Virus record (IMG/VR): IMGVR_UViG_2675903336_000010
Reading direction: 5' to 3' (one strand)
Source: a virus
Lineage: Duplodnaviria > Heunggongvirae > Uroviricota > Caudoviricetes
Length of the DNA stretch: 9,381 nt
Shown: positions 1 to 9,381 of the stretch, one piece after another
Layout of the letters: the number at the start of each line of letters is the position of its first letter
Position numbering within the stretch: the first letter of the stretch is position 1
Position numbers and translations under genes: made by a program
The notes under the pieces: generated by a model
Database searches by the model: none
Seen by the model: the letters and a program-made list of their open reading frames with translations, nothing else
What the model was told of the DNA's origin: nothing

Positions 1-83
1 AGGGACAGCTGATAGAAACAGAAGCCACTGGAGCACCTCAAAAACACCATCATACACTAAATCAGTAAGTTGGCAGCATCACC
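1..83 (-). mobile_element. IS1 left end (partial element, runs off the window): terminal inverted repeat plus the first 9 codons of insA
   Basis: Reverse complement of 61-83 is GGTGATGCTGCCAACTTACTGAT, which I recognise as the IS1 terminal inverted repeat. Reverse complement of 1-60 continues TTAGTGTATGATGGTGTTTTTGAGGTGCTCCAGTGGCTTCTGTTTCTATCAGCTGTCCCT, matching from memory the IS1 leader and insA start (GTG at 28..26, MASVSISCP...). The match ends at 83/84. Confidence 0.8.
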
Positions 84-235
84 CCGCCACAGAACAATTA
101 TTGCTTTTGCCGTTGATGACAATAAAGTTTTTATCGCAGGCGTATACCACGGTGGGCAAATCTATGAAACCGATTTTTTATCCAGTGCACCGTAAAACCC
201 CCATCCTTCAGGGCGTGGCGGATATCAAACTTTGG

Positions 236-1318
236 TCATTTTCTCTGGCTGATCTTTACCGGATAACCATCCCGAAGATCAATTAAGTGCTCCGGTTCAG
301 AAGCAAACCATGCATAAGATCCCCACGCCAATTCTGGTATTGCCTTTTTAAAAGGCAGAGCACTTCTGTCCATAAATGCCGTAAGGAATGCAAGATTTTT
401 CTCGCTGAACCCAGCGTCAATAGCCAAATGAGTGAGAGTAACTTTTCGTTCCCTGTTTATAGGCCCATCTGTCGCAACTACTTCAGTGAAAACTACAAGC
501 ATGTCCGAACCCGTTCGGTCCTCTCCCAAATCAATCAAAATAATATCTGGAAGTGCTTTTGAGGCATCAATATTCAGCCCCAATGCTTTTGCCAATACAT
601 CATCCTGAGCAACAACTTTATTCCCGGATTCAGACAACCAGAGCACAGTTGGATTCTTAAGAAAATTAGGAGCAAAAACTTCGATGACGGCCTTAGCTAT
701 TGTACTTGACGGGCCCGGAGCTAAAGTTCTCTTCTCTCCATTTGGGAAAGTGACGACTACGGCATCAGCAGCAATCACTGCCCCTGATTTCAATAAACGC
801 AACCTAGCAAGAGCGGCTTTGTTCAAATGATTTTCTTGCCAGGAACTTATTGCACTCAGCAGCGAATCTCCTTCAAGCCCGGCATCAAAGAGTGCTGCAA
901 AAGAGCGATTCAAACTGTAACGAGGACGAGAGGATGTGGTGGGTATACCTTTACGCTCAACAATTGCATTGCAAGGTATTAGGCCATTTTTTATAGTTTC
1001 ATCACGTATTGGCTCACGCGTATTTTCCGCATACCATGCATCAGCAGGCCTTATCTTTTGTTTAGAGAAAGTCATCTTTACCCAGCTTTCTCTGGACGCA
1101 TCATCAGTAAGAGCAGCCTGCGAATCTCCCATACTTACAACCTGGCTGGGCCTTATCCATCGCCCCAGCCCCTCAACCGCACCAGCATAAAACATGACAA
1201 AAATTGTTTTTGCAGCTATTTCCCGAATTAAATATCCACGATTCTCAGTCCCTTCAGGGAAAATTAATTGTAATCTTTCCCGGATAACATTCAATGGGGG
1301 AACAACAGGCAGATTCAT
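236..1318 (-). CDS. Putative type II restriction endonuclease (partner of the adjacent methyltransferase); family not assignable by eye, possibly BsuBI/PstI-like
   Basis: 360-aa ORF whose ATG overlaps the methyltransferase stop by 4 bp (ATGA at 1315-1318), implying translational coupling. C-terminal half has a PD...E-x-x-K-like arrangement (LPDIILIDL ... VVFTEVVATDGPINRERK). Region is AT-rich like the methyltransferase gene. No sequence search possible. Confidence 0.5.
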   Translation of the reverse strand: MNLPVVPPLNVIRERLQLIFPEGTENRGYLIREIAAKTIFVMFYAGAVEGLGRWIRPSQVVSMGDSQAALTDDASRESWVKMTFSKQKIRPADAWYAENTREPIRDETIKNGLIPCNAIVERKGIPTTSSRPRYSLNRSFAALFDAGLEGDSLLSAISSWQENHLNKAALARLRLLKSGAVIAADAVVVTFPNGEKRTLAPGPSSTIAKAVIEVFAPNFLKNPTVLWLSESGNKVVAQDDVLAKALGLNIDASKALPDIILIDLGEDRTGSDMLVVFTEVVATDGPINRERKVTLTHLAIDAGFSEKNLAFLTAFMDRSALPFKKAIPELAWGSYAWFASEPEHLIDLRDGYPVKISQRK

Positions 1319-3147
1319 GCAATCATCACTCCATAGAAACCAGCGATAGTTCTCTCAATAATCCGTCTGTGGACGCCAGCATCAATTAACGATTGAATCT
1401 CCATCACCTGCTCCAGAGAAGGCAACGGGATTGAATTCAATTCATAGGCCGAAACAGCAACACTTCCGCTTATACACCTGAACGCCCGATCGACAACATG
1501 CGAATTAAGTAGCATATCAATAACATCAGGGCGAACCGCAGAGAACAATCCGTTTGAATATACAATATTAATATGGTTTTCAACTACTACGCCACCAGTT
1601 TCATCTATAAATCCCTGAGGTAAAATTGCCGCTAAAATCCTTCTGTCCTGTTCCTTCGATGTTGTCCGCTGAACAAGCACACATTCAGATTTTGTCACAA
1701 GGAAACCCTGTTGTGGGGTTATATCGATATAGGGAACATGATTTTTTCTGTCTGCACTAAAACGAAAACCAGCTGAAGTTATTGATTCCGCCCAGACTAA
1801 TGGGTAGCTATTTTTTCCTTTCGTCGTACGCAACTGCGACTTAAATCGATTCCAGACTAACTGACCTGTAGAGACTGAGTATCCCAGATCAGCTAAACGC
1901 GTAGACATCTGTTTTAATACATTAAGAAAACAGGCATCATCTTTAACGCGTGGCAAAAGCCACGTTGCTCCACCTTTTTCTATATCAACATTACCTATTT
2001 TCTCAATTTTTGCTTTGTTCAACCCCTTAGGGACAAGTGAGGATACCTGGGCCCGAACTTTATGTTCTCCCGCCTTGAATGCTGTCAACATTGTTTCCTG
2101 GAGAACATCGTCAAAGACCCCATCCCTGTCAGTGACGAAATCAAGGGCATACGGAGTAGTTTTTTCGGTCAAAAGGGTTCGCAGCGCGGTGAAATACTGC
2201 CCACCAAGAAAAGAAGTTGGCGTAAGAAATGCAATAACTCCTGTTTTCTCTTTAACCATGCGAACAGCTAAGTCGGTGAACAATCCATATAGATTTGCAT
2301 GACCAAATAACGAACGAGAATATTTTTCTCTCGTTTTAATATCGAGAGTGACACGTCCGTAAGGCGGATTCCCTACCACAAGATCATAACCAGAAAATTT
2401 ATCTTGCTGAAGCGCATCAGCAACAATAATTGTATCTTCAGGCAATCTACGTTTTACCTTTACACATAGTGGCATTAGTACAGATTCGAGCAATACCAAA
2501 CTCATCCAAGCCGCAAATGGATCGATCTCTATCCCCTTTAAACGACGACTGATTCTCCTCAACATCCATTCAGGGGAAGACCCCTTGTCTTTTTTTAACA
2601 TTCGAATGGCTACTGGTGCCAAAAATGCACCGCCACCACACGCAGGATCAATAACCGATGCATGAGAAAAATCAACACCAGACTTTTCAGCCAGGTCCAA
2701 GAGACGCGCTACCAAAGGTGGGGGGGTATAGTAAGCCCCCAATTCCGAACGGTAAGCGGATGGCAGCATTACCGTATAAATTGACCCAATCAGATATCCA
2801 GCGTCCTCCGCCGGAAATTGAGCAATAAGCTCACCTGTTCGTTCAGCGAGCTCGCGTGCATCACATGGAATGTCTTCTATGTAAACAGTGTGCGGTACTG
2901 CCCTCATTTTAATGCTGCTTTTTTGCTTTTTTGCAAGGGTATCCCAATATGCAGCTACGATGCTGAAGCAGTATGAGCGGGCATGCATCAACCTTGACTG
3001 CCCGGTTTTGTAATTGCCCGCATAACCTTTGGCCATGGCTTTACAAGTTTGATATCTTTCCAGATTAGAAAACTCATTATCTGTAAAAAAATCAAAATGT
3101 TGCACATTCATAATGTAAAATCCTAATGTATCAAACATGCGGGCCAT
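1315..3147 (-). CDS. N6-adenine DNA methyltransferase, gamma class (motif order X-I-IV), with a long C-terminal putative target-recognition region
   Basis: 610-aa ORF. Motif X GAYYTPPPLVARLL (aa 137-150), motif I VIDPACGGGAFL (aa 165-176, verified at nt 2620-2649) and motif IV VVGNPPYG (aa 257-264, NPPY verified at nt 2359-2370). About 340 aa follow motif IV. Sampled 60-nt lines are about 30-45% GC versus about 57% in the phage core. Confidence 0.85.
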   Translation of the reverse strand: MARMFDTLGFYIMNVQHFDFFTDNEFSNLERYQTCKAMAKGYAGNYKTGQSRLMHARSYCFSIVAAYWDTLAKKQKSSIKMRAVPHTVYIEDIPCDARELAERTGELIAQFPAEDAGYLIGSIYTVMLPSAYRSELGAYYTPPPLVARLLDLAEKSGVDFSHASVIDPACGGGAFLAPVAIRMLKKDKGSSPEWMLRRISRRLKGIEIDPFAAWMSLVLLESVLMPLCVKVKRRLPEDTIIVADALQQDKFSGYDLVVGNPPYGRVTLDIKTREKYSRSLFGHANLYGLFTDLAVRMVKEKTGVIAFLTPTSFLGGQYFTALRTLLTEKTTPYALDFVTDRDGVFDDVLQETMLTAFKAGEHKVRAQVSSLVPKGLNKAKIEKIGNVDIEKGGATWLLPRVKDDACFLNVLKQMSTRLADLGYSVSTGQLVWNRFKSQLRTTKGKNSYPLVWAESITSAGFRFSADRKNHVPYIDITPQQGFLVTKSECVLVQRTTSKEQDRRILAAILPQGFIDETGGVVVENHINIVYSNGLFSAVRPDVIDMLLNSHVVDRAFRCISGSVAVSAYELNSIPLPSLEQVMEIQSLIDAGVHRRIIERTIAGFYGVMIA

Positions 3148-3361
3148 AACATCTCATGGTGGCGCATAGCAAACTGGCCCGAAGAATATCACGCACCAAG
3201 TCGATCTCATAACCCGTTATGACAATAAATCTTTGTAGCTGAACTCACTTGGTGATTTGTCAATCATTCCTGGCCTCCAGTTCGTCCTGAATCTCTTTAT
3301 CGAGTTCACCGTATTTGTTAGTCCTCATCACTCACGACTTGACTTCCAGAAATAACCTTGA

Positions 3362-3718
3362 TTATTCGGGGCTATATTTTGTCACCCTGCGTATCCGCGC
3401 TTTCGCATTACGCTCAATCTGGATTAGCTTTTCTATATTTTTTCGCCTTTCCCGCTCCTCCTGGCGCAAGAGCCTTACATCATCTGCCAGTCTGGTTTCT
3501 CTTTTCGCCACAGAGAGCATCCAGTCAAATGGCTCCACAACTGCACCGCAAATTTTACAGCGGACCTGACGCTCTTTTTCGTCAACCCGGACAGAAGCGT
3601 GATGGCAATATGGTCTTTCCGATGGCTCATAAAGAAAATTAACCTGATTACGAGGGTTATCCTCTTTTACCGGAAATAAAACAATATTGCTTAACTCATC
3701 TTCTGGTTTTATTTCCAT
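3362..3718 (-). CDS. Hypothetical protein, Cys/His-containing (C-x-H-H ... C-x-x-C) with a basic/acidic C-terminal tail
   Basis: ORF track extends to 3775 (GTG), but the ATG at 3718 is preceded by a strong SD (AAGGAGAGGAG). Translation MEIKPEDEL...CHHASVRVDEKERQVRCKICGAVVEPFDW...RLLRQEERERRKNIEKLIQIERNAKARIRR. Same strand and tight spacing with upstream genes. Confidence 0.55.
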   Translation of the reverse strand: MEIKPEDELSNIVLFPVKEDNPRNQVNFLYEPSERPYCHHASVRVDEKERQVRCKICGAVVEPFDWMLSVAKRETRLADDVRLLRQEERERRKNIEKLIQIERNAKARIRRVTKYSPE

Positions 3719-3775
3719 GCTCCTCTCCTTTGATGCGAATGCCAGCGGTAATTGAAGCCTGATAGCTAATTTCAC

Positions 3776-4198
3776 TCACAGTACCGCCTCCTGAAAATCA
3801 CCCTGATAGAAAGCCGGTACACGCTGCATAACTTCACTCTTCCGGCACTCGCGACAGATTATGTTCTGATGTCTGTCGTAGCGGCGTATTTCTCCGTCCG
3901 GTAATGACCAGATAAGGTCCGGATCAACCACAGATGGTTTCTTCAGCTTTGCCCTCGAGAGTTTTTTGCGGGCGTTTTGCCAGTCCTTACGAGCCTGTTC
4001 AGACGGGAATAACCCGTAGCCAGAGTTGTATACATCCCCACTGGCAACCAGCTCTCTGGCGAGAACGCTTATTAAATATCTTGTCGCCCCGGTTTTAGCT
4101 TCCAGTTGTCGTAACGTCTCGCGCCCACTCTGGCGTACGAGTTCAACAACCTGCCCCTTAATTTTTTCCCGCTCTTCCTGTGTAAATACTTTTGCCAT
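3776..4198 (-). CDS. Hypothetical protein with an HTH-like segment
   Basis: ORF track start at 4213 is TTG; in-frame ATG at 4198 (MAKVFTQEE...) has a G-rich SD-like stretch upstream. Contains TLRQLEAKTGATRYLISVLARELVASG. Lies 15 nt after the stop of the upstream gene. Confidence 0.5.
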   Translation of the reverse strand: MAKVFTQEEREKIKGQVVELVRQSGRETLRQLEAKTGATRYLISVLARELVASGDVYNSGYGLFPSEQARKDWQNARKKLSRAKLKKPSVVDPDLIWSLPDGEIRRYDRHQNIICRECRKSEVMQRVPAFYQGDFQEAVL

Positions 4199-4213
4199 AA
4201 GCGCCCCCGGCAA

Positions 4214-4939
4214 TCACTTTTCCGACACAATACGACCGGAGGAATCGACAATCTGTCGAACAATATCCCGGTGCTTGTTCAGCTCCCGCAACGCGGCGCA
4301 GACACGCTCCCACTTCTGGACATGACTTTTCGCCCGACGCAGTTCGCGGTTTGCCATATGCAGCGATGGTAAAACCAGGTCATCCGCTTGCGTTTCGGTG
4401 AACGATGGCAACGACTGCACAATGTCCGCCACAGTTTCTGTTTTAATTTCTTCCTGTGTTGCAGCTTCCTGTACCGGTAACGCAACACCTGCTGGCTGAG
4501 GAAAGACTTTACCATCCGTTTCCGCTATGGATGCGGCTTTCGGCTCTGCCGGTAAATCAGCGCCCGGTATGCAGTACCGAAATTTACCGCCCTGATTCAC
4601 GCGAATCAGACGCCCTTTGCTGATTGCCATGGCCAGCGATGAATTCGCCCGGCGGGAGGTAATCCCGAACATCAGTGCCAGCTCATCCGCCGTTTGTGGG
4701 CCATGTTGTTCAATCGCCTCAGTCAGCATTTGCGCTGTCACTTTCGGTACCGGTGACACTGGTTCACTTTCACCAGCCTGAATCAGCCACCACATCGAAC
4801 CCTTGTTATCCGCTTCACCACGGCGCTTCAGTTTCCACAGTTCGTTGACCGCATCTTCACGGCTGATTCCAAGGCGGGACGCCACCACATGTGAAGAGGC
4901 TCTTTTCAGTGCTTTCAGTGCGTCAAATACAGTTTCCAT
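4214..4939 (-). CDS. Hypothetical protein with two tandem winged-helix-like segments
   Basis: ORF track start at 4957 is TTG; in-frame ATG at 4939 (METVFDALK...) is preceded by GGAGGA with 7-nt spacing. Two similar segments ([24 protein letters not shown] and [32 protein letters not shown]). Starts about 20 nt after the DnaC-like stop. Confidence 0.55.
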
Positions 4940-4960
4940 TAAAACATCCTCCAACAAAAA

Positions 4961-5445
4961 TTACTTCACAACTCCCGGAAAGCTGACATTTGAACGCCAG
5001 CTATCCCAGTTAAACGTCACCCACCGACAACCGTTCATGGTCATGCGGTCCATAATCCTCTCACCAAGAAGCGTGCTCATTGCGGCATGATTCAGGTTTG
5101 TTAACATCCCGACACTGCACAGTGATGCTGTCCGGCGATCAATTATCTGGTGCAATACCACCTGCTCGTTTTTCGTCTCCCGCTGAATGCCTATTTCATC
5201 CAGGACCAGCAAATCAACCCCGCAAAGCTCCTGTAAAAATTTTTCACCGGATTTGCCGTTGTCGTAGCTGTCATGCAACACGCTCATGACATCAGACTCG
5301 GTGACGATAATCACGCTGCGCCCCTTCGCCATCAGCCGGTTACCCATCGCCGCTGCAAGGTGATTTTTCCCGGTGCCGGTTTTACCGCTGAACACAAAAT
5401 TCGTGCACCCGGTCATCAGTTCGTCAGCTATGGATTTGGCCTGGC
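4961..5445 (-). CDS. DnaC-like helicase loader (lambda P analog / YdaV-like AAA+ ATPase), N-terminus lost in the assembly gap
   Basis: Walker A FVFSGKTGTGKNHLAAAMG and Walker B DLLVLDEIG. The frame stays open upstream of the first in-window Met (...QAKSIADELMTGC...) into the N-run, so the gene is truncated by the gap, not by a stop. Confidence 0.85.
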
Positions 5446-5705
5446 NNNNNNNNNNNNNNNNNNNNNNNNNNNNNNNNNNNNNNNNNNNNNNNNNNNNNNN
5501 NNNNNNNNNNNNNNNNNNNNNNNNNNNNNNNNNNNNNNNNNNNNNNNNNNNNNNNNNNNNNNNNNNNNNNNNNNNNNNNNNNNNNNNNNNNNNNNNNNNN
5601 NNNNNNNNNNNNNNNNNNNNNNNNNNNNNNNNNNNNNNNNNNNNNNNNNNNNNNNNNNNNNNNNNNNNNNNNNNNNNNNNNNNNNNNNNNNNNNNNNNNN
5701 NNNNN
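5446..5705. other. Assembly gap (260 N)
   Basis: Uninterrupted run of n from 5446 to 5705; true length and content unknown. Confidence 1.
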
Positions 5706-6507
5706 ATTTCTTCGGGTTTGCCCCGGCACGCAACGGGTATTCCCGCCAGACCTGTTCGAACACATCCGGATAATCCACTCGTCCCACAGGCTGCCCGGTG
5801 TTTTCCGGGGCTACCCGATCGGCTTCCCGCTGAATGGCGGAATCGGCTTCAGGCTGCTGCAGTTGGAGTGATTGCTCCGGCCTTGCGGTCATCACCTGCT
5901 GCACAGCGCCCGAATCGGCTTTCAGCGCATACGCTGAATCGGCTTCCGGTGTCGAGCCTGCTGGCTGACCAGGATTGACGGTCTGAACATCCCCTGCCTG
6001 GTTCGTGGCGTTTTTTACGCCATGGACCATAGTGTTTTGATCTTCTTTATCTGTATCTTTATCTGTATCTGTCGTGACTCGTCGTGACATGTGCGTGACA
6101 TTTCGTGACGCGCCGTGACAATCGCCATTTTGTTCCCGCTTTCTTTCCCTCTCTCGCTGCGCCCTCTTGCGCTCTGCAGGAGATTTTGCGGTTTGCGAAA
6201 TATTGCCGTTGTCCTCTTTAAGCACCTGGCGTTTTTCCCATCCAGTGATTAAATCACCATCAAGTACCCGCCCCTGCATCGTCTGCAAAATTGAATCAAT
6301 TACCTCTTCTGTCACGTCGAGCGCACTTGCCAAATCTTCTGTCGTGACATCAATGTGACCTCGCGTGACATTTCGTGACGCGCTCACCAGGAGGTGGATA
6401 TACACTGCCATCACTGTTGCAATTGGCTGCCCTGACACCCTGGCAATTGTTCGCCACTTAGGGTCATTTGGCATGTCATGCCATAATCTGAGCCAGGCGT
6501 TAGCCAT
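5706..6507 (-). CDS. Replication initiator / replisome organiser (lambda O analog, YdaU-like), C-terminus lost in the gap
   Basis: ORF track start 6513 is GTG; ATG at 6507 (MANAWLRLWHDMPNDPKWRTIARVSG...) has a GAGGTG SD upstream. Sits between the cII-analog and the DnaC-like gene, contains iteron arrays, and has a conserved-looking C-terminal start DYPDVFEQVWREYPLRAGANPKK before the gap. Confidence 0.7.
6073..6119. repeat. Iteron array 1: five direct copies of CGTGAC at about 10-11 bp spacing
   Basis: CGTGAC at 6073, 6083, 6094, 6104 and 6114 (gtCGTGACtc gtCGTGACat gtgCGTGACa tttCGTGACg cgcCGTGACa), helically phased, inside the initiator gene. Confidence 0.65.
6311..6379. repeat. Iteron array 2: CGTGAC at 6343, 6364 and 6374, variant TGTGAC at 6354, and an inverted copy GTCACG at 6311-6316
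   Basis: tgtCGTGACatcaaTGTGACctcgCGTGACatttCGTGACg. The 21-mer GCGTGACATTTCGTGACGCGC occurs in both arrays (6092-6112 and 6362-6382). Confidence 0.65.
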
Positions 6508-6578
6508 ACTCACCTCTTCTGATACCGAATCTTTTTACTCACGAGTTGCCGGGAGCGATTCGATATGGCTATTGTCAG

Positions 6579-7004
6579 TCAATGTACTGCCACAGCATTT
6601 CCTGCCGGGCCACCACGGTTCATCTGATTGAAACCGGCGATTGCCACTGCGACAAAATCATCAGCGTCTCTCACCAGTCGTTCATGCGTCTCCACCAGTT
6701 CCCGAAAATAAGCTGAACTGTGGCTGCGCATTCGAGCCACCAGCGGAGGTGGCATTGCCCTTTCGATCGCAGGTAACAACGCCTGAATTTTTTCAACAGC
6801 GTCAGGGGTGTCTTTATCCAGCCAACGGAAAATCTTTTGGGTGTTGAGATAAAGCGTGTTGTGCTTGCTGTCGTTATGCAGAACCGGAAACGTCATTCCC
6901 AGTTCGAAATAAACCCTGGTTATTTCAGCTGCCGGAACTTTTTCACCGTCCGGATGCGCCCAGGCTTTCATCGCCATGCGGATGTGTTCATGCTTGATTT
7001 TCAT
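6579..7004 (-). CDS. ydaT: YdaT-like protein (Rac-type functional analog of lambda CII)
   Basis: 141-aa ORF starting MKIKHEHI..., which I recall as the N-terminus of Rac prophage YdaT. Its ATG overlaps the upstream cro-like stop (ATGA at 7001-7004). Confidence 0.65.
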   Translation of the reverse strand: MKIKHEHIRMAMKAWAHPDGEKVPAAEITRVYFELGMTFPVLHNDSKHNTLYLNTQKIFRWLDKDTPDAVEKIQALLPAIERAMPPPLVARMRSHSSAYFRELVETHERLVRDADDFVAVAIAGFNQMNRGGPAGNAVAVH

Positions 7005-7264
7005 GAATCAACCCCCGCCGATGGTTGTGTGTTAGCCTGAAACTCAGCAGGCAAGCCGTCAGTTGGGTTGGGGTAGGTTTTACTGTCAATCTCATGTGGG
7101 GTCACCACCCATCCCGTTGCTTCACACCAACGTAATATTTTTTCTCCTGTAAGTTTTGCACGCCCCGTTATAACGTGGCTGACCATCCCTTGGGATGCGC
7201 CAACAATCTCAGCAAATGAACTCTGGGTTATATGAAAATGATGCAAATATTCTCCAAGATTCAT
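7001..7264 (-). CDS. Cro-like HTH regulator (YdaS-like, XRE family)
   Basis: ORF track start 7291 is TTG; in-frame ATG at 7264 (MNLGEYLHHFHITQSSFAEIVGASQGMVSHVITGRAKLTGEKILRWCEATGW...) has an AGGG SD upstream. HTH signature SQGMVSHVITG. Divergent from the repressor across an operator-containing intergenic region. Confidence 0.7.
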   Translation of the reverse strand: MNLGEYLHHFHITQSSFAEIVGASQGMVSHVITGRAKLTGEKILRWCEATGWVVTPHEIDSKTYPNPTDGLPAEFQANTQPSAGVDS

Positions 7265-7298
7265 AATCCGCCCTATGTGATGTGTTACCAATGCATAA

Positions 7299-7341
7299 TT
7301 AATAGCACTGTTATTTTTAAAAGTAAATAGTGATACTATTT
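7299..7341. promoter_or_regulatory. OR-like operator/promoter region: two dyad-symmetric sites (A 7301-7315 AATAGCACTGTTATT; B 7325-7341 AAATAGTGATACTATTT) with a candidate rightward promoter on the minus strand
   Basis: Site B is a perfect 7+3+7 inverted repeat and site A is near-perfect (12 of 14 paired positions); centres 25 bp apart. On the minus strand TTTACT -17 bp- TATTAA overlaps the sites upstream of the cro-like ATG. Confidence 0.55.
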
Positions 7342-7375
7342 CAAAGTGATTAGCAATCTTATTAGAATTGGATGT

Positions 7376-7876
7376 ATGAAAAGAAAATCATTGTCAGACA
7401 CCGACCTCAACGCCGCCAGAAGACTGAAAGAAATCTGGATGGCAAAGAAATCTCAGTTGGGATTGACTCAGGAACGTGCGGCGGAAATTATGGGGTTTTC
7501 AACACAAGGGGCGGTAAGTCACTACCTAAATGGTCAAACCCCACTAAACCTTGAGGCTGTTCTAAAGTTTGCTGGCTTACTGAAAGTTCCCCCTGAGTCA
7601 ATCAGGCCAGACATGGTAGATTTGCTGCAAATTGCAAGGATGTATTGTCGAGAACCACAGCAAGATAACATAGTCGCATTACCAGCAGACACAGAACAAA
7701 CAGAGGATGAACTACCGTTTGCCGTAGAGCCGATGGAACGAGATTTAATCCATACGTTCAGAGCTTTTCCGAAAGAAGATCAAGAACACATGCTTCAGGA
7801 GATGAAAGATAAAAAAGAATCAATGGATCGTACGGTTGCGCGGTGGTTAGCTGCACAAAAAGGCCGTCGCGCCTAA
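7376..7876 (+). CDS. Prophage repressor, RacR/PaaR-like XRE-family HTH protein with no LexA-like peptidase domain
   Basis: ORF track start 7346 is GTG; first ATG at 7376 (MKRKSLSDTDLNAARRLKEIWMAKKSQLGLTQERAAEIMGFSTQGAVSHYLNG...). Classic cI/XRE HTH (LTQERAAEIMGFSTQGAVSHYLNG). Divergent from the cro-like gene. C-terminal half lacks any G-x-S-M/Ser-Lys autocleavage signature. Confidence 0.75.
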   Translation: MKRKSLSDTDLNAARRLKEIWMAKKSQLGLTQERAAEIMGFSTQGAVSHYLNGQTPLNLEAVLKFAGLLKVPPESIRPDMVDLLQIARMYCREPQQDNIVALPADTEQTEDELPFAVEPMERDLIHTFRAFPKEDQEHMLQEMKDKKESMDRTVARWLAAQKGRRA

Positions 7877-7895
7877 ATCAGAGGAGATATGTAAA

Positions 7896-8090
7896 ATGAG
7901 TACAGTCCTTTCCCCAATGGTTTCAGAATTTGAGACAGTTGAGCAAGAAAATAGTTACAACGAATGGCTGCGGGCCAAAGTAGCAGCAAGCCTCGCGGAT
8001 CCCCGCCCGGCGATTCCGCATGATGAGGTAATGGCGGAAATGGAACAAATTATTGCCCAAATTGCTGCTGCAACTCACAGAGGTGAATAA
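7896..8090 (+). CDS. Small acidic antitoxin of a ParE-family type II toxin-antitoxin pair (PaaA2/ParD-like)
   Basis: 64-aa ORF with GAGGAG SD 9 nt upstream of the ATG. Stop overlaps the toxin start (TAATG at 8088-8092). Sits 19 nt downstream of the repressor stop. Confidence 0.65.
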   Translation: MSTVLSPMVSEFETVEQENSYNEWLRAKVAASLADPRPAIPHDEVMAEMEQIIAQIAAATHRGE

Positions 8091-8380
8091 TGTTACCCGT
8101 TTTATGGCTACCATCTGCTCGTGATGATTTGCGCCAGATCGTAGCCTACATAGCTAAAGAAAATCCCGCGGCAGCACGCAGAATGAAAATTCGAATTGAA
8201 ACATCCGTTTTGCCGCTCACAGAGCATCCTTACCTGTATCCTCCAAGCGAGCGAGTTCTTGGTCTTCGTGAAATTGTAACTCATCCTAACTACATCATCC
8301 TTTACCGAGTAACAGCATCAAGCATAGAAGTAGTAAATATTGTGCATTCTCGAAGACAGTATCCAGGCAAAAACAGTTAA
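8090..8380 (+). CDS. parE: ParE/RelE-superfamily toxin
   Basis: 96-aa ORF with the typical ParE pattern: MLPVLWLPSARDDLRQIVAYIAKENPAAARRM...GLREIVTHPNYIILYRVTASSIEVVNIVHSRRQYP. Translationally coupled to the upstream antitoxin. Confidence 0.8.
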   Translation: MLPVLWLPSARDDLRQIVAYIAKENPAAARRMKIRIETSVLPLTEHPYLYPPSERVLGLREIVTHPNYIILYRVTASSIEVVNIVHSRRQYPGKNS

Positions 8381-8396
8381 TTATTCCCGCCGACAG

Positions 8397-8419
8397 AACC
8401 ACCTTAGGGTGGTTTTTTC
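8397..8419 (+). terminator. Rho-independent terminator closing the repressor-antitoxin-toxin transcription unit
   Basis: 7-bp perfect stem AACCACC (8397-8403) / GGTGGTT (8408-8414), 4-nt loop TTAG, then a T-run to 8418; 17 nt after the toxin stop. The other strand has no trailing T-run, so it is unidirectional. Confidence 0.8.
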
Positions 8420-8436
8420 TTGCCCCAACAAAAAAC

Positions 8437-8480
8437 AATAGCGATGCTATTTACATCAAAAAAAATAATGATGCTATTGT
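8437..8480. promoter_or_regulatory. OL-like operator pair (D 8437-8451 AATAGCGATGCTATT; E 8464-8478 AATAATGATGCTATT) with a candidate plus-strand promoter
   Basis: Site D is a perfect 6+3+6 inverted repeat and site E a degenerate copy; centres 27 bp apart. Same AATAG-N5-CTATT consensus as the OR-like sites. TTTACA (8450-8455) and TATTGT (8475-8480) overlap the sites, though the 19-bp spacer is suboptimal. Confidence 0.5.
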
Positions 8481-8659
8481 TTCAGGCGTCAACCCACCCC
8501 GCCCCACAGAATGCAGGGCAATACTTCGAGTTACCAGACAGTGGTCAGGGGTTAAGTAGCCAGCCCGAGGCGTAAGAACATGACGGCAGGGTTCAATCTT
8601 TAACTATGCAGCAGGTTTTTTGTTCCGCCACCCCGGCGTTAAGGGGAAATGAGGTCAGC

Positions 8660-8812
8660 ATGGATACTATCGATCTTGGCAACAACGAATCTCTGGTGTG
8701 CGGCGTGTTCCCTAACCAGGATGGAACGTTTACCGCCATGACGTATACCAAAAGCAAAACGTTTAAAACCGAATCTGGCGCGCGTTGCTGGTTAGCCAGA
8801 AACACTGACTGA
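8660..8812 (+). CDS. Small hypothetical protein (50 aa), first gene of the leftward early transcript
   Basis: ATG at 8660 (MDTIDLGNNESLVCGVFPNQDGTFTAMTYTKSKTFKTESGARCWLARNTD) with GAGG SD 5 nt upstream. The longer track ORF from 8606 lacks an SD. Confidence 0.45.
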   Translation: MDTIDLGNNESLVCGVFPNQDGTFTAMTYTKSKTFKTESGARCWLARNTD

Positions 8813-8823
8813 TGAGGCTGACG

Positions 8824-9189
8824 ATGGAATTTAAAGATTTACCGTCTGATGTACAGAAAACAGCAGCTCATACATTGCATTCTGTGCTGCGAGAAATCGG
8901 GAAAGATATTGCAAGCGAGCCAGCAAAAGATCTGGCCCGGAAAATCAAGACCGCTTTCGTTGAGCTTTATAATGTTGGCACTGACTCTGAAACTGTCGAG
9001 ACCAAGACCGTAAGTTCACCAATATTCTCACTTGAGCCAAGCGTATTATCAGGTGAAATATGCACCGAGATTTCCAGCGAACTGCTTCCGGTAATACGAG
9101 AAGCAATTCGCCGTCGCGGTTTGGATGGAAGTTATGATCATGACGTTCTGCAAGTTCTCAGGACAATGGTGACTTCACTGGGGATTTGA
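8824..9189 (+). CDS. Hypothetical protein (121 aa; alternative start 8812 overlapping the upstream stop as TGATG)
   Basis: ATG at 8824 (MEFKDLPSDVQKTAAHTLHSVLREIGK...) has GAGG 7 nt upstream; the 8812 start has no SD but could be coupled. No recognisable motifs. Confidence 0.5.
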   Translation: MEFKDLPSDVQKTAAHTLHSVLREIGKDIASEPAKDLARKIKTAFVELYNVGTDSETVETKTVSSPIFSLEPSVLSGEICTEISSELLPVIREAIRRRGLDGSYDHDVLQVLRTMVTSLGI

Positions 9190-9381
9190 TCCCTGCGTCC
9201 TCTAAGCTTTTGATATAGCGGTCCTCCAAGAAGCGGTAAATTTTGTCGAAATCATCTTTTCCCTCTGGTTTATTCAGAGGATTACAGGACCCGTAAGTAG
9301 CGGCATACATTTCAACCGTTTGGTAATGACTCCAACTTATTGATAGTGTTTTATGTTCAGATAATGCCCGATGACTTTGTC

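Follow-up and report, generated by a model that had tools for sequence, protein, structure and literature searches.

An insertion sequence at the edge of a prophage fragment may have brought in the genes beside it, removed the genes that once followed, or merely marked the place where an assembly stopped. The DNA analysed here raises this question at its first letters. The window, as we call the whole stretch of 9,381 nucleotides, is a Caudoviricetes record (IMGVR_UViG_2675903336_000010) in which a restriction-modification (R-M) pair lies close to what looks like one end of IS1. We asked what this IS1 end belongs to, what it interrupts and whether it has anything to do with the presence of the R-M pair. 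The features on which the answer rests are collected in Table 1.

Table 1. Features of the window and of the ydfJ-ydfI spacer (window coordinates unless a locus is named)
Feature	Position	Strand	Basis or remark
IS1 copy A, left (IRL) end, IS1 nt 83->1	1..83	-	exact identity to IS1; runs off left window end
IRL of IS1 copy A, GGTGATGCTGCCAACTTACTGAT	83->61	-	100% match to annotated IS1 copies
insA promoter-like hexamers, where the insA promoter is expected	76->49	-	promoter scan
insA GTG start (IS1 nt 56); codons 1-9 in window	GTG at 28-26	-	annotation and translation
parE' remnant, last 36 codons and stop of a gene for a 103-aa RelE/ParE-family toxin	84..195	+	translation of 85-195 equals the ParE C-terminus of L001
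Spacer, 40 bp, between convergent parE and endonuclease genes	196..235	.	no terminator-like hairpin found
BsuBI/PstI-family type II restriction endonuclease, 360 aa	236..1318	-	transcribed towards IS1
Cognate N6-adenine methyltransferase, N6_Mtase and Eco57I domains, 610 aa	1315..3147	-	domain matches
Run of 260 N, scaffold gap	5446..5705	.	531 bp in finished genomes
Three-gene toxin-antitoxin locus	7376-8380	+	Pfam matches on identical L003 genes
HTH_3 regulator	about 7376/7439-7876	+	Pfam
PaaA2-family antitoxin	7896-8090	+	Pfam
ParE-family toxin	8090-8380	+	Pfam
One copy of the IS1-B 9-bp target duplication, caaccgttt (AAACGGTTG on the other strand)	9313..9321	.	flank comparison
IS1 copy B, right (IRR) end	9322..9381	-	exact reverse complement of last 60 nt of IS1; runs off right end
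Three independent IS1 insertions/junctions within 14 bp, same orientation	L015 1813-2580; L016 1813-2580; L003 12004-12051	.	AT-rich ydfJ-ydfI spacer

The left end of the window is an IS1 terminus

Sequence comparison revealed that window 1-83 is the exact reverse complement of the IRL end (nucleotides 1-83) of a complete IS1 of 768 bp (reference copy L003 11236-12003); on the minus strand this segment reads GGTGATGCTGCCAACTTACTGATTTAGTGTATGATGGTGTTTTTGAGGTGCTCCAGTGGCTTCTGTTTCTATCAGCTGTCCCT. It matched 9,314 E. coli records, mostly at identities of at least 99% (E = 5e-35), and among the matches listed the annotation was that of IS1, IS1A or IS1B transposase elements, some of them 100% identical. 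Judged from these alignments, the similarity to IS1 is far beyond chance. The boundary falls exactly at 83/84, where an earlier note on this DNA had placed it: from base 84 onward the sequence is similar to IS1-free relatives, and base 83 is C, the IS1 terminus, where the uninterrupted sequence has T. The endonuclease ORF ends at 236, leaving 152 bp to IS1, in good agreement with the earlier estimate of about 150 bp.

We also noticed a hybrid promoter-like site at window 70-98 (+), with a -35 element TTGGCA (70-75) inside the IRL and a -10 element AACAAT (93-98) in the parE remnant. Its spacer is 17 nt, it matches at 9 of 12 positions, and it points out of IS1, antisense to the endonuclease gene. 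The promoter scan returned two such sites against 0.9 expected by chance, so the site is a weak candidate; a putative -35 supplied by IS1 to an outward promoter that reads antisense into the endonuclease gene would be a speculative and weaker addition to the interpretation of the locus. An Rfam search of the window found no RNA family. Outside the window, Rfam matches comprised C4 antisense RNA and isrK in the prophage region to its left, and STnc560 near mgtT (L006 243-431, 20019-20232).

A complete IS1 in finished Shigella sonnei chromosomes

The window's endonuclease and its fragments carry the protein source name '[Shigella sonnei]', and nine finished chromosomes of this species (L003-L011, 4.8-5.0 Mb) are 99.9-100% identical to the whole window. 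The element at its left end, hereafter copy A, is complete in all nine (768 bp, or 767 in L009; L003 11236-12003), so the earlier proposal that IS1 extends past the window, with the rest of the element to be found upstream, was borne out. Its terminal inverted repeats are imperfect when IRL and IRR are compared. The 232-aa InsAB' product (L003 11291-11988) matches PF03811, PF12759 and PF03400, covering the InsA zinc ribbon, HTH_Tnp_IS1 and DDE_Tnp_IS1 families, and the A6C -1 frameshift motif TTAAAAAAC is readable at insA/insB'. Termini, length and transposase together place copy A within IS1, and the element is complete and apparently functional.

Could the 83 bases nevertheless have come from a pACYC184-type plasmid, by vector contamination or as a chimeric contig end? 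The earlier note was right that such vectors share the fragment. A 561-nt stretch of pACYC184 matched at 100% the circular record NZ_CP110197.1, a 4245-bp catA1/tet(C) p15A plasmid that contains IS1 nt 1-144 and is 100% identical to window 1-83. However, nine chromosomes finished independently of one another share the junction and continue with all 768 bp of IS1; the vector contains no match to the IRR sequence that closes the window; and IS1 is a native element of both E. coli and Shigella, strongly multiplied in the latter. We accordingly attach practically no credence to a vector origin. The perfect 83-bp match to a pACYC184-type sequence at this contig end is native IS1, and a vector alarm would be false. 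A literature check of the IS1 remnant in pACYC184 returned matches that concerned IS10.

A second IS1 end and the window as a contig

The right extremity of the window is also an IS1 end (copy B; Table 1). The earlier description of the locus thus holds for the IS1 end at 83/84, while it missed both this second end (9322-9381) and the parE remnant beside the first. Copy B has its full 768 bp in L003-L011 and lies in direct orientation to copy A, 9.5 kb away. Its outer (left) flank differs among strains, with three variants, which indicates later IS1-mediated rearrangements. In L003, three IS1 copies lie within 21 kb; the third, also direct (20226-20994), adjoins mgtT 8.2 kb beyond ydfI.

The 531 bp that the scaffold gap replaces hold the 3′ end of a replisome-organizer gene and the 5′ end of a DnaC-like gene; the ORFs at 4961-5416 and 5428-6513 were rejected as artefacts of the gap. 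Many S. sonnei contigs with the window's endonuclease measure 9.2-9.3 kb, and 5-10 kb is the commonest class of longest contigs. Shigella reference chromosomes carry 229-348 IS insertions, with IS1 as the largest share (PMC7373316). Short-read assemblies break at IS1 because very many copies of it are present in S. sonnei. With an IS1 end on either side and an N gap inside, the window resembles a repeat-broken contig, as the earlier suggestion of a rearrangement or assembly boundary would have it, and most probably it is the whole of a scaffolded short-read contig whose limits are collapsed IS1 repeats.

A further contig, L012 (AAWETE010000076.1), is 100% identical to the window over 88-5445 and carries another immunity region, with 78-94% identity there. 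It ends at window position 88, four bases into unique sequence from the IS1 junction, which suggests that the same junction may occur in a mosaic variant of the prophage.

A parE remnant separates IS1 from the restriction-modification pair

The sequence directly adjoining copy A is not spacer: it comprises the last 112 nt of a toxin gene. This parE' lacks the start codon and the first 67 codons, and the cognate parD is absent beside it. With neither a complete ParE ORF of ~100 aa nor an adjacent parD, parE' in the window reads as a pseudogene remnant, which we flag since an annotator could overlook it. An ORF at 101-286 (+) is out of frame with the remnant and was discarded as spurious. Beyond the short spacer, transcription of the R-M pair runs towards IS1. 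No terminator-like hairpin intervenes, and a terminator scan of window 1-500 found nothing. The pair is apparently intact, and it is apparently fixed in S. sonnei.

The restriction-modification pair is phage cargo, not IS1 cargo

The same R-M pair occurs with intact, convergent parD-parE and no IS1 in E. coli FDAARGOS_943 (L001), in E. coli VL7S7 (L002) and at locus L007. DNA identity between the window and these IS1-free relatives is 98.7-99.1% over 3.7-4.1 kb, starting from window base 84. Their toxin is annotated RelE/ParE and adjoins a ParD antitoxin, with matches to PF05016/PF03693 at L007. After parDE, the relatives continue with DUF968, rusA, Q and the lambdoid prophage genes for lysis and morphogenesis. 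The FDAARGOS_943 prophage was rejected as a model of the far end, as it lies beside potB and not at ydfJ, and was used only for gene order and approximate size.

Because the same pair stands beside parDE without IS1 in these E. coli relatives, IS1 did not deliver it, and the earlier idea of an IS1-borne cargo falls on this shared prophage slot. Gene order thus identifies the R-M pair as phage cargo that would have been in place prior to IS1, not as transposon cargo.

The strongest form of the opposite idea is a Tn9-like composite transposon, in which a direct IS1 pair with 9.2 kb between its members brought the R-M pair together with the phage early region. The architecture is indeed that of Tn9, two full direct IS1 copies bracketing the segment. 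Yet the outer flanks share no duplication, copy B having a private 9-bp one and copy A none; the segment stays in step with IS1-free prophages well past the R-M pair; and its place in the chromosome is the classical site of Qin. The pair was found on none of 72,556 plasmids and in only two of 5,426 complete E. coli genomes, neither of which has IS1 at that junction. A composite transposon is therefore an extremely unlikely source of the segment, and we retain phage cargo as the origin of the pair.

The far flank of IS1 points to a deletion at the Qin locus

What lies on the other side of copy A is chromosomal. The sequence CATATAACAAAACATATAG... leads to the start codon (ATG) of ydfI 48 bp on, and the gene order continues with ydfZ, rspR, ydfG, dcp, ydeJ and ydeI. 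This flank aligns with the ydfJ-ydfI intergenic region of K-12, just past the hairpin after ydfJ. The search for an 8-9 bp target duplication that the earlier note had proposed found none at copy A in the nine chromosomes, the 9-bp flanks being CTGTGGCGG and CATATAACA in 9/9. A duplication would have shown here, because copy B, serving as a control, displays a clean 9-bp one (AAACGGTTG on both sides) in three genomes (L006, L009 and L010), as expected of a simple insertion. As its flanks differ, copy A is the mark of a deletion rather than of a simple insertion; the lack of a duplication reflects the history of the element and does not count against its identity as IS1.

A simple insertion of IS1 into parE, with the rest of parE and parD just past the element and the prophage otherwise intact, would be compatible with the window taken alone, and IS1 does break the reading frame of parE at a precisely defined position. 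In the nine finished chromosomes identical to the window, however, the far side is the ydfJ-ydfI spacer followed by ydfI, with no duplicated flanks, and we give this reading scarcely any credence. The same two observations, absence of a duplication and chromosomal ydfI on the far side, support the earlier conjecture that IS1 truncated the prophage.

The missing part might instead have been moved. An inversion or translocation by IS1 x IS1 recombination, with the late prophage region and parD surviving elsewhere in the genome, accords with the heavy rearrangement of S. sonnei genomes at IS copies and with the three left flanks of copy B at this very locus. Against it, both flanks of copy A keep the order and orientation expected of a prophage at the Qin site (R-M ... 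parE ... [late genes, attR, ydfJ] ... ydfI). Kept order and orientation are what a plain deletion predicts and an inversion does not. For a translocation of the missing segment the argument is one of parsimony only, both flanks appearing to keep the ancestral order and orientation. We regard a rearrangement of this kind as very unlikely.

A deletion remains the preferred reading: window 1-83, where a complete 768-bp S. sonnei IS1 has its IRL end, very probably marks an IS1-associated deletion in a Qin-locus prophage. Taking the ancestral gene order from the IS1-free relatives and K-12 Qin, the lost material would comprise parD, the 5′ 200 nt of parE, nin/Q, the genes for lysis and morphogenesis, attR, and ydfJ with 40 bp of the spacer. 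Judged by K-12 Qin and the prophage of FDAARGOS_943, the deletion would amount to ~15-35 kb. Each of the nine finished genomes that we examined has the junction, which is thus fixed among them. Species-representative genomes, searched for exact copies of the parE'/IS1 junction, contained none; Shigella is probably not separately represented there. No genome was found in a precursor state, whether IS1 in parE with a duplication or, in Shigella, an intact prophage at ydfJ. The deletion accounts both for a contig that ends at IS1 and for a prophage that is only a fragment.

Proposed mechanism and a recurrent IS1 target

The proposed sequence of events starts from an ancestral lambdoid prophage integrated in ydfJ at the Qin locus, which would have carried the PstI-family R-M pair followed by parDE between its replication module and the nin/Q region. 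An IS1-mediated event would then have joined mid-parE (after nt 200 of 312) to the ydfJ-ydfI spacer, 48 bp upstream of ydfI. Two routes could lead to this product: an adjacent deletion by intramolecular transposition, IS1 having first inserted at one of the two endpoints, or homologous recombination after parE and the ydfJ-ydfI spacer had each received an IS1 in direct orientation.

E. coli G3/10 and 720632 carry independent simple IS1 insertions in the ydfJ-ydfI spacer, flanked by the duplications TTTTATTCA and ACAAAACA. Both are oriented like the S. sonnei copy and lie 7 bp to either side of its junction. The spacer is a recurrent IS1 target, a local hot spot. This fits either a first insertion there or the choice of the spacer as target of an intramolecular event. 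In further genomes, IS1 is found in or near ydfJ.

A second toxin-antitoxin locus and possible addiction

Apart from the parE remnant, the window contains a three-gene toxin-antitoxin locus (Table 1), whose arrangement is like that of paaR2-paaA2-parE2. This allows a speculative reading, which we consider unlikely: the 9.2-kb prophage remnant between direct IS1 copies might persist through addiction stabilisation amid IS-driven genome reduction. If so, loss of the remnant by IS1 x IS1 recombination would expose the cell to post-segregational killing by the R-M pair and the PaaA2-ParE module.

Comparison with known systems

Copy A is an IS1 of the IS1A/IS1B/IS1R type of E. coli and Shigella, its 83 nt in the window being identical to annotated IS1A/IS1B ends. 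Nothing of substance sets it apart except the lack of a target duplication, which is explained by its position at a deletion junction. The IS1 remnant of Tn9 in pACYC184 is partial (IS1 nt 1-144), whereas the S. sonnei IS1 is full length and chromosomal. In Tn9 itself, direct IS1 repeats surround a cargo; the S. sonnei pair has the same layout but no sign of transposing as a unit.

Another close counterpart is the Qin cryptic prophage of E. coli K-12. Both occupy the same site, with the ydfJ side by ydfI, ydfZ, rspR, ydfG and dcp, and in the same orientation; the late genes of Qin point towards ydfJ, the same order as in S. sonnei. The two differ in the addiction-module slot between the replication genes and ydfU/Q, which holds relBE-hokD in K-12 and the R-M pair with parDE in S. 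sonnei. They differ also in extent: K-12 Qin has retained ydfJ and some of the late region, with no IS1 there, while the S. sonnei remnant consists of the early region only, with an IS1 copy at either end.

Adjacent deletions mediated by IS1, and the reduction of Shigella genomes by IS elements, are established (Hawkey et al. 2020, PMC7373316). The junction described here resembles them in that the deletion starts exactly at the IS1 end, keeps one IS1, shows no duplication and took away prophage genes and a chromosomal gene (ydfJ), as a change fixed in the species; its endpoints, mid-parE and the ydfJ-ydfI spacer, are particular to the S. sonnei lineage. The locus thus adds one more case of IS1-driven prophage and gene loss in S. 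sonnei, to which the recurrent target between ydfJ and ydfI is a small addition. Both the IS1 and the IS-associated deletion are of standard kinds, and the species is known for the expansion of IS1 and for decaying prophages.

Follow-up and report, generated by a model that had tools for sequence, protein, structure and literature searches.

A BsuBI/PstI-family restriction-modification cassette, probable nin-region cargo of the Qin-locus prophage of Shigella sonnei

What is the two-gene unit lying next to an IS1 end in this viral record, how did it come to lie there, and does it still act in the cell that carries it? The window, that is, the whole stretch of 9,381 nucleotides that was analysed (IMG/VR record IMGVR_UViG_2675903336_000010), has two overlapping open reading frames called on its minus strand, at 1315-3147 (610 aa) and 236-1318 (360 aa), hereafter M and R. 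Very probably, the two belong to the BsuBI/PstI family and make up a classical Type II (IIP-like) restriction-modification (R-M) module; as a compact cassette, M followed by R, it would have entered the variable slot that the S. sonnei Qin-locus lambdoid prophage has in its nin region. It is an ordinary two-gene R-M system, annotated before and already known, with no new biology implied: both proteins are identical to S. sonnei core proteins (WP_000113425.1 and WP_001053102.1), whose RefSeq names already say methylase and PstI/BsuBI-type endonuclease. The features of the locus are as follows:

1..83, minus strand: left terminal 83 bp of IS1, with the inverted repeat and the beginning of insA, which reads out of the window; GGTGATGCTGCC...
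85..195, plus strand: 3' remnant of a parE toxin gene (last 36 codons and stop), convergent with the pair and cut by IS1 at codon 67
236..1318, minus strand: R gene, 360 aa, BsuBI/PstI-family type II restriction endonuclease
1315..1318, minus strand: 4-nt ATGA overlap of M stop and R start, with GGAG, within M, 10 nt ahead of the R start codon
1315..3111, minus strand: M gene, gamma-class N6-adenine DNA methyltransferase, 598 aa if read from Met13
3112..3262, minus strand: leader or upstream segment that travels with the cassette, from alignment to relatives
3362..3775, minus strand: gene of a zinc-ribbon-like hypothetical protein, a flanking conserved prophage gene that marks the backbone boundary

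The earlier note had proposed an Eco57I-type methyltransferase paired with a BsuBI/PstI-type endonuclease, and Pfam, PDB sequence and PADLOC matches agree on this. The C-terminal half of R, which it had described as nuclease-like, corresponds to the nuclease domain BsuBI_PstI_RE (PF06616; 9.3e-45, 152.2 bits, residues 188-349), so that the Pfam family matched is a nuclease family and not another one. Ahead of it lies BsuBI_PstI_RE_N (PF17728; 1.2e-30, 106.6 bits, residues 10-172); both matches pass the Pfam cut-off of 27 bits and stand in N-to-C order. R thus has an N-terminal HTH/recognition domain (residues ~10-172) and a C-terminal PD-(D/E)XK-type nuclease domain (~188-349). PADLOC holds full-length models for exactly this subfamily, REase_II (PDLC03589) and MTase_II (PDLC03338), which match R and M over their full lengths with 426 and 992 bits, respectively. 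Models dedicated to the subfamily suggest that one of its members has been catalogued and may have been characterised. In NCBIfam, no model was found for R.

The nuclease core of R consists of P257-D258, E279-x-V281 and G285-P286. Across 40 homologues, P257, D258, E279, V281, G285 and R291 never vary and P286 hardly does; all of these residues are common to the related enzyme of Stx2 phages. The N-domain motif W-YA-xx-(T/S)RE-xx-R is also common to the Stx2-phage enzyme and, from YA onwards, to SdaI. At the position of the lysine in the EAVK motif of SdaI, the 360-aa subfamily has Ala and the Stx2-phage enzyme has Thr. Since the latter is active, the SdaI lysine does not define the family. SdaI (2ixs) is found with R by sequence search of the PDB (E 1.8e-16), and it is the sole PDB match of the R model in Foldseek at E <= 0.001 (2.6e-14, prob 1.00). 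The TM score is just 0.39-0.44, because the relative placement of the domains differs and the R model has a pLDDT of 76.

In M, Pfam finds Eco57I (1.7e-13) and N6_Mtase (2.1e-9). Motif I (DPACGGGAF, residue 155, window 2649-2623) lies upstream of motif IV (NPPY, residue 248, window 2370-2359), a YYTPPP motif is also present, and about 270 aa follow the catalytic domain. Motif I before motif IV, followed by this C-terminal region, indicates the gamma-class order that had been claimed for M. The length of the C-terminal region had been thought to hint at an unusual recognition sequence. This idea does not stand: the region is the usual target-recognition domain, and the AF2 model of M (pLDDT 87.7) aligns over its full length with CamA, M.BseCI and M.TaqI. 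Moreover, Stx2 phages have a 489-aa CTGCAG methylase whose C-terminal part is equally long; the additional ~120 aa of M lie at the N-terminal end. An unusual site is therefore not to be expected on grounds of C-terminal length. As judged from the sequence, the 610-aa start, at ATG 3147, is probably 12 codons too long. The likely start is the conserved Met13, whose ATG (3111-3109) has AGGA 9 nt upstream and which gives 598 aa, the length of most M homologues among the matches listed. In Kluyvera, the distance between the two ATGs includes a 1-nt gap, so that the upstream ATG is not in frame with M.

The arrangement of the genes is that of a Type II system, M and R being adjacent, co-oriented and co-occurring across genomes. 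M adjoins R in every fetched context where the upstream neighbour of R was visible. Translational coupling, already stated in the earlier note, is suggested by the ATGA shared by M stop and R start, a junction that the homologues from Kluyvera, C. sedlakii and Serratia also have. Both genes are under strong purifying selection (dN/dS 0.055-0.062, at dS > 1). The interval from the flanking prophage gene to M contains no ORF, and the layout is accordingly not of the type controlled by a C protein. The Burkholderia copy is the only one in which a 78-aa ORF, with a weak HTH match scoring under the Pfam cut-off, precedes M.

The protein families suggest how such a pair would work. M, a monomer using AdoMet, would N6-methylate one adenine per strand of a short palindromic site. 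R would bind the same site via its N-terminal winged-helix domain, and its C-terminal PD-(D/E)XK domain would cut unmethylated DNA, thereby restricting incoming phage or plasmid DNA. With the M-R order and the ATGA overlap, translation of R would depend on earlier translation of M, so that in a cell newly entered by the cassette, modification would come before restriction; a controller (C) protein would play no part. Because loss of M would be lethal while R persists, the pair would also act as an addiction module for the DNA carrying it.

How the pair reached the prophage is best seen from its relatives. As the earlier note had assumed, it occupies the nin region: an intact E. coli relative has the pair after the replication genes and ahead of DUF968-RusA-Q. 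Lambdoid prophages of Kluyvera and Citrobacter likewise have the module in their nin region. In four lambdoid prophages, it follows the replication genes, precedes RusA/DUF968 and is co-oriented with the early-right operon, Q being annotated in the E. coli copy. Sister prophages fill the nin slot with DUF7167, Ea22, DUF551 or hok genes. Elsewhere, the module occurs in a Serratia P2-like prophage, in a Burkholderia chromosome and on Burkholderia plasmids. The cassette is absent from some otherwise syntenic prophages and has sharp homology boundaries, as expected of cargo (a moron): one border is exactly the R stop codon, the other lies ~100-150 bp upstream of M, and homology to other Rac/Qin-type prophage backbones starts at window ~3358-3376. 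These alignments support the view that the pair is separately acquired cargo in the lambdoid nin-region slot.

Base composition had been put forward for the same conclusion, with the replication and immunity genes set at about 57% GC. The pair (43.6%; 10th-90th percentile of its 60-nt lines, 36-51%) is indeed below the replication genes, modestly. However, the latter reach 51-54% and not 57%, and in AT content the pair is matched by the immunity genes (44.6% GC in the cI-like gene, 46.7% in the cro-like one). The contrast is better seen with GC3 (0.36-0.37 in the pair, 0.51-0.64 in the replication genes). Because the immunity genes have a similar GC content, composition is weak evidence of foreign origin; separate acquisition is supported by synteny instead.

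The cassette is rare in E. coli (2 of 5426 complete genomes). A search of 50,697 phage records gave no long-form member, only Stx-phage enzymes with 25-28% identity. In S. sonnei, each protein is exactly present on at least 1000 contigs, and a survey counted 982 type II systems in 994 genomes of this species (PMC13293514). Essentially every S. sonnei genome seems to carry this pair as its sole type II R-M system.

The present position of the pair, next to IS1, has another origin. Window positions 1-83 match the IS1 copies of phage P1 and other records with 100% identity, and this IS1 end is 152 bp from the R stop codon, in keeping with the ~150 bp first estimated. Translated, the remnant beyond it is identical to the C-terminal end of ParE (103 aa) from E. 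coli FDAARGOS_943; parD and the remainder of parE are absent beside IS1. In S. sonnei genomes, a full IS1 stands at the corresponding place, directly followed by the chromosomal genes ydfI-ydfZ-ydfH-ydfG-dcp. IS1 would have inserted in the adjoining parE, and an associated deletion would have taken parD, Q and the lysis and structural genes, so that the dead prophage would now end with the R-M pair and be joined to chromosomal ydfI. The earlier note had placed the pair at the distal end of the operon; this position results only from the IS1-associated deletion of everything beyond the pair. IS1 was also considered as the vehicle of the cassette and was rejected, the intact E. coli relative having the cassette without IS1.

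Is the pair expressed? Conservation of the leader starts at ~3216 in the comparison with C. sedlakii and at ~3262 in that with Kluyvera. A scan of 3112..3262, upstream of M, gave no convincing sigma-70 promoter, and no terminator was found by scan between the upstream gene and M on the same strand. A 7-bp palindrome (TCATAAC GG GTTATGA, ~3222-3207) upstream of M was discarded as an operator, as it is not kept in C. sedlakii. A cI/DicA-like repressor gene and a cro-like gene remain in the window. Since the pair lies in a repressor-controlled early-right operon, its expression in the lysogen is only putative.

This raises the question of whether the pair is a silent relic, its genes intact and unexpressed in S. 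sonnei and now giving neither methylation nor restriction, because it lacks its own promoter and sits in an early-right operon that is repressed, in a prophage that is dead. The lack of a promoter-like site between the upstream gene and M and the retention of the repressor and cro-like genes would fit this reading. S. sonnei is a young, recent clone, which leaves little time for decay; intact genes there are therefore no proof of current function. In addition, in one S. sonnei assembly (GCA_040189005.1), the loss of 1 nt from a C7 run (window 2721-2727) splits M while R is intact, a state that would be tolerated if R were silent. However, the deletion falls in a homopolymer and neighbouring genes are truncated too, which is typical of sequencing error, and the M-R sequence is near-uniform in the four complete S. 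sonnei genomes compared. Furthermore, the ~100-150 bp of conserved leader move with the cassette between unrelated phages, which suggests that it has its own signals, and the module occurs on Burkholderia plasmids and in a Burkholderia chromosome around which no phage genes were called. Silence of the pair is, on balance, unlikely. Phase variation through the C7 run of M was likewise dismissed, the tract not being kept in the Kluyvera, C. sedlakii and Burkholderia copies.

The lack of a terminator-like site ahead of M, together with co-orientation of the module in the early-right operon, after the replication genes, in four lambdoid prophages, could also point to a function in the lytic cycle. 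The pair would then be expressed mainly from pR after infection or induction, methylating progeny DNA and cutting competing or host DNA, rather than protecting the lysogen. The PstI-type system of Stx2 phages, placed just downstream of cI in the same orientation, provides a contrast in this respect. Nevertheless, the module also resides in a P2-like cargo slot, a chromosome and plasmids, where there is no such operon, and a transiently expressed R-M pair would endanger the unmodified host chromosome. A lytic role is therefore highly improbable, and a Type II module carried as cargo is the reading retained here.

Identity to enzymes of known specificity is merely 22-28%, so CTGCAG, or a site containing a CTGCAG core, is a default guess for the recognition sequence. 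In the literature on the recognition sequence or methylome of the 598/360-aa subfamily or of S. sonnei, only the short-form PstI, EcoGIII and Psy9853I systems were found. The widespread long-form subfamily (598-aa M, 360-aa R) is 60-89% identical across Enterobacterales, Burkholderia, Pseudomonas and Vibrio. A more speculative proposal, which we regard as rather doubtful, is that this subfamily is not a PstI isoschizomer and reads a different or extended sequence, and that its post-segregational killing bounded the IS1-mediated deletion in S. sonnei. Such a limit would explain why the deletion stops so close to R. The specificity of the pair would bear on transformation efficiency, phage susceptibility and plasmid uptake in S. 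sonnei, an important pathogen, and on phage therapy design. Beyond this bookkeeping, the importance of the locus is small; it offers a tidy example of a compact R-M cassette moving among unrelated temperate-phage backbones, plasmids and chromosomes.

Among known systems, the EcoGIII-type system of the Stx2 phages of E. coli O104:H4 and O145:H28 (CTGCAG) is among the closest to the S. sonnei pair. It is prophage-borne, has M then R with a 4-nt overlap (M 858-2327 and R 2324-3277 in locus L014) and combines a gamma N6A methylase with a BsuBI/PstI-family nuclease, sharing the core and N-domain motif. Its R is reported to be biochemically active, with CTGCAG specificity shown by experiment (PMC3893438). 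However, identity to the S. sonnei proteins is 26% for M and 25-28% for R, its M and R are shorter, with 489 and 317 aa where those of S. sonnei have 598 and 360, and the genes sit just downstream of cI in the immunity region, not in the nin region. With these identities, lengths and prophage slots, the pair is not an EcoGIII orthologue. SdaI (PDB 2ixs; CCTGCAGG), the only solved relative of R (22% identity), has the same two-domain layout, with an N-terminal winged-helix and a C-terminal nuclease domain, reportedly described by Tamulaitiene et al. in 2006; it recognises an 8-bp site and has the EAVK lysine where R has Ala. On the M side, the modelled fold matches CamA (577 aa), M.BseCI and M.TaqI over the full length (TM about 0.55-0.6 over ~590-620 aligned columns for CamA and M.BseCI), the catalytic Rossmann domain coming first and the target-recognition domain lying at the C-terminus. 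These enzymes are 13-19% identical to M and differ in recognition sequence, and CamA is an orphan methylase whereas M is paired with a nuclease. Finally, the module occupies both kinds of prophage defence slot, the lambdoid nin region and the P2-like gpA-portal slot, and the cargo found there is a plain Type II R-M pair, not a newly described defence system.

The earlier note read two adjacent frames as a methyltransferase/endonuclease pair, and domain searches bear this out. The genes are co-oriented and overlap at an ATGA, as they also do in the Kluyvera, Citrobacter sedlakii and Serratia copies:

236-1318, minus strand: R, the endonuclease ORF, 360 aa
1315-3147, minus strand: M, the methyltransferase ORF in its long reading, 610 aa

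M matches the Pfam Eco57I methylase (1.7e-13) and N6_Mtase (2.1e-9) domains, and its motifs run from YYTPPP through motif I (DPACGGGAF) and motif IV (NPPY) to a long C-terminal domain, which corresponds to a gamma-class arrangement. R, for which only a nuclease-like half had been described, matches both BsuBI/PstI endonuclease domains (1.2e-30 and 9.3e-45), as well as SdaI, its sole solved relative, by sequence (1.8e-16) and by fold (2.6e-14), and thus belongs to a nuclease family.

The RefSeq-style start of M, the ATG at 3147, adds the segment 3112-3147 (minus strand) and has a poor Shine-Dalgarno motif. Met13 (ATG at 3111) is taken here as the probable family-wide start, because most M homologues listed are 598 aa long, because the Kluyvera copy has a 1-nt gap between the candidate ATGs, with the upstream one falling out of frame, and because AGGA lies 9 nt 5' of Met13. 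The AF2 model of M (pLDDT 87.7, pTM 0.85) gives end-to-end alignments with CamA, M.BseCI and M.TaqI. Residues 248-584 of M align with 126-465 of the 489-aa Stx2-phage methylase; hence the parts following the catalytic motifs are of equal length, and the approximately 120 residues that the phage enzyme lacks are N-terminal in M. The suggestion that a long C-terminal region may reflect an unusual recognition sequence is not supported, and it misread the domain architecture.

Each of the two proteins exactly matches a Shigella sonnei protein that is found on at least 1000 contigs; the names given to them are "BsuBI/PstI family type II restriction endonuclease" and "N-6 DNA methylase / HsdM family methyltransferase"; their RefSeq annotation is correct. 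A complete S. sonnei genome has the identical sequence over 236-3400. In complete genomes of this species, the order is dicB, DUF1391, a three-gene HTH/antitoxin/ParE block, cro-like, ydaT, O-like, DnaC-like, DUF1627, DUF977, a hypothetical gene, M, R and IS1, directly followed by chromosomal ydfI-ydfZ-ydfH-ydfG-dcp. This locus is a Qin-locus prophage remnant without Q, lysis genes and all structural genes. In a published survey, type II systems numbered 982 in 994 S. sonnei genomes, and the R-M content of the species was called highly uniform (PMC13293514). Among complete E. coli genomes, only 2 of 5426 carry the pair. One E. coli copy, in FDAARGOS_943 (99.9% DNA identity), is free of IS1 and shows the ancestral arrangement: M-R is followed by a parDE pair convergent with R, a hypothetical gene, DUF968, RusA, Q, tRNAs, lysis and head genes. 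IS1 truncated the prophage, and the window begins with the following features:

1-83: left end of IS1; 152 bp separate it from the R stop codon, in line with the distance of about 150 bp first estimated
85-195, plus strand: 3' remnant of parE (last 36 codons), cut by IS1 at codon 67

The intact parE of FDAARGOS_943 is the source of the latter match; in the window, parD and the 5' portion of this parE have been lost. This is a second parE, distinct from the toxin gene of the three-gene block. The block itself (7346-8380, plus strand) adjoins the immunity region and comprises:

within 7346-8380, plus strand: HTH regulator, 176 aa, HTH_3 with a weak DicA-like C-terminus
within 7346-8380, plus strand: RelB/PaaA2-type antitoxin, 64 aa
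within 7346-8380, plus strand: ParE/RelE-type toxin, 96 aa, overlapping the antitoxin stop

Since the block resembles three-component paaR-paaA-parE modules known from prophages of E. coli, what is called the "cI-like repressor" may be the toxin-antitoxin regulator, or double as it. Elsewhere, 260 N (masked or unresolved, 5446-5705) lie inside the O-like replication gene, toward the DnaC/IstB-like gene, and ORF calls spanning them are artefacts.

Base composition had been advanced as a sign of separate acquisition. The computed values depart from those first estimated: the pair has 43.6% GC (GC3 0.36-0.37), a real but modest contrast with the replication genes (51-54%; GC3 0.51-0.64) that is absent against the immunity genes (cI-like 44.6%, cro-like 46.7%; GC3 0.40), so that the claim was overstated. 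All enterobacterial copies are at 41-44% GC, the Burkholderia copy at 56-59%. It is comparative evidence, rather than GC, that shows M-R to be a mobile cassette, and on this ground the cargo reading holds. Other Rac/Qin-type prophages are homologous only from approximately 3358-3376 onwards, where the hypothetical gene upstream of M ends, and in these prophages the slot before DUF968-RusA-Q carries DUF7167, Ea22-like, DUF551 and hok instead. The 598-aa M and 360-aa R module is found in the nin region of Kluyvera and C. sedlakii lambdoid prophages, where its neighbours differ, and also on a Burkholderia chromosome and on B. glumae and B. pyrrocinia plasmids. In Serratia marcescens (AP028506.1, locus positions 4208-7083; 68% and 75% identity), it belongs to another phage backbone, a P2-like prophage in which it is inserted between gpA, a replication gene, and the portal gene; the ORF after it encodes 211 aa and has no Pfam match. 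Among enterobacterial copies, nucleotide conservation extends from approximately 100-150 bp upstream of M to exactly the R stop codon.

Comparison with the Kluyvera and C. sedlakii copies gives a dN/dS of 0.055-0.062 for M and R (dS >1), and such values show purifying selection on both coding sequences. The pair is located in the early-right operon, no promoter-like site was found upstream of M, and expression in the lysogen is uncertain. A perfect 7-bp inverted repeat (TCATAAC-GG-GTTATGA, 3207-3222, minus strand), approximately 100 bp 5' of the M start, is kept in Kluyvera and not in C. sedlakii. In one S. sonnei assembly (GCA_040189005.1, locus positions ~8610-8718), a 1-nt deletion in a C7 run (window 2721-2727, codons T-P-P of YYTPPP) splits M into 133- and 428-aa ORFs and leaves R intact. 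If real, the deletion would argue that R is silent; it is probably a homopolymer sequencing error, since ydaT and the O-like gene are also shortened there. It can be proposed that M methylates N6-adenine in a palindromic site, that R would cleave unmodified DNA at this site, and that translational coupling would allow M to be made before R without a C protein, the pair serving both host defence and addiction to the carrier DNA. In Burkholderia cepacia, M is preceded at a distance of 4 nt by a 78-aa ORF (locus positions 4965-5201) whose match to HTH_3 is weak and below threshold; this possible controller protein is missing from the prophage copies in enterobacteria.

Residues P257, D258, E279, V281, G285 and R291 of R are invariant in 40 homologues and P286 nearly so. 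All seven are present in the Stx2-phage enzyme, the gene of which was reported to have biochemical activity on CTGCAG (PMC3893438). At the position of the SdaI Lys (EAVK), R has Ala and the Stx2-phage enzyme Thr; this Lys is therefore not family-defining. In the literature searched, no paper gave a recognition sequence for the long form (598-aa M with 360-aa R). A CTGCAG-core site may be guessed for R, mainly, and weakly, because its N-domain motif W-YA-xx-(T/S)RE-xx-R is common to the CTGCAG-specific Stx2-phage enzyme and, from YA onwards, to SdaI, which recognises CCTGCAGG. The published CTGCAG systems EcoGIII, the RM13514 system and Psy9853I (spanning only 2.4 kb) are, unlike M-R, of the short form. 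Precisely the long-form subfamily is covered by full-length models of its own in PADLOC-DB: MTase_II PDLC03338 matches M with 992 bits (1-596 of 598) and REase_II PDLC03589 matches R with 426 bits, whereas the distinct short PstI-type models reach only 170 and 97 bits. M-R is an ordinary Type II R-M cassette that the prophage carries as cargo; it has already been catalogued, and its annotation in public databases is correct.

Follow-up and report, generated by a model that had tools for sequence, protein, structure and literature searches.

The ren gene of bacteriophage lambda lies directly downstream of the replication genes O and P in the rightward early operon, and its product lets lambda escape Rex exclusion. 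Ren contacts the Rex proteins in a two-hybrid assay (Thomason et al.). In the Rac prophage of E. coli K-12 the gene order is ydaU-ydaV-ydaW, and in Rac phage 442/2 it is ydaU-ydaV-ydaW-lygF. K-12 ydaW blocked the retron-Sen2 toxin RcaT in a plasmid overexpression screen (preprint). The DUF977 family, which includes LygF, has been reported as a winged helix by HHpred/COMPASS (PMC2686095).

We analysed a 9,381-nt stretch of a virus of the Caudoviricetes (IMG/VR record IMGVR_UViG_2675903336_000010), referred to here as the window. Three co-oriented minus-strand ORFs lie at 4214-4939 (gene A), 3776-4198 (gene B) and 3362-3718 (gene C). Gene A begins 21 nt after the stop codon of a DnaC-like gene at 4961, and gaps of 15 nt and 57 nt separate A from B and B from C. 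Profile searches identified the 5' neighbours of the trio as an O-like replisome organizer and a DnaC/IstB-like ATPase. The 3' neighbours are an Eco57I/N6-type methylase and a BsuBI/PstI endonuclease, which make up a PstI/BsuBI-type restriction-modification (RM) pair. The trio lies in the accessory region bounded by the replication genes and the late regulator. For all three genes the ATG starts fit the N-termini of the family alignments better than the longer TTG or GTG ORFs. An earlier note on this DNA had described three tightly packed, co-oriented genes running from the replication module to the RM pair, and the coordinates and the 15-57 nt gaps agree with that description. It had also noticed HTH or winged-helix segments in two of the proteins and a Cys/His protein with a charged tail. 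These observations hold: A has two winged helices (pLDDT >95) and B has one; in C, a charged helix comes after the invariant residues C38, H40, C54 and C57. As a separate observation, the window is rich in defence-type morons, with the RM pair and two ParE-type toxin-antitoxin modules.

A simple scan of both strands of positions 3000-5100 recognised nothing promoter-like, and terminators were absent from the minus strand both there and from the cro-like to the DnaC-like gene. Because the trio has no recognisable promoter or terminator of its own and its gaps are 15-57 nt, it is probably read as the tail of the early operon. The rightward early promoter that would be expected also escaped the simple promoter scan, and the argument for co-transcription of the trio is therefore one of gene order only. 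There was no Rfam match in the window, and RNA folding and Rfam searches of the 214-nt spacer between C and the methylase gene gave nothing.

The earlier note could not assign the three proteins to known families by eye. In fact A belongs to PF07789, B to PF06163 and PHROG 142, and C to PHROG 1621. Strong profile matches and purifying selection mark all three as real genes and not chance ORFs. Median dN/dS against diverged homologues was 0.27 for A, 0.12 for B and 0.11 for C, and the ratio was below 0.5 in each of their domains. Close comparisons and per-domain dN/dS showed no signature of diversifying (arms-race) selection. Homology to housekeeping nin-region proteins would have spoken against the earlier suggestion of an accessory function; none of the three proteins had a Pfam match at E < 0.1 to NinB/Orf, NinG/Rap, RusA, NinH, NinI or NinE/F/X. 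In contrast, NinB, NinG, NinH and RusA do match among the neighbours of distant C homologues. Searches of PADLOC-DB returned nothing for B and C and, for A, only SWIM_XIII (E 0.0099, 12.5 bits) with no significant stretch, and NCBIfam gave no meaningful matches. A, B and C are true accessory genes of a lambdoid prophage of the Rac type, located in the ren/nin slot. The prophage has an E. coli or Shigella host, most likely Shigella sonnei.

Gene B (3776-4198, minus strand) encodes a 140-aa protein, with its ATG at 4198 and a TGA at 3778-3776, and is a DUF977/LygF homologue of lambda Ren. It matches PF06163 over the entire model (105.9 bits against a cut-off of 22.1, E 2.2e-30, model positions 1-134 of 134). 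It also matches phrog_142, 'Ren-like exclusion protein' (E 2e-46, positions 1-115 of 116), as does lambda Ren (E 1.6e-41, positions 11-110 of 116). The two proteins align end to end with 26% identity. Both have an N-terminal winged helix, which in B spans aa 1-62 (4013-4198), as indicated by the published DUF977 winged helix and by hhalign to the second winged helix of A. The recognition-helix region of B is mosaic, with seven winged-helix sequence types among 68 loci. The most conserved portion of B lies outside the HTH, in a C-terminal Ren motif at aa 98-140 (3779-3907; LPDGEIRRYDR..NIICRECRKSEVMQRV.AFY). Here BLASTP against lambda Ren found 10 of 20 residues identical (E 1e-5), and the two proteins share N-[IL]-[IV]-x-[KR]-E-C-R-x-S-x-x-M-x-R-V-x-A-x-Y. 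Fifteen columns are invariant in an alignment of B variants plus Ren, and the invariant residues include E103, R105, N112, E117, C118, S121, M124, R126, V127 and A129. B is 44 residues longer than lambda Ren, with a basic-linker insertion of about 30 residues and an N-terminal extension, and the Pfam DUF977 profile does not detect lambda Ren at E < 0.1. Like ren in the O-P-ren order of lambda, B lies downstream of the replication genes, the order in the window being O-like, DnaC-like, A, B. The alignments thus identify the winged helix and the C-terminal motif as common to DUF977 and lambda Ren. LygF proteins (Salmonella Enteritidis Sdr I region; the Rac-like phages Rac-SA53, mEp460 and Evi) are DUF977 members like B, 68-93% identical to it, and their gene order is alike.

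Gene A (4214-4939, minus strand) starts with an ATG at 4939, preceded by GGAGGA 7 nt 5' of the start, and ends with a TGA at 4216-4214. Its 241-aa product belongs to the YdaW family (DUF1627; PF07789, 309 bits against a cut-off of 28.1, E 5.9e-93, model positions 1-155 of 155; phrog_630, E 1.7e-121) and is 99-100% identical to Shigella sonnei proteins. Thirty-four full-length members, aligned down to 19% identity, together with an AlphaFold2 model (m34abefb5bea7), give the family architecture: a first winged helix, a linker, a second winged helix, a variable linker, an IPxFT motif and, at the C-terminus, a basic helix in which one Arg is invariant. Winged helix 1 (aa 1-55, 4775-4939; pLDDT 95-97, pI 9.8) has an H-E-H-H-E-E topology in the model. 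Winged helix 2 (aa 66-126, 4562-4744; pLDDT 94-97) is of the Ren type, matching the B/Ren alignment with an hhalign probability of 92% (E 5.7e-7), and has weak profile matches to the AspA, Z-alpha and MarR winged helices. A and B show no match to each other in direct BLASTP, their relationship being visible only profile to profile. The acidic linker that follows (aa 127-190, 4370-4561; pI 4.05) is predicted to be disordered (pLDDT 41-60), varies in length in the alignment and ends in the conserved I-P-x-F-T motif (IPSFT). The basic C-terminal segment (aa 191-241, 4217-4369; pLDDT >90, pI 10.8) carries the invariant R201 and the consensus EIRRTK..L..LE.LR, and is modelled as helices at 193-222 and 224-240. 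Across the trio, basic pI values (9.2-10.8) characterise both the winged and the terminal helices.

The YdaW of Rac phage 442/2 is 80% identical to A over its full length. K-12 Rac YdaW (b1361) is 57% identical over aa 1-151, which covers both winged helices, but it is a deletion remnant without the linker end or the C-terminal DUF1627 helix, both of which A keeps. In K-12 and 442/2, as in the window, the gene sits after the DnaC-like ydaV. Single-sequence searches of solved structures returned nothing below E 0.3 for A or B, and a profile search with A found only generic winged helices. The earlier note had proposed structure prediction with Foldseek for each protein; these were run on A and C, and gave weak tandem winged-helix matches for A and no significant fold match for C. 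The matches to A (Foldseek E 2.5e-5 to 3e-3) were ScpB, the SelB C-terminus, ESCRT-II and AlkX/YcaQ, which share its two consecutive winged helices but have TM-scores of about 0.2, 13-22% identity and no common linker or C-terminal helix. This resemblance is one of fold class and not of family membership. Nor do tandem winged helices establish nucleic-acid binding, since ScpB and ESCRT-II have such helices and bind only proteins.

Gene C (3362-3718, minus strand) encodes a 118-aa protein, with its ATG at 3718, AGGAGAGGAG just 5' of the start, and a TAA at 3364-3362. It matches phrog_1621 (E 1.1e-54, model positions 1-118 of 134) and no Pfam family above threshold, and 150 homologues were found across the Enterobacterales. 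Its predicted zinc ribbon, C-x-H...C-x-x-C (aa 36-62, 3533-3613), is modelled as two beta-hairpins. All 36 sequences aligned, the most distant at 44% identity, keep the putative ligands C38, H40, C54 and C57, and dN in the ribbon was 0 in 21 comparisons. The best Foldseek match of the ribbon was the TFIIB N-terminal ribbon (27 columns, E 0.15), and it scored 21.6 bits against the TFIIB ribbon PF08271, under the 29-bit cut-off. The ribbon is followed in the model by one long basic amphipathic helix (aa 63-115, 3374-3532; pLDDT 81-96, pI 10.5) with a heptad-like hydrophobic stripe. It includes a near-invariant stretch, LR.EE..RR.NIEKLIQIERNAKARIR, and 15 invariant positions between aa 84 and 110. 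The model had no significant fold match in BFVD or the PDB, and a profile search of solved structures found nothing. A DksA/TraR-type zinc finger was considered and rejected, as there is no Pfam match and the order is reversed: the ribbon comes first in C and is followed by a single helix, whereas in DksA/TraR a coiled-coil hairpin precedes a C4 finger. Other PHROG 1621 members (gp17 of the Stx phage ArgO145 and nin-region proteins of Yersinia and Serratia prophages) share the CHCC ribbon and the NIEKLIQIERNAKARIR helix with C at 45-95% identity. Unlike C, they have Ea22-like genes as neighbours or lie in the interval from NinG/NinH/RusA to Q. A further PLPLWQNE tail is present in distant members, and all these proteins are annotated as hypothetical.

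The neighbourhood comparison that had been proposed for these genes showed that an order of replication genes, optional A, B, optional inserts and C recurs in mosaic Rac-like prophages. In FDAARGOS_943, B directly follows the DnaC-like gene, and A is missing from many loci. A and B are adjacent in the Shigella phages 75/02 Stx and POCJ13, where identity to the window proteins is only 44% and 68%. Extra genes separate B from C in 28 of 73 loci. C stands just before the Q antiterminator gene in Yersinia and Serratia prophages and beside Ea22-like genes in phage ArgO145. The intervening genes and these other sites of distant C homologues rule out B and C as an obligate pair. C stands on its own as an independently mobile nin-type gene, though it often occurs together with B. 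Insertions of the RM pair downstream are rare, occurring in about 5 of 80 related loci, and the adjacency of the pair to the trio is therefore without functional meaning. The trio consists of mosaic neighbours; it is neither an obligate three-part machine nor part of the adjacent RM system.

Ren counters Rex, and ydaW blocked RcaT on overexpression; accessory counter-exclusion or replication-linked roles are therefore plausible for the trio by analogy. The earlier placement in a nin-like accessory position stands, and the accompanying guess at anti-defence or exclusion is indirectly favoured, again by analogy, by the homology of B to Ren and by the effect of ydaW on RcaT; the novelty suggested by unassignable proteins does not stand. 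K-12 YdaW is a remnant with only two winged helices, so that its blocking of RcaT concerns the winged-helix half, and a diverged (57%-identical) sequence. As a whole, the best explanation, which we put at somewhat better than an even chance, combines expression from the operon tail with Ren-like counter-exclusion adaptors (A and B) and a zinc-ribbon protein (C). The trio would be read as the tail of a rightward early operon comprising cro, cII/YdaT-like, O-like and DnaC-like genes; it would stay silent during lysogeny and be switched on by induction or on infection. A and B would be small winged-helix proteins serving as adaptors, bound to nucleic acid or to a protein partner at the site of phage genome replication or close to it. 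Their role may resemble that of Ren, in that they would keep exclusion or abortive-infection systems of the host or a resident prophage from aborting early phage development. C could be a zinc-ribbon/helix protein that forms dimers and recognises a conserved target, either nucleic acid or protein.

A and B might instead be replication accessory factors, binding to the phage origin or to the O-like/DnaC-like/DnaB complex and adjusting helicase loading or the timing of replication, with any effect on exclusion being secondary. Lambda ren is not known to be needed for replication on hosts without Rex, which counts against this reading. In its favour, A and B have basic winged helices and always stand directly after the replication genes, and ren has been described as 'likely involved in DNA replication', with Rex proteins contacting both O and Ren in the two-hybrid assay (Thomason et al.). 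However, A is dispensable in many otherwise similar prophages, and in a locus sample biased towards close relatives of C, one winged-helix type of B follows at least four upstream gene types, including two initiator C-termini and YdaW, so that there is no visible co-specificity with a particular replication module. We regard replication factors as a minority reading that still deserves some weight. Less probable again is that the winged-helix proteins are sequence-specific transcription regulators acting on promoters of the phage or the host, whether to tune the choice between lysis and lysogeny or to take over the host. Weak similarity to winged helices of the MarR, ArsR and TrmB types, the listing of YdaW among predicted E. 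coli transcription factors and the several types of recognition-helix region in B are consistent with it. Yet the ligand-binding or dimerisation domain typical of MarR/ArsR is absent, the best fold matches are tandem winged-helix proteins that are not regulators, and conservation in B peaks in the C-terminal motif and not in the HTH.

Expression in the lysogen, for superinfection exclusion or defence of the host against other phages, appears quite improbable. PHROG places the Ren family under 'moron, auxiliary metabolic gene and host takeover' and the window carries the RM pair and the two toxin-antitoxin modules, but the genes are embedded in an early lytic operon with no promoter of their own detected, there are no PADLOC matches of significance, and Ren guards the phage, not the host. 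A tie to the RM pair, with C as its controller or with A and B in anti-restriction or self-protection, is suggested by the position of C, which ends 214 nt upstream of the co-oriented methylase gene. The neighbourhood data largely refute it, and we consider it extremely unlikely: RM genes occur in only about 5 of 80 C-carrying loci and are absent near the C homologues of Yersinia, Serratia and phage ArgO145, and the intergenic region before the methylase gene has no RNA structure or Rfam match. A controller protein was rejected for C on the same rarity and on the absence of an HTH_3/Xre-type HTH.

The counter-exclusion reading of A and B has a stronger form, which we hold to be doubtful, in which the YdaW, Ren-like and zinc-ribbon genes would be a dedicated counter-defence cassette. 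Ren-type winged helices would then inhibit or decoy the effectors of replication-sensing abortive-infection systems (RexAB, RcaT), and the zinc ribbon would address a third target. If true, this would explain what genes carried by up to 75% of E. coli genomes do, and would bear on the way in which Ren overcomes Rex. Two independent leads, the action of Ren against Rex and that of ydaW against RcaT, suggest that the DUF977/Ren-like and YdaW genes may be anti-abortive-infection factors. By their family matches, the trio represents three already known and very common E. coli/Shigella prophage families in their usual place, and no new kind of system. What is added is a modest organisation: the link between DUF977 and Ren, the Ren-type second winged helix of YdaW and the independence of the zinc-ribbon gene. 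The DUF977/Ren-like and YdaW genes are worth pointing to, since a substantial proportion of genomes in E. coli and Shigella carry them. Among 5,426 complete E. coli genomes, A was present in 44%, B in 75% and C in 31%; the window proteins are near-identical to thousands of database proteins, with 92-100% identical proteins on record.

Read on the minus strand, the window corresponds to the immunity and early-right region of a Rac-type lambdoid prophage. A CI N-terminal-domain-like repressor gene (7346-7876, plus strand, 176 aa) faces a Cro-like gene (7001-7291, minus), which is followed on the same strand by a YdaT/CII-like gene (6579-7004), an O-like replisome organizer and a DnaC/IstB-like ATPase gene whose stop lies at 4961. 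Then come gene A (4939 to 4214, 241 aa, with GGAGGA 7 nt 5' of its start), gene B (4198 to 3776, 140 aa) and gene C (3718 to 3362, 118 aa, with AGGAGAGGAG just 5' of its start). The earlier note had located these three tightly packed genes correctly, with gaps of 21 nt (DnaC-like gene to A), 15 nt (A to B) and 57 nt (B to C); family alignments favoured the ATG starts over longer TTG/GTG ORFs. Its description of winged helices and a Cys/His protein with a charged tail also agreed with the alignments, an AlphaFold2 model of A and a model of C. The statement that none could be assigned to a family did not survive profile searches (PF07789, PF06163/phrog_142 and phrog_1621). Each of the three falls in a described family and has near-identical counterparts in the databases; they are ordinary prophage anatomy, catalogued already. 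The nearest public DNA is prophage sequence of E. coli and Shigella, which typically shows this kind of mosaic. Given the match of gene A to S. sonnei proteins (99-100% identity) and the start of the window inside an IS1 end, the DNA probably comes from Shigella sonnei or from an E. coli closely related to it. Because of a run of 260 Ns at 5446-5705, the O-like gene is masked at its 3' end and the DnaC-like gene over its 5' third; ORFs called across the run are masking artefacts.

Gene A matched PF07789 (DUF1627, E 5.9e-93) and phrog_630 (E 1.7e-121) and is 99-100% identical to Shigella sonnei proteins. Judged by its sequence, it is YdaW in full-length form: identity is 80% to the phage Rac 442/2 YdaW and, over residues 1-151, 57% to the truncated YdaW of E. 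coli K-12. The K-12 protein (186 aa; DNA record L089, 3753-4313) keeps the two winged helices only, the DUF1627 C-terminal helix having been lost at the Rac internal deletion. The family is narrow, since only 159 clusters were recovered when 1.84 billion representative proteins were searched exhaustively. Its architecture was read from an alignment of 34 full-length members and the AlphaFold2 model (mean pLDDT 80.8). A first winged helix (WH1, aa 1-55) is joined by a short variable linker to a second (WH2, aa 66-126), both modelled above pLDDT 95; from there a disordered, acidic linker (pI 4.05) leads to basic C-terminal helices (aa 193-240, pI 10.8) with an invariant R201. At the end of the acidic linker lies a short conserved hydrophobic motif, I-P-x-F-T (4370-4420, aa ~174-190). 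Foldseek searches of the PDB with the model found only other tandem winged-helix proteins (ScpB, SelB, ESCRT-II and AlkX) at TM about 0.2, and the profile matched the winged helices of AspA, Z-alpha and MarR weakly among PDB sequences.

Gene B matched PF06163 (DUF977, E 2.2e-30), a family already classed as winged helix by Kinch et al. (PMC2686095). Its relatives are annotated as LygF in many phages, a name taken from Salmonella difference region I, where lygF adjoins ydaO and other lyg genes. The best PHROG match was phrog_142, 'Ren-like exclusion protein' (E 2e-46), of which lambda Ren is also a strong member (E 1.6e-41). Gene B and Ren can be aligned end to end: both have the winged helix, and their shared C-terminal motif (NIICRECRKSEVMQRVPAFY in B and NLVFKECRQSAAMKRVLAVY in Ren) is identical at 10 of 20 residues (E 1e-5). 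A basic linker of roughly 30 residues is additional in B. The recognition-helix region of B occurs in at least seven mosaic types, while the C-terminal motif is the constant part. Profile-profile comparison found the B/Ren winged helix homologous to WH2 of YdaW (probability 92%, E 5.7e-7), and A and B are thus distant paralogues in a WH2-type domain.

Gene C matched phrog_1621 (E 1.1e-54), and the profile search found no Pfam family for it. Homologues were found in Escherichia, Shigella, Salmonella, Klebsiella, Kluyvera, Yokenella, Serratia, Erwinia, Pluralibacter and Yersinia, and in phages of Hafnia, Providencia and Enterobacter. Across 36 sequences, with identity down to 44%, C38, H40, C54 and C57 are kept and a helix, LR.EE..RR.NIEKLIQIERNAKARIR, is almost invariant. 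The model (pLDDT 73.6) has a disordered acidic N-terminus (aa 1-35; 3614-3718) with a conserved ELSNVV.FP motif, then a two-hairpin ribbon, then one 53-residue helix, which is basic (pI 10.5) with a heptad-like hydrophobic stripe. Fold searches of BFVD and the PDB gave no significant match; only the TFIIB ribbon superposed, over 27 columns. The conserved motifs in the disordered acidic segments of A and C look like short linear docking motifs. Some database proteins (P0006, P0010, P0043, P0039, P0041, P0061 and P0036) combine gene C with segments of DUF977, DUF1627 or DUF1133 or with an Ead/Ea22-like N-terminus. These are probably chimeras (frameshift, recombination junction or gene calling), not true fusions. 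In phage ArgO145 (record L090, 2489-3857) an Ea22-like gene overlaps the start of a C homologue by 23 nt.

At the sequence level A, B and C are functional coding genes under purifying selection, with median dN/dS against diverged homologues of 0.27, 0.12 and 0.11, respectively. The ratio was below 0.5 in every domain, and dN was 0 in the zinc ribbon of C. For the C-terminal segment of B (3776-3907) it was raised to 0.30 by a variant in the window's copy, VPAFYQGDFQ; the corresponding residues in lambda Ren and nearly all relatives are VLAFYQGNFQ or VLAVY. This copy of B may not be fully functional.

Among 5,426 complete E. coli genomes, A was present in 2,396, B in 4,051 and C in 1,679. Enough upstream sequence was available for 73 of 80 IMG/VR loci with C; B lay directly upstream in 45 of these, nearly always at the same 57 nt, and other genes did in 28. 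In the one of the latter that was read in detail, two inserted genes separate B from C, one Ea22-like and the other encoding 121 aa. Where the arrangement could be judged, about one locus in three had A ahead of B, 14-15 nt apart, an adjacency kept in Shigella phages 75/02 Stx and POCJ13, whose proteins are only 44% and 68% identical to those of the window. Distant C homologues in Yersinia and Serratia prophages close the nin region, with NinG/NinH/RusA ahead of them and Q following immediately, and those of Stx phage ArgO145 lie beside Ea22-like genes. These mixed neighbourhoods indicate that the trio are frequent but mosaic neighbours, not an obligate unit.

Beyond the established family membership, domain architecture and conserved placement of A, B and C, the genes would be the last part of the rightward early operon. 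A simple scan, which also missed the expected early promoter, detected neither a promoter-like site nor a minus-strand terminator within 3000-5100, and no minus-strand terminator between cro and the DnaC-like gene. Ren allows lambda to escape Rex (RexAB) exclusion. In an overexpression screen, the prophage genes relieving the toxicity of RcaT, the toxin of retron-Sen2, included K-12 ydaW; the K-12 protein lacks the DUF1627 C-terminal helix, so this published activity maps to the winged-helix half. The earlier note's guess of anti-defence or exclusion was a reasonable one. We prefer a reading in which A and B would be winged-helix adaptors that guard the early development of the phage against exclusion or abortive-infection systems, with C an independent zinc-ribbon/coiled-coil binder. 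That all three constitute a Ren-type anti-abortive-infection cassette we consider unlikely.

The main rival is that A and B act directly in replication. Thomason et al. found that the Rex proteins contact O and Ren in a two-hybrid assay and described ren as likely involved in replication; one B winged-helix type, however, was found after four different upstream gene types, which argues weakly against module-specific replication partners. A role as regulators is less likely than the adaptor reading, as is defence expressed from the lysogen; none of the three is a member of the PADLOC defence families. None matched housekeeping nin families in the profile search. Membership of the restriction-modification system downstream of C (a PstI/BsuBI-type endonuclease and a 610-aa Eco57I/N6-type methylase, 236-3147, minus strand) is also less likely. 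Since only about 5 of 80 related loci have that pair after C, it is a moron inserted downstream. In the 214-nt spacer between C and the methylase (3148-3361) neither a promoter nor an Rfam match was recognised, and its RNA structure was not unusual (z = 0.25).

The repressor has a lambda-CI-like N-terminal domain without an S24 peptidase domain. Directly after it, also on the plus strand, come genes for a PaaA2-type antitoxin (7896-8090; PF21217, E 3e-23) and then for a ParE toxin (8090-8380; PF05016, E 2e-17). We take this layout to resemble paaR2-paaA2-parE2 of E. coli O157:H7, a three-component module; if the likeness holds, the prophage 'repressor' would double as a toxin-antitoxin regulator. 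The leftward early region (8606-9189, plus strand) encodes a 68-aa YdaF-like DUF1391 protein (PF07151, E 3e-28) and a 125-aa protein with no Pfam match. At the other end of the window, positions 1-83 are the terminal ~83 nt of IS1, 100% identical to IS1A/IS1B ends, whose insertion cut a ParE/RelE-family toxin gene and left its last 36 codons (84-195). The same toxin gene is intact in E. coli FDAARGOS_943, partnered with a ParD antitoxin.

Follow-up and report, generated by a model that had tools for sequence, protein, structure and literature searches.

Nine exact copies of the hexamer CGTGAC occur in the 9381-nt stretch of DNA analysed here (the window), and a motif count on both strands places all nine of them between positions 6073 and 6379, inside the gene of a replisome-organiser-like initiator protein. 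A first-pass annotation of the sequence had described them as two phased arrays of iterons and proposed a candidate origin of replication. The question that this locus raises is whether the repeats are indeed origin DNA, or whether they reflect the peptide that they encode, serve as operators for a regulatory protein, or act in the messenger RNA. The features discussed below are collected in Table 1.

Table 1. Features of the initiator locus, in window coordinates.
Feature	Position	Strand	Details
DnaC/IstB-like AAA+ helicase-loader gene	4961-5445	-	directly downstream of the initiator gene; 5′ end masked by Ns
Initiator gene, replisome-organiser-like	5428-6507	-	ATG at 6507, stop at 5428; 356 codons
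Inverted repeat	5999-6029		13-nt arms, 85% complementary, perfect core TGGCGT/ACGCCA, 5-nt loop; directly beyond the AT-rich tract
AT-rich, purine-rich hexanucleotide tract, candidate DNA unwinding element	6034-6072	-	coding strand ACAGATACAGATAAAGATACAGATAAAGAAGATC..., peptide TDTDKDTDKED
Linker array (first array of the first-pass annotation)	6073-6119	-	5 GTCACG units on the coding strand, codons 130-145; candidate core iteron array
Single inverted hexamer copy	6311-6316	+	CGTGAC on the coding strand, codons 64-66, LDVT
N-domain array (second array of the first-pass annotation)	6343-6379	-	3 exact GTCACG + 1 GTCACA, codons 43-55
ydaT (CII-like)	6579-7004	-	upstream in the initiator's operon
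YdaT operator, exact match TTGATTTTCATGAATCAA	6994-7011		published sequence TTGATTN6AATCAA (PMC9986795)
ydaS (Cro-like)	7001-7291	-	upstream in the initiator's operon

A run of 260 Ns (5446-5705) masks the 3′ part of the initiator gene. Unmasked copies of the region with 98–99% identity are present in 2237 of 5426 complete E. coli genomes, where up to four copies per genome were counted, and in seven sequenced phages including Tritos and Evi. In these unmasked relatives the initiator comprises 356 amino acids, or 368 where a TDKD repeat within it is longer. Matches in plasmid collections were prophages residing in large replicons or phage-sized circles, and are uninformative on autonomous replication.

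The paaR2-paaA2-parE2 genes are transcribed divergently from the ydaS-ydaT-initiator operon, and the locus is the immunity region of a CP-933P-type E. coli prophage, as described previously (PMC8630535, PMC9986795). Rightward transcription of the ydaS-ydaT operon runs through the candidate origin. A promoter scan returned one weak sigma-70-like match over the linker array, on the + strand, with a count no higher than in shuffled sequences. The loader gene downstream matched PF01695 (IstB_IS21) with an E-value of 5e-18, and the full-length 248-aa copy at locus L001 did so with an E-value of 2.8e-19. Phage Tritos is without a DnaC-like gene, which indicates that the loader step differs between relatives.

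Read as CGTGAC, the arrays sit on the antisense strand of the minus-strand initiator gene. On the + strand, the copies of the linker array start at 6073, 6083, 6094, 6104 and 6114, giving a spacing of 10/11/10/10 nt, and those of the N-domain array start at 6343, 6364 and 6374, with a one-mismatch TGTGAC at 6354 filling the gap. Shifted by 270/271 nt, the two arrays are in register with each other, and they have in common an exact 21-mer, GCGTGACATTTCGTGACGCGC, which begins at 6093 and again at 6363. In shuffled windows the mean was 3.0 copies of CGTGAC, and nine were reached in 1 of 200 shuffles; for nine copies, the probability of finding the remaining eight within the same 307-nt segment is ~1.6e-12, and no other hexamer of the window is as locally clustered. 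The motif count and the alignment thus confirm what had been noticed at first sight, namely two phased CGTGAC arrays with an inverted copy and a shared 21-mer, and the arrays are non-random.

With 10 or 11 nt from one unit to the next, neighbouring units fall in different reading frames. The units of the linker array read, in order, as Cys-His, Ser-Arg, Val-Thr, Ser-Arg and Val-Thr, and those of the N-domain array as Ser-Arg, Val-Thr, Gly-His and Val-Thr. The first-pass annotation had taken the DNA repeat and a peptide repeat to be coupled. This holds insofar as SRNVT recurs in both arrays; the accompanying statement that each unit encodes Val-Thr is wrong, as three frames are in use.

Such a coupling could mean that selection acts on the protein, with the initiator needing a repeated ASRNVT-type peptide and the DNA repeat being its shadow. 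SRNVT is encoded in both arrays of many homologs, and residues R135 and N136 do not vary in an alignment of six sequences, as this explanation would have it. The spacing of the units, however, argues against it. Among 218 adjacent spacings in 48 homologs, 165 are 10 nt and 38 are 11 nt, while only 13 are divisible by 3 (10 of these being 21 nt, i.e., two units), and across the homologs the units occupy all three frames. The arrays moreover encode a loop of a folded domain in one case and a disordered linker in the other, yet carry the same motif and switch it together, and an inverted copy exists.

Codon usage points in the same direction. We aligned the codons of 25 GTCACG-type homologs from different genera, with a mean amino-acid identity of 71%. 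The codons that make up the hexamers of the N-domain array are frozen: Val47 is GTC in 25/25 sequences, Thr48 is ACG in 25/25, Gly50 is GGT in 25/25, His51 is CAC in 24/24, Val54 is GTC in 25/25 and Thr55 is ACG in 24/25. The spacer codon Arg49 is free (CGA 9, CGT 7, CGC 8, CGG 1), and conserved residues outside the array, including those flanking it, use all their codons. Conservation at third codon positions amounts to 0.91 in the N-domain array, as compared to 0.53 outside it (Mann–Whitney p = 1.5e-5). This pattern of fixed synonymous sites indicates that the hexamers are under selection as DNA, beyond coding needs, and makes selection for the peptide a very improbable origin of the repeats.

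Homologs of the N-terminal domain were gathered from phage records and from one genome per species, the latter set comprising 74 loci with 30–99% identity; they stem from Enterobacterales, Pseudomonas, Bordetella, Burkholderia, Ralstonia, sphingomonads and others. Arrays were scored in the first 600 nt of the gene as chains of one hexamer at 9–12 nt, with 19–23 nt counted as a skipped unit. The phased-array score was at least 4 in 63 of 75 loci and at least 5 in 58 of 75, and none of the control 600-nt segments taken from the same loci (n = 343) scored above 3. By the exact-hexamer criterion, the array was weak or missing at loci L116, L118, L131, L136 and L145. Most loci carry two arrays, at gene nt ~130–170 and ~360–430. 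The comparison with relatives, which the first-pass annotation had named as a check, therefore finds the repeats retained, mostly as a pair. The accompanying remark that two separated arrays are unusual is valid relative to lambda; within the homolog family, two arrays are the rule.

One hexamer serves both arrays of a gene, and this hexamer varies by lineage among GTCACG, GTAACG, CGAACG, GCAACG and GTGACG. GTCACG is found in many members, among them E. coli, Shigella, Aeromonas phage pAEv1818 and Pseudomonas phage phi1; Ralstonia phage Firinga, Cupriavidus and Burkholderia have GCAACG; and GTAACG, CGAACG(C) and GTGACG occur in other lineages. Within one sub-clade, Erwinia carries GTCACG and Pantoea/Enterobacter carry GTAACG, a C-to-A change found at the same positions in both arrays. 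The motif classes largely follow clades, which confounds covariation of motif and protein with phylogeny, and since the arrays form part of the sequence that encodes the N-terminal domain, co-inheritance alone cannot identify the protein that binds them. In the complete genomes of phages Tritos and Firinga, the motif clusters only at the two arrays, with no distal cluster of the SPP1 oriR kind; the Tritos counterpart of window positions 5990-6400 is located at 32.2–32.7 kb.

In every homolog, all direct units point the same way with respect to the gene. This would also be expected if the motif acted in the mRNA, where it could be bound by a protein or signal a translational pause, rather than as double-stranded DNA. 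Several observations speak against such a role. The 10–11-nt period equals the helical repeat of B-DNA, and some members of the homolog family share inverted copies at conserved sites: at nt 192 of the gene in 15 of 27 GTCACG-type homologs, and at nt 171 and 201 in GCAACG-type homologs. A search of Rfam returned no family matches, and the AT tract and palindrome that adjoin them have precedents at the DNA level. We consider a function in the mRNA to be highly improbable.

If the motif is read as DNA, the arrays could still be operators through which another DNA-binding protein (PaaR2, YdaS, YdaT or a host factor) controls transcription, rather than an origin, and the rightward early transcript does pass over them. 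The published operators of the prophage regulators differ from the arrays: PaaR2 and YdaS protect GTTTAGTAA-type palindromes (PMC8630535), and the YdaT site reported in PMC9986795 is unlike the arrays and is intact elsewhere in the window (Table 1). We therefore rejected these three proteins as array binders. The genes next to the initiator vary among homologs and include a DnaC-like gene, a DnaB-like gene or one for a 610-aa ‘P’ protein, in combination with different regulators, yet the arrays persist. Relatives whose hosts are closely related can carry different motifs, which disfavors a conserved host factor. The neighbouring AT tract and inverted repeat, too, suit an origin better than an operator. 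An operator function of the arrays is thus unlikely.

The sequence that follows the linker array in the direction of the gene is a candidate unwinding element. Local GC content falls to 30% at 6026-6065, as compared to ~55% around, and the AT-rich tract contains a 12-nt repeat. The copy number of the tract varies between E. coli strains, with a longer TDKD run in strain 2013C-4187. This arrangement recurs in the homologs: the 30-nt segment of the gene that is poorest in GC begins no more than 42 nt after (and at most 9 nt before) the end of the linker array in 52 of 56 loci, with a mean GC of 0.35 in that segment versus 0.56 for the gene. The tract itself is nearly always composed of (A/C)AGATAAAGATA or AGATACAGATAC. 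Hairpin-capable inverted repeats are enriched within 120 nt after the linker array across the 56 loci (Mann–Whitney p = 3e-10), and a perfect stem of at least 7 bp is present in 36% of homolog loci, as compared to 7% of controls.

Only the linker array has the AT tract and the inverted repeat next to it, which bears on how much of the locus would belong to the origin. The linker array is found at an equivalent position in nearly all homologs, distant ones included, and in eight distant homologs it is the sole array, which implies that the second array is not universally required. These observations fit an origin made of the linker array and the AT tract only, with the N-domain array as a separate autoregulatory or roadblock site that limits initiator synthesis. 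The distance between the arrays, which ranges from 179 to 340 nt across homologs with no independent sign of helical phasing, is compatible with this arrangement as well. We set aside an apparent 10-nt coherence of these distances, as it stems from the presence or absence of units among related sequences. On the other hand, the N-domain array is selected as DNA, carries the same motif and is kept in most homologs, which fits a role as an auxiliary part of the origin equally well. We regard an origin confined to the linker array and the AT tract as possible, but as the less probable arrangement.

The initiator protein is predicted to begin with a winged-helix domain, followed by a basic helix and a disordered linker. 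It ends in a DnaD/DnaT-like part, the last 24 residues of which resemble the C-terminus of DnaT. It matched PHROG 3729 over its full length (E-value 1.6e-257, residues 1-356 of 356), whose label, ‘replication initiation protein’, is an annotation and not an experimental result. Its database names are ‘phage replisome organizer’ and ‘DnaT-like ssDNA-binding domain-containing protein’, and roughly 960 homologs were retrieved. Profile searches with Pfam and NCBIfam assigned the N-terminal domain to no significant family. The replisome-organiser N-terminal domain PF09681 scored 15.6 bits, below the cut-off of 23.3, with a colinear alignment of residues 5-123 to model positions 1-119 of 121, and only 2 of 42 relatives matched it at E < 1; TIGR01714 reached 15.4 against a cut-off of 49.8. 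Pfam scans up to an E-value of 1 yielded no Phage_rep_O match for the initiator, and a sequence search of solved structures returned nothing useful.

An AlphaFold2 model of residues 1-165 had a mean pLDDT of 71, exceeding 90 for much of residues 11-90, and predicts a helical winged-helix domain (1-95) and a basic helix (110-126), followed by the disordered linker. In a structure comparison, the predicted N-terminal domain came closest in fold to the N-terminal domain of DnaD, with similarity to a RepA_N initiator as well; as modelled, it may be a DnaD-NTD-like winged-helix fold. The N-domain array codes for the end of the helix 29-45 and the loop 46-55, ahead of the helix-turn-helix, where the confidence of the model dips, and the linker array codes for disordered residues with pLDDT below 50. 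Judged from the model, both segments can accommodate residues that the DNA motif imposes. The helix that takes the place of a recognition helix (residues 67-77) is acidic and hydrophobic and not obviously DNA-binding in this model of mean pLDDT 71.

Taken together, the sequence and comparative evidence leads us to put at roughly 0.78 the probability that a CP-933P/Tritos-type lambdoid prophage has its replication origin here, inside the gene of its own initiator. This reading is favored because the comparative predictions were all borne out, and because the order of array, AT-rich tract, inverted repeat and helicase loader parallels that of lambda and SPP1. The iteron-type origin proposed at the outset is thereby supported, as conservation, selection at the DNA level, co-switching of the motif, the AT tract and the adjacent loader all turned out as it predicted.

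Under the origin reading, we infer that the protein binding the arrays is the initiator and that unwinding takes place at the AT tract. The N-terminal winged-helix domain, as monomers or dimers, would bind the asymmetric units (~aTGTCACGc), and because these units repeat every 10–11 bp, the bound initiators would line up head to tail along a single side of the helix, an oligomer suggested by short asymmetric sites that are phased at one turn. The linker array would nucleate the oligomer beside the (A/C)AGATA tract, and this AT-rich tract would then be opened. The C-terminal DnaD/DnaT-like part of the initiator, together with the downstream DnaC-like loader, would bring in the host DnaB. The presence of the same motif in a second array that is itself under selection suggests a second loading site for the same protein. 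This array, with the inverted copy and ~230 bp upstream, may bind the initiator and play an auxiliary part, through a loop to the core array or through cooperative loading and expression of the initiator. Transcription from the ydaS-ydaT promoter would pass through the whole structure.

More tentatively, the locus may represent an undescribed and widespread bipartite phage origin, in which an oligomer bridges the two arrays over ~230 bp and opens the (A/C)AGATA tract. The hexamer would then be a switchable specificity code that sets replication-compatibility groups among prophages sharing a cell; we regard this extended proposal as speculative and doubtful at present.

The module resides in EHEC prophages of the CP-933P type, the immunity switch of which has been closely studied, and in the literature that we searched its origin is apparently uncharacterised. 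A defined origin would permit replication assays and incompatibility tests between co-resident prophages, and would help to interpret in-situ amplification after induction, with the (A/C)AGATA tract and the inverted repeat as precise candidates for the unwinding and loading sites. The locus is also a case of overlapping codes, as a DNA-binding protein carries its own putative sites in the codons of its own DNA-binding domain, in three frames. With several switches of specificity, the family is suited to the study of how initiator-origin specificity evolves, and the two-array layout could guide origin annotation in the prophages of many Proteobacteria.

Phage origins embedded in an initiator gene are known from other systems, and lambda is among the closest of these. 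The lambda origin lies inside gene O and consists of repeated initiator sites followed by an AT-rich unwinding region of ~40 bp, which codes for an inter-domain linker; the sites are four 18-bp inverted repeats, with two O proteins binding to each iteron (PMC6022878). The present locus resembles lambda in having the putative origin in the initiator gene, within a rightward early operon after cro/cII-type genes and next to a helicase-recruiting partner. Unlike those of lambda, the units here are asymmetric, with a core of ~6–8 bp, and are arranged as direct repeats every 10–11 bp; there are two arrays ~230 bp apart, one of them in the coding sequence of the DNA-binding domain; and the initiator is not matched by Phage_rep_O.

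The Bacillus phage SPP1 offers a second parallel, with its set of replisome organiser (G38P), loader (G39P) and helicase (G40P). Its oriL is located in gene 38, where G38P binds AB-box direct repeats in its own gene beside an AT-rich unwinding element (PMC5737612, PMC6316719). As in SPP1, the initiator described here has a putative N-terminal DNA-binding part and a C-terminal part that would recruit the loader. In SPP1, however, the second set of repeats (oriR) is intergenic and ~13 kb away, whereas both arrays are intragenic here; the hosts of the present family are Gram-negative, and its initiator stays below the thresholds of the replisome-organiser models of Pfam and TIGRFAM. As summarized in PMC8965321, ORF13 of the lactococcal phage TP901-1 and Rep2009 of Tuc2009 bind direct-repeat regions in their own genes that serve as the origin, and on that summary description these systems are alike in carrying the repeats within a replisome-organiser gene. 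At the level of the predicted fold, the N-terminal domain may also be likened to RepA_N plasmid initiators and to the N-terminal domain of DnaD.

A search of the literature on iterons, replisome organisers, replication types of Stx phages and DnaT-like prophage proteins retrieved no description of this origin. Set against the known systems, the features that appear to be new are the proteobacterial family itself, its short and helically phased units, the conserved pair of arrays, of which one occupies codons of the DNA-binding domain, and the coordinated, repeated switches of their motif.

The initiator gene of the window, replisome-organiser-like, is interrupted by a run of 260 Ns that hides its 3′ part together with the 5′ end of the DnaC-like loader gene; both full sequences were therefore read from the near-identical E. 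coli records L001 and L002. An initiator homolog, unannotated in the GenBank record, was found in Pseudomonas phage phi1 with both repeat arrays intact, the linker array of GTCACG units and the N-domain array within the winged-helix codons, but with a C-terminal half unrelated to that of its E. coli counterpart, which shows that the N-terminal domain and the arrays recombine as a single module. One Pantoea and one Serratia relative lack the N-domain array and carry an insert of ~130 aa in the linker, flanked by short ACTACG repeats. The insert bears a GIY-YIG-like motif (YVYFV...GIS.NPW.R); a nuclease domain may have entered the candidate origin here.

The candidate unwinding tract, the AT-rich stretch beside the linker array, is length-polymorphic, since the copy number of its 12-nt repeat ATCTTTATCTGT (peptide TDKD) differs among strains, giving an initiator of 356 or 368 aa. 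The DnaC-like loader is not obligatory, because in phage Tritos the same initiator gene is followed by a 141-aa hypothetical gene in the loader's usual place; host factors may instead be recruited by the DnaT-like C-terminal tail of the initiator. Some E. coli genomes hold up to four copies of the initiator region, including variants of 80–90% identity, so that co-resident prophages could share one iteron motif and cross-react.

Features of the window and of the homologous loci compared with it
Feature	Sequence	Position (nt)	Strand	Pfam
Masked run	window	5446-5705		
Repeat ATCTTTATCTGT	window	6041-6072		
Initiator with repeat ATCTTTATCTGT	L002	1238-2344		
Initiator and following gene, Tritos	L003 / L163	32105-33638		
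Locus with linker insert, Pantoea and Serratia	L144 and L132	2001-3300		
Initiator homolog, phi1	L005	2501-3400		
BsuBI/PstI-type endonuclease, 360 aa	window	within 236-3147	-	PF06616 + PF17728
Eco57I/N6-adenine methyltransferase-like protein, 610 aa	window	within 236-3147	-	
Immunity region	window	7346-8380 and 6994-7011		
YdaT operator copy	window	6994-7011		

Elsewhere inside the prophage lies a restriction-modification gene pair. The paaR2-paaA2-parE2 / ydaS-ydaT switch of the CP-933P type makes up the immunity region: PaaA2 and ParE gave clear matches to PF21217 and PF05016, respectively, and the ydaS/ydaT junction bears an exact copy of the published YdaT operator, TTGATTN6AATCAA. This switch is known from prophage CP-933P (PMC8630535, PMC9986795).

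Follow-up and report, generated by a model that had tools for sequence, protein, structure and literature searches.

A PaaA-ParE toxin-antitoxin pair as probable cargo of a lambdoid prophage immunity region with a lambda-CI-like repressor domain

In a tailed-phage sequence, IMG/VR record IMGVR_UViG_2675903336_000010, a pair of small genes resembling a toxin-antitoxin module lies directly behind the repressor gene, which raises the question of whether the pair belongs to the lysis/lysogeny switch of the phage or is an independent unit that only happens to sit beside it. From an analysis of the whole 9,381-nt stretch of DNA, referred to here as the window, we conclude that positions 6579-8812 very probably constitute the immunity region of a lambdoid prophage of the Qin/Rac/CP-933 type, carrying a paaA-parE pair as cargo at the position of rexA-rexB in lambda and operating by the mechanism proposed below. 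The prophage is lambda-like, its host is Escherichia coli, and the locus is an ordinary variant of a system whose workings have already been established by experiment in E. coli O157:H7. The original prediction, made from the letters of the window, had described a ParE-type pair embedded in an immunity region between 7292 and 8480, and all of the features it placed there are present. The genes and the terminator are as follows.

6579-7004, minus strand: ydaT, functional analogue of lambda cII (Pfam YdaT_toxin, E 5.1e-9; PHROG 163 "CII-like transcriptional activator", E 3.1e-40)
7004-7264, minus strand: Cro/YdaS-like HTH regulator, 87 aa from ATG 7264 (weak HTH_3; PHROG 35 transcriptional repressor, E 8e-17)
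7376-7876, plus strand: repressor in the cI position, 166 aa (HTH_3, E 8.3e-9; without an S24 peptidase domain)
7877-7895, plus strand: 19-nt spacer between repressor and antitoxin, ATCAGAGGAGATATGTAAA, holding the Shine-Dalgarno sequence AGAGGAG
7896-8090, plus strand: PaaA-family antitoxin, 64 aa (Pfam PaaA2 PF21217, E 3e-23)
8090-8380, plus strand: ParE-family toxin, 96 aa (Pfam ParE_toxin PF05016, E 1.8e-17, 89/89 profile positions)
8395-8421, plus strand: intrinsic terminator, hairpin 8395-8416 with a T-run to 8421 (folding, -15.1 kcal/mol)
8660-8812, plus strand: ydfA-like DUF1391 gene, first of the leftward (PL) operon (Pfam DUF1391, E 3.3e-28)

The repressor is a composite protein. It starts at ATG 7376, the program-made open reading frame beginning at GTG 7346; for the divergent Cro-like gene the program-made frame runs to 7291, and the NCBI start in the near-identical relative L001 gives the 87-aa product. 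The N-terminal HTH domain of the repressor is homologous to that of lambda CI (E 2.9e-9), and in a search of a phage collection lambda CI was the best match at 31%, with no close relative found. Homology to PaaR1/PaaR2-type regulators is restricted to the C-terminal 44-64 aa (52-56% identity, E 4e-15 to 6e-23), the likeness to PaaR2 covering only the last 44 aa (52%, E 4e-15), that is, a tail of about 45 aa. The C-terminal part of DicA matches this tail as well, at E 7e-8 in one comparison and at 29% identity (E 2e-6) in another. The repressor had originally been described as RacR/PaaR-like, and the second half of that description holds for the tail, the N-terminal domain falling outside it; similarity to RacR of K-12 was undetectable by BLASTP (E 29), which rules out membership of the RacR family. 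A profile search of the repressor for a Peptidase_S24 or LexA-type autocleavage domain gave no match. Given this absence and the DicA/PaaR2-type tail, the repressor is best regarded as a CI analogue that is homologous to CI in the N-terminal domain only, and RecA-mediated cleavage would consequently not drive the switch. PaaR2 is unresponsive to mitomycin C (PMC8630535), and the present repressor likewise lacks an autocleavage domain.

The identities proposed for the two small genes were borne out by the profile searches listed above. The antitoxin additionally matches NCBIfam NF050103 (E 3.3e-27) and the PaaA2 structure PDB 3zbe (E 1.4e-23), and is 66% identical to PaaA2 and 77-83% identical to the antitoxins of L002, a second O157:H7 copy, and L003, a relative whose repressor is 78% identical. 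The toxin matches ParE2 (PDB 5cw7, E 6.7e-37) and is 65% identical to it and 82-88% identical to the L002 and L003 toxins. Translational coupling of the two genes had been suggested, and the antitoxin TAA (8088-8090) does overlap the toxin ATG (8090-8092) as TAATG, with GAGG 6 nt upstream. The GC content over the pair is unremarkable, so that its composition bears no sign of a recent foreign origin. Profile searches of the 64-aa antitoxin returned no HTH, RHH or other DNA-binding match. Classical two-gene parDE modules, such as those of RK2 and Vibrio cholerae (parDE2), share with this pair the ParE fold, the small antitoxin gene directly upstream and addiction-module behaviour, which is predicted for the present pair, whereas ParD has a DNA-binding domain and autoregulates; in the PaaA family, which lacks such a domain, regulation is handed to a separate repressor.

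The spacing and surroundings of the pair are those expected of a single transcript with the repressor, as had been thought probable. The predicted 19-nt distance between repressor and antitoxin is exact. A promoter scan from 7492 to the end of the toxin-antitoxin genes, the 19-nt gap included, found no promoter-like site, and the only such site inside the operon lies in the 5' half of the repressor gene (7463-7491); since the scan yielded 3 sites where 2.9 were expected, this one is within chance. Behind the toxin, the single terminator that had been anticipated folds significantly (z = -3.1; 2 of 200 shuffles fold as well), and its hairpin and T-run recur at the same place in L003, L042 and L043 (other types sampled). 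A consensus terminator scan missed it, the likely reason being that the T-run takes part in stem pairing, and it was confirmed by folding instead. A search of the whole window against Rfam, at E up to 0.1, gave no match. The homologous paaR2, paaA2 and parE2 genes of CP-933P form one operon that is downregulated by PaaR2 (PMC8630535), and by analogy with them the three genes here probably form an operon, whose transcript would end at the terminator at 8395-8421.

We also considered whether the pair might be an autonomous inserted unit, expressed from a promoter of its own in the 3' end of the repressor gene and independent of the switch, with the adjacency to the repressor being incidental. 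Outside the enterobacteria, in Bartonella, Acetobacteraceae, sphingomonads and Pseudomonas plasmids, PaaA-ParE genes are mostly two-gene units, which indicates that a PaaR-type regulator is dispensable; a species-level genome scan with the antitoxin, which returned no enterobacterial representative, found no conserved third (upstream HTH) gene. The promoter-like site at 7463 lies within the repressor gene, and the CP-933P pair is transcribed appreciably in both states of the switch (PMC8630535). However, that site is at chance level with nothing promoter-like beyond it, the 19-nt gap contains only a ribosome-binding site, and PaaA, being devoid of a DNA-binding domain, could not autoregulate. 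Moreover, the repressor tail is inherited together with both genes in every E. coli locus examined, and the homologous operon answers to its repressor. An autonomous unit thus appears very unlikely, and the pair is taken as part of the repressor operon.

If the pair is transcribed with the repressor, its expression would depend on the operators and promoters to either side of the operon. The following sites were found.

6994-7011, no strand assigned: predicted YdaT-binding inverted repeat TTGATT-N6-AATCAA, exact match at the cro/ydaT junction
7299-7327, minus strand: candidate PR, TTTACT-17-TATTAA, read by eye; -10 overlaps the first dyad and -35 the second, in a geometry like that of the PL candidate
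7301-7315, no strand assigned: OR1-like dyad AATAGCACTGTTATT, from the pattern search, kept in L001 and L003
7326-7340, no strand assigned: OR2-like dyad AATAGTGATACTATT, adjoining the PRM -35 hexamer; in L003 the half-sites are kept and the centre varies
7340-7368, plus strand: candidate PRM, TTCAAA-17-TAGAAT, from promoter scan and spacing
7349-7363, no strand assigned: weaker, OR3-like dyad ATTAGCAATCTTATT, a 3-mismatch match on both strands, between the PRM -35 and -10
8437-8451, no strand assigned: OL-like dyad AATAGCGATGCTATT, perfect consensus, overlapping the -35 of the PL candidate
8450-8480, plus strand: candidate PL, TTTACA-19-TATTGT, read by eye; would drive ydfA and the genes beyond
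8464-8478, no strand assigned: OL-like dyad AATAATGATGCTATT, overlapping the -10 of the PL candidate

The block is bracketed, as proposed, by OR-like and OL-like clusters of 15-bp dyads, AATAGCnnTGCTATT, at 7301-7340 and 8437-8478. The pattern AATAGCNNTGCTATT, with at most 3 mismatches, gave 11 strand-hits against 2.9 expected, a number reached in 0 of 200 shuffles, and 10 of the 11 fall in the two intergenic regions. In L003, where DNA identity over the region is about 81%, the half-sites are kept and the centres vary. The centre of the third dyad is 23 bp from that of OR2, and we infer an OR3-like role for it. This dyad had escaped the first reading of the sequence, as had the exact YdaT site and the geometry of PRM, the -10 of which ends 7 nt before ATG 7376. 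With the -10 so close to the start codon, the repressor mRNA is probably leaderless, and paaR2 of CP-933P is leaderless by 5' RACE and N-terminal sequencing (PMC8630535). In relatives of other types, a -10-like hexamer read by eye stands 6 nt ahead of an in-frame ATG. The PR and PL candidates are weak matches picked out by eye, the consensus scan having returned PRM but neither of them. The PL candidate has a 19-nt spacer where L001 and L003 have 17 nt, which may mean that PL is weakened here or that the run of eight A residues at 8458-8465 is an assembly error. The PL leader (8485-8660) is highly conserved, and folding it revealed no significant structure (z = +0.74).

On the far side of the switch, ydaT stands second in the rightward (PR) operon, and its product is 77-87% identical to the YdaT proteins of relatives. 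A CII-like role has been demonstrated for the CP-933P homologue (PMC8630535), and footprinting has defined the YdaT motif and placed it where ydaS and ydaT meet (PMC9986795). The match at 6994-7011 is the sole one in the window without a mismatch, and the 30 nt at this site are 96.7% conserved in K-12 Rac. By analogy, this can be a PRE-like region from which the repressor-toxin-antitoxin transcript originates during establishment.

The regulatory and toxic activities ascribed to this locus are drawn from the homologous system. In CP-933P, PaaR2 occupies the cI position as a CI analogue and represses both PR and PL through operators resembling OR and OL while being co-transcribed with paaA2-parE2, and the PL analogue is repressed by PaaR2 and YdaS (PMC8630535). 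Here, the 166-aa repressor would likewise act as a CI analogue by binding the 15-bp dyads. Bound to OR1 and OR2, it would occlude PR and keep cro/ydaS, ydaT and the replication genes off; bound to the two OL dyads, it would occlude the promoter of ydfA and the genes beyond. The placement of OR2 at the PRM -35, with the weak third site inside PRM, would allow positive and later negative autoregulation in the manner of lambda, and the C-terminal tail common to PaaR2 and DicA probably mediates higher-order oligomerization and looping between OL and OR over about 1.1 kb. While lysogeny is maintained, the operon transcript would begin, without a leader, at PRM; while it is being established, the transcript would begin at a PRE activated by YdaT near 6994-7011. 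PaaA would only neutralize ParE, and we therefore propose that transcription of the pair is placed entirely under the phage switch. The original prediction that one protein may control both lysogeny and toxin expression is thus supported as a reading of this locus, although not as a novelty, being already the conclusion of Jurenas et al. 2021 (PMC8630535).

The closest precedent is indeed the three-component toxin-antitoxin system (RAE locus) paaR2-paaA2-parE2 of CP-933P, a cryptic prophage of E. coli O157:H7 (Hallez 2010; Jurenas 2021, PMC8630535; Prolic-Kalinsek 2023, PMC9986795), in which operon structure, CI/Cro/CII-like regulation, leaderless translation, bistability and plasmid stabilization have been demonstrated (PMC8630535). 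The likeness to the O157:H7 arrangement had been recognized from the outset, and the two loci share the layout ydaT-ydaS(cro), divergent repressor-paaA-parE, terminator, OL/PL and ydfA; a PaaA antitoxin that lacks a DNA-binding domain, together with a ParE toxin and a cI-position repressor devoid of a peptidase domain; and the C-terminal ~45 aa of the repressor, leaderless PRM geometry, operator repeats in both OR and OL, and the YdaT site TTGATTN6AATCAA between ydaS and ydaT. The suggestion that the present regulator differs from PaaR2 in sitting in the cI position was mistaken, as PaaR2 itself sits there (PMC8630535), and in that prophage paaA2-parE2 is regarded as replacing rexA/rexB and PaaR2 as replacing CI (PMC9986795). 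Judged from the sequences, what distinguishes the present locus is its immunity type, with a lambda-CI-like repressor N-terminal domain and other operators. The N-terminal domains of the two repressors are unrelated in sequence (24% overall identity) and the Cro proteins are 25% identical; the CP-933P operators are 18-bp GTTTAGTAA palindromes, four at OR and three at OL, as opposed to the 15-bp dyads found here, two or three at OR and two at OL. The toxin and antitoxin proteins share about 65% of their residues with ParE2 and PaaA2, and DNA homology is lost over the C-terminus of PaaA and the N-terminus of ParE, from ~8030/8110 to 8210.

Other lambdoid elements share part of this plan. L002 has the same architecture, toxin-antitoxin alleles of the group nearest to those here (77% identity for the antitoxin, 82% for the toxin) and a repressor 56% identical over its C-terminal 64 aa, and it differs in the repressor N-terminal domain, Cro and the operators (AAAAACTGT...ACAGTTTTT). 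We take it to be paaR1-paaA1-parE1 of CP-933M. Lambda itself has in common with this locus the repressor N-terminal domain, divergent genes around a multi-operator OR, a second cluster at OL, cargo co-transcribed with the repressor (probably so here) and lying between it and OL, a repressor mRNA that is leaderless (likewise probable here), and a CII-type activator site beyond cro. In contrast, lambda CI has an S24/LexA-type C-terminal domain and undergoes RecA-mediated cleavage, the lambda cargo is rexAB rather than a toxin-antitoxin pair, the CII analogue here is the unrelated YdaT, and the operator sequences are unrelated. K-12 Qin (dicA/dicC) has the same backbone, with ydfA-ydfB-ydfC...dicB downstream of PL and a homologous C-terminal part in DicA, and K-12 Rac (racR/ydaS/ydaT) shares ydaS-ydaT, the YdaT-site region and the PL leader. 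Neither carries a toxin-antitoxin pair between repressor and OL, and RacR is without detectable similarity to the present repressor. The ydfA-like gene follows the pair in all relatives; in Qin it comes after dicA, with only the operator/promoter region between the two.

With cryptic elements among its kin, the region might be a decaying prophage remnant in which switch and pair no longer function and the dyads are relics. Homologous systems do reside in cryptic prophages (PMC8630535), the integrase of the closest relative is frameshifted, the PL candidate has its 19-nt spacer, and a PaaA gene occurs in only 1 of 50,697 phage records. That one record, however, is phage Evi, which bears a PaaR2-type module; all five regulatory and toxin-antitoxin ORFs of the present locus are undamaged, run their full length and match whole profiles; and operator half-sites, terminator and YdaT site have been kept where overall DNA identity is about 81%. 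In CP-933P, itself cryptic, the region still works as a bistable switch (PMC8630535). We regard decay as highly improbable, and an intact immunity region as the better account.

Among 5,426 complete E. coli genomes, 842 carry relatives of the pair; the search gave 1,248 places in E. coli, and all of the E. coli loci examined in detail are in this prophage position. The gene order ydaT-cro, divergent repressor-paaA-parE-ydfA-...-dicB is also that of O157:H7, O104:H4 and O111, among other strains. All E. coli loci examined have the C-terminal tail of the repressor joined to paaA and parE in a single conserved block, which remains constant across at least four immunity types, with the N-terminal domain of the repressor, Cro, OR and OL varying together on its flanks. 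Within each of four immunity types, the repeats at OR match those at OL, and both sets differ from type to type along with the N-terminal domain and Cro, and the Cro-like protein here is 75% identical to its counterparts in type A and 25-27% identical to those of the others. A second co-varying segment, comprising the PaaA C-terminus and the ParE N-terminus, may define toxin-antitoxin alleles that do not cross-react. Because at least four heteroimmune types share the block, and because its flanking parts (the N-terminal domain, Cro and OR before it, OL behind it) are swapped in coordination, it is conceivable, though we hold it only tentatively, that the segment from the repressor tail through paaA-parE (7749-8364) acts as a selfish core and persists when the immunity specificity is exchanged. 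Such a pattern is predicted by the addiction hypothesis of Jurenas et al., under which recombinants without the pair are killed (PMC8630535).

Under the mechanism proposed here, PaaA is expected to be protease-labile, so that loss of the region would free ParE; the freed toxin would damage DNA, induce the SOS response and halt growth, making the immunity region addictive. Addiction is not absolute, as one relative, L046, has lost the pair through an internal deletion. The main role of the pair might instead be superinfection exclusion or abortive infection, as a counterpart of lambda rexAB, a reading about what the pair is for, under which the operon mechanism would stay the same. The position between cI and OL equals that of rexAB, and expression from the lysogenic promoter suits a prophage-encoded defence. 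Many toxin-antitoxin systems are known to act in anti-phage defence. ParE2 activity was detected in neither state of the CP-933P switch, and no activation was seen at steady state (PMC8630535), which would also fit an exclusion role. On the other hand, PADLOC models matched 0 of the 3 proteins (repressor, antitoxin and toxin) to a defence system, and the only demonstrated activity of the homologue is post-segregational killing with plasmid stabilization (PMC8630535). We therefore consider a primary role in exclusion unlikely, and addiction the preferred reading.

Little of this is new in kind, as both the architecture and the idea that the repressor governs the toxin-antitoxin pair were published between 2010 and 2023. 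What the window adds is a heteroimmune natural variant, in which a domain homologous to the N-terminus of lambda CI is joined to a short tail of the PaaR2/DicA kind where CI has its cleavable C-terminal domain, and this repressor offers a handy system for asking how tails of that type replace CI in oligomerization and looping. The gene identities, spacings, dyads, terminator, YdaT site and conservation are those of the present locus itself. If the block does behave as a selfish core, the pair would shape recombination in lambdoid immunity regions, with crossovers forced into the repressor linker and the segment between the pair and OL. Its inheritance as a block across immunity specificities bears on the published, and still hypothetical, proposal that the pair shields immunity regions from recombinational replacement.

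The locus is a heteroimmune variant of the PaaR-PaaA-ParE prophage immunity module, uncharacterised and already present in RefSeq genomes, where it is annotated generically. From our analysis, it is very probably a functional version of the published circuit that differs in its immunity specificity. All coordinates of the original prediction proved correct when the ORF map, dyads, and hairpin were re-examined, and the three genes at its core are:

7376-7876, plus strand: repressor, 166 aa (ORF map and sequence)
7896-8090, plus strand: antitoxin ORF, 64 aa, beginning 19 nt past the repressor ORF
8090-8380, plus strand: toxin ORF, 96 aa, directly 3' of the antitoxin ORF

The 19-nt spacer between repressor and antitoxin, ATCAGAGGAGATATGTAAA, contains a Shine-Dalgarno sequence, and the antitoxin stop codon overlaps the toxin start codon (TAATG), with GAGG 6 nt upstream. 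Profile searches bore out the proposed ParE-type pair: the antitoxin belongs to the PaaA2 family (Pfam PF21217, E 3e-23; NCBIfam NF050103, E 3.3e-27; PDB 3zbe, E 1.4e-23) and the toxin is a full-length ParE (PF05016, ParE_toxin, E 1.8e-17 over 89/89 positions; PDB 5cw7, ParE2, E 6.7e-37). A terminator follows, consisting of a hairpin at 8395-8416 and a T-run (-15.1 kcal/mol, z = -3.1 by folding); the consensus scanner did not detect it, probably because the T-run partly pairs into the stem. Transcription of the pair from a separate promoter is very improbable, because the gap behind the repressor is only 19 nt, the promoter scan found no promoter-like site between 7492 and the end of the toxin-antitoxin genes, and in every E. 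coli locus compared the pair is co-inherited with the repressor tail.

The N-terminal 80 aa of the repressor are homologous to the N-terminal domain of lambda CI (E 2.9e-9), which is also the nearest match to it (31% identity) in a set of 50,697 phage records, and a profile search found no S24 peptidase domain in it. Its last ~45 aa match both the C-terminal part of DicA (NCBIfam, E 7e-8; BLASTP, 29%, E 2e-6) and PaaR2 (52% over 44 aa, E 4e-15). Comparison with RacR gave no similarity (E 29). The description of the repressor as RacR/PaaR-like holds only in part, its likeness to PaaR2 being confined to this tail.

With up to three mismatches allowed, AATAGCNNTGCTATT gave 11 strand-hits where 2.9 were expected, a number equalled in none of 200 shuffles, and 10 of the 11 fall within two intergenic regions. 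The pattern search placed the dyads as follows:

7301-7315: OR-side dyad
7326-7340: OR-side dyad
7349-7363: OR-side dyad, weaker
8437-8451: OL-side dyad
8464-8478: OL-side dyad

In the O104:H4 locus L003 (repressor 78% identical to that of the window, ~81% DNA identity over the region), the outer half-sites are kept and the central bases differ, as expected for real operators. The OL repeats match the OR repeats within each of four immunity types:

Type A (window) repeat: AATAGCnnTGCTATT
Type B repeat: AAAAACTGT...ACAGTTTTT
Type C (PaaR2) repeat: GTTTAGTAA
Type D repeat: ACACTTTTAAAGT

This co-variation across a conserved 0.6-kb block provides independent evidence that the dyads are the operators of the repressor. 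The candidate promoters are:

7340-7368: PRM candidate, TTCAAA-17-TAGAAT (promoter scan)
7327-7299, minus strand: PR candidate, TTTACT-17-TATTAA (inferred from our own reading of the sequence)
8450-8480: PL candidate, TTTACA-19-TATTGT (likewise from our own reading)

Two dyads overlap the -35 and -10 of the PR candidate, the same holds at the PL candidate, and the weak third dyad sits between the PRM hexamers. The PRM -10 ends 7 nt upstream of the ATG at 7376, where there is no good ribosome-binding site. By our reading of the relatives, a -10-like hexamer also lies 6 nt upstream of an in-frame ATG in types B, C, and D, a spacing that supports the assignment of PRM as leaderless. The 19-nt spacer of the PL candidate is due to an A8 run at 8458-8465 (site 8456-8474) that is A6 in the near-identical locus L001, and the PL spacer of L003 is also 17 nt. 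The two extra bases lengthen the centre-to-centre distance of the OL dyads from 25 to 27 bp, and the run reflects either a mutation that weakens PL or an assembly error in the homopolymer.

In the cryptic prophage CP-933P of E. coli O157:H7, PaaR2, YdaS, and YdaT are the analogues of CI, Cro, and CII, paaR2 is leaderless, and the repeated operators that separate the divergent genes are footprinted by PaaR2 and YdaS (Jurenas et al. 2021, PMC8630535). The same work describes a PL analogue beyond the toxin-antitoxin pair, with matching operators and repressed by both proteins, a PRE analogue activated by YdaT, a bistable immunity region, and stabilisation of an unstable plasmid by the paaR2-paaA2-parE2 locus (PMC8630535). 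That PaaR2 stands in place of CI, and paaA2-parE2 in place of rexA/rexB, is stated explicitly (PMC9986795). The proposed departure from the O157:H7 arrangement, control of lysogeny and toxin alike by a regulator that occupies the cI position, is thus what has been published for the reference system itself (PMC8630535, PMC9986795). In a working copy of this circuit, the repressor would act at OR and OL to shut PR and PL, and repressor, antitoxin, and toxin would share a single leaderless transcript that starts at PRM, or at a PRE activated by YdaT, and stops at the terminator ahead of OL. PaaA would serve only to neutralise ParE, and loss of the region would release ParE. A rexAB-like role in phage exclusion, for which the position of the pair is the sole support, is unlikely, with no match in PADLOC, and it is most improbable that the region is an inert relic, because every ORF and every site is intact and conserved.

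Two genes are divergent from the repressor and precede the replication genes:

7004-7264, minus strand: Cro/YdaS-like HTH protein, 87 aa
6579-7004, minus strand: YdaT

An exact TTGATT-N6-AATCAA lies at their junction (6994-7011); this is the site footprinted by CP-933P YdaT, adjoining a PRE-like promoter (PMC9986795). Downstream of the OL dyads, a highly conserved leader is followed by ydfA (DUF1391), the same as in K-12 Qin. This PL leader (8490-8655) is 92-94% identical across heteroimmune prophages and is also conserved in K-12 Rac (85%, from 8474), which is probably why part of the wider region finds a match in 3,764 of 5,426 E. coli genomes. Rfam gave no match for the leader, and its predicted fold is not significant (z = +0.74); its role is perhaps nut-like or regulatory.

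As cargo downstream of the replication genes, the window carries a complete type II restriction-modification pair (236-3147, minus strand), with a 4-bp gene overlap:

236-1318, minus strand: BsuBI/PstI-family endonuclease (Pfam E 9e-45 and 1e-30)
1315-3147, minus strand: Eco57I/N6-type methyltransferase, its restriction-modification partner

The closest relative, L001, has other cargo at about that place, including a second ParD/ParE pair. An assembly gap of 260 N (5446-5705) falls where the O-like replication gene meets the DnaC/IstB-like helper gene and leaves the two ORFs incomplete as read.

Homologous loci were taken from complete E. coli genomes (n = 5,426), of which 842 have a related toxin-antitoxin pair, 72 the window's immunity type, and two a nearly exact allele (98.2% over 1.7 kb, antitoxin and toxin 100% identical, repressor differing at one residue). 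The O111 locus L004 is of the PaaR2 type, as its repressor begins MQKKE, it has GTTTAGT repeats, and its antitoxin agrees with the PDB PaaA2 chain over the aligned region. Identity between the window and L004 is 24% for the repressor, 25% for Cro, 66% for the antitoxin, 65% for the toxin, and 77% for YdaT. The window's pair is nearer the second O157:H7 copy, L002 (antitoxin 77%, toxin 82%), presumed to be the paaA1-parE1 system of CP-933M. DNA homology to the PaaA2/ParE2 (type C) allele is kept on both sides of, and lost within, a segment from ~8030/8110 to 8210 that encodes the PaaA C-terminus (from ~residue 45) and the N-terminal ~40 residues of ParE, and protein alignments repeat this pattern. 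The segment may represent an interface for antitoxin-toxin specificity whose co-variation sets two allele groups apart.

The backbone is shared by K-12 Qin, where dicA runs directly into OL/PL and ydfA without a toxin-antitoxin pair, and none adjoins racR in K-12 Rac. Beyond the enterobacteria, PaaA-ParE pairs occur as two-gene units in unrelated settings. The K-12 arrangement and these units both agree with the published idea of an insertion of the pair into a lambdoid immunity region. Such units, each a PaaA2-family antitoxin with a neighbouring ParE, are widespread outside enterobacteria, in Bartonella, Acetobacteraceae, and sphingomonads (loci L007-L041) and on Pseudomonas/Acinetobacter plasmids, several adjoining plasmid replication genes; they have neither an antitoxin that binds DNA nor a regulator of the PaaR type. 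Among the 50,697 phage records, the sole carrier of a PaaA gene is Escherichia phage Evi (LR597642.1; L048, 3194-3472), whose module is PaaR2-type and whose next ORF, unannotated in the record, encodes a full-length toxin of the ParE2 type, identical in sequence to that of L004. In the type B locus of E. coli CAU16175 (L046, 2150-2270), the pair has been lost through a single internal deletion that fuses codon ~22 of paaA to the final ~57 nt of parE, with terminator and OL intact; losing toxin and antitoxin together is therefore tolerated. E. coli 06-00048 (L045, 814-2126) has tandem repressor genes ahead of the pair, one PaaR2-like (123 aa) and one type-D-like (131 aa), each with the conserved C-terminal tail, and resembles an intermediate of recombination from one immunity type to another.

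BLAST of the window against nine relatives gave a mosaic pattern across immunity types:

6579 to ~7015-7111: ydaT, conserved
up to 7749-7811: cro, OR, and repressor N-terminal domain, variable
7749-8364: repressor tail, paaA, and parE, conserved
8365-8489: terminator and OL/PL, variable
8490-8803: PL leader and ydfA, conserved

At least four immunity types have the repressor tail-paaA-parE block in common. It is possible, if rather doubtful, that the repressor tail and the toxin-antitoxin pair form a selfish core retained through immunity swaps, which, if true, would back the published addiction/anti-recombination hypothesis.

Follow-up and report, generated by a model that had tools for sequence, protein, structure and literature searches.

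The window analysed here, a 9,381-nucleotide stretch of DNA from a virus of the Caudoviricetes (IMG/VR record IMGVR_UViG_2675903336_000010), contains a lambdoid prophage immunity region of the CP-933P/Qin/Rac type (Table 1). A repressor gene and a cro-like gene, which occupies the position of ydaS, are divergent and 111 bp apart, and both encode an HTH domain. The cro-like protein has no similarity to YdaS of CP-933P. The ydaT gene has a YdaT-box (TTGATTTTCATGAATCAA; 6994-7011) that spans its start codon and is a perfect fit to TTGATT-N6-AATCAA (PMC9986795, PMC11879457). On the opposite strand, the repressor gene, paaA2 and parE2 are directly in line, followed by a terminator that closes this operon, and the three genes are predicted to be co-transcribed. 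The toxin-antitoxin (TA) genes thus lie inside the lambdoid immunity region, between the repressor gene and the left operator, where lambda has its own accessory genes rexAB. Beyond the terminator is ydfA (DUF1391; 8660-8812), with dicB further downstream in relatives, outside this window.

Table 1. Features of the immunity region, in window coordinates; promoters and operators are predicted.
Feature	Position	Strand	Details
ydaT (CII-like)	6579-7004	-	Pfam YdaT_toxin; PDB 3c4r, 8bt1; PHROG CII-like
cro-like HTH gene (YdaS position), 87 aa	7001-7264	-	weak Pfam HTH_3; PHROG 35 transcriptional repressor, E=8e-17
PR, leftward to cro-like gene	7299-7327	-	-35 TTTACT (7327-7322), 17-bp spacer, -10 TATTAA (7304-7299)
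OR1-like operator (PR-proximal)	7301-7315		AATAGCACTGTTATT, one mismatch; 4 bp overlap with PR -10
OR2-like operator	7326-7340		AATAGTGATACTATT, perfect half-sites; 2 bp overlap with PR -35; abuts PRM -35
PRM	7340-7368	+	TTCAAA, 17-bp spacer, TAGAAT; promoter scan
Possible weak OR3-like site	7349-7363		ATTAGCAATCTTATT, two mismatches; overlaps PRM -10
Repressor gene, 166 aa	7376-7876	+	N-terminal HTH residues 2-90; C-terminal domain residues about 106-166
paaA2-like antitoxin, parE2-like toxin	7896-8090, 8090-8380	+	Pfam PaaA2, ParE_toxin; PDB 5cw7 ParE2
Intrinsic terminator, hairpin and U-run	8395-8421	+	-15.1 kcal/mol, z = -3.3; just upstream of OL/PL
OL2-like operator (PL-distal)	8437-8451		AATAGCGATGCTATT, perfect; 2 bp overlap with PL -35
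PL	8450-8480	+	-35 TTTACA (8450-8455), -10 TATTGT (8475-8480)
OL1-like operator (PL-proximal)	8464-8478		AATAATGATGCTATT, one mismatch; 4 bp overlap with PL -10
PL transcript start: 5' leader and ydfA	8487-8812	+	first gene of ydfA...dicB-type early-left operon

A preliminary description of this DNA had reported four sites that share AATAG-N5-CTATT and are arranged as two pairs, and a search of the whole window bears this out. Exact matches to AATAGNNNNNCTATT occur at 7326-7340 and 8437-8451, and allowing one mismatch adds just 7301-7315 and 8464-8478, giving four sites in total. Shuffled versions of the window contain a mean of 0.15 such sites and none of 200 reaches four. The intergenic regions, at 29% and 39% GC, are both rich in AT; when they were shuffled separately, at least two sites in both were obtained in 0 of 20,000 trials. 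The span 7325-7341 originally given for one site is the 7326-7340 site with one flanking base on each side. The two palindromes described as perfect are so in their arms, which read AAATAGT/ACTATTT around a 3-bp centre at 7325-7341 and AATAGC/GCTATT at 8437-8451. The centre-to-centre spacings are 25 bp (7308 to 7333) and 27 bp (8444 to 8471), in agreement with the range first proposed. With a position weight matrix the sites score 21.8 (7301-7315), 23.2 (7326-7340), 24.2 (8437-8451) and 19.7 bits (8464-8478), and the consensus is better given as AATAGCA-N-TGCTATT, within a 17-bp site. The motif is not dispersed through the prophage: 50 kb around a near-identical prophage in E. coli FDAARGOS_944 contain the same four sites and two isolated one-mismatch sites.

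Each pair overlaps a candidate promoter, as had been suggested, with the distal site on the -35 hexamer and the proximal site on the -10 hexamer. PR and PL are weak matches to the consensus and were placed by reading the sequence; PR was missed by a consensus promoter scan because its -10 hexamer lacks a T at position 6. The PL spacer is a suboptimal 19 bp in the window and 17 bp in most relatives; the promoter scan does pick up the same PL hexamers in a 98% identical relative (L001), where the spacer is 17 bp and there is a TG extension. The variation arises in an A-tract, which ranges from A5 to A9 among near-identical prophages, with the -35/-10 spacer ranging from 16 to 20 bp accordingly. 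PR and PRM are back to back, with putative starts about 83-84 bp apart; those of lambda are 82 bp apart. The centre of the 7326-7340 site lies at about -42/-43 relative to the putative PRM start. The PRM -10 hexamer ends 7 nt upstream of the repressor ATG at 7376, and the repressor mRNA is therefore probably leaderless; the geometry is that of lambda cI and of paaR2 in CP-933P, for which a leaderless transcript has been demonstrated experimentally (PMC8630535).

An alignment of the PR module with the PL module runs base for base (site, TTTAC(T/A), site, TATT(AA/GT)), with about 70% identity over 45 bp. The resemblance between the sites could thus reflect duplication of an AT-rich promoter module, with PR and PL as paralogues and the palindromes having no protein-binding role, or chance; conservation of the entire control region in close relatives would fit such an origin as well. 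Promoter duplication, however, leaves unexplained why the two sites within each module are alike and internally palindromic, and the local shuffles argue against chance. Together with the comparisons with more distant elements described below, in which the motif recurs without this promoter sequence and different palindromes stand at the same places, these points make the duplication or chance explanation very improbable.

The preliminary description had also noted two sites per cluster rather than three, and the search for a third agrees with it. The only candidate, at 7349-7363, has its centre 23 bp from that of the 7326-7340 site. It scores 2.6 bits, where the four sites score 19.7-24.2, and a shuffled window has about 2.2 positions that do at least as well; a third operator on this basis was rejected, as the score is no better than chance. 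It is at most a possible OR3-like site and is statistically unsupported. Matrix and mismatch searches gave no third-site candidate near the OL pair, and the distant phage discussed below likewise has two sites per cluster.

The repressor combines a lambda-CI-like N-terminal domain with a short C-terminal domain of the DicA/PaaR2 type. Residues 2-90 match the N-terminal domain of lambda CI (PDB 1lmb, 1rio and 3bdn; E=3e-9 to 1e-8), with a basic N-terminal arm and with acidic residues of helix 2 that align with lambda E34 and D38. The recognition-helix residues differ and do not align one-to-one, and carrying over the base contacts of lambda CI to predict specificity was abandoned. The portion past the N-terminal domain is about 76 residues long and matches the C-termini of DicA and PaaR2, not an S24 peptidase. 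It is 52% identical to PaaR2 over 44 residues, which is the full extent of the PaaR2 alignment, full-length homology being absent, and it matches DicA by BLASTP with E=2e-6 over residues 112-162. The match to positions 74-130 of the NCBIfam DicA model (E=7e-8) is below the family cut-off because the C-terminal domain alone matches. Pfam gives HTH_3/HTH_31 only, with no S24 peptidase domain, which upholds the earlier statement that the protein has no LexA-like cleavage domain. Self-cleaving repressors of the LexA/CI type carry such a domain at the C-terminus, with a Ser-Lys dyad, and an Ala-Gly cleavage site in the linker.

Relatives of the repressor were collected from IMG/VR viral contigs and complete E. 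coli genomes; two scans of species-representative genomes for such relatives returned nothing. The resulting 49 related loci (repressor at least 77% identical; 283,693 bases in total) contain 194 sites with at most one mismatch, all of them at the four expected positions. The 7301-7315 site is in the same place in 47 of the 49 loci, the OR spacing is 25 bp in 47 of 47, and both OL sites are kept. Among the 33 distinct site variants the outer AATA/TATT is invariant, the adjacent G/C varies occasionally and the centre is free; at 7326-7340 the half-sites are invariant around a centre with 11 variants. Relatives that are about 80% identical also show almost no variation in the DNA between the operators, so half-site conservation in the close family cannot by itself tell operators from promoters. 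That argument is carried by one distant phage and by the mosaic comparison with CP-933P.

When 2.9 million viral contigs were scanned for the OR-pair pattern, it was found beside this repressor and cro-like gene, apart from the distant phage (L083) and six contigs with a GC content of 23-25%, whose matches look fortuitous. The repressor of L083 is 50% identical in its N-terminal domain, with a conserved helix TQG.V.HYLN, and its site pairs lie at 12/37 and 2588/2614. Its repressor has a different C-terminal domain, its neighbouring genes differ, paaA2 and parE genes are absent, and it shares the operator motif without the surrounding promoter sequence. The cro side lies beyond the end of the L083 locus, and L083 therefore ties the motif to the repressor domain only. 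This bears on the idea that the sites are autoregulatory operators of a PaaA2-ParE2 complex. Classical type II TA complexes do bind palindromes in their own promoter, and the sites here flank the TA operon. Against this, L083 has the 2+2 sites without the TA genes, one of the pairs in the window is downstream of the TA operon on another promoter, PaaA2 has no DNA-binding domain and regulation of the paaR2 system is by a third component (PMC8630535). We regard a TA origin of the sites as extremely improbable.

The closest described system is that of CP-933P, which comprises PaaR2 (CI-like), YdaS (Cro-like), YdaT (CII-like), OR and PL933P/OL (Jurenas et al., 2021; PMC8630535). The order of elements is the same (ydaT, cro-like gene, OR, repressor-paaA2-parE2, OL/PL, early-left operon), operator clusters flank the repressor operon, and the repressor lacks an S24 domain in both; PaaR2 is made from a leaderless mRNA, as is probable for the repressor here. 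Homologous parts are ydaT (79% DNA identity), the C-terminal end of the repressor, PaaA2, ParE2 and the PL leader, of which 8490-8649 is 93% identical to a stretch of CP-933P. This leader as an RNA element gave no Rfam match, a thermodynamic z of +0.77 and essentially no covariation. Only two segments are not shared: 7016-7810, which holds cro, OR and the N-terminal domain of the repressor, and 8338-8489, with the terminator and OL. The DNA-binding domain of the repressor (166 residues here, 123 in CP-933P) and the cro-like protein are unrelated in sequence between the two elements. Identity with the PaaR2 operators was likewise rejected: CP-933P has GTTTAGTAA-type repeats, for which the authors give either four inverted repeats or three operators at OR, and three operators at OL (PMC8630535), and no AATAG-N5-CTATT site was found in its locus. 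The two elements are thus predicted to be heteroimmune.

The conserved and exchanged parts also allow two further candidates for the binding protein to be weighed. YdaT could be considered, since the Rac protein binds DNA between racR and ydaS (PMC11879457). Its recognition sequence, TTGATT-N6-AATCAA, is present separately and perfectly in the box at the ydaT start, and this element and CP-933P have similar YdaT proteins but different operators; YdaT of CP-933P, moreover, does not bind the paaR2-ydaS region. YdaT was rejected as the binder of the four sites, a role that is scarcely credible. The other candidate is the cro-like protein or a further factor, which might bind mainly or alone at these sites while the 166-residue repressor recognizes something else. 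Throughout the close family the cro-like gene and the sites are inherited together (the gene accompanies the repressor in 45 viral contigs), and in CP-933P PaaR2 and YdaS footprint the same OR-equivalent region and repress PR, PRM and PL, their precise recognition sequences not having been separated (PMC8630535). In L083, however, the motif and its 2+2 arrangement go with a homologous N-terminal domain of the repressor, the CP-933P mosaic boundary swaps that domain along with both operator clusters, and the 7326-7340 site occupies the classical activator position for PRM. To our knowledge, CI and Cro share operators in every characterized lambdoid switch, which also counts against exclusive binding by the cro-like protein. 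We consider this alternative improbable, if the least so of those discussed.

Two further E. coli prophages have the same layout with other operators. In Qin (PMC10448788, PMC3441716) DicA, which is non-cleavable, has a homologous C-terminal domain, the repressor gene is divergent from a cro-like gene, and a second operator cluster precedes ydfA...dicF-dicB, as before ydfA here. In our reading of its sequence, the dicBp -35 hexamer is bracketed by two TGTTAG-type palindromes. Qin differs in having no TA genes between dicA and dicBp, another HTH domain and an operator resembling TGTTAG-N6-CTAACA, of which the literature counts three per cluster (PMC10448788, PMC3441716). Rac (RacR/YdaS/YdaT; PMC9638921, PMC11879457) shares the lambdoid layout, the YdaT-box over the ydaT start codon and the conserved PL leader. 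Its palindromic 6-3-6 operators (TTAGGC-N3-GCCTAA) lie in the racR-ydaS region, for which four RacR operators have been reported (PMC9638921, PMC11879457), and recur downstream of racR. RacR has no detectable similarity to the repressor described here, and Rac lacks the TA genes. Different palindromes thus stand at equivalent places in the heteroimmune Qin, Rac and CP-933P, and operators co-vary with the repressor DNA-binding domain between such relatives.

The likeness to lambda OR and OL noted in the preliminary description holds for the gene order and for the N-terminal domain of the repressor, and it has a precedent in PaaR2/YdaS of CP-933P (PMC8630535). As in lambda, the operators are palindromes of the 17-bp class with centres 23-25 bp apart, and an OR2-like site lies near -42 of PRM. 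The element differs from lambda in that its repressor lacks both an S24 C-terminal domain and a module for RecA-dependent cleavage, in having two recognizable sites of another sequence per cluster where lambda has OR1-3 and OL1-3, and in its OR-OL distance (1.14 kb, compared with about 2.3 kb in lambda).

Taken together, the analysis suggests, with a probability of roughly 85%, that the four sites serve as OR and OL in the immunity switch of a lambdoid prophage. Repressor dimers would bind 15-17-bp palindromes of the family consensus. At OR, the 7301-7315 site would cover the -10 and 7326-7340 the -35 of PR, which is predicted to drive the cro-like gene, ydaT and the replication genes; repressor on 7326-7340 could also stimulate its own leaderless transcript from PRM. 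At OL, 8437-8451 would cover the -35 and 8464-8478 the -10 of PL, which is predicted to drive the early-left operon. The same four sites are probably also bound by the cro-like protein, which would give a bistable switch, and with the two pairs about 1.14 kb apart the four repressor dimers on these 2+2 sites could assemble into an octamer that loops the DNA as in lambda. PaaR2 is octameric as well as leaderless and is not mitomycin-responsive (PMC8630535), and DicA is relieved by the antirepressor Rem, its spontaneous switching being RecA-independent (PMC10448788). These reports that both homologues are non-cleavable, and independent of RecA or of mitomycin, agree with the earlier suggestion that induction is probably not by RecA-stimulated autocleavage; derepression would more likely involve an antirepressor or stochastic or stress-driven switching. 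Repressor and Cro binding, PRM activation, octamer looping and the route of induction are functional steps that we infer from homology and position.

A more specific and rather doubtful reading is that of a minimal lambdoid switch, with a chimeric CI-type/DicA-PaaR2-type repressor, exactly 2+2 operators, no OR3 or OL3 and therefore no negative autoregulation, and a PL output tuned by the A-tract. If it were true, the operators would be just enough for one looped octamer, and the slippage-prone A-tract would alter the -35/-10 spacer as well as how the two OL sites are phased on the helix, additionally setting the output of PL and with it of the dicB-type cell-division-inhibitor operon.

The immunity module is present in 72 of 5,426 complete E. 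coli genomes (about 1.3%), including O104:H4 and O145:H28 strains. A marker for CP-933P alone matches 584 complete E. coli genomes, including O157:H7 strains. Identity of the repressor with PaaR1 of CP-933M was also considered; in view of these counts the module is unlikely to be a standard O157:H7 prophage allele. A repressor search of deposited phages found this immunity type in no genome: no repressor exceeds 60% identity, and the best match is lambda cI at 31%.

No new regulatory principle is involved, as the architecture, the non-cleavable repressor and the TA cargo have already been described for CP-933P, Qin and Rac, and an equivalent architecture with a different operator sequence has been shown experimentally for PaaR2/YdaS of CP-933P (PMC8630535). 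What appears to be new is the operator sequence and the immunity type, which is of the well-described lambda-like kind. The analysis defines the operator AATAGCA-N-TGCTATT and the promoter layout of an uncharacterized prophage immunity type, and the consensus allows homo-immune prophages to be predicted. It also provides a natural pair of variants for studying how DNA-binding and oligomerization domains are shuffled among lambdoid repressors: CP-933P, with the same C-terminal domain and TA cargo and a different DNA-binding domain and operators, and L083, with a related DNA-binding domain and the same operators and a different C-terminal domain.

The preliminary description had proposed four sites with the shared consensus AATAG-N5-CTATT, arranged as two pairs with centre spacings of 25-27 bp. 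A pattern search of the 9,381-base window located two exact matches (7326-7340 and 8437-8451), and allowing one mismatch over the whole window added only 7301-7315 (AATAGCACTGTTATT) and 8464-8478 (AATAATGATGCTATT). The centres are 25 bp apart in the OR pair (7301-7315 and 7326-7340) and 27 bp apart in the OL pair (8437-8451 and 8464-8478). Dinucleotide shuffles of the whole window contained a mean of 0.15 sites at one mismatch or fewer and never reached four. Because both site-bearing regions are AT-rich (29% and 39% GC), the two intergenic stretches were also shuffled separately, and two sites in both were obtained in 0 of 20,000 shuffles. The proposed consensus and its paired arrangement are thus borne out. 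A fifth site (7349-7363) appears when two mismatches are allowed. A position weight matrix made from the relatives' 33 distinct variants of the site gives the four sites 19.7-24.2 bits and 7349-7363 only 2.6 bits, a score that roughly two positions in each shuffled window also attain. With two recognisable sites in each cluster, the element departs modestly from the CP-933P, Qin, Rac and lambda systems, for which three or four are reported.

The region is the immunity region of a lambdoid prophage of the CP-933P/Qin/Rac type. The OR pair lies within the 111-bp intergenic region separating the repressor and cro-like genes, and the OL pair lies between the terminator of the operon for the repressor and the PaaA2-ParE2 toxin-antitoxin (TA) genes and ydfA, the operon of which runs on to dicB and a recE-type exonuclease in relatives. 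A perfect YdaT box, TTGATTTTCATGAATCAA (TTGATT-N6-AATCAA; 6994-7011), spans the ydaT start codon and agrees with the site reported for the YdaT of CP-933P and Rac; with this separate box of its own, YdaT is unlikely to be the protein that binds the four sites. Elsewhere in the window, the early-right region carries restriction-modification cargo (236-3147, - strand) consisting of a PstI/BsuBI-type restriction endonuclease (236-1318) and an Eco57I/N6-adenine methyltransferase (1315-3147), and a 260-base run of N (5446-5705; masked or unresolved) breaks the ORFs of the replication-gene region. A 125-aa ORF (8812-9189) follows ydfA where relatives carry ydfB and ydfC; Pfam gives no match for it, and the PHROG group that it matches, 33007, has no assigned function.

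Features surrounding the operator pairs (window coordinates; gene identities from Pfam, PHROGs, NCBIfam and PDB comparisons)
Feature	Position	Strand
YdaT (CII-like) gene	6579-7004	-
cro-like HTH gene	7001-7264	-
HTH repressor, 166 aa	7376-7876	+
PaaA2 antitoxin	7896-8090	+
ParE toxin	8090-8380	+
Hairpin terminator, end of repressor-TA operon	8395-8421	
ydfA (DUF1391)	8660-8812	+

The comparison set was drawn from complete E. coli genomes and IMG/VR viral contigs in which the repressor is at least 77% identical; with the window included it has 49 loci and 283,693 bases. Within it, every site that has one mismatch or none (194/194) occupies one of the four expected positions. The search over a full prophage that had been suggested earlier likewise revealed no dispersal of the motif: a 50-kb scan that took in all of a near-identical prophage of E. 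coli FDAARGOS_944 yielded, beyond the four sites, two isolated one-mismatch sites. This prophage (NZ_CP065613.1 635000-684999) is situated at a tRNA-Ser gene beside mtfA and is defective, with ISEc60 insertions in the portal and tail-sheath genes and frameshifts in the terminase and Q genes. The OR spacing is 25 bp in 47/47 loci. Among the 33 site variants the outer AATA/TATT are constant, the adjoining G/C occasionally changes and the inner bases are variable, with a fuller consensus of AATAGCA-N-TGCTATT. Most of the variable columns in the 80-bp control region, which is otherwise nearly invariant, are at the operator centres (7306-7310, 7331-7335 and those of related loci); one clade has TGATG at the centre of 7326-7340, and another has the reverse complement, CATCA. 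Of 5,426 complete E. coli genomes, 72 carry the module, two of them as the exact window allele. It was not found in deposited phage genomes, whose closest match to the repressor is lambda cI (31%).

The inter-operator DNA is also nearly invariant among close relatives, so conservation within the close family alone cannot separate operator from promoter function. Comparisons with the mosaic of CP-933P and with a distant phage locus do separate them. Homology to CP-933P covers the ydaT segment (6590-7015; 79%), the C-terminal end of the repressor with paaA2 (7811-8029), a parE2 segment (8211-8337) and the PL transcript leader (8490-8649; 93% identical). Exactly two segments are unshared: 7016-7810, spanning cro, OR and the N-terminal domain of the repressor, and 8338-8489, spanning the terminator and OL. 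The CP-933P locus has none of the AATAG-N5-CTATT sites; GTTTAGT-type repeats of its own stand at both operator places. The first ~110 nt of the leader are nearly invariant among heteroimmune prophages (the window element, CP-933P and Rac) with unrelated upstream operators; the leader gave no Rfam match, folding signal or covariation.

When 2.9 million viral contigs were scanned for the pattern of the OR pair, 52 stretches matched. Of these, 45 adjoin the same repressor and cro-like genes as in the window, and six, from contigs with a GC content of 23-25%, presumably match by chance. The remaining one is the distant locus L083 (IMGVR_UViG_3300005734_000009, 1-3500), where the repressor N-terminal domain is only 50% identical, the helix TQG.V.HYLN is kept, the C-terminal domain is unrelated and the neighbouring genes differ. 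Its first pair (AATAGCAATGTTATT and AATAGCAATGCTATT, 25 bp apart) is just upstream of the repressor gene and its second (AATAGCAACGGTATT and AATACCATTGCTATT, 26 bp apart) is 2.5 kb downstream, with no TA genes in between. The motif and the 2+2 layout therefore travel with the DNA-binding domain, independently of the TA genes and of the C-terminal domain. Binding by the PaaA2-ParE2 complex is unlikely, as L083 carries the sites without TA genes and PaaA2 has no DNA-binding domain. Chance or bare promoter duplication is excluded by the recurrence of the motif in L083, the internal palindrome of each site and the shuffle statistics. Binding by the cro-like protein alone is formally conceivable, but conflicts with the link of the sites to the repressor N-terminal domain.

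When each is read along its outward promoter, the PR (AATAGtatcaCTATTTACTtttaaaaAATAAcagtgCTATTAAT) and PL (AATAGcgatgCTATTTACAtcaaaa(aa)AATAAtgatgCTATTGTT) clusters align base for base. In both modules the distal perfect site overlaps the putative -35 (TTTACT or TTTACA) by 2 bp and the proximal AATAA-type site overlaps the putative -10 (TATTAA or TATTGT) by 4 bp, in line with the proposal that each pair overlaps a candidate promoter. The spacer between these hexamers is 17 bp in PR and, in most relatives, in PL; in a 98% identical relative (L001) a consensus scan flags PL as TTTACA-17-TATTGT with a TG extension. The window PL spacer is 19 bp owing to an A8 run (8458-8465) between the PL -35 and the 8464-8478 operator. 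Among near-identical relatives this run is A5, A6, A8 or A9, so that the OL centres are 24-28 bp apart and the PL spacer measures 16-20 bp; A6 alone is flagged as a consensus promoter. The variation could represent slippage-based tuning of PL or assembly noise. A promoter-like TTGACG-16-CATTAT (8465-8492, - strand), directed back into parE2, overlaps the 8464-8478 operator and is also found in L001; the region has about as many matches of this kind as chance would give.

The inferred PRM (7340-7368; TTCAAA-17-TAGAAT) is directed toward the repressor gene, and the centre of the 7326-7340 site is at about -42/-43 relative to its start. Lambda CI at OR2 activates PRM from this position, and the acidic helix-2 residues aligned with lambda E34 and D38 are kept in the repressor. 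The inferred PRM ends 7 nt before the repressor ATG, which implies that the mRNA would be leaderless, a feature that experiments have established for paaR2 and that lambda cI is also known to have (PMC8630535).

Over residues 2-90, which include a basic N-terminal arm, the repressor is homologous to the N-terminal domain of lambda CI (E=3e-9), and over its last 44-55 residues to the C-termini of PaaR2 (52% identity) and DicA. As the C-terminus alone matches, the repressor was rejected as a full-length PaaR2 homologue. Pfam detected no S24 peptidase domain in it, consistent with the LexA-like cleavage domain having been described as missing, and the element is therefore placed outside the self-cleaving CI/LexA family. 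PaaR2 is octameric, has no peptidase motif and is not mitomycin-responsive (PMC8630535); in Qin, the antirepressor Rem relieves DicA, and spontaneous DicA switching is RecA-independent (PMC10448788). The absence of S24 and the behaviour of these homologues support the earlier view that induction probably does not proceed via RecA-stimulated autocleavage.

A lambda-type switch is the best-supported reading of the four sites. Repressor dimers on both sites of each pair would occlude PR and PL, the repressor at 7326-7340 may activate PRM as well, and the cro-like protein, which is not similar to CP-933P YdaS, is a probable competitor for these sites. The two pairs are 1.14 kb apart, and four dimers bound to the 2+2 sites could assemble into an octamer that loops the DNA. 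In CP-933P, PaaR2 and YdaS both footprint the region equivalent to OR and both repress PR, PRM and PL, while low PaaR2 levels activate PRM (PMC8630535). The likeness to lambda noted in the preliminary description would lie in the OR/OL-like working of the two operator clusters. The element belongs with CP-933P, Qin and Rac among lambdoid immunity regions with short, non-cleavable repressors, but differs from PaaR2, DicA, RacR and lambda in operator specificity. It is an uncharacterised immunity specificity inside an already known architecture.
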